From Syntrophorhabdaceae bacterium (GTDB lineage: Bacteria; Desulfobacterota; Syntrophorhabdia; Syntrophorhabdales; Syntrophorhabdaceae), in NCBI GenBank assembly GCA_963666485.2, contig CAXXUO010000001.1, forward strand, positions 1,216,001 to 1,280,000: a stretch of 64,000 nt of DNA. Direction: 5' to 3'. The position numbers and the translations under genes are program-made. The notes beneath the pieces were generated by a model, which was not told the DNA's origin, searched no databases, and worked only from the letters and a program-made list of their open reading frames with translations. Shown piece after piece: positions 1-64,000 of this stretch (position 1 is its first letter; every line of letters begins with the position of its first letter).

Positions 1-2211
1 GGTATCGAACACGAAATTGAATCCGACCTCCTTGAGCCCGGCGGAGATGACCGACATGACCGTGCTCGGCTCGAGGCCGTAGTATTGGCCGAAGGTCGCA
101 CGGACGGCCGGGGCGATCTGGGCCACGACGATGACATTGGGATCGTGCAGGGCACGATAGATCGTCGGTATGACAGGCTTGAAGGAGAGCGCCCCCGTCG
201 GGCATGCCGTCGCGCAGTGCCCGCAGGCGACGCACACCGTCATGTCGAGCGGGCGGTGATCGTTCGGCCCTATTGTCAGCACGTTGTCCGTCTCGTAGAA
301 AGACAGTGCGGACGACCCTTCCATCTCGCGGCAAACCTTGAGGCACAGGCCGCACAGGATGCATTTGCCGGGGTCGCGCACGATGAAGGGGTGATTATCG
401 TCTACCGGCAGGACCCGTGCCGTGGCGGGCTTTTCGGGTTCCACCTGGTATTCGCTCGCATGGCTCCGCAAGGTGCAGCCGTACCTTTCGATGCATCCGC
501 AGGAGAGACAGCGGGCCGCTTCCTGCATTGCGGTTTCGCCATCCCACGTCCGGGTACATTCCTCGAAGTCCGTTTTCCGTGTTTCCGTGTCGATCAGGGG
601 GATCTCATGACGCTCCAGAGGCGCAACCGATTTGAACTCGTCCGGTGAGATCTCGTCCCATCGACCCTTCGAGCAATTATACGGTTCGATGTCGGGAACG
701 GATTTTCCTGTCCGGAGATATTCGTCTATCTCGTAGGCGGCCTTCTTGCCTGCCCCGATCGCATTTATCGCGATATCCGGCCCGCTCACACAGTCGCCGC
801 CGGAGAACACGCCGGATATGGATGTTTCCATGGTACCTGTCACGACGATCGTGCCGTGTTTTGTCGTCAGGTCATCGCGCGCTATGCAGTCGTTGTCGAC
901 GATCTGGCCTATGGCGCTGATTATGGTCGAGCAGGGAAGGGCAAAGTCGGCCCTTTCGACGGGCACGGGCCGGCGCCTGCCGCTCGCATCGGGCTCGCCG
1001 AGCTCCATTTTCATGCAGACGAGAGATATTGCTCCATTTTCACGACTTATCGTTTTCGGGGCGGTGAGATACATCATCTTCACGCCTTCCTCGATCGCCT
1101 CCTCTATCTCGATATCTTCAGCCGGCATTTCGTTGCGTGTCCGGCGGTACGCGACGATAACGTTCCGGGAGCCGAGCCGGACCGCACTGCGCGCGGCGTC
1201 CATGGCGGTGTTGCCCCCTCCGAAGACGACGACGTTCTCCCCGAGGTCGGGCCTTTCATTCCGGGCACAGCGTGCGAGAAGATCGAGCCCTGTCATGACA
1301 CCCGGGGTGTCCTCGCCGGGTATGGCCATCCGGGATGATTTCTGGGCGCCTATCCCCAGGAATATCGCGTCGTAGCCCTCCCTTTTGAGAGACTGGATCG
1401 TGAAGTCCTTGCCCAGTTCCTTGCAGTACTGGATATCGATATCCAGGTTGAGAATGGCCCGTATCTCCCGTTCAAGGGTATCTTCGGGAAGCCGGTAGTA
1501 CGGGATGCCCCACCTGAGCATGCCTCCTGCGGCTTCCTGTTTTTCAAAGACGGTCACGCGGTGCCCCAGGCATTTCAGAAAATAGGCGCATGTAAGCCCG
1601 GCGGGCCCCGCACCGATCACCGCGACCCTTTTGCCCGTGTCCGGGAGGATCCTCGGTGTGTATTCCACCGCCTGGTAGCTATCGAAATCCCCGATGAACC
1701 TTTTCACCCCGTTGATGTTGACCGGCGAATCCACGGCATTCCTCCGGCATTCGGCTTCGCAGGGATGAGGGCAGACGCGGCCGCAGACGGACGGGAAAGG
1801 GTTGTTCTCCTTGATCACCCGCAGGGCCTCCACGAAGTTCCCGTTTGCGACGTGATAAAGGTACTTCTGGATATCGATATGGGCAGGGCAGCGCGTGACG
1901 CACGGTGCGACGCAATCGCCGTAATGGTTCCGTAAAAGGGCCTGGAGGTAGATCTTTCTGAAGCTTTCGAGGGCTTCCGACCGCGTGACGATCGTCATGC
2001 CGTCGGAGATGACGCTCCCCGTGGCCGATATTATGTGCGATCTTCCCCTGTCGAGGACCTCGACCATGGATATTTCGACATTCGTCGGGGGGCTTACCCG
2101 CGGGTCATATCCGAGGGTCGGTATATCTATCCCGTTCTCCCGCGCCGCATCGATGATCGTGCTCCCCTCGCGCGCCGTGCATATAATGTTATCTATTGTT
2201 ATCGTTGCCAT
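1..2211 (-). CDS. Partial (3' end outside window) fusion protein: degenerate 2Fe-2S domain + GltD/SfrB-like FAD/NAD(P)H oxidoreductase + 2x[4Fe-4S] + start of [FeFe]-hydrogenase H-cluster domain
   Basis: Not in the ORF track because it runs off the edge; translated by hand from ATG at 2211. Motifs: DCVAPCVTRCPAHID, CGRVCPHPCEAEC, GAGPAGL, GGGNTAMD, KCILCGLCLKVC, CVACGHCATACPTGAL, then VAQIAPAVR...GFNFVFDT. Confidence 0.85.
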   Translation of the reverse strand, partial: MATITIDNIICTAREGSTIIDAARENGIDIPTLGYDPRVSPPTNVEISMVEVLDRGRSHIISATGSVISDGMTIVTRSEALESFRKIYLQALLRNHYGDCVAPCVTRCPAHIDIQKYLYHVANGNFVEALRVIKENNPFPSVCGRVCPHPCEAECRRNAVDSPVNINGVKRFIGDFDSYQAVEYTPRILPDTGKRVAVIGAGPAGLTCAYFLKCLGHRVTVFEKQEAAGGMLRWGIPYYRLPEDTLEREIRAILNLDIDIQYCKELGKDFTIQSLKREGYDAIFLGIGAQKSSRMAIPGEDTPGVMTGLDLLARCARNERPDLGENVVVFGGGNTAMDAARSAVRLGSRNVIVAYRRTRNEMPAEDIEIEEAIEEGVKMMYLTAPKTISRENGAISLVCMKMELGEPDASGRRRPVPVERADFALPCSTIISAIGQIVDNDCIARDDLTTKHGTIVVTGTMETSISGVFSGGDCVSGPDIAINAIGAGKKAAYEIDEYLRTGKSVPDIEPYNCSKGRWDEISPDEFKSVAPLERHEIPLIDTETRKTDFEECTRTWDGETAMQEAARCLSCGCIERYGCTLRSHASEYQVEPEKPATARVLPVDDNHPFIVRDPGKCILCGLCLKVCREMEGSSALSFYETDNVLTIGPNDHRPLDMTVCVACGHCATACPTGALSFKPVIPTIYRALHDPNVIVVAQIAPAVRATFGQYYGLEPSTVMSVISAGLKEVGFNFVFDT

Positions 2212-2244
2212 GCGGTCCTCCGTATGCTAAAAAGCTCAAGATTA

Positions 2245-2260
2245 TACTGTATTCACAGTA
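2245..2260. promoter_or_regulatory. Palindrome TACTGT-N4-ACAGTA in the divergent intergenic region; possible operator
   Basis: Perfect 6-bp inverted arms between the oxidoreductase start and the hicB start. Confidence 0.35.
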
Positions 2261-2294
2261 GTTTGTAAAACGGGGCCCATGCCCGGGAGAAACG

Positions 2295-2492
2295 ATGAAA
2301 GAGATGAAATATAAGGATTATTTCGGATCGGTCAATTACAGCGACGCGGACGGGGTTTTTTACGGGAAACTGGAAGGCATACGCGATCTCGTCAGTTATG
2401 AAGGTCAGGACGTGGATTCCCTGCAAAGATCGTTCGAGCAGGTCGTGGATGATTATCTCGATTTTCTGTCCGGCAACGACCCGGATTGCTAA
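2295..2492 (+). CDS. HicB-family antitoxin, N-terminal domain only (65 aa)
   Basis: MKYKDYFGSVNYS..DGVFYGK..GIRDLVSYEG..V..L..SF...VDDYL pattern; no C-terminal DNA-binding domain. Confidence 0.75.
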   Translation: MKEMKYKDYFGSVNYSDADGVFYGKLEGIRDLVSYEGQDVDSLQRSFEQVVDDYLDFLSGNDPDC

Positions 2493-2501
2493 GGGGTTTT
2501 C

Positions 2502-3038
2502 TCAGTACCGCGCTTCATATTTTTCAGAATGTTTCCGGTGCTCGAACCAGTTTTCGCGGTACGCCTTCGCGATCTCCTTTGACCGGATCACGAGCAGGTT
2601 TTCCGCGTTCTTGTCCTGCGCGGCCTTCGTGAAGTTGAAGGAACCGGTTATTGTCGTTGCACCGTCTATAATAATGATCTTGTTGTGTGCTATTGCATGC
2701 TGGCTGTCTATATAGGTGGGTATCCTCATGTTCGCCAGGAACGTCGCCCATGAATATTTCGCCGTGCGCTGGCTCCTGTCGAGGATGGCCTCTACTTTAA
2801 CGCCCCTTTTATGCGCATTTACCAATGCCTTTCCTATTTCAGCAGAAGTAAATGAATATGCCTGAACGAGCACCTCGGACCGCGCCGCGTTGATCTCACT
2901 TATGATCCTGTCCGTGCAGGTGCCGCCCGGGGTGAAGCACAGGTCGATGGCGGCGCTTTTATCCTGTCCGGCGCCTGTTGCCGCGACGGGAAAGACCAGG
3001 AATAGGAGGGCAATGAGCCAAAAATACTGTCTGTTCAT
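2502..3038 (-). CDS. Phospholipase D-family (Nuc-like) endonuclease, secreted
   Basis: Signal peptide; FTPGG, QAYSFT, HNKIIIID...TGSFNFT and NAENL motifs. Confidence 0.9.
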   Translation of the reverse strand: MNRQYFWLIALLFLVFPVAATGAGQDKSAAIDLCFTPGGTCTDRIISEINAARSEVLVQAYSFTSAEIGKALVNAHKRGVKVEAILDRSQRTAKYSWATFLANMRIPTYIDSQHAIAHNKIIIIDGATTITGSFNFTKAAQDKNAENLLVIRSKEIAKAYRENWFEHRKHSEKYEARY

Positions 3039-3138
3039 ATAATGCTCATAATCCTAGTTAAAGGCGCGTCAAATGTCAATTGCACTTTCCTCTTGTAAAT
3101 GGCGCCGAATTGGAAGAAAATGAATAAAATATAAATTT

Positions 3139-3846
3139 ATGACCACACCGGACAAAAAAAGCCTGATCGTACTGCGCGACAAGCATCACGTGAGCAGGTA
3201 CCTCGATGAGATATCCCGCGATGACCTGGCCGCCCGCGTCATCATCGACGGGACGATAGTCCTCAACGACTGCGGGCTCGTTATCGGGGGATGCGGGTCG
3301 GAGATTGTCCTGGAAACAAACCTCACATCCGGGGAGTATCCCGAGACCGGCCACGCGGATGTCATATTTGCCGGGGATCTTACGATTTACAAGTTCAGCA
3401 CCACGATGCTCTCCATGGACATTACCCCGAAGAGGCGTATGCGCCTGACCCTGGCCATGCCCAAAACGATAACGAAAAAAGAACGGCGCAGGCATGTCCG
3501 GGTGAAGCCGCCCGAGGTGCATCCCGTTGCCGTGAGGGTCCTCGTCTCCAATTCGGAGACCATAGATGTCGAACCGGTCGATATTTCGCAGGGCGGAATA
3601 TCGTTCATGGTGACCGAGTACGTGACCCGCTTCAAATCCGGGGACCCGGTCGATCTCGTCATCACCATTCCCCGGGTGAAGAACCTTTCCGCGGGCGCCG
3701 TCATAAGGAACGTTATCCATCTCATCGATCTGACGAGGGTCGGTGCGGAGTTTTCGGTCCTCTCCGAAGAAGCCGCGAAGACTATCATCGAATACATCGA
3801 ACTGTGCGAGCAGCAGGTAGAAGAGGACGCATACGACGACGAATGA
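3139..3846 (+). CDS. PilZ-domain (c-di-GMP-binding) protein, YcgR-like
   Basis: ERRRHVR (RxxxR) and DISQGG (DxSxxG) motifs. Confidence 0.85.
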   Translation: MTTPDKKSLIVLRDKHHVSRYLDEISRDDLAARVIIDGTIVLNDCGLVIGGCGSEIVLETNLTSGEYPETGHADVIFAGDLTIYKFSTTMLSMDITPKRRMRLTLAMPKTITKKERRRHVRVKPPEVHPVAVRVLVSNSETIDVEPVDISQGGISFMVTEYVTRFKSGDPVDLVITIPRVKNLSAGAVIRNVIHLIDLTRVGAEFSVLSEEAAKTIIEYIELCEQQVEEDAYDDE

Positions 3847-4070
3847 GCGGCCTTCCCTGCCTGCGTCTTCGGGCGCCAAAGGCCGGTATCCGTGTAATCC
3901 TCCCACCCTTGAACTTGACGTAAGCACGTATCATCCATAGTTTTTCCTCAGTAAAACTGGCAATGGGCGGCAGGCGACAGGGTTGGTAAAATCCTTTCTT
4001 TCGCCTGCTGCCTGTCACGTAGATTTCCCTGGCCCGAACCGGAAAAATATAGGGGGGGTTACCCGCCGGT

Positions 4071-5915
4071 ATGATGAACTGTCCCGACGATCCGCTTGCA
4101 ATTGCTCGAAACTGCAGGCACTATGCTATGTGCAAGATCGATTTCCTGGGGACGGGAGTATGCGCGTCAGGCCTCGAAAACCATTACGTCAGCTTTTACC
4201 CGGAAGGCAGGATGGACCTCTATGCGGCCCTTGTAAAGGGCGTAGTCCCCGTGACCGGGCAGTGCGTGGCGATAGCTGACGGCTGCGATCTGTGCGGCAG
4301 ATGCGACTACCAGTGCGCATTCGTGACGGGCATGAGGCCGACGCGGGTCATGGCGGCGCTCAAGGCGCTCGTAGCGGACCACCTCGCCGCGGGAAAGAAG
4401 GTCATCGGGCCCGCCCGGGACCGCTTGCTCAAGGAGATACAGGACATTGTGGGCGTGAGGTGGGCAACGAATGACAGGGCGATTGCCTCGGCGTACGCGT
4501 ACGACCCGTCGCCGTTCGCCGAAACCATACTTCCGAGGCTCGTCGTCATGCCGGGGAGCACGGACGAGATATCCGCCGTCATAAGGCTGCTTTCCCGGGA
4601 GCATGTCCCTTTTGCTGCCCGCGCTTCCGGCACGAACCTCATGGGCTTTACGTTGACGGAAGGTGCAGTGATCGACTTCAGCAGGATGACGACGGTCGAT
4701 TTTGACGAGACTTCGTGGTCGGTGAAGATAGGTCCGGGCGTATCCGCTTTCGAGCTGCAAAAGCAGGCCCTCGAGAGAGGATACCGGGTCAACGTCGCTG
4801 AGCCGGCGGCACTCGTGTGCGGAAGCATGATGTGCATGGGCATAGTCTCCCTGTTCGCCCCGGCATACGGCGCATCCGCGGACAATTATGTCAATGCCGA
4901 GTTCGTCGGAAATGACGGGTCCGTTTTCACGCTGAACGACAGGGATGCCCCGAACCTTTTCTCTTATAACCGGGCCGGTGCACAAAGCCCGGGGATATGT
5001 TCCTCTCTTAAGGTGAAGCTCCACCCGGTGCTCGATGACGAAAGCGGTGTCCTCGTGCCGTTCGGGGCCCTTCAAGAAGCCATACATTTTTCGAAAGAAT
5101 GCGCGGTACGGCGCATCGGGTTCGCCATAGGCATCCTTGGGGCCGAATATCTGGCATCGTTCATGTCGCCCTCACAAGAAGTCTCCCGGGACGTGAAAAA
5201 GGTCCTGGCCGAAAAACTGGGTATAAAATATACGGTCCTCATTCTCGGTGACTCTTATGCAATGAAAAATATCAGGGAAATGGGACACCCGGTCATCGAC
5301 CAGGAGCTTTTCAGGGTTCTTAGCCTGGGCCTGCCGCGGATGATCCAGGCGGAATGGGTCGACCTCATTGCCGGCCTCGATAGTGATCGGCCGTTTTCCT
5401 ATCTCGATGCGGCGGGTTTTACAGACCTCGCTTCGACGGCCCTGTCCCCGTCCGCCTCGCAGATAGCATCCCTGTTCGATCCCGACCTCAAAGATATGTT
5501 CGAAAGGGTCTATGCGCGCGATGAACTGACGGACCTTGTCTGGCTCAATATGTTCAGGGTGGTCAGCTCCCGGATCGGGCGTGAGCGGAATTTCTTCCCC
5601 TTCCTCATGTACATACCGATGACGCATGAAAGTATCGAAGAGATACAGCACGGGCTGCGAGATATAGCCCGGTCACGCCATCTCGGGAACGCCTTCGGTT
5701 TTGTCACACCCGTTGATATGGGCAAAAGGTGCATCCTCGAATATGATTATTTCTTTGACCAGACGGACGCCGGCGAAAGGGACCGGCTTATGGGCGCTGC
5801 TTTAGATGCCGGCACATTCCTTGATGACATATCGGCGCGCACGGGCACGCTGCGCTGGACCAAACATATATTTCAGCAAGGGTACTGCAGAAAGGACAAC
5901 CTGCTCTACGCGTAG
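4071..5915 (+). CDS. FAD-binding (VAO/PCMH-type) oxidoreductase with N-terminal Fe-S domain
   Basis: CDLCGRCDYQC cluster motif; P..VV.PGSTDEISAVI...VPF.ARASGTNL and IGPGV FAD-binding segments. Confidence 0.8.
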   Translation: MMNCPDDPLAIARNCRHYAMCKIDFLGTGVCASGLENHYVSFYPEGRMDLYAALVKGVVPVTGQCVAIADGCDLCGRCDYQCAFVTGMRPTRVMAALKALVADHLAAGKKVIGPARDRLLKEIQDIVGVRWATNDRAIASAYAYDPSPFAETILPRLVVMPGSTDEISAVIRLLSREHVPFAARASGTNLMGFTLTEGAVIDFSRMTTVDFDETSWSVKIGPGVSAFELQKQALERGYRVNVAEPAALVCGSMMCMGIVSLFAPAYGASADNYVNAEFVGNDGSVFTLNDRDAPNLFSYNRAGAQSPGICSSLKVKLHPVLDDESGVLVPFGALQEAIHFSKECAVRRIGFAIGILGAEYLASFMSPSQEVSRDVKKVLAEKLGIKYTVLILGDSYAMKNIREMGHPVIDQELFRVLSLGLPRMIQAEWVDLIAGLDSDRPFSYLDAAGFTDLASTALSPSASQIASLFDPDLKDMFERVYARDELTDLVWLNMFRVVSSRIGRERNFFPFLMYIPMTHESIEEIQHGLRDIARSRHLGNAFGFVTPVDMGKRCILEYDYFFDQTDAGERDRLMGAALDAGTFLDDISARTGTLRWTKHIFQQGYCRKDNLLYA

Positions 5916-5925
5916 GCTGGCATTT

Positions 5926-7119
5926 ATGAGCATGGCCGGACATGACCATCAAACCTGTATGATAACCGGTGCCACAGGGTTTCTCGGCAGCCACCTGATG
6001 GCCATGCTTCTGCTTAAGGGGTGCCGCGTTCTTGTTGTCGGCCGTTCGTCGGATGGAATGCCGATAGCGGAAAGGATCTTGCACCTCATTGACTGGTTTC
6101 GTATCAAGGGCTTGTCGCCTCAAGTAAAGGTCTTCGAAAGCAACCTTGGCAAGCCGGGACTTGGCCTTGGCCGGGATGCTTACCGGGAGATTCGCGCGGC
6201 AAGACCGGTTGTCATCCACTGTGCATCGGATACCCGGTTCTCCGAGAGGAACCGCTCGTCCTCCGTGGATACGAATGTCCGTGCCCTGTCGGGGATCATT
6301 GGCCTCGCCGGAGATTGCGCCTCGCCGTTCTTTCATCATATAAGTACCGCCTATGTGGCCGGGGATTCTTCATCACGCCCGCGCGAGGTGCCCGTTGCCG
6401 ATCATGTGTTTTCCAACGTGTACGAGGAAACGAAAGCGGCGGCCGAAAGAGAGGTCTCCCGTCAGTGCGCGGGTTGCGGGATCCCCTACACGATCACCCG
6501 TCCTTCGATCGTTTACGGCGATTCGAGATCAGGAAGATCGAACCGTTTCAACGCCCTCTATTACCATGTGCGGTCGCTCAAGGTGATCCGCGACATCTAC
6601 CTCGCGGATATCCGTGAACACGCAGGGACACGGTCGCAGGCCCTCGGCATTCACCTTGGCGCCAATGGCACGCTGCGCTTGCCGCTGCGTATTCTCCTCG
6701 AAAACACAGGGCGTGTGAACCTTATACCGGTAGACCATTTCACCGCCGTCATGGACAGGATACTTCAGCGGGGTAAGCCAGGGACCATCTATCATATTAC
6801 CGATGATGATCCCAGGAGCACCGAAGAGCTCGCGGCATACGCCGGCAGATTCCTGAACCTGCAGGGGATAGAGGTCGTATACGGGAGCCGGGCGAGCGAA
6901 GCGGACTTGAATCCGCCCGAAGAGCTCTTCAACAGGCTGATCGGGCCGTACCGGCCCTATCTCAGCGATACGCGGCGTTTCGACAGGAGCAACACGCTCG
7001 AAGTGGCGAACGGGATCAAGGCCCCGGGGATGACCTACGAAGTATTCGAACGATGCATGAATTACGCCATCGGCGTATCATGGGGAAAGGCCGGCCCGCT
7101 CACGGGAAGAGTGGCGTAA
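5926..7119 (+). CDS. Extended SDR, NAD_binding_4 / thioester- or fatty acyl-CoA-reductase-like
   Basis: TGATGFLG, HISTAYV, YEETK (YxxxK) and RPSIVYGD motifs; start chosen at ATG 5926, just after the upstream stop. Confidence 0.8.
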   Translation: MSMAGHDHQTCMITGATGFLGSHLMAMLLLKGCRVLVVGRSSDGMPIAERILHLIDWFRIKGLSPQVKVFESNLGKPGLGLGRDAYREIRAARPVVIHCASDTRFSERNRSSSVDTNVRALSGIIGLAGDCASPFFHHISTAYVAGDSSSRPREVPVADHVFSNVYEETKAAAEREVSRQCAGCGIPYTITRPSIVYGDSRSGRSNRFNALYYHVRSLKVIRDIYLADIREHAGTRSQALGIHLGANGTLRLPLRILLENTGRVNLIPVDHFTAVMDRILQRGKPGTIYHITDDDPRSTEELAAYAGRFLNLQGIEVVYGSRASEADLNPPEELFNRLIGPYRPYLSDTRRFDRSNTLEVANGIKAPGMTYEVFERCMNYAIGVSWGKAGPLTGRVA

Positions 7120-7190
7120 CACTCCGGTATTGTTATGAAAACCTGAAGCTTGAACGCGAGGCTGCTTTTCGGGTTATACTACAGGCTGAA

Positions 7191-9194
7191 ATGGCCATCG
7201 GGGACCTCAAGGAACACCTCAACGAAAGGCAGTACGAAGCCGTAACGACGATTGACGGCCCGGTGCTCGTCATAGCGGGCGCGGGCAGCGGCAAGACGCG
7301 CGTCATCGAATACAGGGTCGTGCACCTTGTCGAAAGGGGCGTTGACCCTCAGTCGATCCTGCTCCTTACCTTTACGCGGCGGGCCGCACGCGAGATGACC
7401 GGCCGTGCCGCACGGCATGACCCGCGCTGTGAGGGTATTGAAGGGGGCACCTTCCATTCTTTCGCCAACAAGATGCTGCGGAGATACAGCGATTTTTTCG
7501 GTCTTCCTGACGCGTTCACCATTTATGACGAGGCAGATGCACAGGAGGCCATCCACCGGTGCGCGGCGGGCCTCGGCTTCTATGAGCGGCAGAAAAGGCG
7601 CCCCCGGAAAGATATGCTCAGGAAGATACTCAGCATGGCGGCAAACAAGGAGATAACGATTGACGGCGTCCTGCAGAGGCATTATCCGGAATTCTTCCCC
7701 TTCTCGGATGAGATACAGGAACTGCGTCGAAAATACACCGAATTCAAGGTGACCTCGCAGTGCCTCGATTACGATGACCTCCTTCTCTATTTCAAGCTCC
7801 TTCTCGAGGACGATGCGATCAGGCCGGCTATTGCCGGCCGCTACCGCTATATTATGGTCGATGAATACCAGGACACGAACGCAATGCAGGGCGACATCAC
7901 ACTGGCCCTCGCGTCGCACCACGGCAACATCCTTGCGGTCGGTGATGATGCGCAGTCAATATATTCATTCAGGGGCACGTCACGGGAGAACATAATGAGT
8001 TTTCCGGCACGTTTCCCGGGATGCCGGGTGATCAAGCTGGAGGATAATTACCGGAGCACACAGGCCATTCTCGATGTGGGGAATGCCATTCTCGATACCA
8101 TGGCGAACAAATATGAGAAATGCCTGAAGGCCGCCGCAAAAGACCGCGGGGAAAAACCACGCCTGATCTTTTCCCGCGATGCGCACGAGGAGGCCGCATG
8201 GGTCGTGGATACGATCAAGCAATGCTACGACCAGGGGATGGAACTGTCCCACCAGTGCATCCTGTTCAGGTCATCCTACATTACCATCCCGGTCCAGGCC
8301 GAGCTCGGCAGGCGCAATATACCTTTCGCCGTGTACGGCGGCCTTAAGTTTTATGAGACGGCACATGTCAGGGACCTCCTCGCGCACCTGAAGCTCTTTG
8401 TCAACCCGAAGGATGAGCTCGCGTGGAGCCGCGTCCTGCTTTTGATACCGGGGGTAGGGCCGAAGACTGCCGAAAAGATGATCGCCGGGATAGCGCCCTG
8501 CGCCGACCTTCATGCAATAAAAACGCGTGTTATCGATGAATACGCCCGCTCGGGTGCCTCAAGGGGCCTTCAACGCCTCGCGGACCTTCTCGAGGCCGCC
8601 TCAGCCGGACCCGGCGATATCTGCCTTAAAGTTATCGGGTACTACGAGCCTATCCTGCGAGAAAAATTTGACCTCGACTATAATCTGAGGAAGAACGACC
8701 TCGATGCCCTTGCCCAGATATCGGGGCGCTATGAAACGGTCCATGACTTTCTTGCGGACCTTGCGATCGAGCCGCCGGAACGCGGTGTTAAGGATTTTCA
8801 TGACACGATATGGGAGAGGCCCCTCATTATGTCGACGATCCACTCGGCCAAGGGCCTTGAATGGCGCAACGTTTTCCTGATCGGGGCGATCGACGGCGTT
8901 CTGCCGTCGAGCTATACGACACGCGACGAAGAGGCCCTTGAGGAGGAACGCAGGCTCCTGTACGTGGCGGTGACCCGCGCCCGCGAAAATCTCTACATAC
9001 TCGCGCACCATGAAGGCCGCAACAACGGGATCCACACGTTCAACAGGCTTTCCCGTTTTATCGAGGCAGGCGGTGTGAGGGCATGCCTCGACGAAAAATA
9101 CGGCCCGCAGCCGGGCCGCACCGCGGTCACCGGGAACGGGGAATCCCTGAGCAAGGCCGATCTTCTCGAAAAATTACTGGGAAAAATGAAATAG
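7191..9194 (+). CDS. UvrD/PcrA/Rep-family ATP-dependent DNA helicase
   Basis: AGAGSGKT, DEYQD, VGDDAQSIYSFRG, NYRS, TIHSAKGLE and YVAVTRA motifs. Confidence 0.93.
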   Translation: MAIGDLKEHLNERQYEAVTTIDGPVLVIAGAGSGKTRVIEYRVVHLVERGVDPQSILLLTFTRRAAREMTGRAARHDPRCEGIEGGTFHSFANKMLRRYSDFFGLPDAFTIYDEADAQEAIHRCAAGLGFYERQKRRPRKDMLRKILSMAANKEITIDGVLQRHYPEFFPFSDEIQELRRKYTEFKVTSQCLDYDDLLLYFKLLLEDDAIRPAIAGRYRYIMVDEYQDTNAMQGDITLALASHHGNILAVGDDAQSIYSFRGTSRENIMSFPARFPGCRVIKLEDNYRSTQAILDVGNAILDTMANKYEKCLKAAAKDRGEKPRLIFSRDAHEEAAWVVDTIKQCYDQGMELSHQCILFRSSYITIPVQAELGRRNIPFAVYGGLKFYETAHVRDLLAHLKLFVNPKDELAWSRVLLLIPGVGPKTAEKMIAGIAPCADLHAIKTRVIDEYARSGASRGLQRLADLLEAASAGPGDICLKVIGYYEPILREKFDLDYNLRKNDLDALAQISGRYETVHDFLADLAIEPPERGVKDFHDTIWERPLIMSTIHSAKGLEWRNVFLIGAIDGVLPSSYTTRDEEALEEERRLLYVAVTRARENLYILAHHEGRNNGIHTFNRLSRFIEAGGVRACLDEKYGPQPGRTAVTGNGESLSKADLLEKLLGKMK

Positions 9195-9198
9195 CGGT

Positions 9199-10587
9199 TT
9201 AGAGCCAGTGAGATATCATGCGTGCGAAGAGCTCCCTGACCCTGTTCCACAGGGGCCTTCGCGACCACTCCTCGGCCAGGATCTGTTTGCAGTTCCCCCT
9301 GTCCTTTGCGAAGAGCGCTTCCATCTGGTCGGCGAAATCCGTGCCGAGGACGATCGCGTTGATCTCATCGTTGCGGATAAAGCTCCACAGGTCGAGGTTC
9401 GTGGACCCGACGGTTGACCATACCCCGTCGATCACCGCCGTCTTGGCGTGCAAGACCCTGTCCTGGTGCTCGTACAATTTTACTCCTGACTCGAGCAGGT
9501 CCTCATAGTGTGATTGGGCGGCATAGAGGGTCATTGTTACGTCGGTCAGTCCCGGCAGGACGATCGAGACATCGACGCCGCGTTTCGCCGCGCCCGTCAA
9601 TGCTTCCATCATCTGGCGGTCGGGAACGAAATATGAATTGGTAAGGTGCACCGAATGCTTGGCCTTCATGATGGCCGCCACGTACATGACGTATGTCGTG
9701 CGGTCAGGATCGTCGGGCGAGCCGGCGATGACCATGACCAGTTCCTTGCCCCTGGCCTCAAGCCGGGGGAAAAACCGGGCATCCTCTATGGGTGGACCTT
9801 TCTGTTTTGCCCATGTGTCAAGGAACAATGACTGGAATTGGGCGACCACAGGTCCTTCGACCATAATGTGCGTGTCGCGCCACCCGAAGGTTGTCTTGTC
9901 CCCGGGCCTTTGCGACCCCGGCGAACTCCCGGAATATACGCCGCTGATGTTGATCCCGCCTGTAAACGCTATCCGCCCGTCAACTATGATGAGCTTTCGA
10001 TGGTCGCGGTGGGTAATGAGCTGCCGGGTTTTTAGTTTAGCGGGATTGATGGGGTTGAATTCAACGACCTTACCCCCCGCGTCGACGAGTGGCTGAAAAA
10101 AAGAGGCCGGTGTATTCTTTGACCCGACACTGTCATAAATAATATGAACCTGGACCCCTTCCTGCTGTTTCCTGAGAAGGGCCTCGATAAACTGCCGGCC
10201 GACTTCGTCCTCCTCAAATGTGAAAATTTCAATATTGACGTGGTCGGTTGCATCACCGATCGCCTTGAGCATTGCCGCGAACGCGGCAGGGCCGTCGACG
10301 AGCAGGGTCACCCTGTTCCCGATCGTGAGCTTGCGGTGGGACAGCGCTTCCATGAGATAGGCATTGTCGTGGATGAGGCCGGATGAGTCTGCCTCCCTCT
10401 CAAGCCCGGAGATAAGCTTTTCGGAGCGCCCCTGCGGCAACGCGCCGCGGGGCCCTTCTATGGCAGGCGTCTGATGTGCGGGTATTTCCTTGATAAGGCT
10501 CGAAACATCAGGAAGACCGGCTGCACATCCGATGCATGCCAGTATTGCGGCGCACAGCAACACCGTGATGGATCTCAGTGAAATCAA
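9199..10587 (-). CDS. cls: Cardiolipin synthase (ClsB-like, lipoprotein-like N-terminus)
   Basis: Two HKD motifs (HRKLIIVD, HAKTAVID), WRDTH and GSTNLD. Confidence 0.88.
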   Translation of the reverse strand: MISLRSITVLLCAAILACIGCAAGLPDVSSLIKEIPAHQTPAIEGPRGALPQGRSEKLISGLEREADSSGLIHDNAYLMEALSHRKLTIGNRVTLLVDGPAAFAAMLKAIGDATDHVNIEIFTFEEDEVGRQFIEALLRKQQEGVQVHIIYDSVGSKNTPASFFQPLVDAGGKVVEFNPINPAKLKTRQLITHRDHRKLIIVDGRIAFTGGINISGVYSGSSPGSQRPGDKTTFGWRDTHIMVEGPVVAQFQSLFLDTWAKQKGPPIEDARFFPRLEARGKELVMVIAGSPDDPDRTTYVMYVAAIMKAKHSVHLTNSYFVPDRQMMEALTGAAKRGVDVSIVLPGLTDVTMTLYAAQSHYEDLLESGVKLYEHQDRVLHAKTAVIDGVWSTVGSTNLDLWSFIRNDEINAIVLGTDFADQMEALFAKDRGNCKQILAEEWSRRPLWNRVRELFARMISHWL

Positions 10588-10747
10588 GGTTCCCGCCTCC
10601 GGCCGGTCTTTTTTCTGTGATGCCAGGCTGGTTTCTCAAGGAAAAGTAAGTTTTCCCCGGTCAAAGTCAACGCGATAGAAACATAACTTTATGATTTTAA
10701 GGGCTTTTTTAGAACGGTTCCACGGACGTATTTCGGGCGGGCGGCGT

Positions 10748-11347
10748 TTATCCGGTTATTATTTCGACTGTTTGCGTGCCGCATGCCTCGAGTGCCGTTA
10801 AAAGATCACCGGCCTCCTGCGCCCCTTTTTTGCCAAGGGCCCTCAGCAGCGCTTCTTTATTGGGGTTGAGGCGGATATATTCCGCAAGTTGGAAGGCCTC
10901 GACGCATACGCCATATTTCAGGAGGATAGGCCCCACCTCCCCGGCAAGAACGTTGAACAGTTTGACGGTGATATACCCGCCATCCCCCCGTCCGGGGTGA
11001 CCGCCATCATTGTGATAGGTGATGGACCGCCGCATCGATGCAAGCGGGCCTTTGCGGCGCAGGGTTGCCCCGGCGAGCCCCGGCATCGACGACGACAGTG
11101 CAAGCGTCATACCGCCCGTGATCCTTGCTGTACTTATATCATCAACCGGCGAGCCATCGAGAAAAACGGTGCTCAGCCTTTTTTCGAGATATTCGCGCGC
11201 TATGCCGAGGTGATGGACAAGCATCTCTTCGATCGTCAGGCCCGGCAGGCACCGGACGCGGACCCCCTGCTGGAAGAGCAGCGTGAAAAGTTTTGCTGCG
11301 TCGTTTTCTATTTCGAAGCGAGATGGGGGATCGCAGGGTCCGGTCAT
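10748..11347 (-). CDS. Hypothetical protein with MoaD/ThiS-like (beta-grasp) region
   Basis: 199-aa ORF downstream of AOR; aligns by eye with the MoaD protein at 17195-17422. Confidence 0.6.
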   Translation of the reverse strand: MTGPCDPPSRFEIENDAAKLFTLLFQQGVRVRCLPGLTIEEMLVHHLGIAREYLEKRLSTVFLDGSPVDDISTARITGGMTLALSSSMPGLAGATLRRKGPLASMRRSITYHNDGGHPGRGDGGYITVKLFNVLAGEVGPILLKYGVCVEAFQLAEYIRLNPNKEALLRALGKKGAQEAGDLLTALEACGTQTVEIITG

Positions 11348-11370
11348 CCTTAATTATTCCTCCGGCAACA

Positions 11371-11404
11371 AAAAAAGGGAAAAGGGTATGCGCCCCCTTC
11401 CCCG
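11371..11404 (-). terminator. Probable intrinsic terminator after aor
   Basis: Minus-strand GGGAAGGGGG-loop-CCCTTTTCCC stem followed by a T7 tract. Confidence 0.55.
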
Positions 11405-11423
11405 GGCAAAATATGGGCAGCCC

Positions 11424-13160
11424 CTAAAAATTCAAGACCTTGTCGAGGTCTTCGTCTGGTACATCGAATGTCACATCGTGCGGCGCGACCTTCTGCGTTT
11501 TGAAGAACGCCGGCAGGCGGTCCTGTTCTTTTGTAAAACCGGCCCTGGTGTTGAAGTCACGTTCGATCTTGAGTACCTTCTGGCCAAGTTCCACGACGCT
11601 GTCCGGTGTCAGGTCGATGCCGTAAAGCGCATTGAGCATGTCAAGAAGGGCAGTGAATGTCTCGGGGATATCCATGAGGGCAAATGCAGTAAAGACACAC
11701 ATGCCCGTCGAATCGATCGCCGCCGTTGCCACCTGGAGGTTGCGGGAAAGCTCGACCTGCCCTTCGGCCTTCAAGGGATCTACGAAACCGCCGACCTTGA
11801 GTATATTGGTCGCCGTGGCATAGCCCGCCGTGTGGTCTGCACCCATCGTGCTTGTGGCATATGTGACCCCGAGGCCTTTTACTGCGCGCGGGTCATAGGC
11901 GGGGATCGCCTGTCCCTTTACGACGGGAACACGTTCGAGCCCGAAGACCCTGCCCGTTACCGCTGCCCCGCTGCCGATGATCCTGCCGAGCGGCGTTCCC
12001 TTTCCGACCTCTTTGACGAGCTCGATCGCCGCATCGGCATCCCCGTACTTTATGAGCCCTGCCTCCATGGCGAGCCCGATCGCAACGCCGGTATCGATCG
12101 TGTCAAGACCGGTATCATCCTCGATAAAATCCATCATCGCGATCTTATCGACATCGTCGATCCCGCAATGTCCGCCGTGGGACCACACCGTCTCGTATTC
12201 AGGTTGTTTGCTGACGAAGTGACCGTCCTTGTCGTTATATATCCCGGAGCAGCGGATGACGCACCCGCGATGGCAGCCGTGCGTCGGCACTCCATGCCGC
12301 TCGGTTTCAAGTCCGGCCATTGTTTCGCCGCTTATCTTTGCCGCGCCGGCAAACCGGCCTTCCTTGAAGTTGTAGGTGGGGTACCCACCGGCCTCATTCA
12401 GTATGTTTGTGAGGACGTTCGTGCCATAGGCAGGCAATGCCTCGCCGGTTACCGGATGTTTACGCAGTCCCTCGATAAATGCCTTGTTTGCCTGGCGGAA
12501 CTTTTCCGGATCTTTGGGCTGCCGTGTCGGCATATCCGTATCGTCGAGCACGATCATTTTTACGCGTTTCGACCCCATGACCGCCCCCGGCCCTCCGCGC
12601 CCTGCATGGCGGGTGGGCCGTCCTTCCATGTCCGTACATGCGATCGAGGAGGCGGTGAGCCTCATTTCACCTGCCTGGCCGATCGAAATGCACGAGATGT
12701 GATCCCCGAACTCTTTTCTCATCTTGTCAACGGCCGCATAATTCCCCAGCATCTTAAGGCTGTTGTCGACCTCTATCGTGACGCCGTCCTTATTTATCCT
12801 GATCCTGTAGAGATCGTCCCCCGCCGGTTTGCCCTCGAGAACGATAGCCGCATAGCCGAGCCGTGCAAGTACCTGCGCCGGCTGGCCCCCGGCGTTCGAT
12901 TCCTTGATACCGCCGGTGAGCGGACTCTTGCAGCCTATGGACAATCTCCCCGACATTGCCGCCTGGGTCCCGCTGAGAAGCCCCGGTGCGATAACGAGCT
13001 TGTTTTCCGCCGACAGGGGATGACAGGTCGGCGGGACCTCGGCCGCGATCATCGCCGATGTAAGGCCCCGTCCTCCGAGCCCCGCAAATTCACCCAGGGG
13101 GCTTACCGCGAATGCCGGGCCGCCTCCGGCGCCCATATTTATACGCACTATTTTTTCCAT
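11424..13160 (-). CDS. aor: Aldehyde:ferredoxin oxidoreductase (tungsten-dependent AOR family)
   Basis: GGRGL, KSPLTGGIKESNAGG, AGRGG.GAVMGSK, CHRGCVIRC, PEYET and AYDPR motifs. Confidence 0.93.
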   Translation of the reverse strand: MEKIVRINMGAGGGPAFAVSPLGEFAGLGGRGLTSAMIAAEVPPTCHPLSAENKLVIAPGLLSGTQAAMSGRLSIGCKSPLTGGIKESNAGGQPAQVLARLGYAAIVLEGKPAGDDLYRIRINKDGVTIEVDNSLKMLGNYAAVDKMRKEFGDHISCISIGQAGEMRLTASSIACTDMEGRPTRHAGRGGPGAVMGSKRVKMIVLDDTDMPTRQPKDPEKFRQANKAFIEGLRKHPVTGEALPAYGTNVLTNILNEAGGYPTYNFKEGRFAGAAKISGETMAGLETERHGVPTHGCHRGCVIRCSGIYNDKDGHFVSKQPEYETVWSHGGHCGIDDVDKIAMMDFIEDDTGLDTIDTGVAIGLAMEAGLIKYGDADAAIELVKEVGKGTPLGRIIGSGAAVTGRVFGLERVPVVKGQAIPAYDPRAVKGLGVTYATSTMGADHTAGYATATNILKVGGFVDPLKAEGQVELSRNLQVATAAIDSTGMCVFTAFALMDIPETFTALLDMLNALYGIDLTPDSVVELGQKVLKIERDFNTRAGFTKEQDRLPAFFKTQKVAPHDVTFDVPDEDLDKVLNF

Positions 13161-13387
13161 ACGATCACCTCGACGTGGATTGAATCATGTATCTTATATA
13201 TTCATTCTGTCACCGAAAACCCACATTTGCAACGGGGAAAAAAATGCGAAAAATATAATGAAAATAATTGGTTATAAAAATTACTTTTTGTGACTAATCG
13301 GGTGTTTTTGCAACAATAAATAACCATATATTTTCGTATCCGCATCTTCACTTTGCTCTTTATCCTCGATTCAGTTACAATGACCGG

Positions 13388-14287
13388 ATGAAGAAGCTTA
13401 TCGAGACGATCCCGAATTTCAGCGAGGGCAAGAACCAGGTCACGATCAGGAAGATCCTGGCATGCTTTGAAAATGTGAAAGGTGTTGCCCTGCTGGATCA
13501 TCATAAGGATCCCGATCACAACCGGTTGGTCGTGACGGCCGCGGGGGAAGCGGCCCCTTTGAAGAATGCCGTGCTGAAAGCAGTAGATACGGCCGTTAAG
13601 ATCATCGACCTCAGGAAGCACAAGGGTGAACACCCCCGCATAGGCGCAGTCGACGTCATCCCTTTCGTGCCGTTGGGGGGAACGACCATGGCCGAGGCCG
13701 TTTCGCTATCTCGCAGTGTCGCAAAAGAGATCTGGCTCAAGTCCCGTGTTCCCGTCTTTCTCTACGAAGAATCCGCGGTGCATCCCGGGCGCAGGAGCCT
13801 TCCCGATATCCGCAGAGGCGAATTCGAGGGCCTGACCGTAAAAATGAAGGACCCGCAATGGACACCCGACTACGGCGATCCATCCCCGCACCCCACGGCA
13901 GGTGCCGTTGCGGTCGGCGCGCGCATGCCTCTTATTGCCTTCAATGTGAACCTTGATACCGACAGCATGGCCATTGCCGGAGCGATCGCCCGAGCGGTCC
14001 GGCACCAGAGCGGCGGCCTGCGCTATTGCCGGGCGATACCGATAAACCTGAAAAAGCGCGGGATAGTGCAGGTATCCATGAATATGACGAACTACGTGGA
14101 GACGCCCCTTTATCGCGCCCTCGAATTGATAAGGATGGAGGCGCTGCGGTACGGCATAAGGGTCATAGGCAGTGAAATCGTGGGGCTCGTTCCCCTTGAG
14201 GCCCTCGTACAGTCATCCGCATACTACATGGGCCTCGAGGATTTTTCGGCCGAGCAGATACTGGAAGTGAAGCTGAACGAGGCGTAA
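13388..14287 (+). CDS. ftcD: Glutamate formimidoyltransferase
   Basis: PNFSEG, DPDHNRLV, HKGEHPRIGAVDVIPFVP, RRGEFEG and QVSMN motifs. Confidence 0.93.
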   Translation: MKKLIETIPNFSEGKNQVTIRKILACFENVKGVALLDHHKDPDHNRLVVTAAGEAAPLKNAVLKAVDTAVKIIDLRKHKGEHPRIGAVDVIPFVPLGGTTMAEAVSLSRSVAKEIWLKSRVPVFLYEESAVHPGRRSLPDIRRGEFEGLTVKMKDPQWTPDYGDPSPHPTAGAVAVGARMPLIAFNVNLDTDSMAIAGAIARAVRHQSGGLRYCRAIPINLKKRGIVQVSMNMTNYVETPLYRALELIRMEALRYGIRVIGSEIVGLVPLEALVQSSAYYMGLEDFSAEQILEVKLNEA

Positions 14288-14380
14288 GGCGTAAGGCGTA
14301 AGGCGTAAGGCGTAAGGCGTAAGGCGTAAGGCGTAAGGCGTAAGGCGTAAGGCGTAAGGCGTAAGGCGTAAGGCGTAAGG
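14281..14380. repeat. Perfect heptamer tandem repeat (GGCGTAA)x14, overlapping the ftcD stop
   Basis: Read directly from the sequence. Confidence 0.97.
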
Positions 14381-14430
14381 CTTCTCTTCACCCGTCAAAA
14401 AATTTAAAAAAAATGTCGCCCGCGCTAAAT

Positions 14431-14759
14431 TGCACTGGTCAGGATAAGCGTTGACAACTACAGACTCATAAATGAAGAGTCACGGTCTTCCGGTTAAGAT
14501 TGTTTCAGTGTAAGACGCTCCAATCGCAGAGGGATATCAGCTGCCACTCATTCATTGTCAAACCTTCCGGAAAAATTTGGGGGACGTCCTTAAGAAAGTA
14601 AGAAACTCCTCAAACAACTAAACGGACCGCCCTGCCGTTATTATCCCTGGACCGGGTGATTTTAAGTTACTTACTTTCTTAAGGACGTCCCCCTTTGCCT
14701 TTACAGTATAACGAGCTTAACCGGGAGACTGGTTGTCAACGCAAATGTTGACTAGGGCA
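14431..14759. mobile_element. Non-autonomous MITE (329 bp), TG...CA ends, 7-bp target-site duplication
   Basis: Left end TGCACTGGTCAGGATAAGCGTTGACAAC vs reverse complement of right end TGCCCTAGTCAACATTTGCGTTGACAAC; similarity continues inward; GCTAAAT at both 14424-14430 and 14760-14766. Confidence 0.8.
14579..14693. repeat. Inner element with perfect 24-bp inverted repeats (GGGGGACGTCCTTAAGAAAGTAAG)
   Basis: 14579-14602 is the exact reverse complement of 14670-14693. Confidence 0.85.
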
Positions 14760-14804
14760 GCTAAATACTTCCCGATATGTGGTATTTTTCTGAAAAAAAA
14801 TCTT

Positions 14805-14846
14805 TTAGCCGTTAGCCGTTAGCCGTTAGCCGTTAGCCGTTAGCCG
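14805..14846. repeat. Heptamer tandem repeat (TTAGCCG)x6
   Basis: Read directly; abuts the tauE stop codon. Confidence 0.95.
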
Positions 14847-14847
14847 T

Positions 14848-15606
14848 TTACGACCTGACATATTTGATTCCCATCCACACTCCAACCAGTGAAAACAGTA
14901 TTCGCAGGTAGAGTTCGGGAATGTGGTGCGCGAGGGATGCGCCGAGGTATGAGCCGGCGGCCGCGCCTGTGGCAAGTCCGAGAAGGATGGCCTTGTTTAC
15001 ATTTCCGAGCCTGTAATGGGTGTACGCCCCGACCGCACTGCCGGGCAGCATGGCGAGAAGCGATGTTCCCTGGGCGAGGTGCTGGGGCATCCCGATGAAG
15101 ATGACCAGCGGCGGCACCATGACGCCTCCTCCCCCGACGCCCATCATGCCGGCCAAAAAGCCGGTGAACGTTCCCGTGACGATGAGTATCAGGTAGTGAA
15201 GAACGGGCCCTGCCTGAAAAGACAGCTTGAGGATGGTACCCTTCGATACGAGGAGCAGGGAGATCGCTATGAGAAAACACCCGAATGCCTTCTTCAGCTT
15301 TTTCTCGGGAAGCGAGTGAGCGTACAGGGCGCCGAAGCGGGCCGTGATAATGGCTGACCCGGCAAGGATGATTGCTGCTAAAAAGTCGGCAGAGCCGAGC
15401 CACAGGTAGGTTATCGAGCCTATCAGGCTCGTGAAGATAATGGCGACGAGGCTGGTCCCATGGGCCTGATGCTGCGTTAAGCGCATGACCCAGGTCATGA
15501 GCGGGATCATAATGATGCCGCCGCCGAGCCCCGCAAGGCCCCCGAAGAAGCCGCCGCTCAACCCGATAAAGAGCCCTTTTGACTGGTCCCTGACAAAGTG
15601 CGCCAT
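14848..15606 (-). CDS. Sulfite exporter TauE/SafE-family membrane protein
   Basis: Two GLGGG/GVGGG repeats, AHGTSL and AQGTSL, multiple TM segments. Confidence 0.9.
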   Translation of the reverse strand: MAHFVRDQSKGLFIGLSGGFFGGLAGLGGGIIMIPLMTWVMRLTQHQAHGTSLVAIIFTSLIGSITYLWLGSADFLAAIILAGSAIITARFGALYAHSLPEKKLKKAFGCFLIAISLLLVSKGTILKLSFQAGPVLHYLILIVTGTFTGFLAGMMGVGGGGVMVPPLVIFIGMPQHLAQGTSLLAMLPGSAVGAYTHYRLGNVNKAILLGLATGAAAGSYLGASLAHHIPELYLRILFSLVGVWMGIKYVRS

Positions 15607-15630
15607 AGCCTAAAGACTATAGCACGCACC

Positions 15631-15695
15631 GGCGAAAGGGGAAAGGCGAAAGGCGAAAGGCTAACGGCGAAAGGCGAAAGGCGAAAGGCTAACGG
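15631..15695. repeat. Degenerate heptamer array (GGCGAAA/GGCTAAC), about 9 units
   Basis: Read directly, upstream of tauE. Confidence 0.9.
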
Positions 15696-15767
15696 GATGG
15701 CATAATAAAGGACTAACGCCATCATCCCGTGGTTAGGTACCTTTAGAACTTTCCATCCTCCCCTGCC

Positions 15768-15910
15768 GTCATTCCGGTGCTTGACACCGGGGTGACGATA
15801 CTGGTAACGGGAGCAGATCGTTCACGATATGGTAGTCGTTTATCTTGCATATAACCGCTAAAGGCTAAACACATTTCTCTGTCCGTCATTCCCGCGCAGG
15901 CGGGAATCCA
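15768..15910. repeat. Two REP/dRS3-like palindromes (15768-15796 and 15885-15910)
   Basis: GTCATTCCGGTGCTTGACACCGGGGTGAC and GTCATTCCCGCGCAGGCGGGAATCCA; same family as the copies at 37 kb and 58 kb. Confidence 0.8.
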
Positions 15911-16044
15911 TGTCGAGTTGCCTTAGTCATTATAGGGGAAATGGCCGCGTGAAATCAGGGATATCCTTATTGTTGTATTCCTTGTGCAGGTCTAATGTAT
16001 ATATGGGTTGGAAGGTCAGCCTAATAGCGCAAGGAGGATTGAAG

Positions 16045-16260
16045 ATGCGTTCTGAAGGCACTGTTGCACGGGTCACGGAAATTGTCGCCGATTCCACGAA
16101 GAGCTTTGAAGATGCTGTCATGACCGGTTTCAAGAGGGCATCGAAAACATTGCGGGGCATCACGGGGGTGCGCGTAAAGGAGCAATACGCGCAGGTAGAG
16201 GAAGGGGAGATCCTCAAGTTCCGGGTAACCCTGGATATTATCTTCGTCCTCGAGGGATAA
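16045..16260 (+). CDS. Dodecin-family flavin-binding protein
   Basis: VARVTEIVADSTKSFEDAV..G..RASKTLRGI pattern; AGGAGG Shine-Dalgarno upstream. Confidence 0.88.
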   Translation: MRSEGTVARVTEIVADSTKSFEDAVMTGFKRASKTLRGITGVRVKEQYAQVEEGEILKFRVTLDIIFVLEG

Positions 16261-16275
16261 ACAAAAAACAGGGTA

Positions 16276-17115
16276 TCACGCCCGTGCGGTCGCTATTATC
16301 TCCTCGCACGGAATTTTAATGATGTCCCCGGAGCGGAATTTCTCCGCTGCGGACATAACGGCACTCTCTATCCGCTTTGCGGCATCTTCGGGAATGTTCT
16401 TCAGGAGCATCTGCAGCCGCCCGCTTATCCCGACCACCGCCTCCCAGTATTCCCGGGCAGACACAACATCCATATCGATGGTGAACCTCGCGGTCTTGAT
16501 ATCGGAAAAACCGGTTACACCGAGAATGTGTTCAAGGCTCCCTTCCGCCCCGAGATCGAACCACATGGGCGCCCCCGGGACAATGGCCGCAGGCCATATC
16601 GTGCGGATTGCCCCGGCGACCATCCCGATGACGCACGCCCTGTCAGGTGTGCTCCACACGGACAGCGCAAGCCGCCCGCCGCCCTTCAGCACGCGATTCA
16701 TTTCTCGAAGCGCCTTTTCCCGGTCCGTCGTGTGGACGAGCCCATGGTTGCACAGGACGGCATCAAATGATCCGGCGGGGAAAGGAAGGCTCTCCGCATC
16801 TCCTTCCCTGAATGAAGCATTTTGAATACCGCGTGATCGCGCCTTTTCACGTGCCAGCTCCACCATGCCGGGGGCGAGGTCAAGGCCCGTTATCGTTCCG
16901 CCCGGCATGACAAGCGGCGCCGCCATAAGCGACGGGATTCCCGGCCCGCATGCCACATCGAGGACCTCTTCGCCCGCCGTCAAGCCTGCGGCTTTGAGCA
17001 GTGGCCCCGCATACGCCTCGAAGTTCCGGCTCCCGTATTTCTCATAACTTCCCGCCGTTGCACCGTATACTTCCCGCTCAATTTTCTTATAGTTCTCCGC
17101 ATCAAAACCTGACAT
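16276..17115 (-). CDS. Class I SAM-dependent methyltransferase (UbiE/COQ5-like)
   Basis: VLDVACGPG, GLDLAPGM and GDAESLPF..SFD motifs. Confidence 0.88.
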   Translation of the reverse strand: MSGFDAENYKKIEREVYGATAGSYEKYGSRNFEAYAGPLLKAAGLTAGEEVLDVACGPGIPSLMAAPLVMPGGTITGLDLAPGMVELAREKARSRGIQNASFREGDAESLPFPAGSFDAVLCNHGLVHTTDREKALREMNRVLKGGGRLALSVWSTPDRACVIGMVAGAIRTIWPAAIVPGAPMWFDLGAEGSLEHILGVTGFSDIKTARFTIDMDVVSAREYWEAVVGISGRLQMLLKNIPEDAAKRIESAVMSAAEKFRSGDIIKIPCEEIIATARA

Positions 17116-17137
17116 ATCACCCCCCGTGAAGCTTTTA

Positions 17138-17190
17138 AACCTTAAACCTTAAACCTTGAACCTTGAACCCGGAACCTTGAACCCGGAACC
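17138..17190. repeat. Heptamer array (AACCTTA/AACCTTG/AACCCGG)
   Basis: Read directly, intergenic. Confidence 0.85.
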
Positions 17191-17194
17191 GTCT

Positions 17195-17422
17195 TCAACC
17201 TCCCCCGATCGGCGGAAAAAGCGCGACGGTGTCTCCATCCGAGAGCACTGTTGCGTAATCCGCATGCCGCCCGTTGATAAGTATCAGAAGTACCTGCTCT
17301 TTGGCAAGGCCGTGCCTCAGCATGACATCATCGACCGTTGTCCCGTCTGGAAACTGCTCCTCCTTTATGTCGAACCGCCCGACCTGGAGGGTTGCAAAGA
17401 GCTTAACGGTGAGGTTGATCAT
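17195..17422 (-). CDS. MoaD/ThiS-family sulfur carrier
   Basis: VKLFATL...INGR...LSDGDTVALFPPIGGG, ending in GG. Confidence 0.9.
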   Translation of the reverse strand: MINLTVKLFATLQVGRFDIKEEQFPDGTTVDDVMLRHGLAKEQVLLILINGRHADYATVLSDGDTVALFPPIGGG

Positions 17423-17428
17423 GGCGCA

Positions 17429-17908
17429 TCATTCTTTTCCGCTTTTCATGTCGCGCGCAAGGGTGATTATGAGGTGGTTGCGATTTTCAAGGCGCTTATA
17501 TTCGATATTGCTTGAAAACCTTTTCATAGTTTTTGTGCTGAGCCTCGGGCCTGCCTGATCGGGATTCAAAGACCCGATGAACGGGTCGTCTTCGAGGAGC
17601 ATGTTGAATGGTTTACCCGAATCGACGATGGCAAGGACGAACTTGCCGAACTTGTCGATGTTGCACGAGACCCTGACCTCTCCCGGGGAGTTGTCAAAGG
17701 TAAACTGTATGATATTGCGAAGGGCCTCGTTCAATACTTTGTCGATCTCTTGTATCCTGCTGTCGGCAAACCCGCGCTGCCGGGCATAGCCGCTCGCGAA
17801 TTCCACGAATTCACCTATGGATCCCGTCTGCGCAGGAAGTGTCAGTTCCCCGAGCACCTCGTAGCGCCCCTGTGCCTTGTTTTCGCTCGTTCCGTTCTCT
17901 CCGTCCAT
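17429..17908 (-). CDS. Anti-sigma factor / RsbW-like HATPase_c_2 protein
   Basis: EALRNII (N-box) and DSGKPF; the G2 box looks degenerate. Confidence 0.75.
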   Translation of the reverse strand: MDGENGTSENKAQGRYEVLGELTLPAQTGSIGEFVEFASGYARQRGFADSRIQEIDKVLNEALRNIIQFTFDNSPGEVRVSCNIDKFGKFVLAIVDSGKPFNMLLEDDPFIGSLNPDQAGPRLSTKTMKRFSSNIEYKRLENRNHLIITLARDMKSGKE

Positions 17909-17994
17909 GTTATCTTCCTCTATTCCCCGTCTTTCCCGTCACCCATCGCCTCTACCCCTTGCCTATTACCCATAACCCATATACCCATCATTTT

Positions 17995-19653
17995 TCAATT
18001 CGCAGCCCCGGTCATGGGATGTATGGTCTCCAAAGCCTCTTCAATGGCCTTCACCAGGCGTTCGATCCCTTCTTTCTTGAATGCCGATATGGATACGGCA
18101 TTGTAGCGCCGCTCGACGTTGGGGATATACGACCTGTCCACCTTGTCGATCTTGTTGAACACCACTAACCTCTTCTTATGCGCAAGGCCAAGCGAATTGA
18201 TCACACCATCCACGGATTCGATGCGGTCCTCGAAGTCGGCGGCGCTTATGTCCACGAGGTGAAGGAGCAGGTGGGCATCTTCGAGCTCCTCGAGAGTTGC
18301 CATGAACGCGCGTAAAAGGACCTCCGGCAGATGCGTTATGAACCCGACGGTGTCCGTCAGGATTATCCTCTTTCTTTCGGGATATTTCATGATACGGGTC
18401 GTCGGGTTGAGCGTTGAGAACGGTTTATCCTCGACCTCGACCCTGCTTTTTGTGAGGAGGTTGAGCAGGGTCGATTTGCCCGAATTTGTATAGCCGACGA
18501 TAGATACTATGGGAATAAGCGAGGCGCGCCGGCGTTCCCTTTTCTTGTCCCTGACCTTCCGGATCTCCGTAAGACGCCTCTCGAGGAACGATATCCTGTC
18601 ACGGACCCGCCGCCGGTCCACTTCGAGTTTCTGCTCACCGGGACCGCGGCCCCCGATGCCTCCCATGAGCCGTGAAAACGCGGTACTTTTCTCGGTGAGG
18701 CGCGGCATGATATAGCGCAGCTGCGCCAGTTCGACCTGGATCCTGGACTCCGTCGTGTTTGCCCTGCTCGCGAAGATATCGAGAATAAGCTGATTTCTGT
18801 CGATGACCTTCAACTCGGTGATGCCGGATATGTTCTTTATCTGGCCGGGTGTAAGTTCTTCGTCAAAAACGAGAAGATCTGCCCCAAGCTGCTGGCATTT
18901 TATAATGATCTCCTCGATCTTGCCCCTGCCGATGAGATAGCGCGGGTGAAGCTCCTTCGGCCGTTGGACGATCGTATCGACCACCGTTATGCCGGCTGAA
19001 TAGCACAGGTCCTTCATTTCAGCCGTGTAATCCTCGACATGCTTTTCTTTTCCCGGCAGGACGACGCTGATTATCATGCACCTGTCATGCTTCTCTTTCG
19101 TTACAAAGAGCTTGCCCCGTTCCCTGACGAACTCGTTTTCAAGCTCCGTGATGAATTCGGTGAAGTCGACATCAAACTCCGTTACCGGAACGGGCTCCAT
19201 AAAATCCCAGGTTTTGCCCCCTTTGTTCTCCGGAACAAGGTACCCGGCATGGATCGTCTCTCCTCGCTCCCCGCGCATCTCGGTTATGCAGGCGACGAGG
19301 TCGAGCTGGAGAAGGGCAAGGTCGGTCACATCCTCGCGGGAGAGGAGTTCGCCCCTCAGGTGCGTGTGAATGAAGCGCACACCCCGAAACCTTGCGCGGC
19401 CGGTGCGTTCGGTGCTCAGCGGCGGGACCTCGATGCGGTGGTTGTCCCCGACGATGACATACTCGATGATTCCCCGCCGGTTGATGATGAGGCCGACCTG
19501 GCGGGATGTCTCTTTCGAGATGTCCATGATCTGCCGCGCAAGGTCGGCGGTGATCACTGCCCTCGGCTCCAGCCGCTTCTTGTAAAGATTGATCAGGCGC
19601 CGTCTGATGAGAGATTTAAGTCCCTGGGTGTTTCCGTAGATCTCTATTGGCAT
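17995..19653 (-). CDS. hflX: GTPase HflX (long N-terminal form)
   Basis: GYTNSGKST, DTVGFI, NKID and GGRGPGEQKLE motifs. Confidence 0.95.
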   Translation of the reverse strand: MPIEIYGNTQGLKSLIRRRLINLYKKRLEPRAVITADLARQIMDISKETSRQVGLIINRRGIIEYVIVGDNHRIEVPPLSTERTGRARFRGVRFIHTHLRGELLSREDVTDLALLQLDLVACITEMRGERGETIHAGYLVPENKGGKTWDFMEPVPVTEFDVDFTEFITELENEFVRERGKLFVTKEKHDRCMIISVVLPGKEKHVEDYTAEMKDLCYSAGITVVDTIVQRPKELHPRYLIGRGKIEEIIIKCQQLGADLLVFDEELTPGQIKNISGITELKVIDRNQLILDIFASRANTTESRIQVELAQLRYIMPRLTEKSTAFSRLMGGIGGRGPGEQKLEVDRRRVRDRISFLERRLTEIRKVRDKKRERRRASLIPIVSIVGYTNSGKSTLLNLLTKSRVEVEDKPFSTLNPTTRIMKYPERKRIILTDTVGFITHLPEVLLRAFMATLEELEDAHLLLHLVDISAADFEDRIESVDGVINSLGLAHKKRLVVFNKIDKVDRSYIPNVERRYNAVSISAFKKEGIERLVKAIEEALETIHPMTGAAN

Positions 19654-19666
19654 ACCCCGTGATCTA

Positions 19667-20167
19667 TTACGCCTTTACGATCAGTTCCCGGTCTATCTCC
19701 ATGCGGGCGCAATAATCAACACCTTCGAGAAGGATAGCGATCCTTTCCTTGCCATCGAGCTCTTTTTCGAAGATGCCGCTAAAACCCTTGAACGGGCCTT
19801 CCTGGATGATGATCTTTTCGCCTTTCTCGAACGTTTTTCGCTCGACGGTCGCCACACCCTCTGTAAGCCGTCCCTTAATGAAATCTATAAGCTCTTCTTT
19901 CAAAGGGATGATGCGCCCGTTGAAATTAACGATCGTCTTTATACCGCGCGTGTACTTGACGAGACGGAATTCTTCTACAGGGTGGAATTTCACGAAGATG
20001 TACCCCGGGAACATGGGTTCGATGATCTCGGTGAATTTTCCGTCCTTCCAGCGCCGGAAGCGGAGCTTCGGGGCGAGCACCTCGATGCCCCCCTGTGCGA
20101 GGTTCATTGCCGAACGCTCCTCGTTGCGGGCCTTCGTGTTGACGACATACCAGTGACGTGTTGGCAT
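19667..20167 (-). CDS. NusG paralog (RfaH/LoaP/UpxY-like) transcription antiterminator
   Basis: WYVVNTK, PMFPGYIFV, and KOW motif I.EGPFKGFSG. Confidence 0.88.
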   Translation of the reverse strand: MPTRHWYVVNTKARNEERSAMNLAQGGIEVLAPKLRFRRWKDGKFTEIIEPMFPGYIFVKFHPVEEFRLVKYTRGIKTIVNFNGRIIPLKEELIDFIKGRLTEGVATVERKTFEKGEKIIIQEGPFKGFSGIFEKELDGKERIAILLEGVDYCARMEIDRELIVKA

Positions 20168-20290
20168 ATTGTATTATGTGTTATAAATCCCGTTTTTTCA
20201 AGATAATCGCCGTTTGAGCCGCGCCCGGCGCTCTTGACAGGACATGGCCTGTCGTTTAACATTTACTACTTATGAACGCCGGACGCATGC

Positions 20291-21505
20291 ATGCCAGATG
20301 AAGACCTTGCAAAGCTGAAGATCGACAAATCCCGGGCTGCTTTCACGAGACCGGGCAGACGAAAAAAGGGTGTTTATATCGCCGCCGGGGCAGTGCTCCT
20401 CGTGCTTGTAATCCTTGCTTTCACGGGGATATTTTCCCCGGCCGTGCGTGTCGATGCCGTAAGTGTGCAGCAATTCTATCCCGCACAATCCTTTACACTT
20501 CTCAACGCAAGCGGTTACGTGGTCCCCCAGAGAAAGGCGGCGGTGGCTTCGAAGATAACGGCGCGGCTCCAGGAATTATATGTCGAAGAAGGCAACAGGG
20601 TCAAAAAAGACCAGGTGCTTGCCCGGCTTGAAAACGCCGATCTCTCGGCCAGCCTGAGGCAGGCGCAGGAGAACCTCGGCGTTGCACGGTCCTCTGTCGA
20701 CCAGGCCGCTGCGGAACTCAATGACGCCCGGGTCAATTTCGAGCGGGAGAAGCGCCTGCTTGTAAAAGAATTTACGACGCGGTCCGTCTACGATGCCGCA
20801 GAGGCGCGGTATAAAAAAGCGCTTGCCGCTGTCTCGGGGGCGCAGTCCCAGGTGCGGGCGCGCGAGGCGGCCGTCAGGGAGGCGAAGGTGTCCCTGGAAT
20901 ACACATATATCAGGGCGCCGTTTGACGGCGTCGTCCTGACGAAAAATGCCGATATCGGGGACATCGTGACGCCGATCGGCGCCGCGACCACGGCAAAGGC
21001 GGCGGTTGTCACACTTGCCGACATGTCAACCCTCAAGGTCGAGGCCGATGTTTCCGAATCAAACCTCGGCAAGCTGAAAGTCGGCCAGCCGTGTCAGATA
21101 CAGCTCGATGCCATACCGGACACGCGTTTTGACGGCACGGTCCATATGATCGTCCCGACTGCCGACAGAACGAAGGCAACGGTCATGGTCAAGGTGAATT
21201 TCAACCACCTCGACAGCAGGATATTGCCGGAGATGAGCGCCAAGGTGGCGTTCCTTTCCCGCGAGGTATCGGAGGGCGAGCGCAAGGCGCGCCTTGCCGT
21301 CAACCGAAAGGCCGTGGTCGAGAAGAACGGCAGACGGTACGTGTTTGTCGTCCGGCAGGGGCGCGCCCACCTGACGGAGATCACGACCAAGGATACGTTC
21401 GGCGACATGATAGAGATAAAAAGCGGCGCATCATCCGGCGACAAGGTCGTCTTGAATCCCCCGTCACGTTTATCGAACGGCGCCCGGGTAAAAATAAACG
21501 AATGA
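20291..21505 (+). CDS. Efflux periplasmic adaptor (MacA-like)
   Basis: N-terminal TM, ASGYV, VEEGNRVKKDQVLARL and IRAPFDG motifs. Confidence 0.92.
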   Translation: MPDEDLAKLKIDKSRAAFTRPGRRKKGVYIAAGAVLLVLVILAFTGIFSPAVRVDAVSVQQFYPAQSFTLLNASGYVVPQRKAAVASKITARLQELYVEEGNRVKKDQVLARLENADLSASLRQAQENLGVARSSVDQAAAELNDARVNFEREKRLLVKEFTTRSVYDAAEARYKKALAAVSGAQSQVRAREAAVREAKVSLEYTYIRAPFDGVVLTKNADIGDIVTPIGAATTAKAAVVTLADMSTLKVEADVSESNLGKLKVGQPCQIQLDAIPDTRFDGTVHMIVPTADRTKATVMVKVNFNHLDSRILPEMSAKVAFLSREVSEGERKARLAVNRKAVVEKNGRRYVFVVRQGRAHLTEITTKDTFGDMIEIKSGASSGDKVVLNPPSRLSNGARVKINE

Positions 21506-22206
21506 TGGAACCCGACGCGATGGTATCCATCTCGAAGCTGTATAAGTCCTACCACAGGGGGGACCAGGTCATCCCTGTTCTCTCCGATATCTCGTTCGAC
21601 ATTGCCGAAGGCGAATTCCTTGCCCTCATGGGACCCTCGGGGTCGGGGAAGAGCACGCTTCTCAATCTTATTGCGGGGATCGACCATCCGGACAGCGGAT
21701 CGATCATCATAGGCGGTGTCGACGTCACGCAGCTTACCGAGACGGAGCTTGCGCACTGGCGGGCACTGAACGTTGGTTTCATCTTCCAGTTCTACAATCT
21801 TATCCCCGTGTTGACGGCCTTCGAGAACGTAGAACTTCCGCTTATCCTGACATCACTTTCCCGTGCCGAGCGCAGGGAGCACGTCGCGATGGCGCTCAAG
21901 GTCGTAGGGCTCGAGGACCGGATGGACCATTATCCCGGGCAATTGTCCGGCGGGCAGGAACAAAGGGTCGCCATAGCACGCGCGATCGTGACCGACCCGG
22001 CCATACTGGTTGCGGACGAGCCGACGGGGGACCTCGACAGGGTGTCCGCCGAGGAAATAATGGGCCTCATGGACCGGCTGAACACCGAATCGAAAAAAAC
22101 GATCATCATGGTCACCCATGACCCGCGGGCCGCGAAAAAGGCCCACGTAGTGAGACACCTTGATAAAGGGGTCCTGACGAATGCACATTCTCAAGATACT
22201 CTTTAA
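21502..22206 (+). CDS. ABC transporter ATP-binding protein (LolD/MacB-like)
   Basis: GPSGSGKST, LSGGQEQRV and ADEPTG motifs. Confidence 0.95.
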   Translation: MMEPDAMVSISKLYKSYHRGDQVIPVLSDISFDIAEGEFLALMGPSGSGKSTLLNLIAGIDHPDSGSIIIGGVDVTQLTETELAHWRALNVGFIFQFYNLIPVLTAFENVELPLILTSLSRAERREHVAMALKVVGLEDRMDHYPGQLSGGQEQRVAIARAIVTDPAILVADEPTGDLDRVSAEEIMGLMDRLNTESKKTIIMVTHDPRAAKKAHVVRHLDKGVLTNAHSQDTL

Positions 22207-23338
22207 GAACGCCTTCCGGCATAAGCTCCGCACCGGCCTCACCATCATTTCCATCATGATAGCGCTTCTTGCCTTCGGGCTCTTAAGGACCGTGATCGAT
22301 GCGTGGTATGCCGGCGTCGAGGCATCGTCGGCATACCGCCTGATAACCCGCAATGCGGTCTCCATAATATTCCCGCTTCCCCTGTCATACAAGGACAGGA
22401 TACGCCAGGTCGACGGCGTGTCGGAGGTTTCCTGGGGCAACTGGTTCGGCGGGATCTATATCGACGAAAAGAATTTTTTCGCGAATTTTGCCGTGGACGC
22501 CCGGACATATTTCGACCTGTATCGCGAGTACGTCATCCCCGATGATCAAAGGACGGCATTTATGCGCGACCGCAGGGGTTTTGTGGCAGGGCGAAAGCTC
22601 GCCCGGCGGTTCGGCTGGAAGATCGGCGATACGATCGTCCTGAAAGGGACGATCTTCCCCGGGAACTGGGAGCTCGTCATGCGGGGCATCTACCGCGGGC
22701 GGGACCCCAACGCCGACGAGACCGTGTTTGTCCTGCACTGGGATTACCTGAACGAATCTTTGAAGAAAGCGGGGTCGACACGCGTCGACCAGGTCGGTTT
22801 CTACATGGTCGGGATCAAAGACCCCGCCCGGGCCACGGCGATAGCCAACTCCATAGACTTTCTTTTTAAGAACTCGTATGCCGAGACCATCACCGAAACG
22901 GAAAAAGCCTTTACCCTCGGGTTCGTGGCCATGTCGGACGCCATTATCACGGCGATCGAACTTGTATCGTTCGTTGTTATCGTCATTATTCTTGCCGTTG
23001 TAGCTAACACCGTTGCAATGTCGGTCCGGGAAAGAACAAATGAATATGCCGTCTTCAAGACACTGGGTTTCGGGGGATGGCGGATCGCGGGGCTCATTCT
23101 CGGCGAGTCCGTCGTGATCACCATGCTGGGCTGCGCCTTCGGGGTGGCGGCGACGTATCCCGCGGCGCAGATCTTCGGTAAGGCGATGGGGGCGTATTTC
23201 CCCGTGTTCCATGTAAGCCCCGGAACGCTCGCGCTCGATGCGGTATTTTCACTGGCTGTCGGCATCCTGGCGGCACTGGTGCCGATATACCGCACGCTCA
23301 GGATGCGGATCGCCGAAGGCCTGAGGATGCTGGAATGA
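22181..23338 (+). CDS. ABC transporter permease (MacB/FtsX family)
   Basis: RHKLRT.LT and SVRERT.E.AVFKTLGF motifs. Confidence 0.92.
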   Translation: MHILKILFKNAFRHKLRTGLTIISIMIALLAFGLLRTVIDAWYAGVEASSAYRLITRNAVSIIFPLPLSYKDRIRQVDGVSEVSWGNWFGGIYIDEKNFFANFAVDARTYFDLYREYVIPDDQRTAFMRDRRGFVAGRKLARRFGWKIGDTIVLKGTIFPGNWELVMRGIYRGRDPNADETVFVLHWDYLNESLKKAGSTRVDQVGFYMVGIKDPARATAIANSIDFLFKNSYAETITETEKAFTLGFVAMSDAIITAIELVSFVVIVIILAVVANTVAMSVRERTNEYAVFKTLGFGGWRIAGLILGESVVITMLGCAFGVAATYPAAQIFGKAMGAYFPVFHVSPGTLALDAVFSLAVGILAALVPIYRTLRMRIAEGLRMLE

Positions 23339-24504
23339 GAGGGGTCCCGTTCGCATACAGCCTGCGGAACCTCTGGACCAGGAGGCTGACGACGATCCTG
23401 ACCGTTTCAGGCATGGCGCTTGTCGTCTTTGTTTTTACAACGATCCTGATGCTTGCGCAGGGCCTTAAGAAGACCCTCGTTGAGACCGGTTCCTACGATA
23501 ATGCCGTTGTCATACGCAAGGGATCGGGCTCCGAGGTGCAGAGCTGGATCGACAGGGCGCAGGCGGGGATCATAGAAACGGACCCGCTCGTTGCAACGGG
23601 GTCTGACGGAAAGCCGCTTGTCGCACGCGAACTGGTCGTTCTTATCGGGCTTCCCAAGAAGGACACGGAGAAAATATCGAACGTGACCATCCGCGGTATA
23701 AGCGAGGCCTCCCTTGCCCTGCGTCCCCAGGTGGCCCTCGTGCGGGGAAGAATGCCGAAGGCAGGCTCCTCGGAGGTCGTTGTCGGCTCGAGCGTCGCAC
23801 GCCGCTTCAAGGGTGCGGACCTGGGAGGCGAGCTGCGTTTCGGGATGCGGCAATGGAGGATCGTCGGGATCTTCGACGCGGGGAATACCGGGTTCACATC
23901 CGAGATCTGGGGGGATGTCGAGCAGCTCATGCCGGCCTTCAGGCGGCCGGTTTTCTCATCGATGATCCTTCGCATGAGCGACCCCTCGCAATTTGATGCG
24001 TTGAAAGCAAGGATCGAGACAAATCCCCGGCTTACCCAGGAGGTGAAAAGGGAGACGCGCTATTATCTCGAGCAGTCCGAGATGATGGCGAAGTTCCTGC
24101 GCATACTCGGCATCTCCCTCACACTCATCTTTTCCCTGGGCGCGATCATAGGCGCGATGATCACGATGTACGCAGCCGTGGCCAACCGGGTAGGGGAGAT
24201 CGGGACCTTACGGGCCCTCGGGTTCAGGCGAAGGAGCATATTGATCGCTTTCCTCATGGAAGCGCTGCTGCTCGGGGTTTCCGGCGGGCTGGCAGGGCTC
24301 TTCTTCGCTTCGTTCATGCAGCTCGTGACCGTGTCGACGGTCAATTTCCAGACATTCTCTGAGCTTGCCTTCAGGTTCAGCCTGACGTTCGGCATCGCCA
24401 TGCAGGGCCTGGCCTTCGCCGTCATGATGGGATTCATGGGCGGTGTCCTTCCGGCGGTCAGGGCTGCGCACATGAATATCGTCGAAGCACTGCGGACCAA
24501 GTAA
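23335..24504 (+). CDS. ABC transporter permease (MacB/FtsX family)
   Basis: RNLW.RR.TT.LT and R..EIGTLRALGF motifs. Confidence 0.92.
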   Translation: MRGVPFAYSLRNLWTRRLTTILTVSGMALVVFVFTTILMLAQGLKKTLVETGSYDNAVVIRKGSGSEVQSWIDRAQAGIIETDPLVATGSDGKPLVARELVVLIGLPKKDTEKISNVTIRGISEASLALRPQVALVRGRMPKAGSSEVVVGSSVARRFKGADLGGELRFGMRQWRIVGIFDAGNTGFTSEIWGDVEQLMPAFRRPVFSSMILRMSDPSQFDALKARIETNPRLTQEVKRETRYYLEQSEMMAKFLRILGISLTLIFSLGAIIGAMITMYAAVANRVGEIGTLRALGFRRRSILIAFLMEALLLGVSGGLAGLFFASFMQLVTVSTVNFQTFSELAFRFSLTFGIAMQGLAFAVMMGFMGGVLPAVRAAHMNIVEALRTK

Positions 24505-24654
24505 AGCGGGGCATTTTCATTCCCAATGTTCCATCTTTTCCGCAAGATAAGGATATCATTGTTCGTTTTGATTGACTCATCCCTGCATCTATTTTAACAT
24601 TGAGGATTAAACGAACTTTCAAATATACCGATAAGATATGACAGAGGACAGCTG

Positions 24655-25446
24655 ATGAAAAAGATCCTGATCGTCGACGATGATCCCGAGATACACAAAT
24701 TACTGAGGTTCCGTCTTATAGGGGAGGGCTATAGCGTCATTACGGCCGTCGATGCATATGGCGCGATACAGAACGCCCGGCGGGAAAAACCGGACCTTAT
24801 CATTCTCGACATTATGCTGCCGGGCGGCGGCGGCGTCCACGCCCTGAAGAACATACGGCTTATCCCCGACACGGCGTCGATCCCCGTCGTTGTCTTAACG
24901 GGCACTACCGACGAGGACGTAAAGAAGCAGATAATAGAGCTCGGCGTCCAGGAGTACCTGACCAAACCGTTTGAGTACGAGACTGTGAGCCGCGCGATAG
25001 CCGGGCTCTTGAAGCATACACCCGAGGAGCAGGTACATGAGGAAAAACCTCGGGACGTTCTGGGGAAGGTCCTCGTCGTGGATGACGATCCCGATATTGT
25101 GAAATTACTCAGCCGGCAGCTGTCCCAGGAAGGGTACGAGGTGGTCGTCGCCTCCGATGCGTATCATGCCATCCAGACGATCCTCCGGGAAAAACCGGAC
25201 CTTATCATTCTCGACATCATGCTGCCGGGCGGCGGCGGGCTTCATGTCCTTCAGAAGATAAGGGCAGTGCCCGGGGTCGCGGGAATTCCGGTCATCATCC
25301 TTACCGGCACTCATGATGCGCAGATAAAGCAGAAGATAATCGAAGAACATGTCGACGGTTATTTCGAGAAACCGTACGATTATACGGTCCTCGGCGGTTC
25401 CATCAAGGCCCTGCTTTCAGCCGCGCCGTCCCCTGCCGCCCTTTGA
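24655..25446 (+). CDS. Response regulator with two tandem receiver domains and no output domain
   Basis: Two copies of IVDDD...PDLIILDIMLP...KP. Confidence 0.92.
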   Translation: MKKILIVDDDPEIHKLLRFRLIGEGYSVITAVDAYGAIQNARREKPDLIILDIMLPGGGGVHALKNIRLIPDTASIPVVVLTGTTDEDVKKQIIELGVQEYLTKPFEYETVSRAIAGLLKHTPEEQVHEEKPRDVLGKVLVVDDDPDIVKLLSRQLSQEGYEVVVASDAYHAIQTILREKPDLIILDIMLPGGGGLHVLQKIRAVPGVAGIPVIILTGTHDAQIKQKIIEEHVDGYFEKPYDYTVLGGSIKALLSAAPSPAAL

Positions 25447-25884
25447 GGCGAGGATCGCATATTCAAAACCGTCGATAAGAGCAACGAACGAGGCCTGATT
25501 GATATTTTCCGACATGGCGACGACGCTCCATATGTCTTCACCGTCGGAAAAGATGATATTCACCTCGACATTTGCTGCTGTGCCCGACCGGGAATCGTGG
25601 ATGCGCGATGAAAAATCGACAAGCGATACCCCCTGTATCACGGGGAATATCGACGACAGGGATTTCTTGAGGACGTTCGCAAGGGCATCGACCGGGCCCA
25701 CACCCGTCGATGCCTCGTGCATCTGCCTTCTTTTTGCCTTGATTATGACGGTCGCCTCGGGCCTTAAGCCATCGTCGATAAGCCGGTACGTCCCGACCAC
25801 TTCAAAGGGGGCCTTGTAATCCTTCTTGGATCTCAGGATATTGAGGTCCTTTGTCGCATCGATGATGTTGACGAGTTTGCTCAC
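25417..25884 (-). CDS. Stand-alone LeuA/CimA-type regulatory (LeuA_dimer) domain protein
   Basis: EATV...GVGPVDAL...LVDF...SENINQAS aligns with the C-terminus of the adjacent CimA. Confidence 0.8.
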   Translation of the reverse strand: MSKLVNIIDATKDLNILRSKKDYKAPFEVVGTYRLIDDGLRPEATVIIKAKRRQMHEASTGVGPVDALANVLKKSLSSIFPVIQGVSLVDFSSRIHDSRSGTAANVEVNIIFSDGEDIWSVVAMSENINQASFVALIDGFEYAILASKGGRGRRG

Positions 25885-27452
25885 TACTTTTTCTCCTCTT
25901 CAATAAGAAGCTTGTAGTCGATGCTGTCAACAAGCGCGCGCCAGCTTGCCTCGATGATATTTTCCGAGACGCCGACTGTTCCCCAGCTGTGCTTGCCGTC
26001 GCTCGACTCGATGAGAACGCGGGTAGGGGCGCCCGTGCCTTCCTGCGTTGAAAGCACGCGGACCTTGTAATCGACGAGGTCCATCGTCTTGAGGTCGGGG
26101 TAGAATTTTTGAAGCGATTTCCGCAGGGCATTGTCGAGTGCGTTGACAGGGCCTTTTCCGAGCGCGGCCGTGTGCTCTATCTTATCTCCGACCTTGACGA
26201 GGATCGTCGCTTCCGTGACCGGCTGCGACCGCTCTTTCTTCTCGACGATGATCCTGAAACCGATCAATTCAAAATACGACCTGTGGATACCGAGCTTTTT
26301 CTTGATGAGGAGCTCGAGCGACCCCTCAGCACCTTCAAACTGGTATCCGCGCATCTCCATCTCTTTGATCCTGCCGATGATCTCCTTCGCGAGGTCCGGG
26401 TCCTTCTCTATGTCTATGTTAAATTCCTTTGCCTTGTACCGGATCGAAGCCTCACCGGACAGGTCCGAGATAAGGACCCTCTGTGAGTTCCCGATAAGGT
26501 CGGGCCGTATGTGCTCGTATGTTTCAGGGTTCTTCCGAATGGCGCTCACATGGATGCCGCCCTTATGGGCGAACGCGCTTTCCCCGACGTAGGGGCGGTG
26601 CTTGTCGGGAATGAAATTTGCCATTTCATCGACGAAGAGGCTGAGCTCCCTCAAGCGCTCGATCTTCGCCCTTTCGATGCCGGTATGCCCCATTTTCAGT
26701 ATCACGTTGGGGATAATGGAGCAGAGGTTTGCATTACCGCAGCGCTCACCGTAGCCGTTTATCGTGCCCTGGACCTGGGTGCACCCGGCCCTGACGGCCA
26801 TGAGCGTGTTGGCGACGGCGAGTTCCGTATCATTATGGGTGTGGATCCCGAGCCGCGCTTTTGTTGTTTTCGCGATGCCGCGGGTTATGTCGAAGATCTC
26901 GAACGGCATGGTGCCCCCGTTCGTATCACAGAGTACCAGGACGTCGGCACCGGCGCCGCCGGCCGACGCGAGAACCGCGAGCGCATAGTCGGGGTTGCGC
27001 TTGTACCCGTCATAAAAATGCTCCGCATCGAAGAAGACCGTTTTGCCGAGGCGCTTCAGGTGGCCGATCGTGTCCGCGATCATCTTCAGGTTGGCTTCGA
27101 GGCTGACCCGCAGTGCATCGCGTACATGGAGGTCCCAGCTCTTCCCGACGATGGCGACGCAGTCGGTCCCGGCATCGAGCAGAGCCTTCATGACGGGGTC
27201 GTTCCCCGGTTTTGCGTTGGCCTTTATCGTGCTCGAGAAGGCGACGATGCGGGCGTTTTTAAGCGTGAGATTTTTTACTTCCTTGAAATACTGCAGGTCT
27301 TTCGGGTTGGAGCCCGGCCAGCCGCCTTCGATATAGTGTATCCCGAAGTCGTCAAGCCTTTCCGTTATCCGGAGCTTGTCGGTCAGACTGAAGGCAATGT
27401 CCTCTGACTGGGCCCCATCCCGGAGGGTGGTGTCGTAAAACTCTACCCTCAA
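25884..27452 (-). CDS. cimA: Citramalate synthase
   Basis: [41 protein letters not shown] and [10 protein letters not shown] motifs. Confidence 0.92.
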
Positions 27453-28684
27453 GTCTCCTCCGTCACATCACCTGCGTCGAGCCCGAAGTTTTTATGGAGT
27501 GCACGTACCGCGAGTTCGCCGTACTTGCTCTCGATAACACAGGATATCTTGATCTCGGAGGTGGAGATGAGCTCAATGTTTATCCCTTCCGCCGCGAGGA
27601 TGGTGAACATCTTGGATGCAACACCGGAATGGGAGCGCATGCCGAGTCCCACGATAGACACCTTTGCCATGTCTTCATCGACGGCGACCTTCGCGCCGAT
27701 CGCTTCCCCGATCTCGTTCGTGATCTTGAAGGCTTTCTTGGCGTCGGCTTTCACGACCGTGAACGTAATATCGTTGAACCCGTCATGGCTGACATTCTGT
27801 ACGATCATGTCGACCACGATGTTCGCTTCGCTCAGTGCCGTAAAGATCTTCGAGGCTATTCCCGGTTTGTCGGGAACTTTGTTGACCGTTATCTTTGCTT
27901 CATTTTTATTGTAAGTGATCCCTGAAATGACGACTTTTTCCATCATGTCTCTTTCCTCCTTGCAGACAAGCGTTCCTTTCCCCTCTTCGATGAGGGACGA
28001 TTTGACCAGAATCGGGACATTGTACTTCTGGGCCAGTTCAACCGAACGGATCTGAAGCACCTTTGCCCCGAGAGACGCCATTTCCAGCATCTCCTCGTAG
28101 GATATCTTGTCAAGACGCCGTGCTTTTTCGCATATGTTCGGGTCTGTTGTATAGACGCCGTCGACGTCCGTGTATATTTCGCAGACATCTGCCTTGAGGC
28201 CGGCAGCGAGGGCCACGGCAGTGGTGTCGGAGCCGCCCCTTCCGAGGGTCGTTATGTAACCGTGCTCATCGACACCCTGGAAGCCGGGGACGATGACGAT
28301 ATAGCCTTCTTTGAGTTTCGCGCGGACCGCCTCATCTTCTACATCGGCGATACGGGCGAACCCGTAGGTCGAGTCGCTGACGATCCTCACCTGGTCGGCG
28401 AGCAGTGAGATCGCCTTGTAACCCATTTCTATGAGGGTCATCGCAAGAAGGGCCGATGTGACCTGCTCTCCTGTTGAGATAAGGACGTCCGTCTCTCGCA
28501 AATCGGGAAACTTCGCAATCTCCTGGGCAAGGTTGAGCAGACGGTCTGTCTCGCCTGACATCGCTGAAACGACGACGATGACATCCATCCCGCGCTTCTT
28601 GTAATCAATGGCGCGCCTCGCTACATTTTGGATCCTCTGCACATCCCTGACGGACGTGCCTCCATATTTTTGAACTACGAGCAT
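27449..28684 (-). CDS. lysC: Aspartate kinase
   Basis: [20 protein letters not shown] and two ACT domains. Confidence 0.96.
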
Positions 28685-28755
28685 GGTGAACCTCCGGGAA
28701 TAAAATATGGATAACTCAAGGAACTAATGGGTCTTTTCTGCCGTCTTCACGGCTG

Positions 28756-29181
28756 TCAGCCTTGGTTTTCCTGCATGATAATAACAATTTTTCGCTCCAT
28801 TTCTCCAGTGATTTCTATGTGTACGTCGATCACACCTTCCCACCACGAGGTCCTTTCCGCCCATTCCACAGCCACGATACCGCCAGCCAGGAATTCTTCG
28901 ATGTCGAGCTCCGAAAGGCCGCTCTCGAGCCGGTACAGGTCGACGTGGCACAACGTCATCCTGCCTTCGTATACGTTCATAAGGGTGAATGTGGGGCTGA
29001 CGACATATTCCCAGTCGGGGACCCCGAGACCGCGGGCGATGCCCTTGACGAACTGCGTCTTGCCGGCGCCAAGGTTGCCGTAGATCGCGTAGACCTGTCC
29101 GGGCCGCGAGGAGGAGCCGATACGTTCGCCTATAGCGACTGTATCAGAGGGACCTTTCGAGATAAATTCGATCCGTTCCAT
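28756..29181 (-). CDS. tsaE: t6A biosynthesis ATPase TsaE
   Basis: GNLGAGKT, SPTFTL, HVDLYRL and VEWA motifs. Confidence 0.95.
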   Translation of the reverse strand: MERIEFISKGPSDTVAIGERIGSSSRPGQVYAIYGNLGAGKTQFVKGIARGLGVPDWEYVVSPTFTLMNVYEGRMTLCHVDLYRLESGLSELDIEEFLAGGIVAVEWAERTSWWEGVIDVHIEITGEMERKIVIIMQENQG

Positions 29182-30718
29182 TGCGGATGTCCTCGATCGC
29201 GCGGCCGAGCCCGGTTAAAAGATCACAGGCGAGGAGGTCCATGTCGGAGTTGTCCTCGACCCACGTGTCGGCCATGTAGCCATGGAGATAGGCCCCGAGA
29301 AGGGTGCTTTCCGTGAGGGTGTAGCCCTGCGAGGCAAGGCCCCCGATAAAACCGGTCAGGATGTCGCCGCTGCCTCCCTTGGCAAGCGACGGGTTCCCCG
29401 TGGGATTCAAGAACATCCCGCCTCCGGGTACCGCGAGGACGCTCGTCGCGCCCTTGAGGAGTATAGCGACCCCCCATGCGTCTGAGAACGATCGGGCCGT
29501 TTCGATCCGCGAGGCATTGACCTCTTTCGGTGTCCTGCCGACGAGACGGGCCATCTCGCCGGGATGGGGAGTTAAGACCGTCTGCCGTTTCGTGCCCTTC
29601 AGGACATCCGTGTGGCCCTGAAATGCGTTGATCCCGTCTGCATCGATGACAAAAGGTTTGTCGATCTCGGTGTATATTCTCCGGACGACTTCCGCGACCC
29701 CGTCGTTCTGTGAAAGGCCGGGGCCCGCTATGATGACGTCTTTATCGCTGACAAAAGATGCAATATCGTCAAAGGACCCGGGTACAAAGAACCCCTTGCC
29801 GTCATCCCTGACAGGATACGTCATCACCTCTGTCGTCTTTGTTTCCAGCACAGGGTTCAATGTCGCCGGTACGATGAGTGTGACGAGCCCGGCACCGATC
29901 TTGAGCGCTGCGAGCGAAGCCATGTGCGCCGCCCCGGTCTTTCCGGGAGAACCCGCGATGACAACGGCATGGCCGAAAGAACCTTTATGCGACGCTTTGC
30001 CGCGCGCCTTGAGGAACCTCCGCAGCATTCCCCCGTCCGCTACCTCCGCGTCGAAGCCTACCGTATCCTCGACAAAAGAGGGAATGGAGATGTCGATAAC
30101 GGTCAGCCGGCCCGCATGCTCCGATCCGGGCGGCATTACCTGGCCGATCTTGGGGTAGGCGTACGTATATGTGTGTTCCGCGCGGATGGCACTGCCAAGC
30201 ACATTCCCGGTGGCGCCGTCTATACCCGAAGGGATATCAACCGAAATGACGGGCATGCCGGACGCATTGACCGCGTCTATAATCGTTTTCTCTATCCCGC
30301 CGACAGGTTTCGAGAGGCCTGTTCCAAAGATGGCGTCGACGATGACATCGGCATGTTTCAGGATCATCTCAAGATTCCCGGAACCGCCCGTCAGTTCCAC
30401 GATCTCTCCCGCCAGTGACGCATAGAGGTTCATATTCAGCGCGGCATCGCCTTTCAGGTCATTTCGCGCGCCAATGAGGAGGACCCGCACCGTGTAGCCG
30501 TCGATCATTGCATACCGGGCGATAACGAAGCCATCCCCCCCGTTGTTGCCGCGCCCACATATAACGACAATTCTTTTACGGTCTTTCAGATATTTTTCTT
30601 TCATCAGCCGGTACGTGTTGCGCCCCGCATTTTCCATGAGGACCGCTGACGGAATGCCCCACGTTTCGATGGCGTACCTGTCGTATTGTGCCATTCTCTG
30701 CGGTGAAAGGACTTTCAT
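29144..30718 (-). CDS. nnr: Bifunctional NAD(P)H-hydrate epimerase/dehydratase
   Basis: LMENAG, GNNGGDG, DAIFGTG, HKGSFG, LTPHPGE and GGSGDIL motifs. Confidence 0.95.
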   Translation of the reverse strand: MKVLSPQRMAQYDRYAIETWGIPSAVLMENAGRNTYRLMKEKYLKDRKRIVVICGRGNNGGDGFVIARYAMIDGYTVRVLLIGARNDLKGDAALNMNLYASLAGEIVELTGGSGNLEMILKHADVIVDAIFGTGLSKPVGGIEKTIIDAVNASGMPVISVDIPSGIDGATGNVLGSAIRAEHTYTYAYPKIGQVMPPGSEHAGRLTVIDISIPSFVEDTVGFDAEVADGGMLRRFLKARGKASHKGSFGHAVVIAGSPGKTGAAHMASLAALKIGAGLVTLIVPATLNPVLETKTTEVMTYPVRDDGKGFFVPGSFDDIASFVSDKDVIIAGPGLSQNDGVAEVVRRIYTEIDKPFVIDADGINAFQGHTDVLKGTKRQTVLTPHPGEMARLVGRTPKEVNASRIETARSFSDAWGVAILLKGATSVLAVPGGGMFLNPTGNPSLAKGGSGDILTGFIGGLASQGYTLTESTLLGAYLHGYMADTWVEDNSDMDLLACDLLTGLGRAIEDIRNGTDRIYLERSL

Positions 30719-30733
30719 ATGAGCCCCCTGTAA

Positions 30734-30767
30734 ACGTTCTACGTTCTACGTTCTACGTTCTAGGTTC
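30734..30767. repeat. Heptamer array (ACGTTCT)x4-5
   Basis: Read directly. Confidence 0.9.
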
Positions 30768-30801
30768 GTCTTGCGTTCCGGACGTAGCCGGAAGTCCGGA
30801 C

Positions 30802-31131
30802 TTATACCTGTTCTTTTAGCATTACTACTGCTATTGCGTATAGTTTTTCGTGCGAGATGCTCACGTTATCGTAGCGTAAACCGTGGTACATGATAAAAGG
30901 CCTCCCGGATTCGCTGAGCACCTCGATATCCCTGAAGACGAGCCGGCGCCCGGACGCCTTCATAAATGCCTCCTTGGCTGCAAACCTGCCCGCCAGAGAC
31001 TCTTCCTTGCGCTTCTTCTTCCCGGCGTATGCTACCTCCGCAGGCGTAAACACCTTTTCCAGGAATTTCTCCCCGTACCGTTCCACCATCCCGGCAATCC
31101 GCCGGATATCGACTATATCAATACCAATCAT
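30802..31131 (-). CDS. acpS: Holo-[acyl-carrier-protein] synthase
   Basis: GIDIV, RFAAKEAFMKA and SISH motifs. Confidence 0.95.
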   Translation of the reverse strand: MIGIDIVDIRRIAGMVERYGEKFLEKVFTPAEVAYAGKKKRKEESLAGRFAAKEAFMKASGRRLVFRDIEVLSESGRPFIMYHGLRYDNVSISHEKLYAIAVVMLKEQV

Positions 31132-31134
31132 AAA

Positions 31135-31213
31135 AAACCGTTCCACGTTCCAGGTTCCACGTTCCAGGTTGGTTTTTGCGTGGAACCTGGAACGTGGAAC
31201 CTGGAACGGTTTT
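31135..31213. repeat. Inverted pair of heptamer arrays (GTTCCAC/GTTCCAG vs GTGGAAC/CTGGAAC) forming a long hairpin
   Basis: Read directly between pdxJ and acpS. Confidence 0.9.
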
Positions 31214-31926
31214 TATTTAATTAGTTTAATCATATCCCTCACCGCCCTGTCCAGGCCGACAAATACGGCGCGGGCGATGATGCTGTGACCGATGCTCAGT
31301 TCGTGTATCTCCGGGATGACGGCAACGTCCCGCACGTTGTGGTAGTGGAGTCCGTGCCCTGCATTGACCCCGAGATCGAACTCCCGTCCGAGGGATGCGG
31401 CCCGTATCACCTTCTTGAGCTCTTTCTCCCGTATCCGGCTTGTCCGGGCGTCGGCGTAGGCACCCGTGTGTATCTCGATCATATCGGCCCCGATGTCCGA
31501 TGCGGCCTTGATCTGCGATTCGTCGGGATCGACAAAGAGGCTTACCGTGATGCCGTGCTTCCTCGCCGCTTTGATCACCTTCTCTATTTTCGAGGCGGAC
31601 CGTATGACGTCGAGGCCGCCCTCCGTTGTGAGTTCCTGGCGTTTTTCCGGGACGAGCGTGACCATGTCGGGCCTCGTCCGCTCGGCGATCTTCGTCATCT
31701 CGGGTGTGGCGGCCATCTCGAGGTTGAGCTTTGTCCTGACGACATCGCGCAGCATCTTCAGGTCACGGTCCTTTATATGCCTGCGGTCTTCCCTCAGGTG
31801 GATTATGATCCCTTTTGCGCCTGTCATTTCCACTATTCCCGCTGCGTAGACCGGATCGGGATAATGTATGCCGCGCGCTTCGCGCAGGGTTGCTATGTGG
31901 TCTATATTTACCATCAATTCAGGCAT
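31213..31926 (-). CDS. pdxJ: Pyridoxine 5'-phosphate synthase
   Basis: VNIDHIATLR, HLREDRRHI, TTEGGLD and NAGHGL motifs. Confidence 0.96.
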   Translation of the reverse strand: MPELMVNIDHIATLREARGIHYPDPVYAAGIVEMTGAKGIIIHLREDRRHIKDRDLKMLRDVVRTKLNLEMAATPEMTKIAERTRPDMVTLVPEKRQELTTEGGLDVIRSASKIEKVIKAARKHGITVSLFVDPDESQIKAASDIGADMIEIHTGAYADARTSRIREKELKKVIRAASLGREFDLGVNAGHGLHYHNVRDVAVIPEIHELSIGHSIIARAVFVGLDRAVRDMIKLIK

Positions 31927-31967
31927 GGTGTATCCTCCGCGATAGAATTGTATACATAAACCGGTCG

Positions 31968-32648
31968 TTACTTTATATCGACAGATATCGGGCTTTCTTT
32001 CCCGGGACGTTTCTTCAGGAGTACCCTGGCCGTGTCGGGCCTCACGCTTGTCCGGGGAAGCTCATCAAGGTTGAACCCGACGGCGACGCTCTCCTCGTTG
32101 CGCAGCAGGTCGCCATTCACCGGAAGGGTCTCGATGGTTGTCGCTTTTTCGAGATATCTGCGCGGTCCTTCGGCAAGCACATACTGCGGGCTCACCTGGG
32201 CGATATCGTACCTGCCCCGCCATTTCCTGTCGAGTTTAACGAGGACCTTGAGATTCTTTTCGAGGACCCTGTCGACACTGATCCTTAATGTGCCCGGCCG
32301 CACGTCGACGATCTCGATGCCCTTGGGGGCATTTATGTTTGCCTTGGAAAGATTGAAGACGGCCTCGCCCTCCTTCGTCCCGCCCATATTGATGACCGCG
32401 GTGATGTCACGGTCCTTTAAGTCCTTCAAGAGCGATACGCGGCCGCTGACCGTCACGAAGACCCGCTCCGGGTCCATCTTTGTTACCATCATATTTTTGG
32501 GCAGATGCGATACCGTGACCGGGATCGTCAGGTCCTTCTTCGGTTCGCCTATCTGGAAGACGACATACCAGAGCATGACGGCGAGAGCAAGAGAGAGAAG
32601 CTTCAGCTTCCAGTCCTTGATCACATAGCGCTCCATAATGTTCTTCAC
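31968..32648 (-). CDS. cdaR: CdaR/YbbR-like protein
   Basis: KLLSLALAVMLW TM segment, YbbR-like repeats, directly follows cdaA. Confidence 0.85.
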   Translation of the reverse strand: MKNIMERYVIKDWKLKLLSLALAVMLWYVVFQIGEPKKDLTIPVTVSHLPKNMMVTKMDPERVFVTVSGRVSLLKDLKDRDITAVINMGGTKEGEAVFNLSKANINAPKGIEIVDVRPGTLRISVDRVLEKNLKVLVKLDRKWRGRYDIAQVSPQYVLAEGPRRYLEKATTIETLPVNGDLLRNEESVAVGFNLDELPRTSVRPDTARVLLKKRPGKESPISVDIK

Positions 32649-32668
32649 CGCGGCATCCCCTTCGTTCC

Positions 32669-33409
32669 TTAACTCAATACATCTTTCAGCACTTTTTTCA
32701 GCTCGTCGGTGCTTATATTCGAATGCAGCTGGCCGTGTTGGGCGTACGAAATTATCCCGCGTTCCTCCGAAACGACGATCGAGACGGCGTCCGTGACCTC
32801 GGTAATGCCGATAGCTGCCCGATGGCGCGTCCCGAGGTTCTTGTCGATCTCATCCGCCGTTGTAAGAGGGAGCACACAGCCGGCCGAAACGATCCTTCCT
32901 TCCCGGATTATCAGCGCGCCGTCATGAAGCGGTGAGGCGAACTGGAAGATACTGACGACGAGCTCGGCATTCACCTCGGCGTCGAAACGTACGCCGGCCT
33001 CCATGAATTCCTCGAGTCCCACCTCGCGCTCAATGACAATGAGGGCGCCCATGGTGCGCTTTTTCATGACGAGGCATGCATTGGCAAGCTCGTCGAGGAA
33101 CATGGTCTCTTTAACATAGCTGATCTTGCGAAAGAACGGGCTTCTTCCGAGTGCGAGCAAGAGACGTCTCAAGTCGTCCTGGAAGATGACTATGACAACG
33201 AAAACGATGGACCCTATGAAGCTGTTGAATATCCAGCTCAAGGTGAAGAGCTCAAACCGCTTCGCAAGGGCAAACACGAACATGACGATAACGAGGCCGA
33301 GCAAAAGCTGGATCGCGCGCGTTCCCTTGATGAGGACGAAGACCCGGTATATGATGAAGGCAACGATGATAATATCGACTACGTCTTGCCAGCGTATCTC
33401 GGGTATCAT
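32669..33409 (-). CDS. cdaA: Diadenylate cyclase CdaA
   Basis: Three N-terminal TMs; PLHDGA, GTRHRAA and VSEE motifs. Confidence 0.95.
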   Translation of the reverse strand: MIPEIRWQDVVDIIIVAFIIYRVFVLIKGTRAIQLLLGLVIVMFVFALAKRFELFTLSWIFNSFIGSIVFVVIVIFQDDLRRLLLALGRSPFFRKISYVKETMFLDELANACLVMKKRTMGALIVIEREVGLEEFMEAGVRFDAEVNAELVVSIFQFASPLHDGALIIREGRIVSAGCVLPLTTADEIDKNLGTRHRAAIGITEVTDAVSIVVSEERGIISYAQHGQLHSNISTDELKKVLKDVLS

Positions 33410-34221
33410 GCGTCCATGACCGCCTTGACCATTGTGAGGACCTTACGTGCCCGGCCTACATCGTGGACCCGAAAAATATCGGCGCCGTTCATGAAGGCGA
33501 CGGCGAGGGTTGCGAGGGTGCCCTCAACCCTTTCCTCGAGGGGAGAATCGGTTACTTTTCCTATAAAACTTTTCATCGATGTCCCGATAAGCAACGGTTT
33601 CCCCAGCTCTTTAAAAAGGTTCAGCATCTTGAGGATCCTGAGATTATCTTCAACGCGCTTTCCAAAGCCGATGCCGGGATCGACGATGATCTTCCTTTCG
33701 TCCACCCCTGCCTTTACAGCATGGATCGATTGCCGCCGTAAAAATGCCATGATCTCGGCAACAACGTTGTCATAAACAGGGTTCTCCTGCATATTCTTCG
33801 GTGTTCCCCTGATATGCATGATAACCGCGTATGCACCGTGCTCGGCTACGACGTGCGCCATCCTGTCGTCGTATGTCAGGCCGCTTATGTCATTTATGAT
33901 GTCAGCCCCTGCCCTCAGGGCTTCATGCGCGACAGATGCCTTATAGGTATCGACGGAGATCGGTATGTCCGATATATCGCGGACCTTTTCTATAACGGGG
34001 ATGACCCGCGAGAGCTCTTCCTCTTCATCCACCGGGTCCGCCAGCGGCCGTGTCGATTCGCCGCCGATATCGATGATGTCCGCGCCGTCTTCGATCATGC
34101 GCTGCGCATGAGCTGCGGCGTCGCGAAGGGTCACATGCCGGCCCCCGTCCGAGAATGAATCGGGGGTGACATTGAGGATCCCCATTATAATGGGGCTATT
34201 ACACGGGAAGTCCCGGGGCAT
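33406..34221 (-). CDS. folP: Dihydropteroate synthase
   Basis: [32 protein letters not shown] and RVHDV motifs; start placed at ATG 34221. Confidence 0.95.
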
Positions 34222-36019
34222 CTGCAACCCTGATGATGGAATCGACCTCCTGGCCGTCAAGCACTTCCTTTTCCAGAAGGGCGTTCGCAAGGGCGTGGAG
34301 CGATTCAATGTGCTTGGAGACGAGGTTCTTCGCCCGGGTGTAGCACCTGTCAACGAGGTCCTTGAGCTCCTCATCGATGCCCTGCGCAGTCTGTTCGCTG
34401 AAATCGCGGTTGCGGGCGATCTCCCTCCCGAGGAAGATATGCTCTTCGTTCTTCCCGTAATTGAGGGGGCCGAGCTTATCGCTCATTCCCCACTCGCAGA
34501 CCATTTTCCGGGCGATCTTCGTTGCCCTCTCTATATCGTTGCCTGAGCCGGTCGTAAGCTGTCCGATGACGAGCTCTTCCGCGACGCGCCCGCCGAGGAG
34601 TATCGAAATGCTGTTCAAGAGATAGTCCCGGGAATACGTGTGGCGTTCATCTATGGGCAACTGCTGGGTCAAGCCGAGCGCTCTGCCCCTCGGGATGATC
34701 GTGACCTTGTGGATCGGGTCGGTGCCGGGGATCATCTTGGCGACGAGGGCATGCCCCGCTTCGTGATAGGCAGTGAGGCGCCGCTCCTCGTAGGGGATGA
34801 TCATGCTGCGCCGCTCGACCCCCATCAGGACCTTGTCCTTGGCGTGTTCGAAGTCGTCCATCTCGACCGCCTTCTTGTCCCGCCGCGCTGCGATGAGGGC
34901 CGCCTCATTGACGAGGTTCGCAAGGTCGGCCCCGGAGAAGCCCGGTGTGCCGCGCGCTATGATCGAGAGCTCGACATTTTCTGCTATAAGGGTTTTACGG
35001 GTATGCACCTTCAGTATCTCTTCCCGTCCCTTGACGTCAGGGATCGACACGACGATCTGCCGGTCAAAGCGTCCCGGTCTCAGAAGCGCAGGATCGAGAA
35101 CATCGGGCCTGTTCGTTGCCGACATGACGATAACGCCTTCGTTCGATTCAAAACCGTCCATCTCGACGAGCAACTGGTTCAGGGTCTGCTCCCGTTCGTC
35201 ATGGCCGCCGCCCAGGCCCGCGCCGCGATGCCTGCCGACCGCGTCGATCTCATCGATGAAAATGATGCACGGGGCATTCTTCTTCGCCTGGGTGAAAAGA
35301 TCGCGCACGCGTGATGCACCGACGCCGACGAACATCTCGACAAAGTCGGACCCGCTTATGGTAAAGAACGGGACGTTGGCCTCTCCGGCTATGGCCCGCG
35401 CGAGAAGCGTCTTGCCCGTGCCCGGAGGCCCCACGAGAAGGACCCCCTTGGGGATGCGCCCGCCGAGTTTCGTGAATTTCTTGGGGTCGACCAGAAAGTC
35501 TATGATCTCCTGGAGTTCTTCCTTTGCCTCATCGATCCCGGCGACATCCTGGAAGGTGACCTTGTTTTCCCGGCCGGTAAACAGGCGCGCCTTGCTCTTT
35601 CCGAAGGCCATGGCCTTCCCGCCTCCCGACTGCATCTGGCGCATGAAGAAGATCCAGACGCCGATGAGTAGAAGCATGGGAAACCACGATATAAAAATAT
35701 TTTGCCAGATCCCGGACTCCTCGTCCGGCTTGGCGGAGATCCTGACGCCTTTTTCCCGGAGGCGTTTGACGAGGTCGGGGTCCTCCGGCGCGAACGTCTT
35801 GAACTCCTTGCCGTCCTTGTATGTTCCGGTGATGTTCCTTCCCTGCATCATGACGGATGCCACTTTATCCGCCGCAACCGCTTCCGAAAATTCGCTGAAC
35901 GGTACATTTTCATGGTTTTTCTTGGGCTTGTTATAGATCTGGAAGACAAAAAGCCCGAGAAGGATAATGACGAGAACTGCTACGATACTTTTGTTTGTTG
36001 GTCCCTGTGTTCTTGACAT
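34199..36019 (-). CDS. ftsH: ATP-dependent zinc metalloprotease FtsH
   Basis: [16 protein letters not shown] and HEAGH motifs. Confidence 0.98.
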
Positions 36020-36151
36020 AGGTCACTAGTTTATCATACAAACGGCATATTTATCAATATTGTCACATTATTGCAGACCTTTTTCTTGCAATTCAGGGAT
36101 TGGTGTGTAATAAGAATGCGAAAGTAAAAAAGAATAGGTGATGGGCAACAG

Positions 36152-36994
36152 GTGATGGGTGAGGAAAAGAAAAATGTTCTGGGGCTGATCGCGTCACCGC
36201 GGACGCTGGGTAATTCCGAGACGTTCACCAAGGAGATCTCCCGTCATATACCCGGTGAGCACGCGCTAAAGCTCCTCAGGCTGACGTCGCTCGACATACG
36301 GCCATGCCGGGCGTGCTATGGGTGCGTTATGGGAAACCCCTGCCCCGAAGAGGATGACATGCAGTTCCTCCTCGATAACCTCGCTGCAGCCGATGCGGTC
36401 ATTCTTGCGTCCCCCGTCTACTATCTCGGGGCCAATGCGAGCATAAAGAGCATATGCGACCGGGGCTTTCTCTTTTTCAGCATACTCGAGCAGACATACA
36501 ACAAGCCGATAATCCTCCTCAATTTCTTCGGCATCCCCGAACGTGTCGGGATGGCCCCTCAGATGCTCGAGACATTCGCGATGTTCCTCGGCATGTCGGT
36601 CAAGGCGAGCCTCCTCGTGGAAGCCGCCCTTCCCGGCGAGGCCCTCATGAATGAAAAGAACCTGGCCCTCGCTGAACGGTTGGGAAAGATACTGTTTACC
36701 TCAGAGTCTATAAGGCCGGAAAGATGCTGTCCCTTCTGCGGCAGCCAGATCATGCGCATTGCCGAAAAAGATTTTATCTGTACCGTTTGCCACGGTGTTA
36801 TCGGTATAGGCCCGGATGGAAAGGTAGTTCCGTTAGAGGAGAGCGAAATAATAGGCCCTCCCGAGCACATGCTCCTTCACCGCGAATGGCTGCGCGGGAT
36901 GAAGAAAAAATTCCAGGACAACAAGAAGAAGATCATCCAGACCATTGCAGGCTACAAGAACGAAGGCGAGTGGATAAAACCGCCGGGGAAGTAG
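36152..36994 (+). CDS. Iron-sulfur flavoprotein / flavodoxin-like FMN reductase with C-terminal Cys motifs
   Basis: SPRTLGNS, CRACYGC.....C, ASPVY, CPFCG and CTVCH motifs. Confidence 0.85.
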   Translation: MMGEEKKNVLGLIASPRTLGNSETFTKEISRHIPGEHALKLLRLTSLDIRPCRACYGCVMGNPCPEEDDMQFLLDNLAAADAVILASPVYYLGANASIKSICDRGFLFFSILEQTYNKPIILLNFFGIPERVGMAPQMLETFAMFLGMSVKASLLVEAALPGEALMNEKNLALAERLGKILFTSESIRPERCCPFCGSQIMRIAEKDFICTVCHGVIGIGPDGKVVPLEESEIIGPPEHMLLHREWLRGMKKKFQDNKKKIIQTIAGYKNEGEWIKPPGK

Positions 36995-37055
36995 CCGGGA
37001 GATTTATCGTCCTTATAATTCCCCCGCTATTCCACGTACCAAATGTCTCCTCAAC

Positions 37056-37590
37056 GTCATTCCCGCGGAAGCGGGAATCCAGCGTCTTTACAATTATTTA
37101 GGCAATTCGAATGTAATAGGCAACGGGCAGGCCTTGACGTTTATTCATCCGGGTACGTTGATATGGGTAAAGTTTAAAAAAACCAAAGACACTGGATTCC
37201 CGCTTCCGCGGGAATGACGGGAGGTGGCGGATTCGCGCTTCCGCGGGAATGACGGGAGGTGGCGGATTCCGCTTCGCGGGAATGACGGGGCTAATAATCA
37301 TGGCTAGTCAAGTTCCACTCCATCATTTGCGGCATAACAGTATCGAGGCATTACGGCAGGAACCGCAGCATCGTCATCCCGGTGCTTGACACCGGGATCC
37401 AAGGTTTTAAAAAACCAAAGACACTGGATTCCGGCTTTCGCCGGAATGACGGGAGGTGGTGGATTCCGGCTTCCGCGCGAATGACGGGAGGTGGCGGATT
37501 CGCGCTTCCGCGGGAATGACGGGAGGTGGCGGATCCCCGCTTGCGCCGGAATGACGGCAGGTGGTGGATTCCGGGTTCCGCGGGAATGAC
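37056..37590. repeat. Cluster of REP/dRS3-like palindromes: single copies at 37056 and 37373, tandem 35-bp-period arrays at 37194-37286 (3 units) and 37426-37590 (5 units)
   Basis: Unit GGATTCCCGCTTCCGCGGGAATGAC plus linker GGGAGGTGGY; both arrays share the leader TTTAAAAAA(A)CCAAAGACACT. Confidence 0.92.
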
Positions 37591-37626
37591 TGTGATGGAG
37601 AATGGTTTATATGGAAGGCAATGAAA

Positions 37627-38127
37627 TTATAATTTGCCGATCCCCTTGACTGCTTTGCGAATCTTCTTGGGGAGTTTACGGGGATTGCCCTTTTTAGGGC
37701 GGGCAGTGTCGGGATAATCTTCCTCTTCATCGGGTTCGTGGGCGGGGGACGATAACATTTCAGCAAACGCTATCGGCGTCAGGAAGGTCACGCCGTTCGC
37801 TTTGGCAGCGTCGATGATGGCGCGGTCCGAGCTCACGACGACGATACCGGCCGGTCTTTTGCGGACCCATCCGATAATGACATCATCTGCCGTTTCGCCT
37901 TCTTTCGAATACACAACGTCAATACCGCGGAAATTCTCGGAATGCCGATCCGGGGAATAACTCCCGTATGCGTCGAAGACAACGGTTATCCGGCCCCGCC
38001 GCGTTTTCTTATACCGTGCACATTTTTCGAGGAAATCCCGCTGGAGGAGGTCCATAGAAGCCCCCTTCTGGACCGCCGAGCCGTTTACGCGGTGAATGTA
38101 GTTATATCCGTCGATGATGATGTGCAT
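37627..38127 (-). CDS. NYN-domain (YacP/Rae1-like) ribonuclease
   Basis: IIIDGYN, VVFDA, ETADDVI and VVSSDR motifs. Confidence 0.88.
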   Translation of the reverse strand: MHIIIDGYNYIHRVNGSAVQKGASMDLLQRDFLEKCARYKKTRRGRITVVFDAYGSYSPDRHSENFRGIDVVYSKEGETADDVIIGWVRKRPAGIVVVSSDRAIIDAAKANGVTFLTPIAFAEMLSSPAHEPDEEEDYPDTARPKKGNPRKLPKKIRKAVKGIGKL

Positions 38128-38134
38128 AAATACT

Positions 38135-38250
38135 CGGCGTACGGCGTACGGCTTACGGCGTACGGAAAAAGATAAAGAGCAAAAAACATCCCAGTTCTAG
38201 CCGGCCAGCGATCGTAGCAGGCTTTTCCGTCAGCCGTACGCCGTCAGCCG
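38135..38250. repeat. Inverted pair of heptamer arrays (CGGCGTA vs CCGTCAG/CCGTACG)
   Basis: 38135-38165 and 38227-38250. Confidence 0.8.
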
Positions 38251-38660
38251 TTCTTTTCTTTATAATGATCCTTCATTATCCGGTCCAGCACGCCGTTTAT
38301 GAATTCGCGAGAGTCTTCACTCCCGTACTTTTTCCCCATTTCTATGGCTTCATCGATGGCGACCTTGGGGGGGACGTCGCCGGAGAATATCATCTCGAAT
38401 ATCCCTATCCTCAGGACGTTCTTATCCACGTAGGCGATACGGTCTATCCGCCAGTGCTCGCAGGCCTGCCGTATGAATTCGTCAATTTTTTCCTGATGGT
38501 CGCCTATCCCGGAAAGGAGGTACCGGGCATATTCGACGATATCTTCCTGGTACGGGAACAGCGAGCAGTACTTGGTGAGGGCACGCCCGGAATCTTCCCC
38601 GGCGGTTTCCACCTGATAAAGCATCCTCAGGGCTAACTCTCTCGCTTTCCTTCTGCGCAC
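38244..38660 (-). CDS. nusB: Transcription antitermination factor NusB
   Basis: [20 protein letters not shown] and FINGVLD motifs. Confidence 0.96.
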
Positions 38661-39127
38661 AAGTTGTTTTCCTTGATCAGATTGGCCATTTCAATGGCAG
38701 ACATGGCCGCATCATATCCCTTGTTGCCGGCCTTGGTGCCTGCCCTTTCGATGGCCTGTTCGATGCTGTCGCTCGTTATGATCCCGAAAGCTATGGGTTT
38801 CTCCAGTTCAAGGGACGACTGGGCGATACCCTTCGTCACTTCGGATGCGACGTAATGAAAATGGGGGGTTGCACCCTTGATGACCGCACCGAGGCATATC
38901 ACGGCATCGATGTCTTTCTTTCTCGCCACGAGTTTCGCGGCAAGAGGGATCTCGAAAGACCCGGGGACCCGGTATATGTCGACCTTGTTTTCGTCGGCAC
39001 CATGCCGTTTCAGGGCGTCGAGCGCGCCTTCCACAAGCCGGTCGGTGATGAAGCTGTTGAACCTGCTTACGACGATTGCAAACCTGAAGCCTTTCGCGTT
39101 GAGCTTGCCCTCTCGTACCATGTCCAC
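38633..39127 (-). CDS. ribH: 6,7-dimethyl-8-ribityllumazine synthase
   Basis: [21 protein letters not shown] and [10 protein letters not shown] motifs. Confidence 0.96.
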
Positions 39128-39130
39128 CCC

Positions 39131-40339
39131 TTATATGTTATTTAGAATATGACCAAGTTTCTTCTGCTTGGCCGTCAGGTACGCTATATTGTCCTTCGTC
39201 GGCGTCATTTCGATCGGTACGCGCTCCACCACCGTGATGCCGTACCCTTCGAGACCCTTTATCTTCTTCGGGTTGTTCGTCATGAGGCGCATCTTGTGTA
39301 TGCCGAGGTCCTTGAGGATCTGGGCACCAATACCGTAATCGCGGAGGTCCGGCTGAAATCCGAGCGCTATGTTCGCCTCCACCGTATCATGGCCGCAGTC
39401 CTGGAGGTTGTAGGCCTTGAGCTTGTTGGCGAGCCCTATGCCGCGCCCTTCCTGGCGCATGTACACGAAAACGCCTTTTTTCTCATGTTCGATCATCCTC
39501 ATGGCCTTCTGAAGCTGCTCCCCGCAATCGCACCGCATAGAGCCTAAAACATCGCCGGTAAAACACTCGGAATGTACCCGCACGAGCACCGTATCATCCG
39601 GCCCTATGTCGCCTTTCACGAGCGCGAGGTGTGTCTTTTTATCGATGTCGTTTTCGTAGGCGATCAGCGTGAACTCACCGCCGAAGCGCGTCGGTATCCG
39701 TGTCTCGGCTACCCGCCGGACGAGTTTTTCCTTCTGCGTTTTGTACTTGATGAGGTCGGCAATGCTGACGATCTTCATGCCGTGCTTTTCGGCGAACACC
39801 TCGAGGTCCGGCAGGCGCGCCATCGTCCCGTCCTCGTTCATGACCTCGCATATGACGCCGGACGGCCTGAGCCCCGCGAGCCGGGCGAGGTCGACGGATG
39901 CCTCGGTATGGCCGACCCGGACGAGAACGCCGCCTTCGCGGGCCGCGAGCGGGAAGATGTGCCCCGGGCGCGTTATGTCGTCGGCCGTGGAATTCGGGTC
40001 GGCGGCGACCTGCACGGTCCTCGCCCTGTCGAACGCGGAAATGCCGGTCGTTATCCCTTCCTTCGCCTCGATCGAAACGGTGAACGCGGTGTTGTACGGT
40101 GACGTGTTGTCCTGGACCATAAGGGGGAGGTCGAGCTGCCTGACCCGGTCCTCGGTGAGCGACAGGCATATGAGGCCGCATGCATAACGGGCCATGAATG
40201 TGATCGCCTCCGGCGTCACCTTTTCAGACGCGATCATGACATCGCCTTCGTTTTCCCTGTCCTCATCATCGACTATGATGATCATCTTGCCTTCGCGCAC
40301 ATCCTGAAGGACCTCTTCGATGCTCGAGATTGCCATCAC
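39131..40339 (-). CDS. ribBA: DHBP synthase / GTP cyclohydrolase II
   Basis: DDEDRENEGD, RVHSECFTGD..GS.RCDC and QEGRGIGL motifs. Confidence 0.97.
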   Translation of the reverse strand: MMAISSIEEVLQDVREGKMIIIVDDEDRENEGDVMIASEKVTPEAITFMARYACGLICLSLTEDRVRQLDLPLMVQDNTSPYNTAFTVSIEAKEGITTGISAFDRARTVQVAADPNSTADDITRPGHIFPLAAREGGVLVRVGHTEASVDLARLAGLRPSGVICEVMNEDGTMARLPDLEVFAEKHGMKIVSIADLIKYKTQKEKLVRRVAETRIPTRFGGEFTLIAYENDIDKKTHLALVKGDIGPDDTVLVRVHSECFTGDVLGSMRCDCGEQLQKAMRMIEHEKKGVFVYMRQEGRGIGLANKLKAYNLQDCGHDTVEANIALGFQPDLRDYGIGAQILKDLGIHKMRLMTNNPKKIKGLEGYGITVVERVPIEMTPTKDNIAYLTAKQKKLGHILNNI

Positions 40340-40986
40340 TACTCTCCTTTTATGAATCCATGGCGGGCAAGAAAATCGACGTCGAGCTTCTTGCCTTCCC
40401 TTTTTTTCAGAAAACTATCCACGTATTTTCCTATAATGTCCGTCTCAATATTTATTTTATCCCGCTGGTTCTTTTCAAGAAGTGTCGTTCGCGAAGCGGT
40501 GTACGGAATAATATTGATCGTGAATTTATTATCACTTTGATCATTGACTGTCAAGCTTATTCCATCTATGGCGACCGACCCTTTCTTCACGATCTGCCTC
40601 GCCAAATCCGAGGAAATCTCGACAGTTATACGAACCGAGTCACCCTCGCTGCGCACGTCGGAGATCGTCCCGGTCCCGTCGACATGGCCTGTCACGATGT
40701 GGCCTCCAAACCGTCCGTCGGCGGACATTGCGCGCTCGAGGTTGACCTTCTGTCCCGCAGCTTTATCCTTGAGGGTCGTGAGCCGAAGAGTTTCGAGGGA
40801 GGCATCCGCGCCGAATGTCCCGTTGCCGATCTTTGTCGCTGTCAGGCAGACGCCGTCGACACAGACGCTGTCACCCTCCCGGACGCTGCCGGTCTCGAAA
40901 GCCGTCCGGATGACGAAGACCCAGCTGCCGCTCTTCTTTTCAATGGCCGCTATGGTCCCTATATCTTCAATGATTCCTGTGAACAT
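40339..40986 (-). CDS. ribE: Riboflavin synthase
   Basis: MFTGII, GVCLT, NLERA and GGHIVTGHVD motifs. Confidence 0.96.
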   Translation of the reverse strand: MFTGIIEDIGTIAAIEKKSGSWVFVIRTAFETGSVREGDSVCVDGVCLTATKIGNGTFGADASLETLRLTTLKDKAAGQKVNLERAMSADGRFGGHIVTGHVDGTGTISDVRSEGDSVRITVEISSDLARQIVKKGSVAIDGISLTVNDQSDNKFTINIIPYTASRTTLLEKNQRDKINIETDIIGKYVDSFLKKREGKKLDVDFLARHGFIKGE

Positions 40987-42070
40987 AACCTTCGATGTAG
41001 ATGTTGTCTTTGAGCCTTTTCAAGGTCGCGATGTCGATCCTGTAGGCGTCTTTCAGAAAGTCGATCCCCTTCCCGCCGACGAGGTTGAGTGCCGATTTGC
41101 CTCCTATCAGGATCGTCCCGTAAAAAAGCACGACTTTGTCGACGAGGCCTTCCCGGAGGAGCGTGCTGTTCACCTCGCCCCCGCCTTCCACGAGAACGCT
41201 CATGATGTCGCGCTTGTAGAGTTCCTGGCAGATATGCGTTACCGATACCCTGCCGTAATCGTCCTTCGGCACCCTGATGACATCCGCGCCCATGGCCTTG
41301 AGCCTCGTTTCCTTGTCCGTCCGCGAATCCTCGTTCGTGAAGATCCATGTCCGGTACTTCTCGGATGTCTTGACGACGTCGCACGCAAGGGGGATCCTGA
41401 GCTTCGAGTCAAGGATGATCCGGGTCGGTATCTTGCGCGGATTCTTGAGCCTGGGCACAAGCAGCGGGTTGTCCGATATAACGGTGTTGATGCCGACCAG
41501 TATGCCATCGTTGACAACCCGCAGAATGTTGGCCTGGCGCCTCGATTCTTCGTTCGATATCCAGCGTGAATCGCATGTCTTTGTCGCTATCTTGCCGTCG
41601 AGGCTTACTGCGGCCTTCATCGTTATATACGGTCTTTTCCTTTCCATCGACCCGATGAAGGCCTCATTCAGGCGCCGCGCCTCGCTCTCGAGCAGGCCGA
41701 CCTTGACGTCGATACCGGCCTTGCGGAGCATCTCCACGCCTTTGCCGTTGACGAGCGGGTTCGGGTCGAGCATCGCCACGTAGACGCGCCTGATCCCCGC
41801 CGCTATCACCTGGTCGGCACACGGGGGCGTTCTGCCGTAATGAACGCAGGGCTCGAGATTGATGTAGAGTGTAGACGCTGCGGCCTTCTGCCCGGCATCC
41901 TCAAGCGCATTGACCTCTGCATGGGCAGATCCGGCCCTCTTGTGATAGCCTTTACCGACGACGGTACCATCCTTCACCAGGACGGCACCTACCATCGGGT
42001 TTGGCGATGCCGTGCCGATGCCCTTGCGGGCGAGGGAGAGGGCCATGCGCATGTATTGTTCGTCTTTCAC
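40967..42070 (-). CDS. ribD: Riboflavin biosynthesis deaminase/reductase RibD
   Basis: PNPMVG, HAE, LEPC.H.GRTPPC, SLDGKIA and VEGGG motifs. Confidence 0.96.
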   Translation of the reverse strand: MKDEQYMRMALSLARKGIGTASPNPMVGAVLVKDGTVVGKGYHKRAGSAHAEVNALEDAGQKAAASTLYINLEPCVHYGRTPPCADQVIAAGIRRVYVAMLDPNPLVNGKGVEMLRKAGIDVKVGLLESEARRLNEAFIGSMERKRPYITMKAAVSLDGKIATKTCDSRWISNEESRRQANILRVVNDGILVGINTVISDNPLLVPRLKNPRKIPTRIILDSKLRIPLACDVVKTSEKYRTWIFTNEDSRTDKETRLKAMGADVIRVPKDDYGRVSVTHICQELYKRDIMSVLVEGGGEVNSTLLREGLVDKVVLFYGTILIGGKSALNLVGGKGIDFLKDAYRIDIATLKRLKDNIYIEGYVHRNH

Positions 42071-42077
42071 GATAGGG

Positions 42078-42542
42078 TCACGATTCGTTCTTTTTTGTAA
42101 GGAGCTCTTTGAGCTCCGTCATGAACTCATTTATATCACGGAACTGCCTGTAAACGGAAGCGAAGCGGACATACGCGATATCGTCGAGGTTCTTGAGCTC
42201 GTCCATGACCATCTCGCCTATTTCCGCGGCAATCATTTCCCGCTCGCCTTTTTCAAGGAGGTTGTACTCGATCCTTGACACGATCTTTTCCAGGGCTGTT
42301 ACGCTGATCGGTCTTTTCTCGCACGCTTTTTTAAGTCCGCCAAGAATTTTCTCCCGGTCGAAGATCTCCCGCCTGCCATCCTTTTTTACAACAAGGGGCA
42401 ACCCCTCTTCGAGCCGTTCCGCCGTCGTGAAACGCTTTCCGCACTTGAGGCACTCCCGCCGCCGGCGTATCGTATCCATCTCCTTGCTCATGCGGGAATC
42501 AAGGACCTTGCTTTCAGGATGCTGGCAGAAGGGGCATTTCAT
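42078..42542 (-). CDS. nrdR: Transcriptional repressor NrdR
   Basis: MKCPFC...RRRREC..C..RFTT and YVRFASVY motifs. Confidence 0.97.
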
Positions 42543-42551
42543 AAAAGTACC

Positions 42552-42645
42552 CGGCGAACGGCGTACGGCGTACGGCTAACGGCTAAAGGCGAACGGCTAA
42601 AGGCTAAAGGCAAACGGCTAAAGGCTAAAGGCAAAGGGCGAACGG
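42552..42645. repeat. Degenerate heptamer array (GGCTAAA/GGCGAAC/GGCGTAC), about 13 units
   Basis: Read directly, upstream of nrdR. Confidence 0.9.
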
Positions 42646-42696
42646 TAAGGATGGAACAAGAAAGAGTCACGAGGGGTGTGTTTTGGTTTTTAATGT

Positions 42697-43167
42697 TCAC
42701 TGTCCACCGTGCGGTATTCGATCGAGTTTCGTTAATTTAATTTTGGATTCCCCTATCATGTCGAGGGACAGGTCGTCCGGGTAGCCTTCTTCGTAATATA
42801 TCTCGCCGATCCCGGCGTTGATGAGCATCTTGATGCATATGGAGCAGGGCAGGTGAGTACAGTATAATTCTGCCCCGTTTATGGAGACGCCGTGGTATGC
42901 GGCCTGGATGATGGCGTTCTGTTCCGCGTGGAGGCCGCGACACAGTTCATGGCGCTCACCCGAGGCGACGTTCATCTTTTCCCTGAGGCATGTCACTTCG
43001 GCGCAGTGCCTGAGGCCCGACGGTGCCCCGTTGTACCCGCTCGCGAGGATCCTCTTGTTCTTGACGATGACGGCCCCGACGTTGCGGCGCAGGCAGGTCG
43101 ACCTCATGGAAACGATGCGTGCTATCTCCATGAAATAGGGACCCCAGTCAGGGCGGACATTGCTCAT
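42697..43167 (-). CDS. dCMP deaminase (ComEB-like)
   Basis: RSTCLRR.VGA, GYNG, HAEQNA and PCSIC motifs. Confidence 0.92.
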
Positions 43168-44411
43168 ATATCGTATATTCGTTTATAAAAAGGAAAGGCT
43201 GCGCAGAACTCCCGTACTTTTAGCCGCGTTTTTTCCATGAATGATGGGTTGTCGAGATGCCGCAAGACCTGGTCGATCATCTCGCAGATCATCTCCATTT
43301 CTTTTTCTTTCATACCGCGGGTCGTGACGGCCGGCGTCCCGATCCTTATGCCGCTCGCGATGTTCGGGCTGCGCGTATCAAAGGGTATAAGGTTCTTGTT
43401 GACCATGATGCCGCTCAACTCGAGTGCGACCTGGGCGTCGTTCCCTGTCACGTTCTTGGGGGTCAGGTCGACGAGGAACAGGTGGTTGTCCGTTCCGCCC
43501 GATACGATCCTGAATCCGAGCTCGGCCATGCATTTCGCCATGTGCTGGGCATTCCTGATGATCTGGCGCTGGTATTCCTTGAAATCATCGGTCATGGCCT
43601 GTTGAAGTGCAACGGCCTTTGCCGCGATGACATGCATAAGCGGCCCGCCCTGGATGCCCGGGAAGACTGCGGAATCTATCTTCTTGGCAAAGTCGGCGTC
43701 GCACATGACAAGCCCGCCGCGCGGGCCTCTCAACGTCTTGTGGGTTGTTGTCGTCGTAAAATGGGCGTGCCCGATCGGGCTCGGGTGGAGGCCCGCAGCA
43801 ATAAGGCCTGCAATGTGGGCAATATCGGCCATAAAATATGCGCCGACCTCGTCTGCGATCTCCCGGAATTTCTGGAAATCGATCACCTTGGAATAAGCGC
43901 TTGCACCCGCTATGATCAGTTTTGGTTTTTCCTTGTGGGCGATGCTCCGGATCTCGTCATAATCGAGCATTTCGTCCTTCGCGGATACCGGGTACGAAAC
44001 GGCACGGTACTGTTTACCGGAGAAACTTGGCCGCGCTCCGTGCGTCAGGTGCCCGCCGTGTGCGATGTCCATACCGAGGACGGTATCGCCGGGTTGAAGG
44101 ACGGCGTAAAAGACCGCCATGTTTGCGGATGATCCGGAATGGGGCTGCACATTGGCATGGTCGGCCCCGAAAAGTTTCTTTGCCCGCTCTATGGCAATAC
44201 TTTCGATCTCGTCGAGAAAGGCGCACCCGCTGTAATACCGCTTGGATGGATATCCTTCGGCATACTTGTTCGTGAGGACGCAGCCCTGTGTGGCGAGGAC
44301 ATCCTCATCGACATAGTTTTCCGAGGCTATCAGTATCAGGCTGTATTCCTCACGGTCCAGCTCACGCCTCATCAGCTCGAATATTTTCGTATCTTTCCCG
44401 TCGAGTTTCAT
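43164..44411 (-). CDS. glyA: Serine hydroxymethyltransferase
   Basis: [14 protein letters not shown] and [14 protein letters not shown] motifs. Confidence 0.98.
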
Positions 44412-44414
44412 ATC

Positions 44415-44864
44415 TTATCCATTATTATTTTTTTCAAAGGCATCAATCTTGGCTATCCTGCCGCTGTGCCTTCCGCCTTCGAATTCCGCGGAGAGCCAGG
44501 ACCTTACGATCTCTTCGGCGAGACCTTTTCCCGTTACCCGCTCGCCGAGGACGAGCACGTTCGCGTCGAGGTGCTTGCGGCTCTGGACGGCCGTATAGGT
44601 ATCGAACGCAAGGGCGGCACGGACGCCTTTTACCTTGTTCGCAACAACGCTCATCCCCATGCCGGTGCCGCAGACGAGTATCCCGCGGTCGGCCTGCCCC
44701 GCCGCGACAGCTTGAGCGACCTTGAAACCGTAATCAGGATAGTCGACGGACTCGGGGGAATGCGTCCCGTGATCCGTGACCTCATAATCTCCCCCGGCAA
44801 GGAGCTTTTTTATGTATTCTTTCAATTCCAGGCCCGCATGATCGGACCCGATGGCTATCTTCAC
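44415..44864 (-). CDS. rpiB: Ribose-5-phosphate isomerase B
   Basis: GSDHAG, DYPD, CGTGMG and FEGGRH motifs. Confidence 0.96.
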
Positions 44865-46102
44865 CCGCTGAACCTCTTCATGGCCAGGACACAGTTTGTC
44901 CCGCCGAATCCAAAAGAATCGGAAAGAGCGACATCGATCACGTGGTTCCGGGCCTGGTTCGGGACATAGTCCAGGTCGCAGTCAGGATCGGGTGTCTCAT
45001 AGTTGATCGTCGGCGGGCAGACCTGGTCCCTGATCGCAAGCGTCGTGAAGATCGCCTCGATTGCACCGGCCGCGCCGAGCAGGTGGCCCGTCATGGACTT
45101 CGTGGAACTGACGGGAAGCTTGTACGCCCTGTCACCGAAGACTTTCTTGACCGCGAGGGTCTCCGTCTGATCGTTGAGGTCTGTGGACGTGCCGTGCGCG
45201 TTGATGTAGTTTACGGAGTCGGGGTTTAAGCCCGCATCTCTGAGCGCCATGTTGATGCAGCGGATAAAACCGTCGCCGTCAGGGCAGGGTGCTGTTATAT
45301 GATATGCATCCCCGTTGTACCCGTAGCCGACCAGTTCGGCGTATATCTTCGCCCCGCGCGCTTTCGCACGCTCGAGCTCCTCGAGAATGACTATACCGGC
45401 CCCCTCGGCGACAACGAACCCGTCCCGGTCCTTATCGAAGGGGCGCGAAGCCCTCTGGGGCTCGTCATTTCTCGTGGAAAGCGCCTTCATAGCGTTAAAC
45501 CCGCCGACTGTCAGCGGTGTGATATTGGCCTCGCATCCGCCGGCAACCATTATGTCTGCATCACCGTACTGTATGATGCGCATGGCGTCCCCTATGGAAT
45601 GCGCTCCTGTGGCACATGCCGTAACGATCGAAAGGTTGGGGCCTTTCATACCGTGGTTTATTGCGATATGGCCGGGCGCCTCATTGGCGATCAGCATCGG
45701 GATAAAGAACGGAGATATCCGCCCCGGTCCCCTTTCGAGGTACACGCTGTGGTATTTTTCGAGCGTCGGAAGGCCGCCAAGGCCGGTCCCGACGACAACA
45801 CCGGCGCGCTCCGCATCCTCTTTCGCCATGTCGAGGCCGGAGTCGTTCATCGCTATCTTCGTCGCGGCGAGTGCGTACTGGATGAAAAGATCCATCCTCT
45901 TGATCTCTTTGACCGAGATAAATTCATCGGCCTTGAAATCCTTTACCTCGCCGGCTATCTTCGTTTCATGTTGTGTCGTGTCAAATCTGGTCAGCGGTGC
46001 GATCCCCGATTCCCCGTTGAGGATCCGTTTCCAGACATTATCAATGCCTACGCCCAGGGGCGTTACAAGACCGACACCGGTAATGACAACCCTTCTTTTC
46101 AA
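44861..46102 (-). CDS. fabF: 3-oxoacyl-ACP synthase II
   Basis: TACATG, NAHGTST and GHLLGAAG motifs. Confidence 0.97.
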
Positions 46103-46120
46103 ACCGGCACCTCTTTAAAG

Positions 46121-46363
46121 TTATTTGCCTGCCAGACGGTCTTCTATGTATTTTATCGCATCTCCGACCGTTTCCATCTTCTCGGCGTCTTCGTCCGGGA
46201 TCTCAATGCTGTACTCGTCTTCGAGTGCCATGATAAGCTCAACGATATCGAGAGAATCTGCGCCGAGGTCATCGATGAACTTTGCTTCCGGAACGACTTC
46301 TGATTCGCTTACCCCGAGCTGATCCACAATCATCTTTTTTACTTTTTCGGTTACTGACGACAT
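46121..46363 (-). CDS. acpP: Acyl carrier protein
   Basis: DLGADSLD motif; GGAGG Shine-Dalgarno before ATG 46363. Confidence 0.97.
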
Positions 46364-46447
46364 TAAGCCACCTCCTGTTTTATTGAAACTTCCTGAACTT
46401 CCCCCCGGCACTTCTTTTTCTGGTTTTCGCCGGGATGTAATAAATGA

Positions 46448-47173
46448 CTACATATACATTCCGCCATTTACGTTTATTACTTCGCCCGTAATATAGCTGC
46501 TCAAGTCCGAAAGCAGGAAATACACCACCTTCGCGACATCCTCAGGCTCACCAAGGCGCTTTAAGGGGATCACCTCGTGTATGGTCTGCTTCATCTTCTC
46601 GTCCAGGATATCCGTCATTTTTGTACGGATGAACCCGGGCGCGACAACGTTGACCCTGATCGACCGCTCTGCATATTCGCGTGCGACGCTTTTCGTAAAC
46701 CCGATGATCCCTGCCTTGCTCGCGGCGTAGTTTGCCTGCCCGGGATTACCCATAACGCCCGCGACCGAAGAGATATTGACTATCGCCCCGCCGGTCCTCA
46801 GCATGTGTTTGACGACCGCCCGGGTACAGTTGAAGACGCTCTTGAGATTGACGCTCATTATCCGGTCCCAGTCCTCTTCCTTCATCCGGACGAGGAGCTT
46901 ATCTATCGTGATGCCCGCGTTGTTCACGAGATTGTCGATCTTTCCCATGTCCTTCGCGGTCTGGTCAATCGCTGCTGCCACCGCCTGGAAATCGGATACG
47001 TCCACATGATAAAAAGAACACCGCCTCCCCTTGCCCTGAATCGCGGCAACAGTTTCGGATCCGTCAATTATATCAAAGATAACTATATCGCTTCCTTTGT
47101 CGGCGAGCATCTCGGCGATCGACCTGCCGATCCCCTGGGCTGCGCCGGTCACGATGGTAACTTTTCCGTTCAT
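46448..47173 (-). CDS. fabG: 3-oxoacyl-ACP reductase
   Basis: TGAAQGIG, NNAGIT and GQANYAASK motifs. Confidence 0.96.
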   Translation of the reverse strand: MNGKVTIVTGAAQGIGRSIAEMLADKGSDIVIFDIIDGSETVAAIQGKGRRCSFYHVDVSDFQAVAAAIDQTAKDMGKIDNLVNNAGITIDKLLVRMKEEDWDRIMSVNLKSVFNCTRAVVKHMLRTGGAIVNISSVAGVMGNPGQANYAASKAGIIGFTKSVAREYAERSIRVNVVAPGFIRTKMTDILDEKMKQTIHEVIPLKRLGEPEDVAKVVYFLLSDLSSYITGEVINVNGGMYM

Positions 47174-48108
47174 GCAAGGATCCCCTTCGCGGATTCAATA
47201 TCGTCGAATTTTTCCACGCTTATGCATGCGATACCCGGGACGATCCTCTTGACGAGATTGGAAAGCACCTTCTGGGGGCCGACCTCAAGGATGGCCTCGA
47301 TGCCCTCGTCGGCCATTTTCTTGACCGAACGCTCCCACTGAACAGGGGAGAACATCTGGCGGTACAGCTTGTCGTCGACATCCGCCTTCTCTTTGCCCGG
47401 CGTCGCATCGACATTGAACACGACCGGAACGGCAAGATCGCCATGGCTTAAGCCGGCGAGCTCGGTTTTCAGCCGGTCCGCCGCCGCCTTCATGAGAGGC
47501 GAATGGAACGGGCCGGAAACGTTGAGGAAGACGGCCTTCTTGTAACCGGTTCCTTTGAGTTTTTCGACCGCCTCTTTCAAGGCTTCGGCGTCTCCCGAGA
47601 GAACGACCTGTTCCGCTGAATTGAGGTTTGCCGGGACCGCGACGTAATCATCGTGAGATATCTCCGCAAGGACAGGCTCTATCTTCGCCATGTCGGCGCC
47701 GATCAGGGCCACCATCCCGCCTTTTCCCTTCGGGCAGGCCTCTTCCATGAGCAGGCCCCTCTTTCTCGTGATCGCGATAGCCTCTTCAAATGTGAAGAAC
47801 CCGCTTGCCGTAAGCGCGGTATATTCGCCGAGGCTGTGGCCGGCAACGAGAGCGGGTACAAGCCCGGTCTCTTTCTTTAAAACCTGGTAGACGGCATAAC
47901 TTACGAGAAGAAGGGACGGCTGGGTATTGTACGTCTGCCTGAGCTCGTCATCGGGCCCGTTAAAGCACAGGTTTGTGATAGAAGAGCCCAGGACCCGGTC
48001 GGCCGCCGCGAACAGGTCGCGGACGTAGTCGAACCTGTCGTAGAGGTCCTTTCCCATGCCGATATACTGGGACCCCTGTCCCGGAAATACTATTCCTGTT
48101 TTTTTCAT
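47170..48108 (-). CDS. fabD: Malonyl-CoA:ACP transacylase
   Basis: FPGQGSQ, GHSLGEY and VSGPFHS motifs. Confidence 0.96.
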   Translation of the reverse strand: MKKTGIVFPGQGSQYIGMGKDLYDRFDYVRDLFAAADRVLGSSITNLCFNGPDDELRQTYNTQPSLLLVSYAVYQVLKKETGLVPALVAGHSLGEYTALTASGFFTFEEAIAITRKRGLLMEEACPKGKGGMVALIGADMAKIEPVLAEISHDDYVAVPANLNSAEQVVLSGDAEALKEAVEKLKGTGYKKAVFLNVSGPFHSPLMKAAADRLKTELAGLSHGDLAVPVVFNVDATPGKEKADVDDKLYRQMFSPVQWERSVKKMADEGIEAILEVGPQKVLSNLVKRIVPGIACISVEKFDDIESAKGILA

Positions 48109-48164
48109 GCATCCTCACTCGCCGGTTTCAATAAACATTTTCCTCGCGAGATCAGCATCTCACG

Positions 48165-49328
48165 TTATGATCTTTTCTTCTGGGCCGATTGCTTGATAAG
48201 CTCGAGCCCGATAATGTTCCTCTGGATCTGGTTCGTCCCCTCGTATATCTGGAGGATCTTCGCGTCGCGCATCATCTTCTCGACGGGGTACTCTTTCATG
48301 TACCCGTAGCCGCCGAAGACCTGTATCGCGTCGACGACGACCTTCATGGCCACGTCACTGGGAAAGACCTTGCTCATGGCAGATACCTTCGAGAAATCCT
48401 TGGGATTGCTGTCGATATACCTCGCCACTGCATATACGAATGCCCGTGCCGCCTCGACCTGGATCGCCATGTCGGCCAGCATATGCTGTATTGCCTGAAA
48501 AGAAATTATTTTCTTTTCGAACTGCTCTCTTTCACGCGCATACTGTACGGCTGCCTCGAGTGCGGCGTGGGCCACCCCGACCGCCTGCGCACCGATACCC
48601 GGGCGCGTCCTGTCGAACGTCCTCATGGTCAGGATAAAGCCCAGACCTTCTCTACCTATAACATTTTCCTTCGGAACTTTGCAATCCTGAAATACCAGCT
48701 CACGAGTGGCTGATGCCCTGATCCCGAGCTTGTTCTCCTTCTTGCCGAAAGTGAAGCCATCCATGCCTTTTTCAAGGATAAATGCGGTCGCGCCGCGGCC
48801 GCCTTTGCTGCGGTCCGTCATCGCGATCACGGTGTAGATCTCGGCCTCGCCGCCGTTCGTTATCCATTGTTTTGTACCGTTGAGAATATAATAGTCCCCG
48901 TCCTTTTTCGCCTCGGTCCGGATGCCCTGCGCGTCGGAGCCGGCATTTGCCTCGGTGATGCCGAACGCGGCCAGCTTTTCACCGCTCGCTATCAGGGGCA
49001 GGTATTTCTTTTTCAGTTCCTCGGACGCACCAAGGAGAATAGGGTACGCGCCGAGAAGGCTGGCGGCATAGCTCACGGATACGCCGAGGCACGCCTTGCT
49101 GAGCTCCTCGACAACGATGCAGTTCTCAAACGTCCCGCCTCCCGTTCCCCCGTACTCCTCGGGAATGCTGACGCCGAAAAGCCCGGCCTGGGCGCAGTGC
49201 TTCATTATCTCCCAGGGGAACTGCTGGCTCTCGTCGAGCTCGGCCCTGATGGGCAAGATCTTTTCCTCGGCTATCTTGCGCGACAGTTTCTGGATGTTTT
49301 TTTGATCTTCAGATAAAAAATAATCCAT
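48165..49328 (-). CDS. Acyl-CoA dehydrogenase (short-chain/butyryl-CoA type)
   Basis: AFGITEANAGSD, LNGTKQWITNG, KLGIRAS, GGYGY and IYEGTNQIQR motifs. Confidence 0.95.
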   Translation of the reverse strand: MDYFLSEDQKNIQKLSRKIAEEKILPIRAELDESQQFPWEIMKHCAQAGLFGVSIPEEYGGTGGGTFENCIVVEELSKACLGVSVSYAASLLGAYPILLGASEELKKKYLPLIASGEKLAAFGITEANAGSDAQGIRTEAKKDGDYYILNGTKQWITNGGEAEIYTVIAMTDRSKGGRGATAFILEKGMDGFTFGKKENKLGIRASATRELVFQDCKVPKENVIGREGLGFILTMRTFDRTRPGIGAQAVGVAHAALEAAVQYAREREQFEKKIISFQAIQHMLADMAIQVEAARAFVYAVARYIDSNPKDFSKVSAMSKVFPSDVAMKVVVDAIQVFGGYGYMKEYPVEKMMRDAKILQIYEGTNQIQRNIIGLELIKQSAQKKRS

Positions 49329-49331
49329 ATA

Positions 49332-50342
49332 TTATCTCTCCTTGACTTTCTGCATCATCTGGTGGTCCTGCATCGTCTCGTTTATCGATTCCCTGAGGCC
49401 TTTCTCCACGAATTTCTTCGCGAGGAGGATCGCGTTGCGCATGGCCTTTGCATTTGATTTCCCATGGCAAATGATCGAAACCCCGTCAACGCCGAGAAGC
49501 GGTGCCCCGCCGGTCTCAGAGTAATCCGCCTTCTTCTGGAATTCCTTGAAAATGTCTTTCAGGAGGACATACCCGATCTTTGCCTTCAGGCTTTTTTCGA
49601 TACCGTTCCTGAAGAACTCAAAGATCAGGTCCGCCACACCTTCGCTAATCTTCAGTGCGATGTTCCCGACAAAACCATCGCTCACCACGATGTCGGTCCT
49701 GCCGTTGTACATGTCAGTCCCTTCGACATAGCCGAGATAATTGAGACCGAACTCTTTTATCAGGGCATGCGCGTCGCGCGTCAGCTCGTTGCCTTTTGTT
49801 TCCTCTTCGCCGTTGGATAATATCCCGATCCGGGGAGAATCTATCCCCAGGACGGAAGAGGCAAATGCGTTCCCCATCAGGGCGAACTGGGCGAGATGGG
49901 TGGGTTTGCAGTCGACGGTGCCCCCGGCGTCGAGAAGTATGGAAACCCCGTCCCCGATGCGGGGATGGATCGTGGCAATGGCCGGCCTGTCAACCCCCGG
50001 GGTCCGGCCCAGCGTAAAAATGGCGAACGCCATGGCCGCACCGGAATTTCCCGCTGATACCACTGCGTCGACCTCACCCGCCTTGTGCAGCTCGAAGGCG
50101 CGGTTCATCGATGAATCGCGTTTCTTCCGCAGTGCATTGGACGGGGATTCGTTCATTTCCACGCAGACGGGTGTGTGGACCATATCGAGGTTGACCGTGT
50201 CCGTCAGGTGGGGCTTCATTTTTTCGACATCGCCGACAAGAACTATCGATGCGAGGCCATCGCGGGAAACTGATTGTGCACCTTTAACGATCTCAAGGGG
50301 GGCAAAATCGCCGCCCATTCCGTCAACGGCAATCCGTATCAT
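49332..50342 (-). CDS. plsX: Phosphate acyltransferase PlsX
   Basis: AVDGMGGDFAP, SAGNSGA, DGFVGN and GGAPLLG motifs. Confidence 0.96.
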   Translation of the reverse strand: MIRIAVDGMGGDFAPLEIVKGAQSVSRDGLASIVLVGDVEKMKPHLTDTVNLDMVHTPVCVEMNESPSNALRKKRDSSMNRAFELHKAGEVDAVVSAGNSGAAMAFAIFTLGRTPGVDRPAIATIHPRIGDGVSILLDAGGTVDCKPTHLAQFALMGNAFASSVLGIDSPRIGILSNGEEETKGNELTRDAHALIKEFGLNYLGYVEGTDMYNGRTDIVVSDGFVGNIALKISEGVADLIFEFFRNGIEKSLKAKIGYVLLKDIFKEFQKKADYSETGGAPLLGVDGVSIICHGKSNAKAMRNAILLAKKFVEKGLRESINETMQDHQMMQKVKER

Positions 50343-50348
50343 CCCTTA

Positions 50349-50531
50349 TCAGGCTTCCTCGGTCGCTATATACTGTTTTCCTTTGTACATTCCGCATTTC
50401 GGGCAGACCGCGTGCGGAAGCTTCGGCTCTTTGCAATTCGGGCAGGCAACGACTGCAACGGGGGACGCCGTATAATGCGTACGTCTCTTGTCCCGTCGTG
50501 CCTTCGCAGTTTTTCTTTTTGGTACGGCCAT
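50349..50531 (-). CDS. rpmF: 50S ribosomal protein L32
   Basis: MAVPKRK..K.RRD.RR plus CxxC..CxxC. Confidence 0.97.
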   Translation of the reverse strand: MAVPKRKTAKARRDKRRTHYTASPVAVVACPNCKEPKLPHAVCPKCGMYKGKQYIATEEA

Positions 50532-50544
50532 CTCTGACTCCTTA

Positions 50545-51060
50545 TTAATTTAAGAAAGATTTCAACTTTTCCCCGAGAAGGCTCAAGGGCGCCTCGGGAC
50601 AATCGCATTTTTCACTATTCCTGTTCTTTCCACACTGGGGGCATATGCCTTTACATGCCTCGCTGCACAGCGGCCGCACGGGCATGTCGAGCATCACCTC
50701 TTCATAGATGAACGGGTCGATGTCTATCTCATCCCCTTCATAATAATAGATATCGAGGTCTTCGCCATGGAGCTCGAGCTCGGGCGAATCAGGAAGCGCG
50801 GTGCCGGGCACGAGCTTGATGGACATCGTGAGATCGAGCTCGACGTCGAATTCCTCGAGACACCGCCCGCATTCCAGTGAAGCGGCGACATGCACGGGAC
50901 CGTCTATCGCCACGGTATCGTCGAACTTCGACACCGTGAGCTCATAGCTCACCGGCTGCAGCAGTTTGAGGTCCGTGTCGCCCAGCTGCTTGAATCGCGT
51001 AATATCCATCTCCCCCTTCAGGACCTGTGTGTCTTCAATTTCCGAAAGTCGTAGTAACAA
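50545..51060 (-). CDS. DUF177/YceD-family protein
   Basis: ECGRCL and PLCSEACKGICPQCG motifs; upstream of rpmF. Confidence 0.92.
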   Translation of the reverse strand: MLLRLSEIEDTQVLKGEMDITRFKQLGDTDLKLLQPVSYELTVSKFDDTVAIDGPVHVAASLECGRCLEEFDVELDLTMSIKLVPGTALPDSPELELHGEDLDIYYYEGDEIDIDPFIYEEVMLDMPVRPLCSEACKGICPQCGKNRNSEKCDCPEAPLSLLGEKLKSFLN

Positions 51061-51151
51061 AGCTGCCTTCTTTTTAAAGATAGATAATATAAAGAGTTTA
51101 CCGTTTTATTGTCAAGTAAATTAACCTGTTGTAAATGTTGCTCTTTTTAGC

Positions 51152-51305
51152 GTAAGGAGTGAGGAGTAAGGAGTAAGGAGTAAAAACCTTGCCCGGGTCT
51201 TCAAATTTTTCTTCCCCACATATCCGCGAGCCGGTTTGGCCAGACCGAGTGTCTGAATTTTCATTGTGCGTCGCTTTTAACTCCTTACTCCTTACTCCTT
51301 ACTCC
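51152..51305. repeat. Inverted pair of heptamer arrays (GTAAGGA vs TTACTCC)
   Basis: 51152-51183 and 51280-51305; the second overlaps the yggU stop. Confidence 0.88.
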
Positions 51306-51561
51306 GTACTATATCTTTTAGAAAGGCATCAAATTCCTTCTCGTCTATAGGTATTTCCACCACCTTCCGCCTGTCTTTTTCACCCCGAACGATCTTTATC
51401 GCTGATTTTCTGACCTTCAGGAGCTCGGACAGGTACCGTACCAGTTCGTCATTGGCCCTGCCTTCGAGGGGCTGTGATGTAAGGCGCACGGTAATACCGG
51501 GACCGTCCCGGGTGATCGCGCGTTTTCGGGCGTTGGGTATCACTTTGATCTCGACCTTCAT
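51292..51561 (-). CDS. DUF167/YggU-family protein
   Basis: KVIPNA, P.EGRAN..L and G.K.R.K motifs. Confidence 0.9.
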   Translation of the reverse strand: MKVEIKVIPNARKRAITRDGPGITVRLTSQPLEGRANDELVRYLSELLKVRKSAIKIVRGEKDRRKVVEIPIDEKEFDAFLKDIVRSKE

Positions 51562-51568
51562 GGCCTTA

Positions 51569-51865
51569 TCAGATCCGCAAGGCGAGCTGGAGTAAAAGCC
51601 GTGTGATCAATTCCTGGATGAATATAACGGCGATCATGAGGAGGAAGGGTGCGAAATCGACCATGCCGAGCCGGGTGGGCAGCATGCGCCGGATGCGGTT
51701 CGTGACAGGGTCGACAAGCCGGTAAACCAGCCTGATCACCGGATTATACGGATTGGGCCGTATCCACGAGAAAAGGGCCCGTGCGAATATGACCCAGAAG
51801 TATACCGTGAAGGCCACGTTCAGTATCTTGGCAAGATAGACGAGAAATATTCCCGCTCCGGACAT
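51569..51865 (-). CDS. YggT-family membrane protein
   Basis: SWIRPNPYNP...DP...IRR.LP...DFAP pattern. Confidence 0.9.
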   Translation of the reverse strand: MSGAGIFLVYLAKILNVAFTVYFWVIFARALFSWIRPNPYNPVIRLVYRLVDPVTNRIRRMLPTRLGMVDFAPFLLMIAVIFIQELITRLLLQLALRI

Positions 51866-51910
51866 TGCAAACCTCGTAATAGAAGAACGATCGTGATTAT
51901 AAAACGTACA

Positions 51911-53194
51911 TCAAAAGACCCGAAAAGACAACCGGCCGATAACGACCCCTTTTTCGACCCGTTCAATGTGGACCGGAGTGGGCCTGTTCTCCATCGCCCT
52001 GTCATACGGGATGTGAACGGGGATATAGTTTTCGGTATAGCCCCGCATGTACCGGCCGTGATAACGCTTACCCTCGGGTATGATCACCGCTTCGCTCCCG
52101 ACAAACCGCCGGTGAAACCCTTCCCGTTTCGCGGCGTCGATCAGTTTGAGCTCTTTTACCCTGGCCTTTTTTTCCTCCTCCCTGACCACTCCCTCCATTG
52201 ATGCGGCACGGGTGCCCGGCCGGGGAGAAAAGGGGAATACGTGGAGATAATAGATGCCGGCGGAATCGAGAAAATCTTTCGTTTCCTCGAAACACCGGGC
52301 ATCTTCTCCCGGAAAACCGGCTATAACATCAAGCCCGATGCCCGCGTCCGGTATCCTGCCAAGGAGCTTATCGAGGAGGGCGCGGATGTCGCGTGAGCGA
52401 TAGGGCCTCCCCATCGCTTCAAGGATCCTGTCGCTTCCGCTCTGAAGCGGGACATGGAAGCTCTTCGCCATTTTGGGGGATCCTGCGGCGGCCTCGATGA
52501 AATCATCCGTGAACATGAGCGGATCAACGGAACTCAGCCGTATGCGCCGGGGGGAAGGAAGATCGTCGAGCGCCCGGACCAGGTCCGTGAACCCGTACCC
52601 GTGTGCGCTGTCGTGCCAGGCGGAGATCTCGATGCCGGTGAGCACTACTTCCTCTATCCCGATCGCGCTCAGCCTTTCCATGACCTTTCGTATCTCGTCA
52701 AAGGGCCGCGAGCGGGGCATGCCGCGCGCGAAAGGTACGATGCAGTAGCTGCAGTACCTGTCGCACCCGTCCTGGATCTTGAGAAAAAAACGCGTCTTGC
52801 CCTGGGGTGCCGGGTCCCGGGGCATGTCTTCCATGTGAAGGTCGTCCCGTGGAGAGACGAACAGCCCGCTTAAGTTCATATACTCGGCGATCGAGAATTT
52901 TTCGGCCTGCCCGAGGATGAGGTCGGCACCGAAATTGTCATCGGGATAAACCTGCGCGTGGCAGCCTGTCAGTATGATCCGGGCCGTCGGGTTCTCCCTT
53001 TTCAGCCGGTTGATGAAACGGCGTATATCGCGGACGGCGCCCCGGGTCACCGTGCATCCGTTCACGATGATATGCGAAGCCTCGTTGTGCGGCGCCGGCT
53101 TGAAGCCCTCCTCCTCGAGATTGGCCCCCATGACGGAGGCGTCCCACTGGTTGGCCTTGCAGCCCGTGGTGTAAATAAAAAAACCGGGTGTCAT
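51911..53194 (-). CDS. mtaB: tRNA ms2t6A methylthiotransferase MtaB
   Basis: GCKANQ, NGCTVT, TGCHAQ, KIQDGCDRYCSYC and HVFPFSPRPGT motifs. Confidence 0.9.
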   Translation of the reverse strand: MTPGFFIYTTGCKANQWDASVMGANLEEEGFKPAPHNEASHIIVNGCTVTRGAVRDIRRFINRLKRENPTARIILTGCHAQVYPDDNFGADLILGQAEKFSIAEYMNLSGLFVSPRDDLHMEDMPRDPAPQGKTRFFLKIQDGCDRYCSYCIVPFARGMPRSRPFDEIRKVMERLSAIGIEEVVLTGIEISAWHDSAHGYGFTDLVRALDDLPSPRRIRLSSVDPLMFTDDFIEAAAGSPKMAKSFHVPLQSGSDRILEAMGRPYRSRDIRALLDKLLGRIPDAGIGLDVIAGFPGEDARCFEETKDFLDSAGIYYLHVFPFSPRPGTRAASMEGVVREEEKKARVKELKLIDAAKREGFHRRFVGSEAVIIPEGKRYHGRYMRGYTENYIPVHIPYDRAMENRPTPVHIERVEKGVVIGRLSFRVF

Positions 53195-54348
53195 GCGCGG
53201 TAAAGAGGGGACATCTCGCGCAGCCTGGCGACGATGTTTGGCAGGACCTCGAGGACGTAGTCGATATCTTCGCCGGTGTTTCCCCATCCGAGACTGAAGC
53301 GAAGGGCGCTCTGGCAGACTGCACCGGGGATGCCCATGGCGAGGAGCACGTGGGAGGGTTCGTCTGAACCGGAGGAACAGGCCGATCCGGATGAAACGGC
53401 GATACCTTTCCTGTCGAGTGAGAAGAGCAGCGACTCGGACTCGACAAATTCGAAGCTGAGGTTCAATGTATTGGGGACGCGCTCGGTCGGATGGCCGTTC
53501 AGCCGGACGTGATCTATGCGCTCGAGTATCCCGTCGAGAAGACGTTTTCGCAGCGTTTCCAGCTTCAGGGGGTATTCCTCGGCATGGGAACCGGCAATCT
53601 CGCAGGCCTTGCCGAAAGCGACTATCCCGATCACGTTCTCGGTGCCCGCCCTTCTGCCGGCTTCCTGGTGCCCGCCATGGATGAGATTGTTGAGCCGGGT
53701 CCCTTCGCGGACATACAGGGCGCCCACCCCCTTGGGGGCGTAGACCTTGTGGCCGGAGAAGCTCGCGAGGTCAATACCGAGGCCGGCCACGTCGACCGGG
53801 ATCTTCCCGAGCGCCTGCACCATGTCCGAGTGGACAGGCACGCCTTTTTCATGGGCCGCCTCGACGATATCCCTGATCGGCATCACGGTGCCCGTCTCGT
53901 TGTTGGCATACATGATGGTGACAAGGAGCGTGTCCTTCCGGATGGCGTCCCGGACGTCGTCGGGGTCCACGAGCCCGAAGCCGTCTACAGGGATATAGGT
54001 GACGGAAAACCCCTGTGTTTCGAGGTACCGGCACACGTTGAGGACAGCGGGATGCTCGACCGTCGATGTGATGATATGCCCCTTCGTATCAGAGGCATAT
54101 GCTATCCCCTTGATCGCGTGGTTGTTCGCTTCGGAGCCGCAGCTTGTTATCACGACCTCATCGCCTGCCGCCCCGATCATGCGGGCGATACCGGCGCGTG
54201 CGGCGTCGTAGGAGGCCTTGACGTCCCTTCCAGCAAAATGCGTGCTGGACGGGTTGCCGTAGAGGCCGTTCAGGAAGGGCTTTATTGCCTCGGCCACCTC
54301 GGGGTGGATGGGTGTCGTGGCGTTATTGTCGAGGTATATACGGCGCAT
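53191..54348 (-). CDS. nifS: Cysteine desulfurase (NifS/IscS type)
   Basis: YLDNNATT, GNPSS, SGHK and SSGSACSS motifs. Confidence 0.93.
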   Translation of the reverse strand: MRRIYLDNNATTPIHPEVAEAIKPFLNGLYGNPSSTHFAGRDVKASYDAARAGIARMIGAAGDEVVITSCGSEANNHAIKGIAYASDTKGHIITSTVEHPAVLNVCRYLETQGFSVTYIPVDGFGLVDPDDVRDAIRKDTLLVTIMYANNETGTVMPIRDIVEAAHEKGVPVHSDMVQALGKIPVDVAGLGIDLASFSGHKVYAPKGVGALYVREGTRLNNLIHGGHQEAGRRAGTENVIGIVAFGKACEIAGSHAEEYPLKLETLRKRLLDGILERIDHVRLNGHPTERVPNTLNLSFEFVESESLLFSLDRKGIAVSSGSACSSGSDEPSHVLLAMGIPGAVCQSALRFSLGWGNTGEDIDYVLEVLPNIVARLREMSPLYRA

Positions 54349-54357
54349 CGGGGTTTC

Positions 54358-54768
54358 TTACTCGAAGGAGACGCTCATCGCCTTTACGGGACAGACCTTC
54401 ACGCACAGTTCGCAGGCAACGCAGCGTTTATAATCAAATTCGATAGCCATCGACCGCCTGTCCTTGACGTAGAGGGCCTCCGGCGCGCAGACGCTCGTGC
54501 AGACCCCGCAATGGACGCATTTATCCTCATCCCGGTTGATATCGCGCTCCATCGGCTCTGTGTCGATGTTGAGGCTTTTCAGGTATTTCATGCCCTTCTT
54601 GAAGTTTGCTTCCGTACCCTCGAGCTCCATGACCATGAGGGATTCCGCTTTCGGCGAGATGTTCGCTCTTAAGATGTTGAAGACGAGGTTATAGTCTTTT
54701 AAGAGCCTGTAGACGATCGGCTTGTCGATCGTGTCTTTCTTAAACCGGAGAATGATCCTCTTTTTCAT
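54358..54768 (-). CDS. NIL domain + 2x[4Fe-4S] ferredoxin protein
   Basis: FNILRA (NIL), CVHCGVCTSVC and CVACELCVKVCP motifs. Confidence 0.9.
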   Translation of the reverse strand: MKKRIILRFKKDTIDKPIVYRLLKDYNLVFNILRANISPKAESLMVMELEGTEANFKKGMKYLKSLNIDTEPMERDINRDEDKCVHCGVCTSVCAPEALYVKDRRSMAIEFDYKRCVACELCVKVCPVKAMSVSFE

Positions 54769-54815
54769 TTGTTCCTCGCTCTTTTCGTGAGCAAAACATG
54801 CGGACCTGAAGGGCT

Positions 54816-55553
54816 TTACGTCTCGACAATATCGAGCTCGCCCCACGCCCCAAGCTGATCGCCCAGAATAATCAACACTGCCGTGATGCCCGGAAATTTC
54901 TGACCTTCTTCTATGGCCCTGGCAATATCGTCCTTCTTTTTTACAATATTACCGAGGTAAGTTGCAAGTCCGTCCGCGAAGAGGGCCGATTGCCCGAGGA
55001 TGCAGACCGCGTCGGCCTTTCCGAAGCTCAGCGAATGGCCCACGGTGGCCGATGACGTGCAGACGCCCCGTGATTCGGCCGAGGGGGGTATCCTGATGCC
55101 GATATGTCCGCTGAACGGCGACCGGCCCGCGTGGATCTGGATGACCCTTTCGACCGACGTCCTCAAGGAGATATCGCCGCCGTTCTCGATGATGAAATCC
55201 TGCGTGAGGCCCGAGATGTCCCGTCCTATATATTCAGAGATCGCACCTGCCACCGTTGCCATCGGGCCGACCCCCACCGCGGCGGAGGCCCGGATCATCT
55301 CCCGCGCGACAGGCGGGGCCACCGGGTCATCGCCTATCGGTACCAGGCTGTCCTGAAATAACGGGTTGGTCCTGATATATTCTTCAAGCTGATACCTGTA
55401 CGCCAGGACACGGTCCTTTATGACATCGGCAAGATCATGGCCGGTGCAGCAGAAAAGGTCCGTTTCCTTGTATTTCACCTCGTAGCATACAAGTTCCGCG
55501 GGGCGCGAGATATTCCGGTAAAATCTTTCTCCAAAACCTGTCGGTCTTTTCAT
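54816..55553 (-). CDS. UPF0280 (ApbE-like) protein
   Basis: ETDL, VGPMATVAG, ENGGD and CTSSATVGHSLSFGKADA motifs. Confidence 0.9.
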   Translation of the reverse strand: MKRPTGFGERFYRNISRPAELVCYEVKYKETDLFCCTGHDLADVIKDRVLAYRYQLEEYIRTNPLFQDSLVPIGDDPVAPPVAREMIRASAAVGVGPMATVAGAISEYIGRDISGLTQDFIIENGGDISLRTSVERVIQIHAGRSPFSGHIGIRIPPSAESRGVCTSSATVGHSLSFGKADAVCILGQSALFADGLATYLGNIVKKKDDIARAIEEGQKFPGITAVLIILGDQLGAWGELDIVET

Positions 55554-55620
55554 GATCGATACGTATGGCTTTCCGGGGTGTAATACCGGGGAAGCCGACG
55601 GAATATTATAGTATCTTGGA

Positions 55621-55649
55621 TTGATTATAGGAAATCTTTTCGCTATAAT
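55621..55649 (+). promoter_or_regulatory. Sigma70-type promoter TTGATT-N17-TATAAT, overlapped by inverted repeat ATTATAG-N12-CTATAAT
   Basis: -10 box ends 6 nt before ATG 55656; no Shine-Dalgarno. Confidence 0.6.
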
Positions 55650-55655
55650 GTCGAA

Positions 55656-56537
55656 ATGCAGATCATGTCGGCCAAGGAGTTGTCGAAGTACCTCAGGATA
55701 AACGAGAAAATGATCTACCGTCTCGTGCAGGAATCGAGGCTGCCCGCGGTCAGGATCGGCGGTAAGATATCTTTCGCCAAAGAACTCATCGACGACTGGA
55801 TCCTGGAGAATACCCAGCGCGAGAAGCTGATCTTTATCGCGGGGAGCGACGACCCGCTCCTTAAGAAGATCATAGACCTCTTCAATGCCTCCCAGAAGGG
55901 CACCACCATCTTTTACGCATCGGTGGGGAGCATGCGGGGACTGGAACTGCTCAGGGACCACGTGGCATCCGCCGCGTGCGTCCACATTTACGATGTTGAA
56001 CAGAAGGCGTATACGCTGTCGTATATCAGGCGCTACCTGGAAAGCGAGAACTATGCGGTCATCAACCTGTTCTTCCGCGAGCAGGGGATCTACGTGCCGA
56101 GGGGCAACCCTGCCGGGATAACGTCGATCTCCGACCTTGCGTCGGGCAACATCCGTTTCATCAACAGGAGAAAAGGGACGGGCACGCGGCTGCTCTTTGA
56201 TTTCCTTCTTATGGAAGCAGGCATAGACCCCTCCCGGATAAACGGGTACGAGCGCGAGGCGGAATCACACTTAGGGGCCGGCACCGCTGTCGTCAGGGGG
56301 GGCGCCGATGCCTCCGTGGGCATCCGGTACATTGCGCACATGCTCAATCTCGATTTCGTACCTCTCTTCAAGGAAAGGTTCGATCTTGTCGTACCGTATG
56401 AGAGGTTCGGCAATGCCCAGACCAAGGCCTTTTTGGATTTCCTGAACGAGCCTCTTTTCATGCACTCCATGAAGGACCACGAAGGCTATGACATGTCGCA
56501 GATGGGCAGCGTCCTGACGAAAGACGTCTCCCGTTGA
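55656..56537 (+). CDS. Excisionase-type HTH + PBP-like (molybdate/tungstate-binding-like) regulator
   Basis: N-terminal HTH_17 (ELSKYLRI.EK.IYRL...LPAVRIG); AGSDD, GSMRGL, REQG and INR..GTGTR motifs. Confidence 0.88.
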   Translation: MQIMSAKELSKYLRINEKMIYRLVQESRLPAVRIGGKISFAKELIDDWILENTQREKLIFIAGSDDPLLKKIIDLFNASQKGTTIFYASVGSMRGLELLRDHVASAACVHIYDVEQKAYTLSYIRRYLESENYAVINLFFREQGIYVPRGNPAGITSISDLASGNIRFINRRKGTGTRLLFDFLLMEAGIDPSRINGYEREAESHLGAGTAVVRGGADASVGIRYIAHMLNLDFVPLFKERFDLVVPYERFGNAQTKAFLDFLNEPLFMHSMKDHEGYDMSQMGSVLTKDVSR

Positions 56538-56583
56538 GGCGGCCGCTTAAGAATACATCGATTCGGTAAGAAGAACTTCCCGC

Positions 56584-57426
56584 GTGAAAAGATCACTTTC
56601 AGAAAAAGACAGGCAGGCAACTGAGAAACGCGTCGATATCGAGATCGACCCGGGCGCCTGCGAGCTCCTTCCCGAGGACATATACACCGTTCATTCCCCG
56701 ACGGGCCTGTGGATCATCGAAGAAAATACCCGGACCATCATGCGTGCGTACCCCGAACACGTGGAAACATATATCGACGCGGTGCGTGCAAGCGGCATCA
56801 GGACCGGGAAGATAACCGTTACAGAAGAGCCGCGGCGCGACTACGCGGACATGGCCCGCAAATATTTCCGCCCCATATCGATAGAGGATATCGTTATCCG
56901 GGCGCCGTGGAATGCGAAGCGTGCGGGCGTTTCCTATATTACGATCGAGCCGGGCATGGCATTCGGGACCGGACGCCATGAGTCGACGCGCCTCATGATG
57001 AGAATGATCAGGGACGTCGATCTTGCGGGCATGCGGGTCCTCGATCTCGGGTGCGGCTCCGGCCTTCTGTCCCTGTACGCCCGTCTCAAGGGCGCGAAAT
57101 ATGTCTACGCGGTGGACAATGACATCGACGCCGTTCTTTCGGCACAGAAGAATGTCCGGCTCAACGACATGTCCGGCATCGAGCTTGTCTGCGCCGACCT
57201 CAAGGATGTGCACGGAAGGTATGATGTCGTGCTCGCCAATCTCGACATCCGGACATTCGCCCTGCATTCGACGCATATCAAGGCGCTGTGGAAAAAGAAC
57301 GGCACCCTTATCATATCCGGGATCATCGGCCGTGAGAAAAAGGAGGCCTTGAGCCTTTTCCTTCCCTGCCAGCCGGTCACAGAGGTGAAAAAGAATTCCT
57401 GGAGAGGCTATATCTTCAGGCGATAA
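56584..57426 (+). CDS. prmA: Ribosomal protein L11 methyltransferase
   Basis: IEPGMAFGTGRHEST and VLDLGCGSG motifs. Confidence 0.9.
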   Translation: MKRSLSEKDRQATEKRVDIEIDPGACELLPEDIYTVHSPTGLWIIEENTRTIMRAYPEHVETYIDAVRASGIRTGKITVTEEPRRDYADMARKYFRPISIEDIVIRAPWNAKRAGVSYITIEPGMAFGTGRHESTRLMMRMIRDVDLAGMRVLDLGCGSGLLSLYARLKGAKYVYAVDNDIDAVLSAQKNVRLNDMSGIELVCADLKDVHGRYDVVLANLDIRTFALHSTHIKALWKKNGTLIISGIIGREKKEALSLFLPCQPVTEVKKNSWRGYIFRR

Positions 57427-57437
57427 TCGGGGGCACT

Positions 57438-58040
57438 ATGAACGTAGGTTTTCTTGCATCCCATGGCGGAAGCAACATGCAGGCGATAATCGACGCGGCT
57501 AAAAAGGGGACACTGCATGCCCGGCCCGTTGTCGTGATCAGCAATAATGCGGATTCGACAGCGCTTGAAAGGGCACGGACGGAGGGCATCCCGGGATTTT
57601 ACCTGAGCGGGAACGTATACCCCGATCCCGATATGCTCGACCAGGCAATCCTCAAGGTCCTCATCGCGCATCAGGTCGATATCGTTGCGCTTGCCGGCTA
57701 TATGAAGAAGCTGGGGCCCAAAACGCTTTCGCATTTTAAAGGGAGGGTGCTCAACATTCATCCGGCCCTTCTGCCGAAGCACGGAGGAAAAGGGATGTAC
57801 GGCATTCACGTTCATGAGTCCGTCATAGCCGCCCGCGAAACAGAATCGGGCGTGACGATCCACCTTGTGACCGATGAATACGACCGTGGGCCCATCATCG
57901 CGCAGGTGCGCGTGCCGGTCGAACCCGGCGACACCCCCGAGGTCCTCGCCGCCCGCGTTCTCATTGAAGAGCACAAACTCTACCCCGCCACCCTCGAACG
58001 CATCGTGACCGGGGAAATTAATCTCGATAATTACAGGTAA
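57438..58040 (+). CDS. purN: Phosphoribosylglycinamide formyltransferase
   Basis: GSNMQAI, LAGYM, NIHPALLP and YDRGPII motifs. Confidence 0.96.
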   Translation: MNVGFLASHGGSNMQAIIDAAKKGTLHARPVVVISNNADSTALERARTEGIPGFYLSGNVYPDPDMLDQAILKVLIAHQVDIVALAGYMKKLGPKTLSHFKGRVLNIHPALLPKHGGKGMYGIHVHESVIAARETESGVTIHLVTDEYDRGPIIAQVRVPVEPGDTPEVLAARVLIEEHKLYPATLERIVTGEINLDNYR

Positions 58041-58082
58041 TAGAATAGATTCGGGATAAACCTTCAACGTCATTCGGGTGAA

Positions 58083-58323
58083 GAGACTGTGTCGCAATCA
58101 TTTTCCCCTGCCCGATGCGAGCAAAGATACCAGAATCTACCAGCCCCGTCATTCCGGCGAAGGCCGGAATCCAGTGTCTCTGTTGTTATTGTAATTTAAT
58201 AGTATTATTGACATGTAACAGAACTATTTTGAATTATCCATGGTCTTGATTGATCATAAAAACAAGAAAAGACCCTGGATCCCGGCCTTCGCCGGGATGA
58301 CGACGTAGTTGTGACAAAGTCTC
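58083..58323. mobile_element. MITE (241 bp) with 15-bp terminal inverted repeats, carrying an internal REP doublet and inserted into a REP hairpin
   Basis: GAGACTGTGTCGCAA vs reverse complement of right end GAGACTTTGTCACAA (13/15); GAA on both flanks; internal REPs at 58148-58174 and 58275-58301. Confidence 0.7.
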
Positions 58324-58386
58324 GAAAGCCGGAATGACGGAAAAGAAGAAACGGGGTCCTGTCAAAAAAGTTGTGAGATGCATCTC

Positions 58387-59295
58387 CTAATCGAACATTG
58401 CTTCGGCGAAGTCTTTGGCGCTGAAGGGGATGAGGTCGTCTATCTTTTCACCGACCCCGATGTAGCGCACCGGTATTTTCAGAAGGTGCGCGATGGGCAG
58501 GATGAAGCCGCCCTTGGCGGTCCCGTCAAGTTTTGTGATGATGATGCCGGAGATGCCGACGGCGTCGTTGAACGCCTTCGCCTGGGCGATCGCGTTCTGG
58601 CCGTTCGTGGCGTCGACGACGAGAAGGATCTCATGAGGGGCGCTTTCGACCTCCTTTGAAATGACGCGATGGATCTTTTTCATCTCTTCCATGAGGTTCG
58701 ACTTGGTATGAAGCCTGCCGGCGGTATCGAGGATGACGATGTCGGTCCCGCGCGATTTCGCGGCCTTGACGGCATCAAAGGCCACCGCTGCGGGGTCGGA
58801 CCCATCGGCATGCTTCACCATTTCGACGTTGAGGCGCTTTGCCCACACGTCGAGCTGTTCTATTGCCGCGGCGCGGAAGGTATCACATGCGCCGAGGAGC
58901 ACCTTCTTTTTATCGGCAAGGTATATGCTGGCTAGTTTTGCTATAGTTGTCGTCTTGCCGACCCCGTTGACGCCGAGCGTGAGGATAACGAATGGCTTTT
59001 TGCCGTTCACAGCCATGGGGGCTTCGATCGGGGCAAGCAGCTTCTCGACTTCTTCCTTCATGGATGACCTGATGTCCTCCATGGTCTTGATGTACCCGCG
59101 CCTCCATTTGTCTTTCAGTGCATCGACAAGAAGCTCGGTCGTGGGGAGCCCGGCGTCGGCAAGTATCAATGCCTCCTCTATCTCGTCGAAGGCATCTTCT
59201 TCTATGGGCTTTCCCTGGACCATCCATTCGATCTTTGTCTTGATCTGGTCCCGGGTCTTTGTGAGCCCGCTCTTTATTTTTTCAAAAAAACCCAT
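58387..59295 (-). CDS. ftsY: Signal recognition particle receptor FtsY
   Basis: GVNGVGKTTT, DTFRAAA, DTAGR and TKLDGTAKGG motifs. Confidence 0.97.
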   Translation of the reverse strand: MGFFEKIKSGLTKTRDQIKTKIEWMVQGKPIEEDAFDEIEEALILADAGLPTTELLVDALKDKWRRGYIKTMEDIRSSMKEEVEKLLAPIEAPMAVNGKKPFVILTLGVNGVGKTTTIAKLASIYLADKKKVLLGACDTFRAAAIEQLDVWAKRLNVEMVKHADGSDPAAVAFDAVKAAKSRGTDIVILDTAGRLHTKSNLMEEMKKIHRVISKEVESAPHEILLVVDATNGQNAIAQAKAFNDAVGISGIIITKLDGTAKGGFILPIAHLLKIPVRYIGVGEKIDDLIPFSAKDFAEAMFD

Positions 59296-59328
59296 ACAGT
59301 ATCCACCATTAAAAGAAAAAAGGGTCCG

Positions 59329-59889
59329 TTAACGATTTTCCTTTGAATCCCGGGCATAGAACCCGACGTTGTTATAGATGTAAAGCTCCATCTCTTTCTC
59401 GTACCATTGGACCTCTTCTTCGATGAGGGCCTCGAGACGGGCCTTGTCGATGATGCCGGACCGTCCCATCGCTTTTACTTCGTTTATAGACGTAAGAGGA
59501 TAGTCATACTCGTATCGTTTGATGTAATCGTCGAGGGCCTTCATTCCAGCCGCTTTGTCTATACTGAGGAGAATGAGGGCCTTGTATCCGTACATGCGCA
59601 GGTACGACAATCTGTCGAGAGGGCATTTTTCTGCCTGTTCGATCATTGTCCGTGCATTTTCAAGTTGCCCTTTCTTATATGCCGTCGCCGCCAGGTAGGT
59701 AAATACGGCCGCATCGCCCTGGACCTTTGCCGCCTCCTCAAAAGATTTCCGGGCTTCTTCGTATTTACCTGCGTTGAACAGGTCCTTGCCCGCGAGGAGG
59801 TTTCGTGAATATACAGCATAGGTAGTACACGAAAGCAGAAGAAATGAAACTGCGATCAGTCCGAATCCGGAACGTACGGTTTTCCGCAT
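59329..59889 (-). CDS. TPR-containing lipoprotein
   Basis: Lipobox LLSC and TPR-like helices. Confidence 0.7.
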   Translation of the reverse strand: MRKTVRSGFGLIAVSFLLLSCTTYAVYSRNLLAGKDLFNAGKYEEARKSFEEAAKVQGDAAVFTYLAATAYKKGQLENARTMIEQAEKCPLDRLSYLRMYGYKALILLSIDKAAGMKALDDYIKRYEYDYPLTSINEVKAMGRSGIIDKARLEALIEEEVQWYEKEMELYIYNNVGFYARDSKENR

Positions 59890-60128
59890 ACTTTGCAAAC
59901 ACCTTTCTCGTCTATTACGCCGATGCACGACCCGTCGCTGCACAGGACCCGCCGGGAGAAATCGTCATTGTCCTCTTCCCCGGCAGGCTCTGTATCGGAT
60001 ACCTCGGCAACGGCAAGCCCGGCACCGCACAGATAGCAATAGTGCCCCAACCGCAGCACTTCCTCTTTGCATTGCGGGCAGGCGACCGATCCGATCTCTT
60101 TTGAGCACGCCTCGCACAGCGTCGTCAT
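59856..60128 (-). CDS. Small zinc-ribbon protein
   Basis: CEAC, CPQC, CYLC, CSDGSC and CKVC motifs. Confidence 0.75.
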   Translation of the reverse strand: MTTLCEACSKEIGSVACPQCKEEVLRLGHYCYLCGAGLAVAEVSDTEPAGEEDNDDFSRRVLCSDGSCIGVIDEKGVCKVCGKPYVPDSD

Positions 60129-60442
60129 TTGTCCGCCTTGATCACTTTGGTCACTATCCCCTGCTCGAATTCCAGGTAGACCGTGCCTTTGTTGTCAGGC
60201 ATGAGCTTCCAGGCCGGACGGTATGTCCAGAGGATCTTGTTGTCGGGCATCAGGCTGACGACTGATGGTTCGCCCAGCTTCTTGCGGACCTGGTCCTCGT
60301 TCATGGATATAAGGGAATTTTCCACCACCGGCTGGGGTTTTCCGGTCATGTTCTTGATGGATGAACACGAGATCAGGATAAAACAGGACAGAAGTATTAC
60401 GCAGATTCCTGAAAATGAAGGACTTTTAAAACTTTTCCACAT
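60125..60442 (-). CDS. Small lipoprotein (SmpA/BamE-like); start uncertain
   Basis: Lipobox LISC; M.E.QV...LG.P and W.Y patterns. Confidence 0.65.
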   Translation of the reverse strand: MWKSFKSPSFSGICVILLSCFILISCSSIKNMTGKPQPVVENSLISMNEDQVRKKLGEPSVVSLMPDNKILWTYRPAWKLMPDNKGTVYLEFEQGIVTKVIKADK

Positions 60443-60498
60443 TTTTTGTGGAAAACCTGTTGACAAATTGTATAAAGACTCTTGTAACTTGTTGATAT
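60433..60498. promoter_or_regulatory. DnaA-box cluster with IHF consensus site
   Basis: TTTTCCACA (60433), TGTGGAAAA (60447), TGTTGACAA (60458); reverse complement of 60485-60497 is TATCAACAAGTTA, matching WATCAANNNNTTR. Confidence 0.6.
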
Positions 60499-60629
60499 TA
60501 CGCATGAATTCCCCCCGCTGTCTACGGAACGTGCACTTAAATTCTTTCAATATTTTCAAAGGTTTCCATTTCTATGTACAATCTCATGTTCCTGGGTTCG
60601 CGATACCTTATCACGGATACTTCAAATTA

Positions 60630-61613
60630 TCAACGGTTGCCCGACGGGGGCTGCGAGGGCCTCTTTGAGGCTTTTTTCAGTCTCTCCATGACGGCGCGGC
60701 CGATGCCTTTTTCCGGTACTTTTTCGGCATAGATCACATTGATATCATTCGAATCGAGTTCGATGAGGAACGAGAAGAAATTGGACGCGGCCTCCCTGAG
60801 ATCGCCGGTCCGTGACAGGACCCTCACGTGTTTGACCGGCAGTGCACGGTCGGGTTCGGTGAATGCCAGGTATGAAGAATTCTGGTCCCTGATATCGTGA
60901 GGGCCATTCACGAGGCGCAGGGGTTTCAGGGGAGAATAATGATAGGGCAGTTCGCCGGGGGCTTCACATGCGGCTGATTGCCTTTCCTGTTCGATGACCC
61001 GGACATGCTCCGAGAGCTCTTCAACCGTGACGGCGCCGTGGCGGTGAACGACTACCCCGTCGTCGTGGAACGACACGATCGTCGATTCGATCCCGTGCCG
61101 CGCATTGCCGCCGTCGAGAACGAGCGGTACGTGTTCGGCGAATGATCGCGCGACATGGTGGACGCGTGTTGGGCTCATGTACCCGAACTGGTTCGCACTC
61201 GGTGCCGCGACAGGTTTCTTGAGCGCCGCGATGAGATCGTGCGCTACCGGGTGGGATGGGACCCTGATCCCCACGGTGGGCAGCCCCGCCGTTACGATGT
61301 CGGGAATGACAGGCCGTTTCCGGAAGATCATCGTGAGCGGACCGGGCCAGAAGGCCGCCATGAGCCTTTCGGCTTCGGGAGGTATTTTCTCGACATAGCG
61401 GTCGAGCCCCTCGGCCCCGGCAAGATGGACAATGAGCGGGTCGAAGTGGGGCCGGCGTTTCACCTCGAATATTTTTGCAACGGCCATCGGATCGAATGCC
61501 ACTGCACCCAGTCCATATACGGTTTCGGTGGGAAAGGCCACGATCTCGCCCCTCTCAAGAAGCGAGACGGCTTCGGCGATGGACGCCTTATCTCTTCCGT
61601 CGAGGATCTTCAT
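60630..61613 (-). CDS. sua5: L-threonylcarbamoyladenylate synthase (Sua5/TsaC2)
   Basis: PTETVYGL, K.RP..DPLIVH, APSAN, GIESTI and APG...HY motifs. Confidence 0.94.
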   Translation of the reverse strand: MKILDGRDKASIAEAVSLLERGEIVAFPTETVYGLGAVAFDPMAVAKIFEVKRRPHFDPLIVHLAGAEGLDRYVEKIPPEAERLMAAFWPGPLTMIFRKRPVIPDIVTAGLPTVGIRVPSHPVAHDLIAALKKPVAAPSANQFGYMSPTRVHHVARSFAEHVPLVLDGGNARHGIESTIVSFHDDGVVVHRHGAVTVEELSEHVRVIEQERQSAACEAPGELPYHYSPLKPLRLVNGPHDIRDQNSSYLAFTEPDRALPVKHVRVLSRTGDLREAASNFFSFLIELDSNDINVIYAEKVPEKGIGRAVMERLKKASKRPSQPPSGNR

Positions 61614-61678
61614 TTCTTCCCTGCGTGAGCGTTGCATCGTGGGGCGATTGCTGCGGTCATAACTGCGTCAGGCGGGTG

Positions 61679-61879
61679 CTACTTAGGTTCGATGGGTTTC
61701 TTCGGTTTTTCGTTCTGGTCAGACGTGACGTCAATAGAATCGGGTTCATTTATGGATTTTTTGAAGCCCTTTATGCCTTTCCCTATTGCCCCGCCTATCT
61801 CCGATATTCTGCCCGCTCCGAAAATGAGCACAACAATGATGAGTATTATAATAAGTTCCGGCATTCCTAGTCCGAACAT
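61679..61879 (-). CDS. tatA: Twin-arginine translocase TatA/TatE
   Basis: [13 protein letters not shown]...FGAG...GKGIKGFKK pattern. Confidence 0.95.
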
Positions 61880-61994
61880 ATGTCCTCCTTGCTTAAGCTA
61901 CTCAAATTATAATAGGAAACCTGATGAATGTATAGAGTTTTGTCTTTTTTCTGCTGGATATCCGGCCCCTTTTCTGATAGTATTCATGCTTGGC

Positions 61995-62067
61995 GGTCCC
62001 ATCGTCTAGCGGCCCAGGACGTCGGCCTCTCACGCCGAAAACACGAGTTCGATTCTCGTTGGGACCA
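61995..62067 (+). tRNA. tRNA-Glu (anticodon CUC); CCA not encoded
   Basis: Acceptor GGTCCCA/TGGGACC, anticodon arm TCGGC-CT-CTC-AC-GCCGA, T-loop GTTCGATT. Confidence 0.95.
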
Positions 62068-62081
62068 AAAATAAAAACCTC

Positions 62082-62190
62082 GTTCAAAGTTCAATGTTCA
62101 ATGTTCAACGCTAAAAAAAGCCGAATAAAAAATTGGGGGGGGTTCTGTTTCTGGTTTTTTCTTTGAACCTTGAACCTTGAACCTTGAACC
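62082..62190. repeat. Inverted pair of heptamer arrays (GTTCAAT vs TTGAACC) between the convergent tRNA and rdgB
   Basis: 62082-62108 and 62163-62190. Confidence 0.88.
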
Positions 62191-62192
62191 AT

Positions 62193-62777
62193 TTATAACG
62201 TTTCGACAAACGTCTTGAGCAGGGCCATGGCGCGGCCTCTGTGACTAAACCGGTTCTTTTCTTCCGTGCTTATCTCTGCGAGGTATTTTCCGAGTTCGGG
62301 GGAATAAAAAACGGGATCGTAGCCGAAGCCGTGGGAGCCGTGTTTTTCGAGACCGATGAGCCCTTTGAGTTCGCCGTAAAAGACATAGCACCGGTCCTTC
62401 CCGGGGAAGTAAAGGGCGACGTAGGCCTTGAACTTTGCCTGCCTTTTTTCCCGGGGAACGCCTTCGAGTTCCTTCAGGAGCCTCTCTATCCGTTCATCGT
62501 CATTCTTCCCGTACCGGGAGGAGTAGATGCCGGGCCTGCCGTTTAAGGCCGCTACTTCGAGGCCCGAATCGTCGGCGAGGGCGGGCATGCCGAAATGTTC
62601 GCCGACCTTGCGGGCCTTTTTCATGGCATTCTCGGCATAATAGGGACTGTCTTCAGCAACGTCCAGGGTATCCGGAAAATCGGCGAGGGAATATACCTGC
62701 CTGAAATGGCCGGCGAGAAGGGGTTTCAGCTCCGCAAATTTCCCCCTGTTCGTTGTCGCTATAATGAGGTCCTTCAT
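62193..62777 (-). CDS. rdgB: Non-canonical purine NTP pyrophosphatase (RdgB/HAM1)
   Basis: [27 protein letters not shown] and SHR motifs. Confidence 0.95.
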
Positions 62778-63502
62778 GCGGGGAAGAGGGGGCCGAGCGT
62801 CGCCTTCTGCTGCCGTGTTATCTCAAGAATGCCTTTTAACGCATACTGGTACATGACGTCGAACTGCTCCTTGGTGAACGGTTTGCGCTCCGCTGTGCCC
62901 TGGACCTCGATAAGTTGCCCCTTCCCGGTCATGATGAAGTTCATATCAACCTCTGCCTTCGAGTCCTCTTCGTAGGACAGATCGAGGGCGATCTGGCCAT
63001 TCACGATCCCGACGCTGATCGCGGCCACGCTGTCCCGCAGGGGTATCTTTTCGATGATGCCGCGCTTCTTCATGCCCCACAGGGCTTCGACAAGGGCCAC
63101 GTATCCGCCCGTAATGCTTGCCGTGCGTGTGCCCCCATCGGCCTGGATCACGTCGCAGTCGACCCAGATGGTCCTCTCTCCGATAACGTCGAGATTAACT
63201 ATTGCGCGCAGGGCCCTGCCTATCAGTCGCTGGATCTCGTGGGTCCGCCCGCCTATGCGTCCCGAGACGGATTCCCGCATGGACCGGTTGTGGGTCGCCC
63301 GGGGGAGCATAGAGTATTCGGCCGTGAGCCAGCCTTTCCCACTGTTTTTCAAGAATGGCGGAACTTTTTCTTCGACGCTCACGCCGCAGATGACCTTTGT
63401 GGCGCCCATTTCGACAAGGACCGAGCCTTCGGGGTACCGCAGAAAGCTCTTTTCAATCTTCAGTTGACGGATCTCGTCGCTCGGTCTTGCGTTCTCTCTC
63501 AT
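62774..63502 (-). CDS. rph: Ribonuclease PH
   Basis: [19 protein letters not shown] and [10 protein letters not shown] motifs. Confidence 0.97.
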
Positions 63503-64000
63503 CTTTACCCTCTTTCTTCGTAAAATTCACCATTCCATCATATAGTCTGTCAAAGGATTCCTCGGGCCTCTCCCGGGGCACATCGAGCCTGACAAAGACA
63601 GCCGGCAGGTCCATGCCCAGGAACATGAAAAGCGGCATGGCCTTTACCTTCCTCTGGAAACGAGCGGCTATCGATGAGCCGAGTTCCCGGGAAGCCAAAA
63701 CATGCGTGCCGGGCACTTCATCGGCGTTTAAAACATATCCTTTGGCCTTTTTTTCATCCGTAACGGCAACAAACGCATCGGAGCGGTCCGATTCGACGAT
63801 CTCGAGAACGAGCATGAAGCGCGCCTTTTCCTTGTTGATCCTGTTTGCCGTTTCGACCTGTTTTTCTATTGTTCTTTGCTGATCGTAGGCAGCGACGCTG
63901 AGACCTTTGCCTGAGAAATATTTTTTTGCGCTGGCCCACATGGTGTCATCGGTCCCGCCGGCGCGGACAAGGACGATGCGTTCAGCCGCGAAGGCGGGCA
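63453..64000 (-). CDS. Partial secreted protein, degenerate N-acetylmuramoyl-L-alanine amidase (Amidase_3)-like
   Basis: Frame stays open to the window edge (..[18 protein letters not shown]..); ANR, SRELG..I and [10 protein letters not shown] resemble the amidase fold. Confidence 0.5.

Follow-up and report, generated by a model that had tools for sequence, protein, structure and literature searches.

The operon and its acyl-CoA dehydrogenase

The window, i.e., the whole 64-kb stretch of DNA analysed, carries on its minus strand an operon in which a gene for an acyl-CoA dehydrogenase (ACAD) is located between plsX and fabD. An earlier note on this DNA had given the order as yceD-rpmF-plsX-ACAD-fabD-fabG-acpP-fabF, which was borne out by the coordinates and by scores above the NCBIfam cut-offs, with yceD placed by position. 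This first, yceD/DUF177-like gene (50545..51060) had no NCBIfam match and owes its name to its position, which is upstream of rpmF in the relatives too. It is followed by rpmF for ribosomal protein L32 (50349..50531; TIGR01031, score 82 against a cut-off of 23), plsX for phosphate acyltransferase (49332..50342; TIGR00182, 358 against 243), the ACAD gene (48165..49328; 387 aa), fabD for malonyl-CoA:ACP transacylase (47170..48108; TIGR00128, 328 against 261), fabG for 3-oxoacyl-ACP reductase (46448..47173; TIGR01830, 322 against 298), acpP for acyl carrier protein (46121..46360; TIGR00517, 114 against 70) and fabF for beta-ketoacyl-ACP synthase II (44861..46102; TIGR03150, 665 against 494). Downstream of fabF, rpiB, which scored above its NCBIfam cut-off, and then glyA follow on the same strand. 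The ATG of the ACAD gene lies exactly 3 nt (TAT) beyond the plsX stop, as had been reported, and its Shine-Dalgarno-like AAGGAG sits in the 3' end of plsX; a gap of 56 nt lies between the end of the ACAD gene and fabD. Upstream of yceD, a sigma-70-like promoter match (TTGACA-18-TATATT, 11/12; 51086..51115, minus strand) was found, which is a consensus match only; the six sigma-70-like sites found compare with 4.2 in shuffles, a count that is not significant. Because the operon arrangement is kept across the order, it is not a matter of chance.

An AlphaFold2 model of the ACAD (pLDDT 93.9) was matched by Foldseek to 4L1F, 1BUC and MCAD with a TM of 0.95, identifying the ACAD fold. The glutamate of the IYEGT motif pointed out earlier is indeed kept and corresponds to the catalytic E363 (YEG), which, together with R242 of helix G, is invariant in 169/169 sequences of the clade described below. 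Syntrophorhabdus and Syntrophorhabdaceae are the sources of close named homologues, and the nearest structures are short-chain CoA enzymes, with an identity to Bcd of about 48-49%. None of the 22 curated NCBIfam families matched was reached at its cut-off, AcrC being the best (429, cut-off 640), and the protein stayed below every cut-off of the named equivalogs, i.e., AcrC, cyclohexanecarbonyl-CoA DH, glutaryl-CoA DH, PigA, RedW and MbtN.

A helix E insertion and an isoleucine after the helix G arginine are marks of a short-chain pocket, and their absence deepens the pocket and favours longer chains. The ACAD, like MCAD, has one residue fewer in helix E than Bcd or CarC, and the Bcd-type insertion is absent in 169/169 clade sequences. 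The residue after R242 is proline (P243) in 147/169 clade sequences, where Bcd has isoleucine, and small residues occupy positions 84 and 88. In these marks the ACAD resembles MCAD more closely than Bcd. Conserved basic columns of the clade comprise R28, K/R173, K175, R178, R226, K/R236 and R303, some of which are common to CoA enzymes. No ACP-specific sequence signature was found in the ACAD, and K/R236 and K197 occur in CarC and Bcd as well. A complex prediction with two ACAD copies and AcpP gave a score of 0.00, which was obtained without folded controls and counts neither way. Judged from its genomic context, the protein is a candidate enoyl-ACP reductase fed by an electron-transfer flavoprotein (ETF).

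Conservation in the order and related genes of the host genome

An ACAD orthologue (80-98% identity) is present in 39/40 relatives of the order; the exception (G033) is without plsX too. The order plsX-ACAD-fabD occurs in 30/30 loci, the own locus included, and the other 10 loci of the order are consistent, two of them stopping at contig edges and one being frameshifted. The synteny that the earlier note had asked about is therefore kept order-wide and not specific to this strain. Across families, the ACAD retains 80-85% identity, compared to 58-68% for plsX.

The window is without fabH or fabI, as had been stated, and both genes are located elsewhere in the host genome (G000; 99% complete, contamination 3.75%). 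A canonical fabH lies at C3:168537 (TIGR00747, 385 bits against a cut-off of 292), and the genome also has two divergent FabH-like genes and fabZ. Among the relatives, fabH was found in 37/40 and in 30/30 of the near-complete ones, with 72-94% identity. The suggestion of FabH-independent initiation is contradicted by these genes. The ACAD as a substitute for FabH was likewise rejected, as fabH is present in the host and its relatives and adjoins the ACAD gene, directly preceding it in 18/40 of the loci inspected across the phylum and lying near it in 29/80 named loci. What had been called the fabH slot thus holds as a position between plsX and fabD but not as a substitution. Directly after fabH, within G000:C3:168537-171308, a large serine recombinase gene was observed; the relocated fabH possibly flanks an integration site.

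The proximity of the two genes would also suit a role at the CoA level, in which the ACAD and ETF reduce crotonyl-CoA or branched enoyl-CoA to butyryl- or isovaleryl-CoA as primers for FabH; the earlier note had raised primer supply as its second option, though for initiation without FabH. Such a primer supply would agree with the short-chain CoA enzymes among the closest structures and with FabH being kept in the order as strongly as the ACAD. On the other hand, the shortened helix E and the prevalent P243 would make for a deeper pocket, and a supply of primers leaves unexplained both the exclusion between FabI and the clade and the 45/80 tested genomes in which no known enoyl reductase was matched, as described below. 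We consider this role unlikely.

The host genome further encodes a PRK07533-type FabI (G000:C1:602397-603212; score 420, cut-off 337), and therefore the ACAD need not be the genome's sole enoyl reductase. The earlier note had named an ordinary fabH plus an enoyl-ACP reductase as evidence against its proposal; fabH and FabI are both present, while FabK was not found above its cut-off. The fabI gene is arranged tail-to-tail with genes that, judged by eye, encode subunits of an ADP-forming acyl-CoA ligase, as it is in 5/7 FabI-bearing relatives. An NMO-family protein of the host (gene at G000:C1:183761) missed the FabK cut-off by a wide margin and has the FabX-type structure 7E1Q as its best match (E 2e-65, compared to 1e-16 for FabK). 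According to the FabX paper, in which the code 7E1Q occurs, the reactions of FabX and FabK run in opposite directions, FabX being a dehydrogenating enzyme (PMC8626469). The C-terminal cysteines of the host's FabX-like protein (299, 316, 327 and 329) are spaced unlike those of FabX. Its gene belongs to a cluster (G000:C1:179600-184888) with a second ACP-like gene, a methyltransferase gene, a gene for a 715-aa protein and a divergent FabH-like gene, which suggests an accessory lipid pathway. A FabV search of the host genome gave no match, with the controls silent too, although the FabV family did match in 1/401 genomes.

Among the 40 relatives, FabI occurs in 7, unlinked to the fab genes, and a PF03060 protein in 33. 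In family f4, whose members are 96-98% complete, FabI and PF03060 were each found in 0/3 genomes, and the 11 SDR sequences scanned, which remained from 17 matches once three fabG genes of the operons and three fragments had been set aside, included none with a FabI or FabL score. The distribution of the ACAD in the order is that of a core gene, whereas FabI is sporadic.

The ACAD clade, its etf genes and the distribution of enoyl-ACP reductases

We sampled 400 Desulfobacterota genomes and scored the best ACAD candidates of each, at most four per genome. A match was obtained in 243/400 genomes at E<=1e-110 and in 180/400 at E<=1e-150, the strict threshold for the clade, and the clade formed a single branch against 11 other ACADs (FastTree support 99). 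In several genomes (e.g., G097, G105, G110, G165), the clade ACAD was the sole ACAD candidate in the first search. Loci inspected were 15 top ones and 40 wider ones, the latter picked across families among 150 places listed; plsX or fab genes lay beside the ACAD gene in 15/15 and 39/40 of these, respectively, the gene being placed after plsX, after fabH or after fabF. The best 80 named loci, from Nitrospirota, Margulisbacteria, Bacillota, Spirochaetota and other phyla, included a plsX or fab gene in 51/80, etf in 37/80 and a ferredoxin domain in 33/80, and 29/80 homologues (Kiritimatiellia, Cloacimonadota, some Nitrospirota and Bacillota) had no plsX or fab gene in the flank fetched. Clade ACADs with neither etf nor fab genes were seen in nine loci of the Kiritimatiellia/Verrucomicrobiota type (L191, L199, L201, L206, L207, L215, L220, L223, L231), and in both loci inspected from family f29, ACAD-etfB-etfA stood outside any fab operon. 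Five apparent absences of the gene were checked within clade-bearing families: three genomes hold a cut or fragmented gene, in two cases right after plsX, and two are also without plsX, so that no case of replacement by another reductase emerged.

The genes etfB and etfA come directly after the ACAD gene in 27/40 phylum loci, with an N-terminal ferredoxin domain in etfA in 21. The fab-linked EtfB proteins of other lineages share a GKQAIDGDTAQV-type motif with CarD and Bcd-Etf, and the one tested (L117) was closest to CarD (E 8e-71), its nearest relatives being CarD and Bcd-linked Etfs. A co-encoded EtfAB is absent from the host operon and from 34/34 loci of a sub-clade with fabD or fabG after the ACAD gene. 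These 34 loci form one branch (SH-aLRT 94) inside 53 etf-linked rows, in a tree from which loci without etf and with an unclear downstream flank, including several from Nitrospirota and Margulisbacteria, had been left out. As the etf-less loci form one branch within the etf-linked rows, the tree suggests that the sub-clade lost its operon ETF once. Five loci (L179, L187, L203, L225, L248) were observed to be fab operons with both an ACAD-etf module and an NMO-family gene; both can thus coexist.

The host genome has four ETF pairs, and an N-terminal ferredoxin domain is absent from all four EtfA proteins. Nearest to the fab-linked ETFs, at 40-47% identity, is the pair at G000:C4:12400-14198, which lies behind thiolase and crotonase-like genes and is kept through most of the order. 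Its EtfB gave E 2e-53 to CarD and similar Etfs, compared to 1e-25 to 1e-30 to the human and Paracoccus ETF; it reads GKQSTDGNTGVV, departing from the motif of the fab-linked EtfBs, and in an EtfB tree by a quick method this order-wide EtfB fell on a long branch of unsupported placement. Besides the operon ACAD, the host has 7 further ACAD matches; two near-identical copies (G000:C2:344708-345874 and C3:310268-311422) are possibly an assembly duplicate.

For the distribution of reductases, FabI, FabK/PF03060 (NMO) and FabV were searched; FabI was counted at E<=1e-40, and one weaker match at 1e-33 was dropped. FabI was detected in 68/400 genomes and occurred together with the clade in only 3, all of which belong to the host's order. 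Outside the order, the clade was present in 0/65 FabI genomes and 0/24 FabI families, where about 8 families would be expected; as kin are not independent, p-values for this exclusion are overstated. FabK exceeded its cut-off in 4 genomes (0/4 with the clade), and the single FabV genome carries the clade. A total of 98 clade genomes outside the order had no FabI, FabK-like or FabV match; of the 80 searched for PF03060, 45 were without any such protein and 35 had one, and families f14, f18, f41, f46 and f53 were wholly PF03060-free as sampled. FabK-like proteins (E<=1e-60) occurred in 68/180 clade genomes. FabI and FabK-like matches were both missing from 63/220 genomes below the strict clade threshold, some of which have divergent clade members, indicating that reductases beyond the families searched exist. 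Across genomes, the clade appears to stand in for FabI, FabK and FabV, with the host's own genome, 7/40 relatives and G173 as exceptions.

The same operon layout is found in Syntrophobacter fumaroxidans, which is in culture and for which proteomic data exist; here, Sfum_1369 (L32), Sfum_1371 ('butyryl-CoA dehydrogenase'), 1372-1373 (Etf), 1374 (FabG), 1375 (FabF) and 1377 (GlyA) have been listed (PMC5947623). Sfum_1371 was equated with the clade ACAD by gene order alone, not by sequence. The protein was abundant under all growth conditions, even though neither butyrate nor crotonate supports growth of the organism; levels of the Etf subunits 1372-1373 were lower, while another Etf was abundant (PMC5947623). 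In discussing Sfum_1371, that study reads it as a Bcd/Etf-like energy complex and draws no link there to lipid synthesis (PMC5947623).

An ordinary ACAD of catabolism or energy metabolism that settled permanently in the rpmF-fab operon, with no role in lipid synthesis, would fit the 48-49% identity to Bcd, the homologues of some phyla that are solitary or form ACAD-etfB-etfA at a distance from fab genes, and the many ACADs held by syntrophs, such as the 7 other matches in the host. We regard it as improbable, since the ACAD stays with fab genes at differing positions, is the sole candidate in some genomes and excludes FabI, and since Sfum_1371 in the same position is expressed in an organism using neither butyrate nor crotonate (PMC5947623). 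An acyl-ACP dehydrogenase working in the oxidative direction, making enoyl-ACP for unsaturated fatty acids, would follow the default direction of the ACAD family; ACP-acting ACADs exist, with the prolyl-ACP dehydrogenase 4IRN among the structure matches, and FabX offers a precedent for dehydrogenation on ACP (PMC8626469). A dehydrogenase would still need a reductase, though, and should co-occur with FabI rather than exclude it, the fab-linked EtfB is nearest to CarD and Bcd-linked Etfs, and a FabX-like gene is already present in the host; this direction is therefore very improbable. None of the primer, catabolic and oxidative readings explains the exclusion of FabI.

Proposed function and comparison with known systems

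We consider it fairly likely that the ACAD is an ETF-fed enoyl-ACP reductase of type II fatty-acid synthesis. This anabolic role, one of those proposed in the earlier note, gains support from the fab linkage, the etfB-etfA genes in other lineages and the exclusion of FabI, and the clade as a whole probably represents an enoyl-ACP reductase class that is new. Transfer of a hydride at C3 and protonation by glutamate at C2 constitute ACAD chemistry in the reducing direction. In the proposed route, FabH, FabD, FabF, FabG and FabZ would generate trans-2-enoyl-ACP, to which the reduced FAD of the ACAD would donate a hydride at C3 while E363 protonates C2; the FAD would then be re-reduced by the ETF and not directly by NAD(P)H. 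The ancestral operon may have encoded its own EtfB and a ferredoxin-fused EtfA after the ACAD, resembling the bifurcating Bcd/CarCDE type, and bifurcation is plausible for this three-gene form. The sub-clade operon would have lost the etf genes, leaving the ACAD to borrow ETF from elsewhere. As the host operon is without etf, the ACAD probably receives its electrons from a shared ETF pool, for which the EtfAB at G000:C4:12400-14198 is the best candidate. In the host genome, bifurcation is unsupported, given that no EtfA has a ferredoxin domain and that the C4 EtfB departs from the motif.

More tentatively, and less likely than not, the clade may be a widespread reductase class with two modes: an ancestral one with a bifurcating, ferredoxin-fused ETF, yielding reduced ferredoxin in each elongation round, and an ETF-less one in a single Desulfobacterota sub-clade (including Syntrophorhabdales and Syntrophaceae), fed by the ETF pool of catabolic acyl-CoA oxidation. 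Enoyl/acyl couples are near 0 mV. If two such modes exist, lipid synthesis would offer an outlet for high-potential electrons, which syntrophs must otherwise drive uphill through reverse electron transport.

Full-text searches, with subscription journals mostly outside their scope, found no paper describing an ACAD as type II enoyl-ACP reductase, and the ACAD fold is otherwise not known for this step in core fatty-acid synthesis. Many of the strict anaerobes sampled have a fab operon but no recognisable enoyl-ACP reductase; for this gap the clade would provide one candidate that can be tested, and it would link membrane synthesis to ETF-based energy conservation. Annotation would be corrected as well, since clade genes are labelled butyryl-CoA dehydrogenase and may be misread as evidence of butyrate metabolism.

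Among known systems, Bcd/EtfAB (Clostridioides difficile 5OL2, Acidaminococcus fermentans 4L1F, Megasphaera 1BUC) shares with the ACAD the fold (TM 0.95), 48-49% identity and the catalytic glutamate, and carries out physiological enoyl reduction through ETF. It acts on CoA esters in fermentation, whereas the clade ACAD lies among fab genes, has no helix E insertion and reads R-P where Bcd reads R-I. CarCDE of Acetobacterium woodii (6FAH) has the ACAD-etfB-etfA layout common to the clade in other lineages, the L117 EtfB is closest to CarD, and CarE has the same ferredoxin fusion as the EtfA of fab-linked loci; CarC, however, ranks below Bcd and MCAD for the host ACAD, and the host operon, unlike CarCDE, is without etf. 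FabI/FabL, FabK and FabV catalyse the step proposed here, and FabI occurs where the clade is absent, but their folds are unrelated to that of the ACAD, and they take electrons directly from NAD(P)H where the ACAD would use ETF.

PigA, RedW, the prolyl-ACP dehydrogenase 4IRN and MbtN show that the ACAD fold can serve carrier-bound substrates, although in secondary metabolism and in the oxidative direction; against their families the host ACAD scores 254 (PigA, cut-off 500), 257 (RedW, 650) and 81 (MbtN, 700). Helicobacter pylori FabX is likewise a flavoenzyme of type II synthesis with an ACP-bound substrate, acyl-ACP (PMC8626469), but has the NMO fold and works oxidatively, and the host has a separate FabX-like gene at G000:C1:183761. 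By its fold, the ACAD is not a FabI, FabK or FabV, and although it falls outside Bcd-Etf and CarCDE as named families by its pocket marks and its etf-less operon, it is a candidate for an enzyme that works like these two systems.
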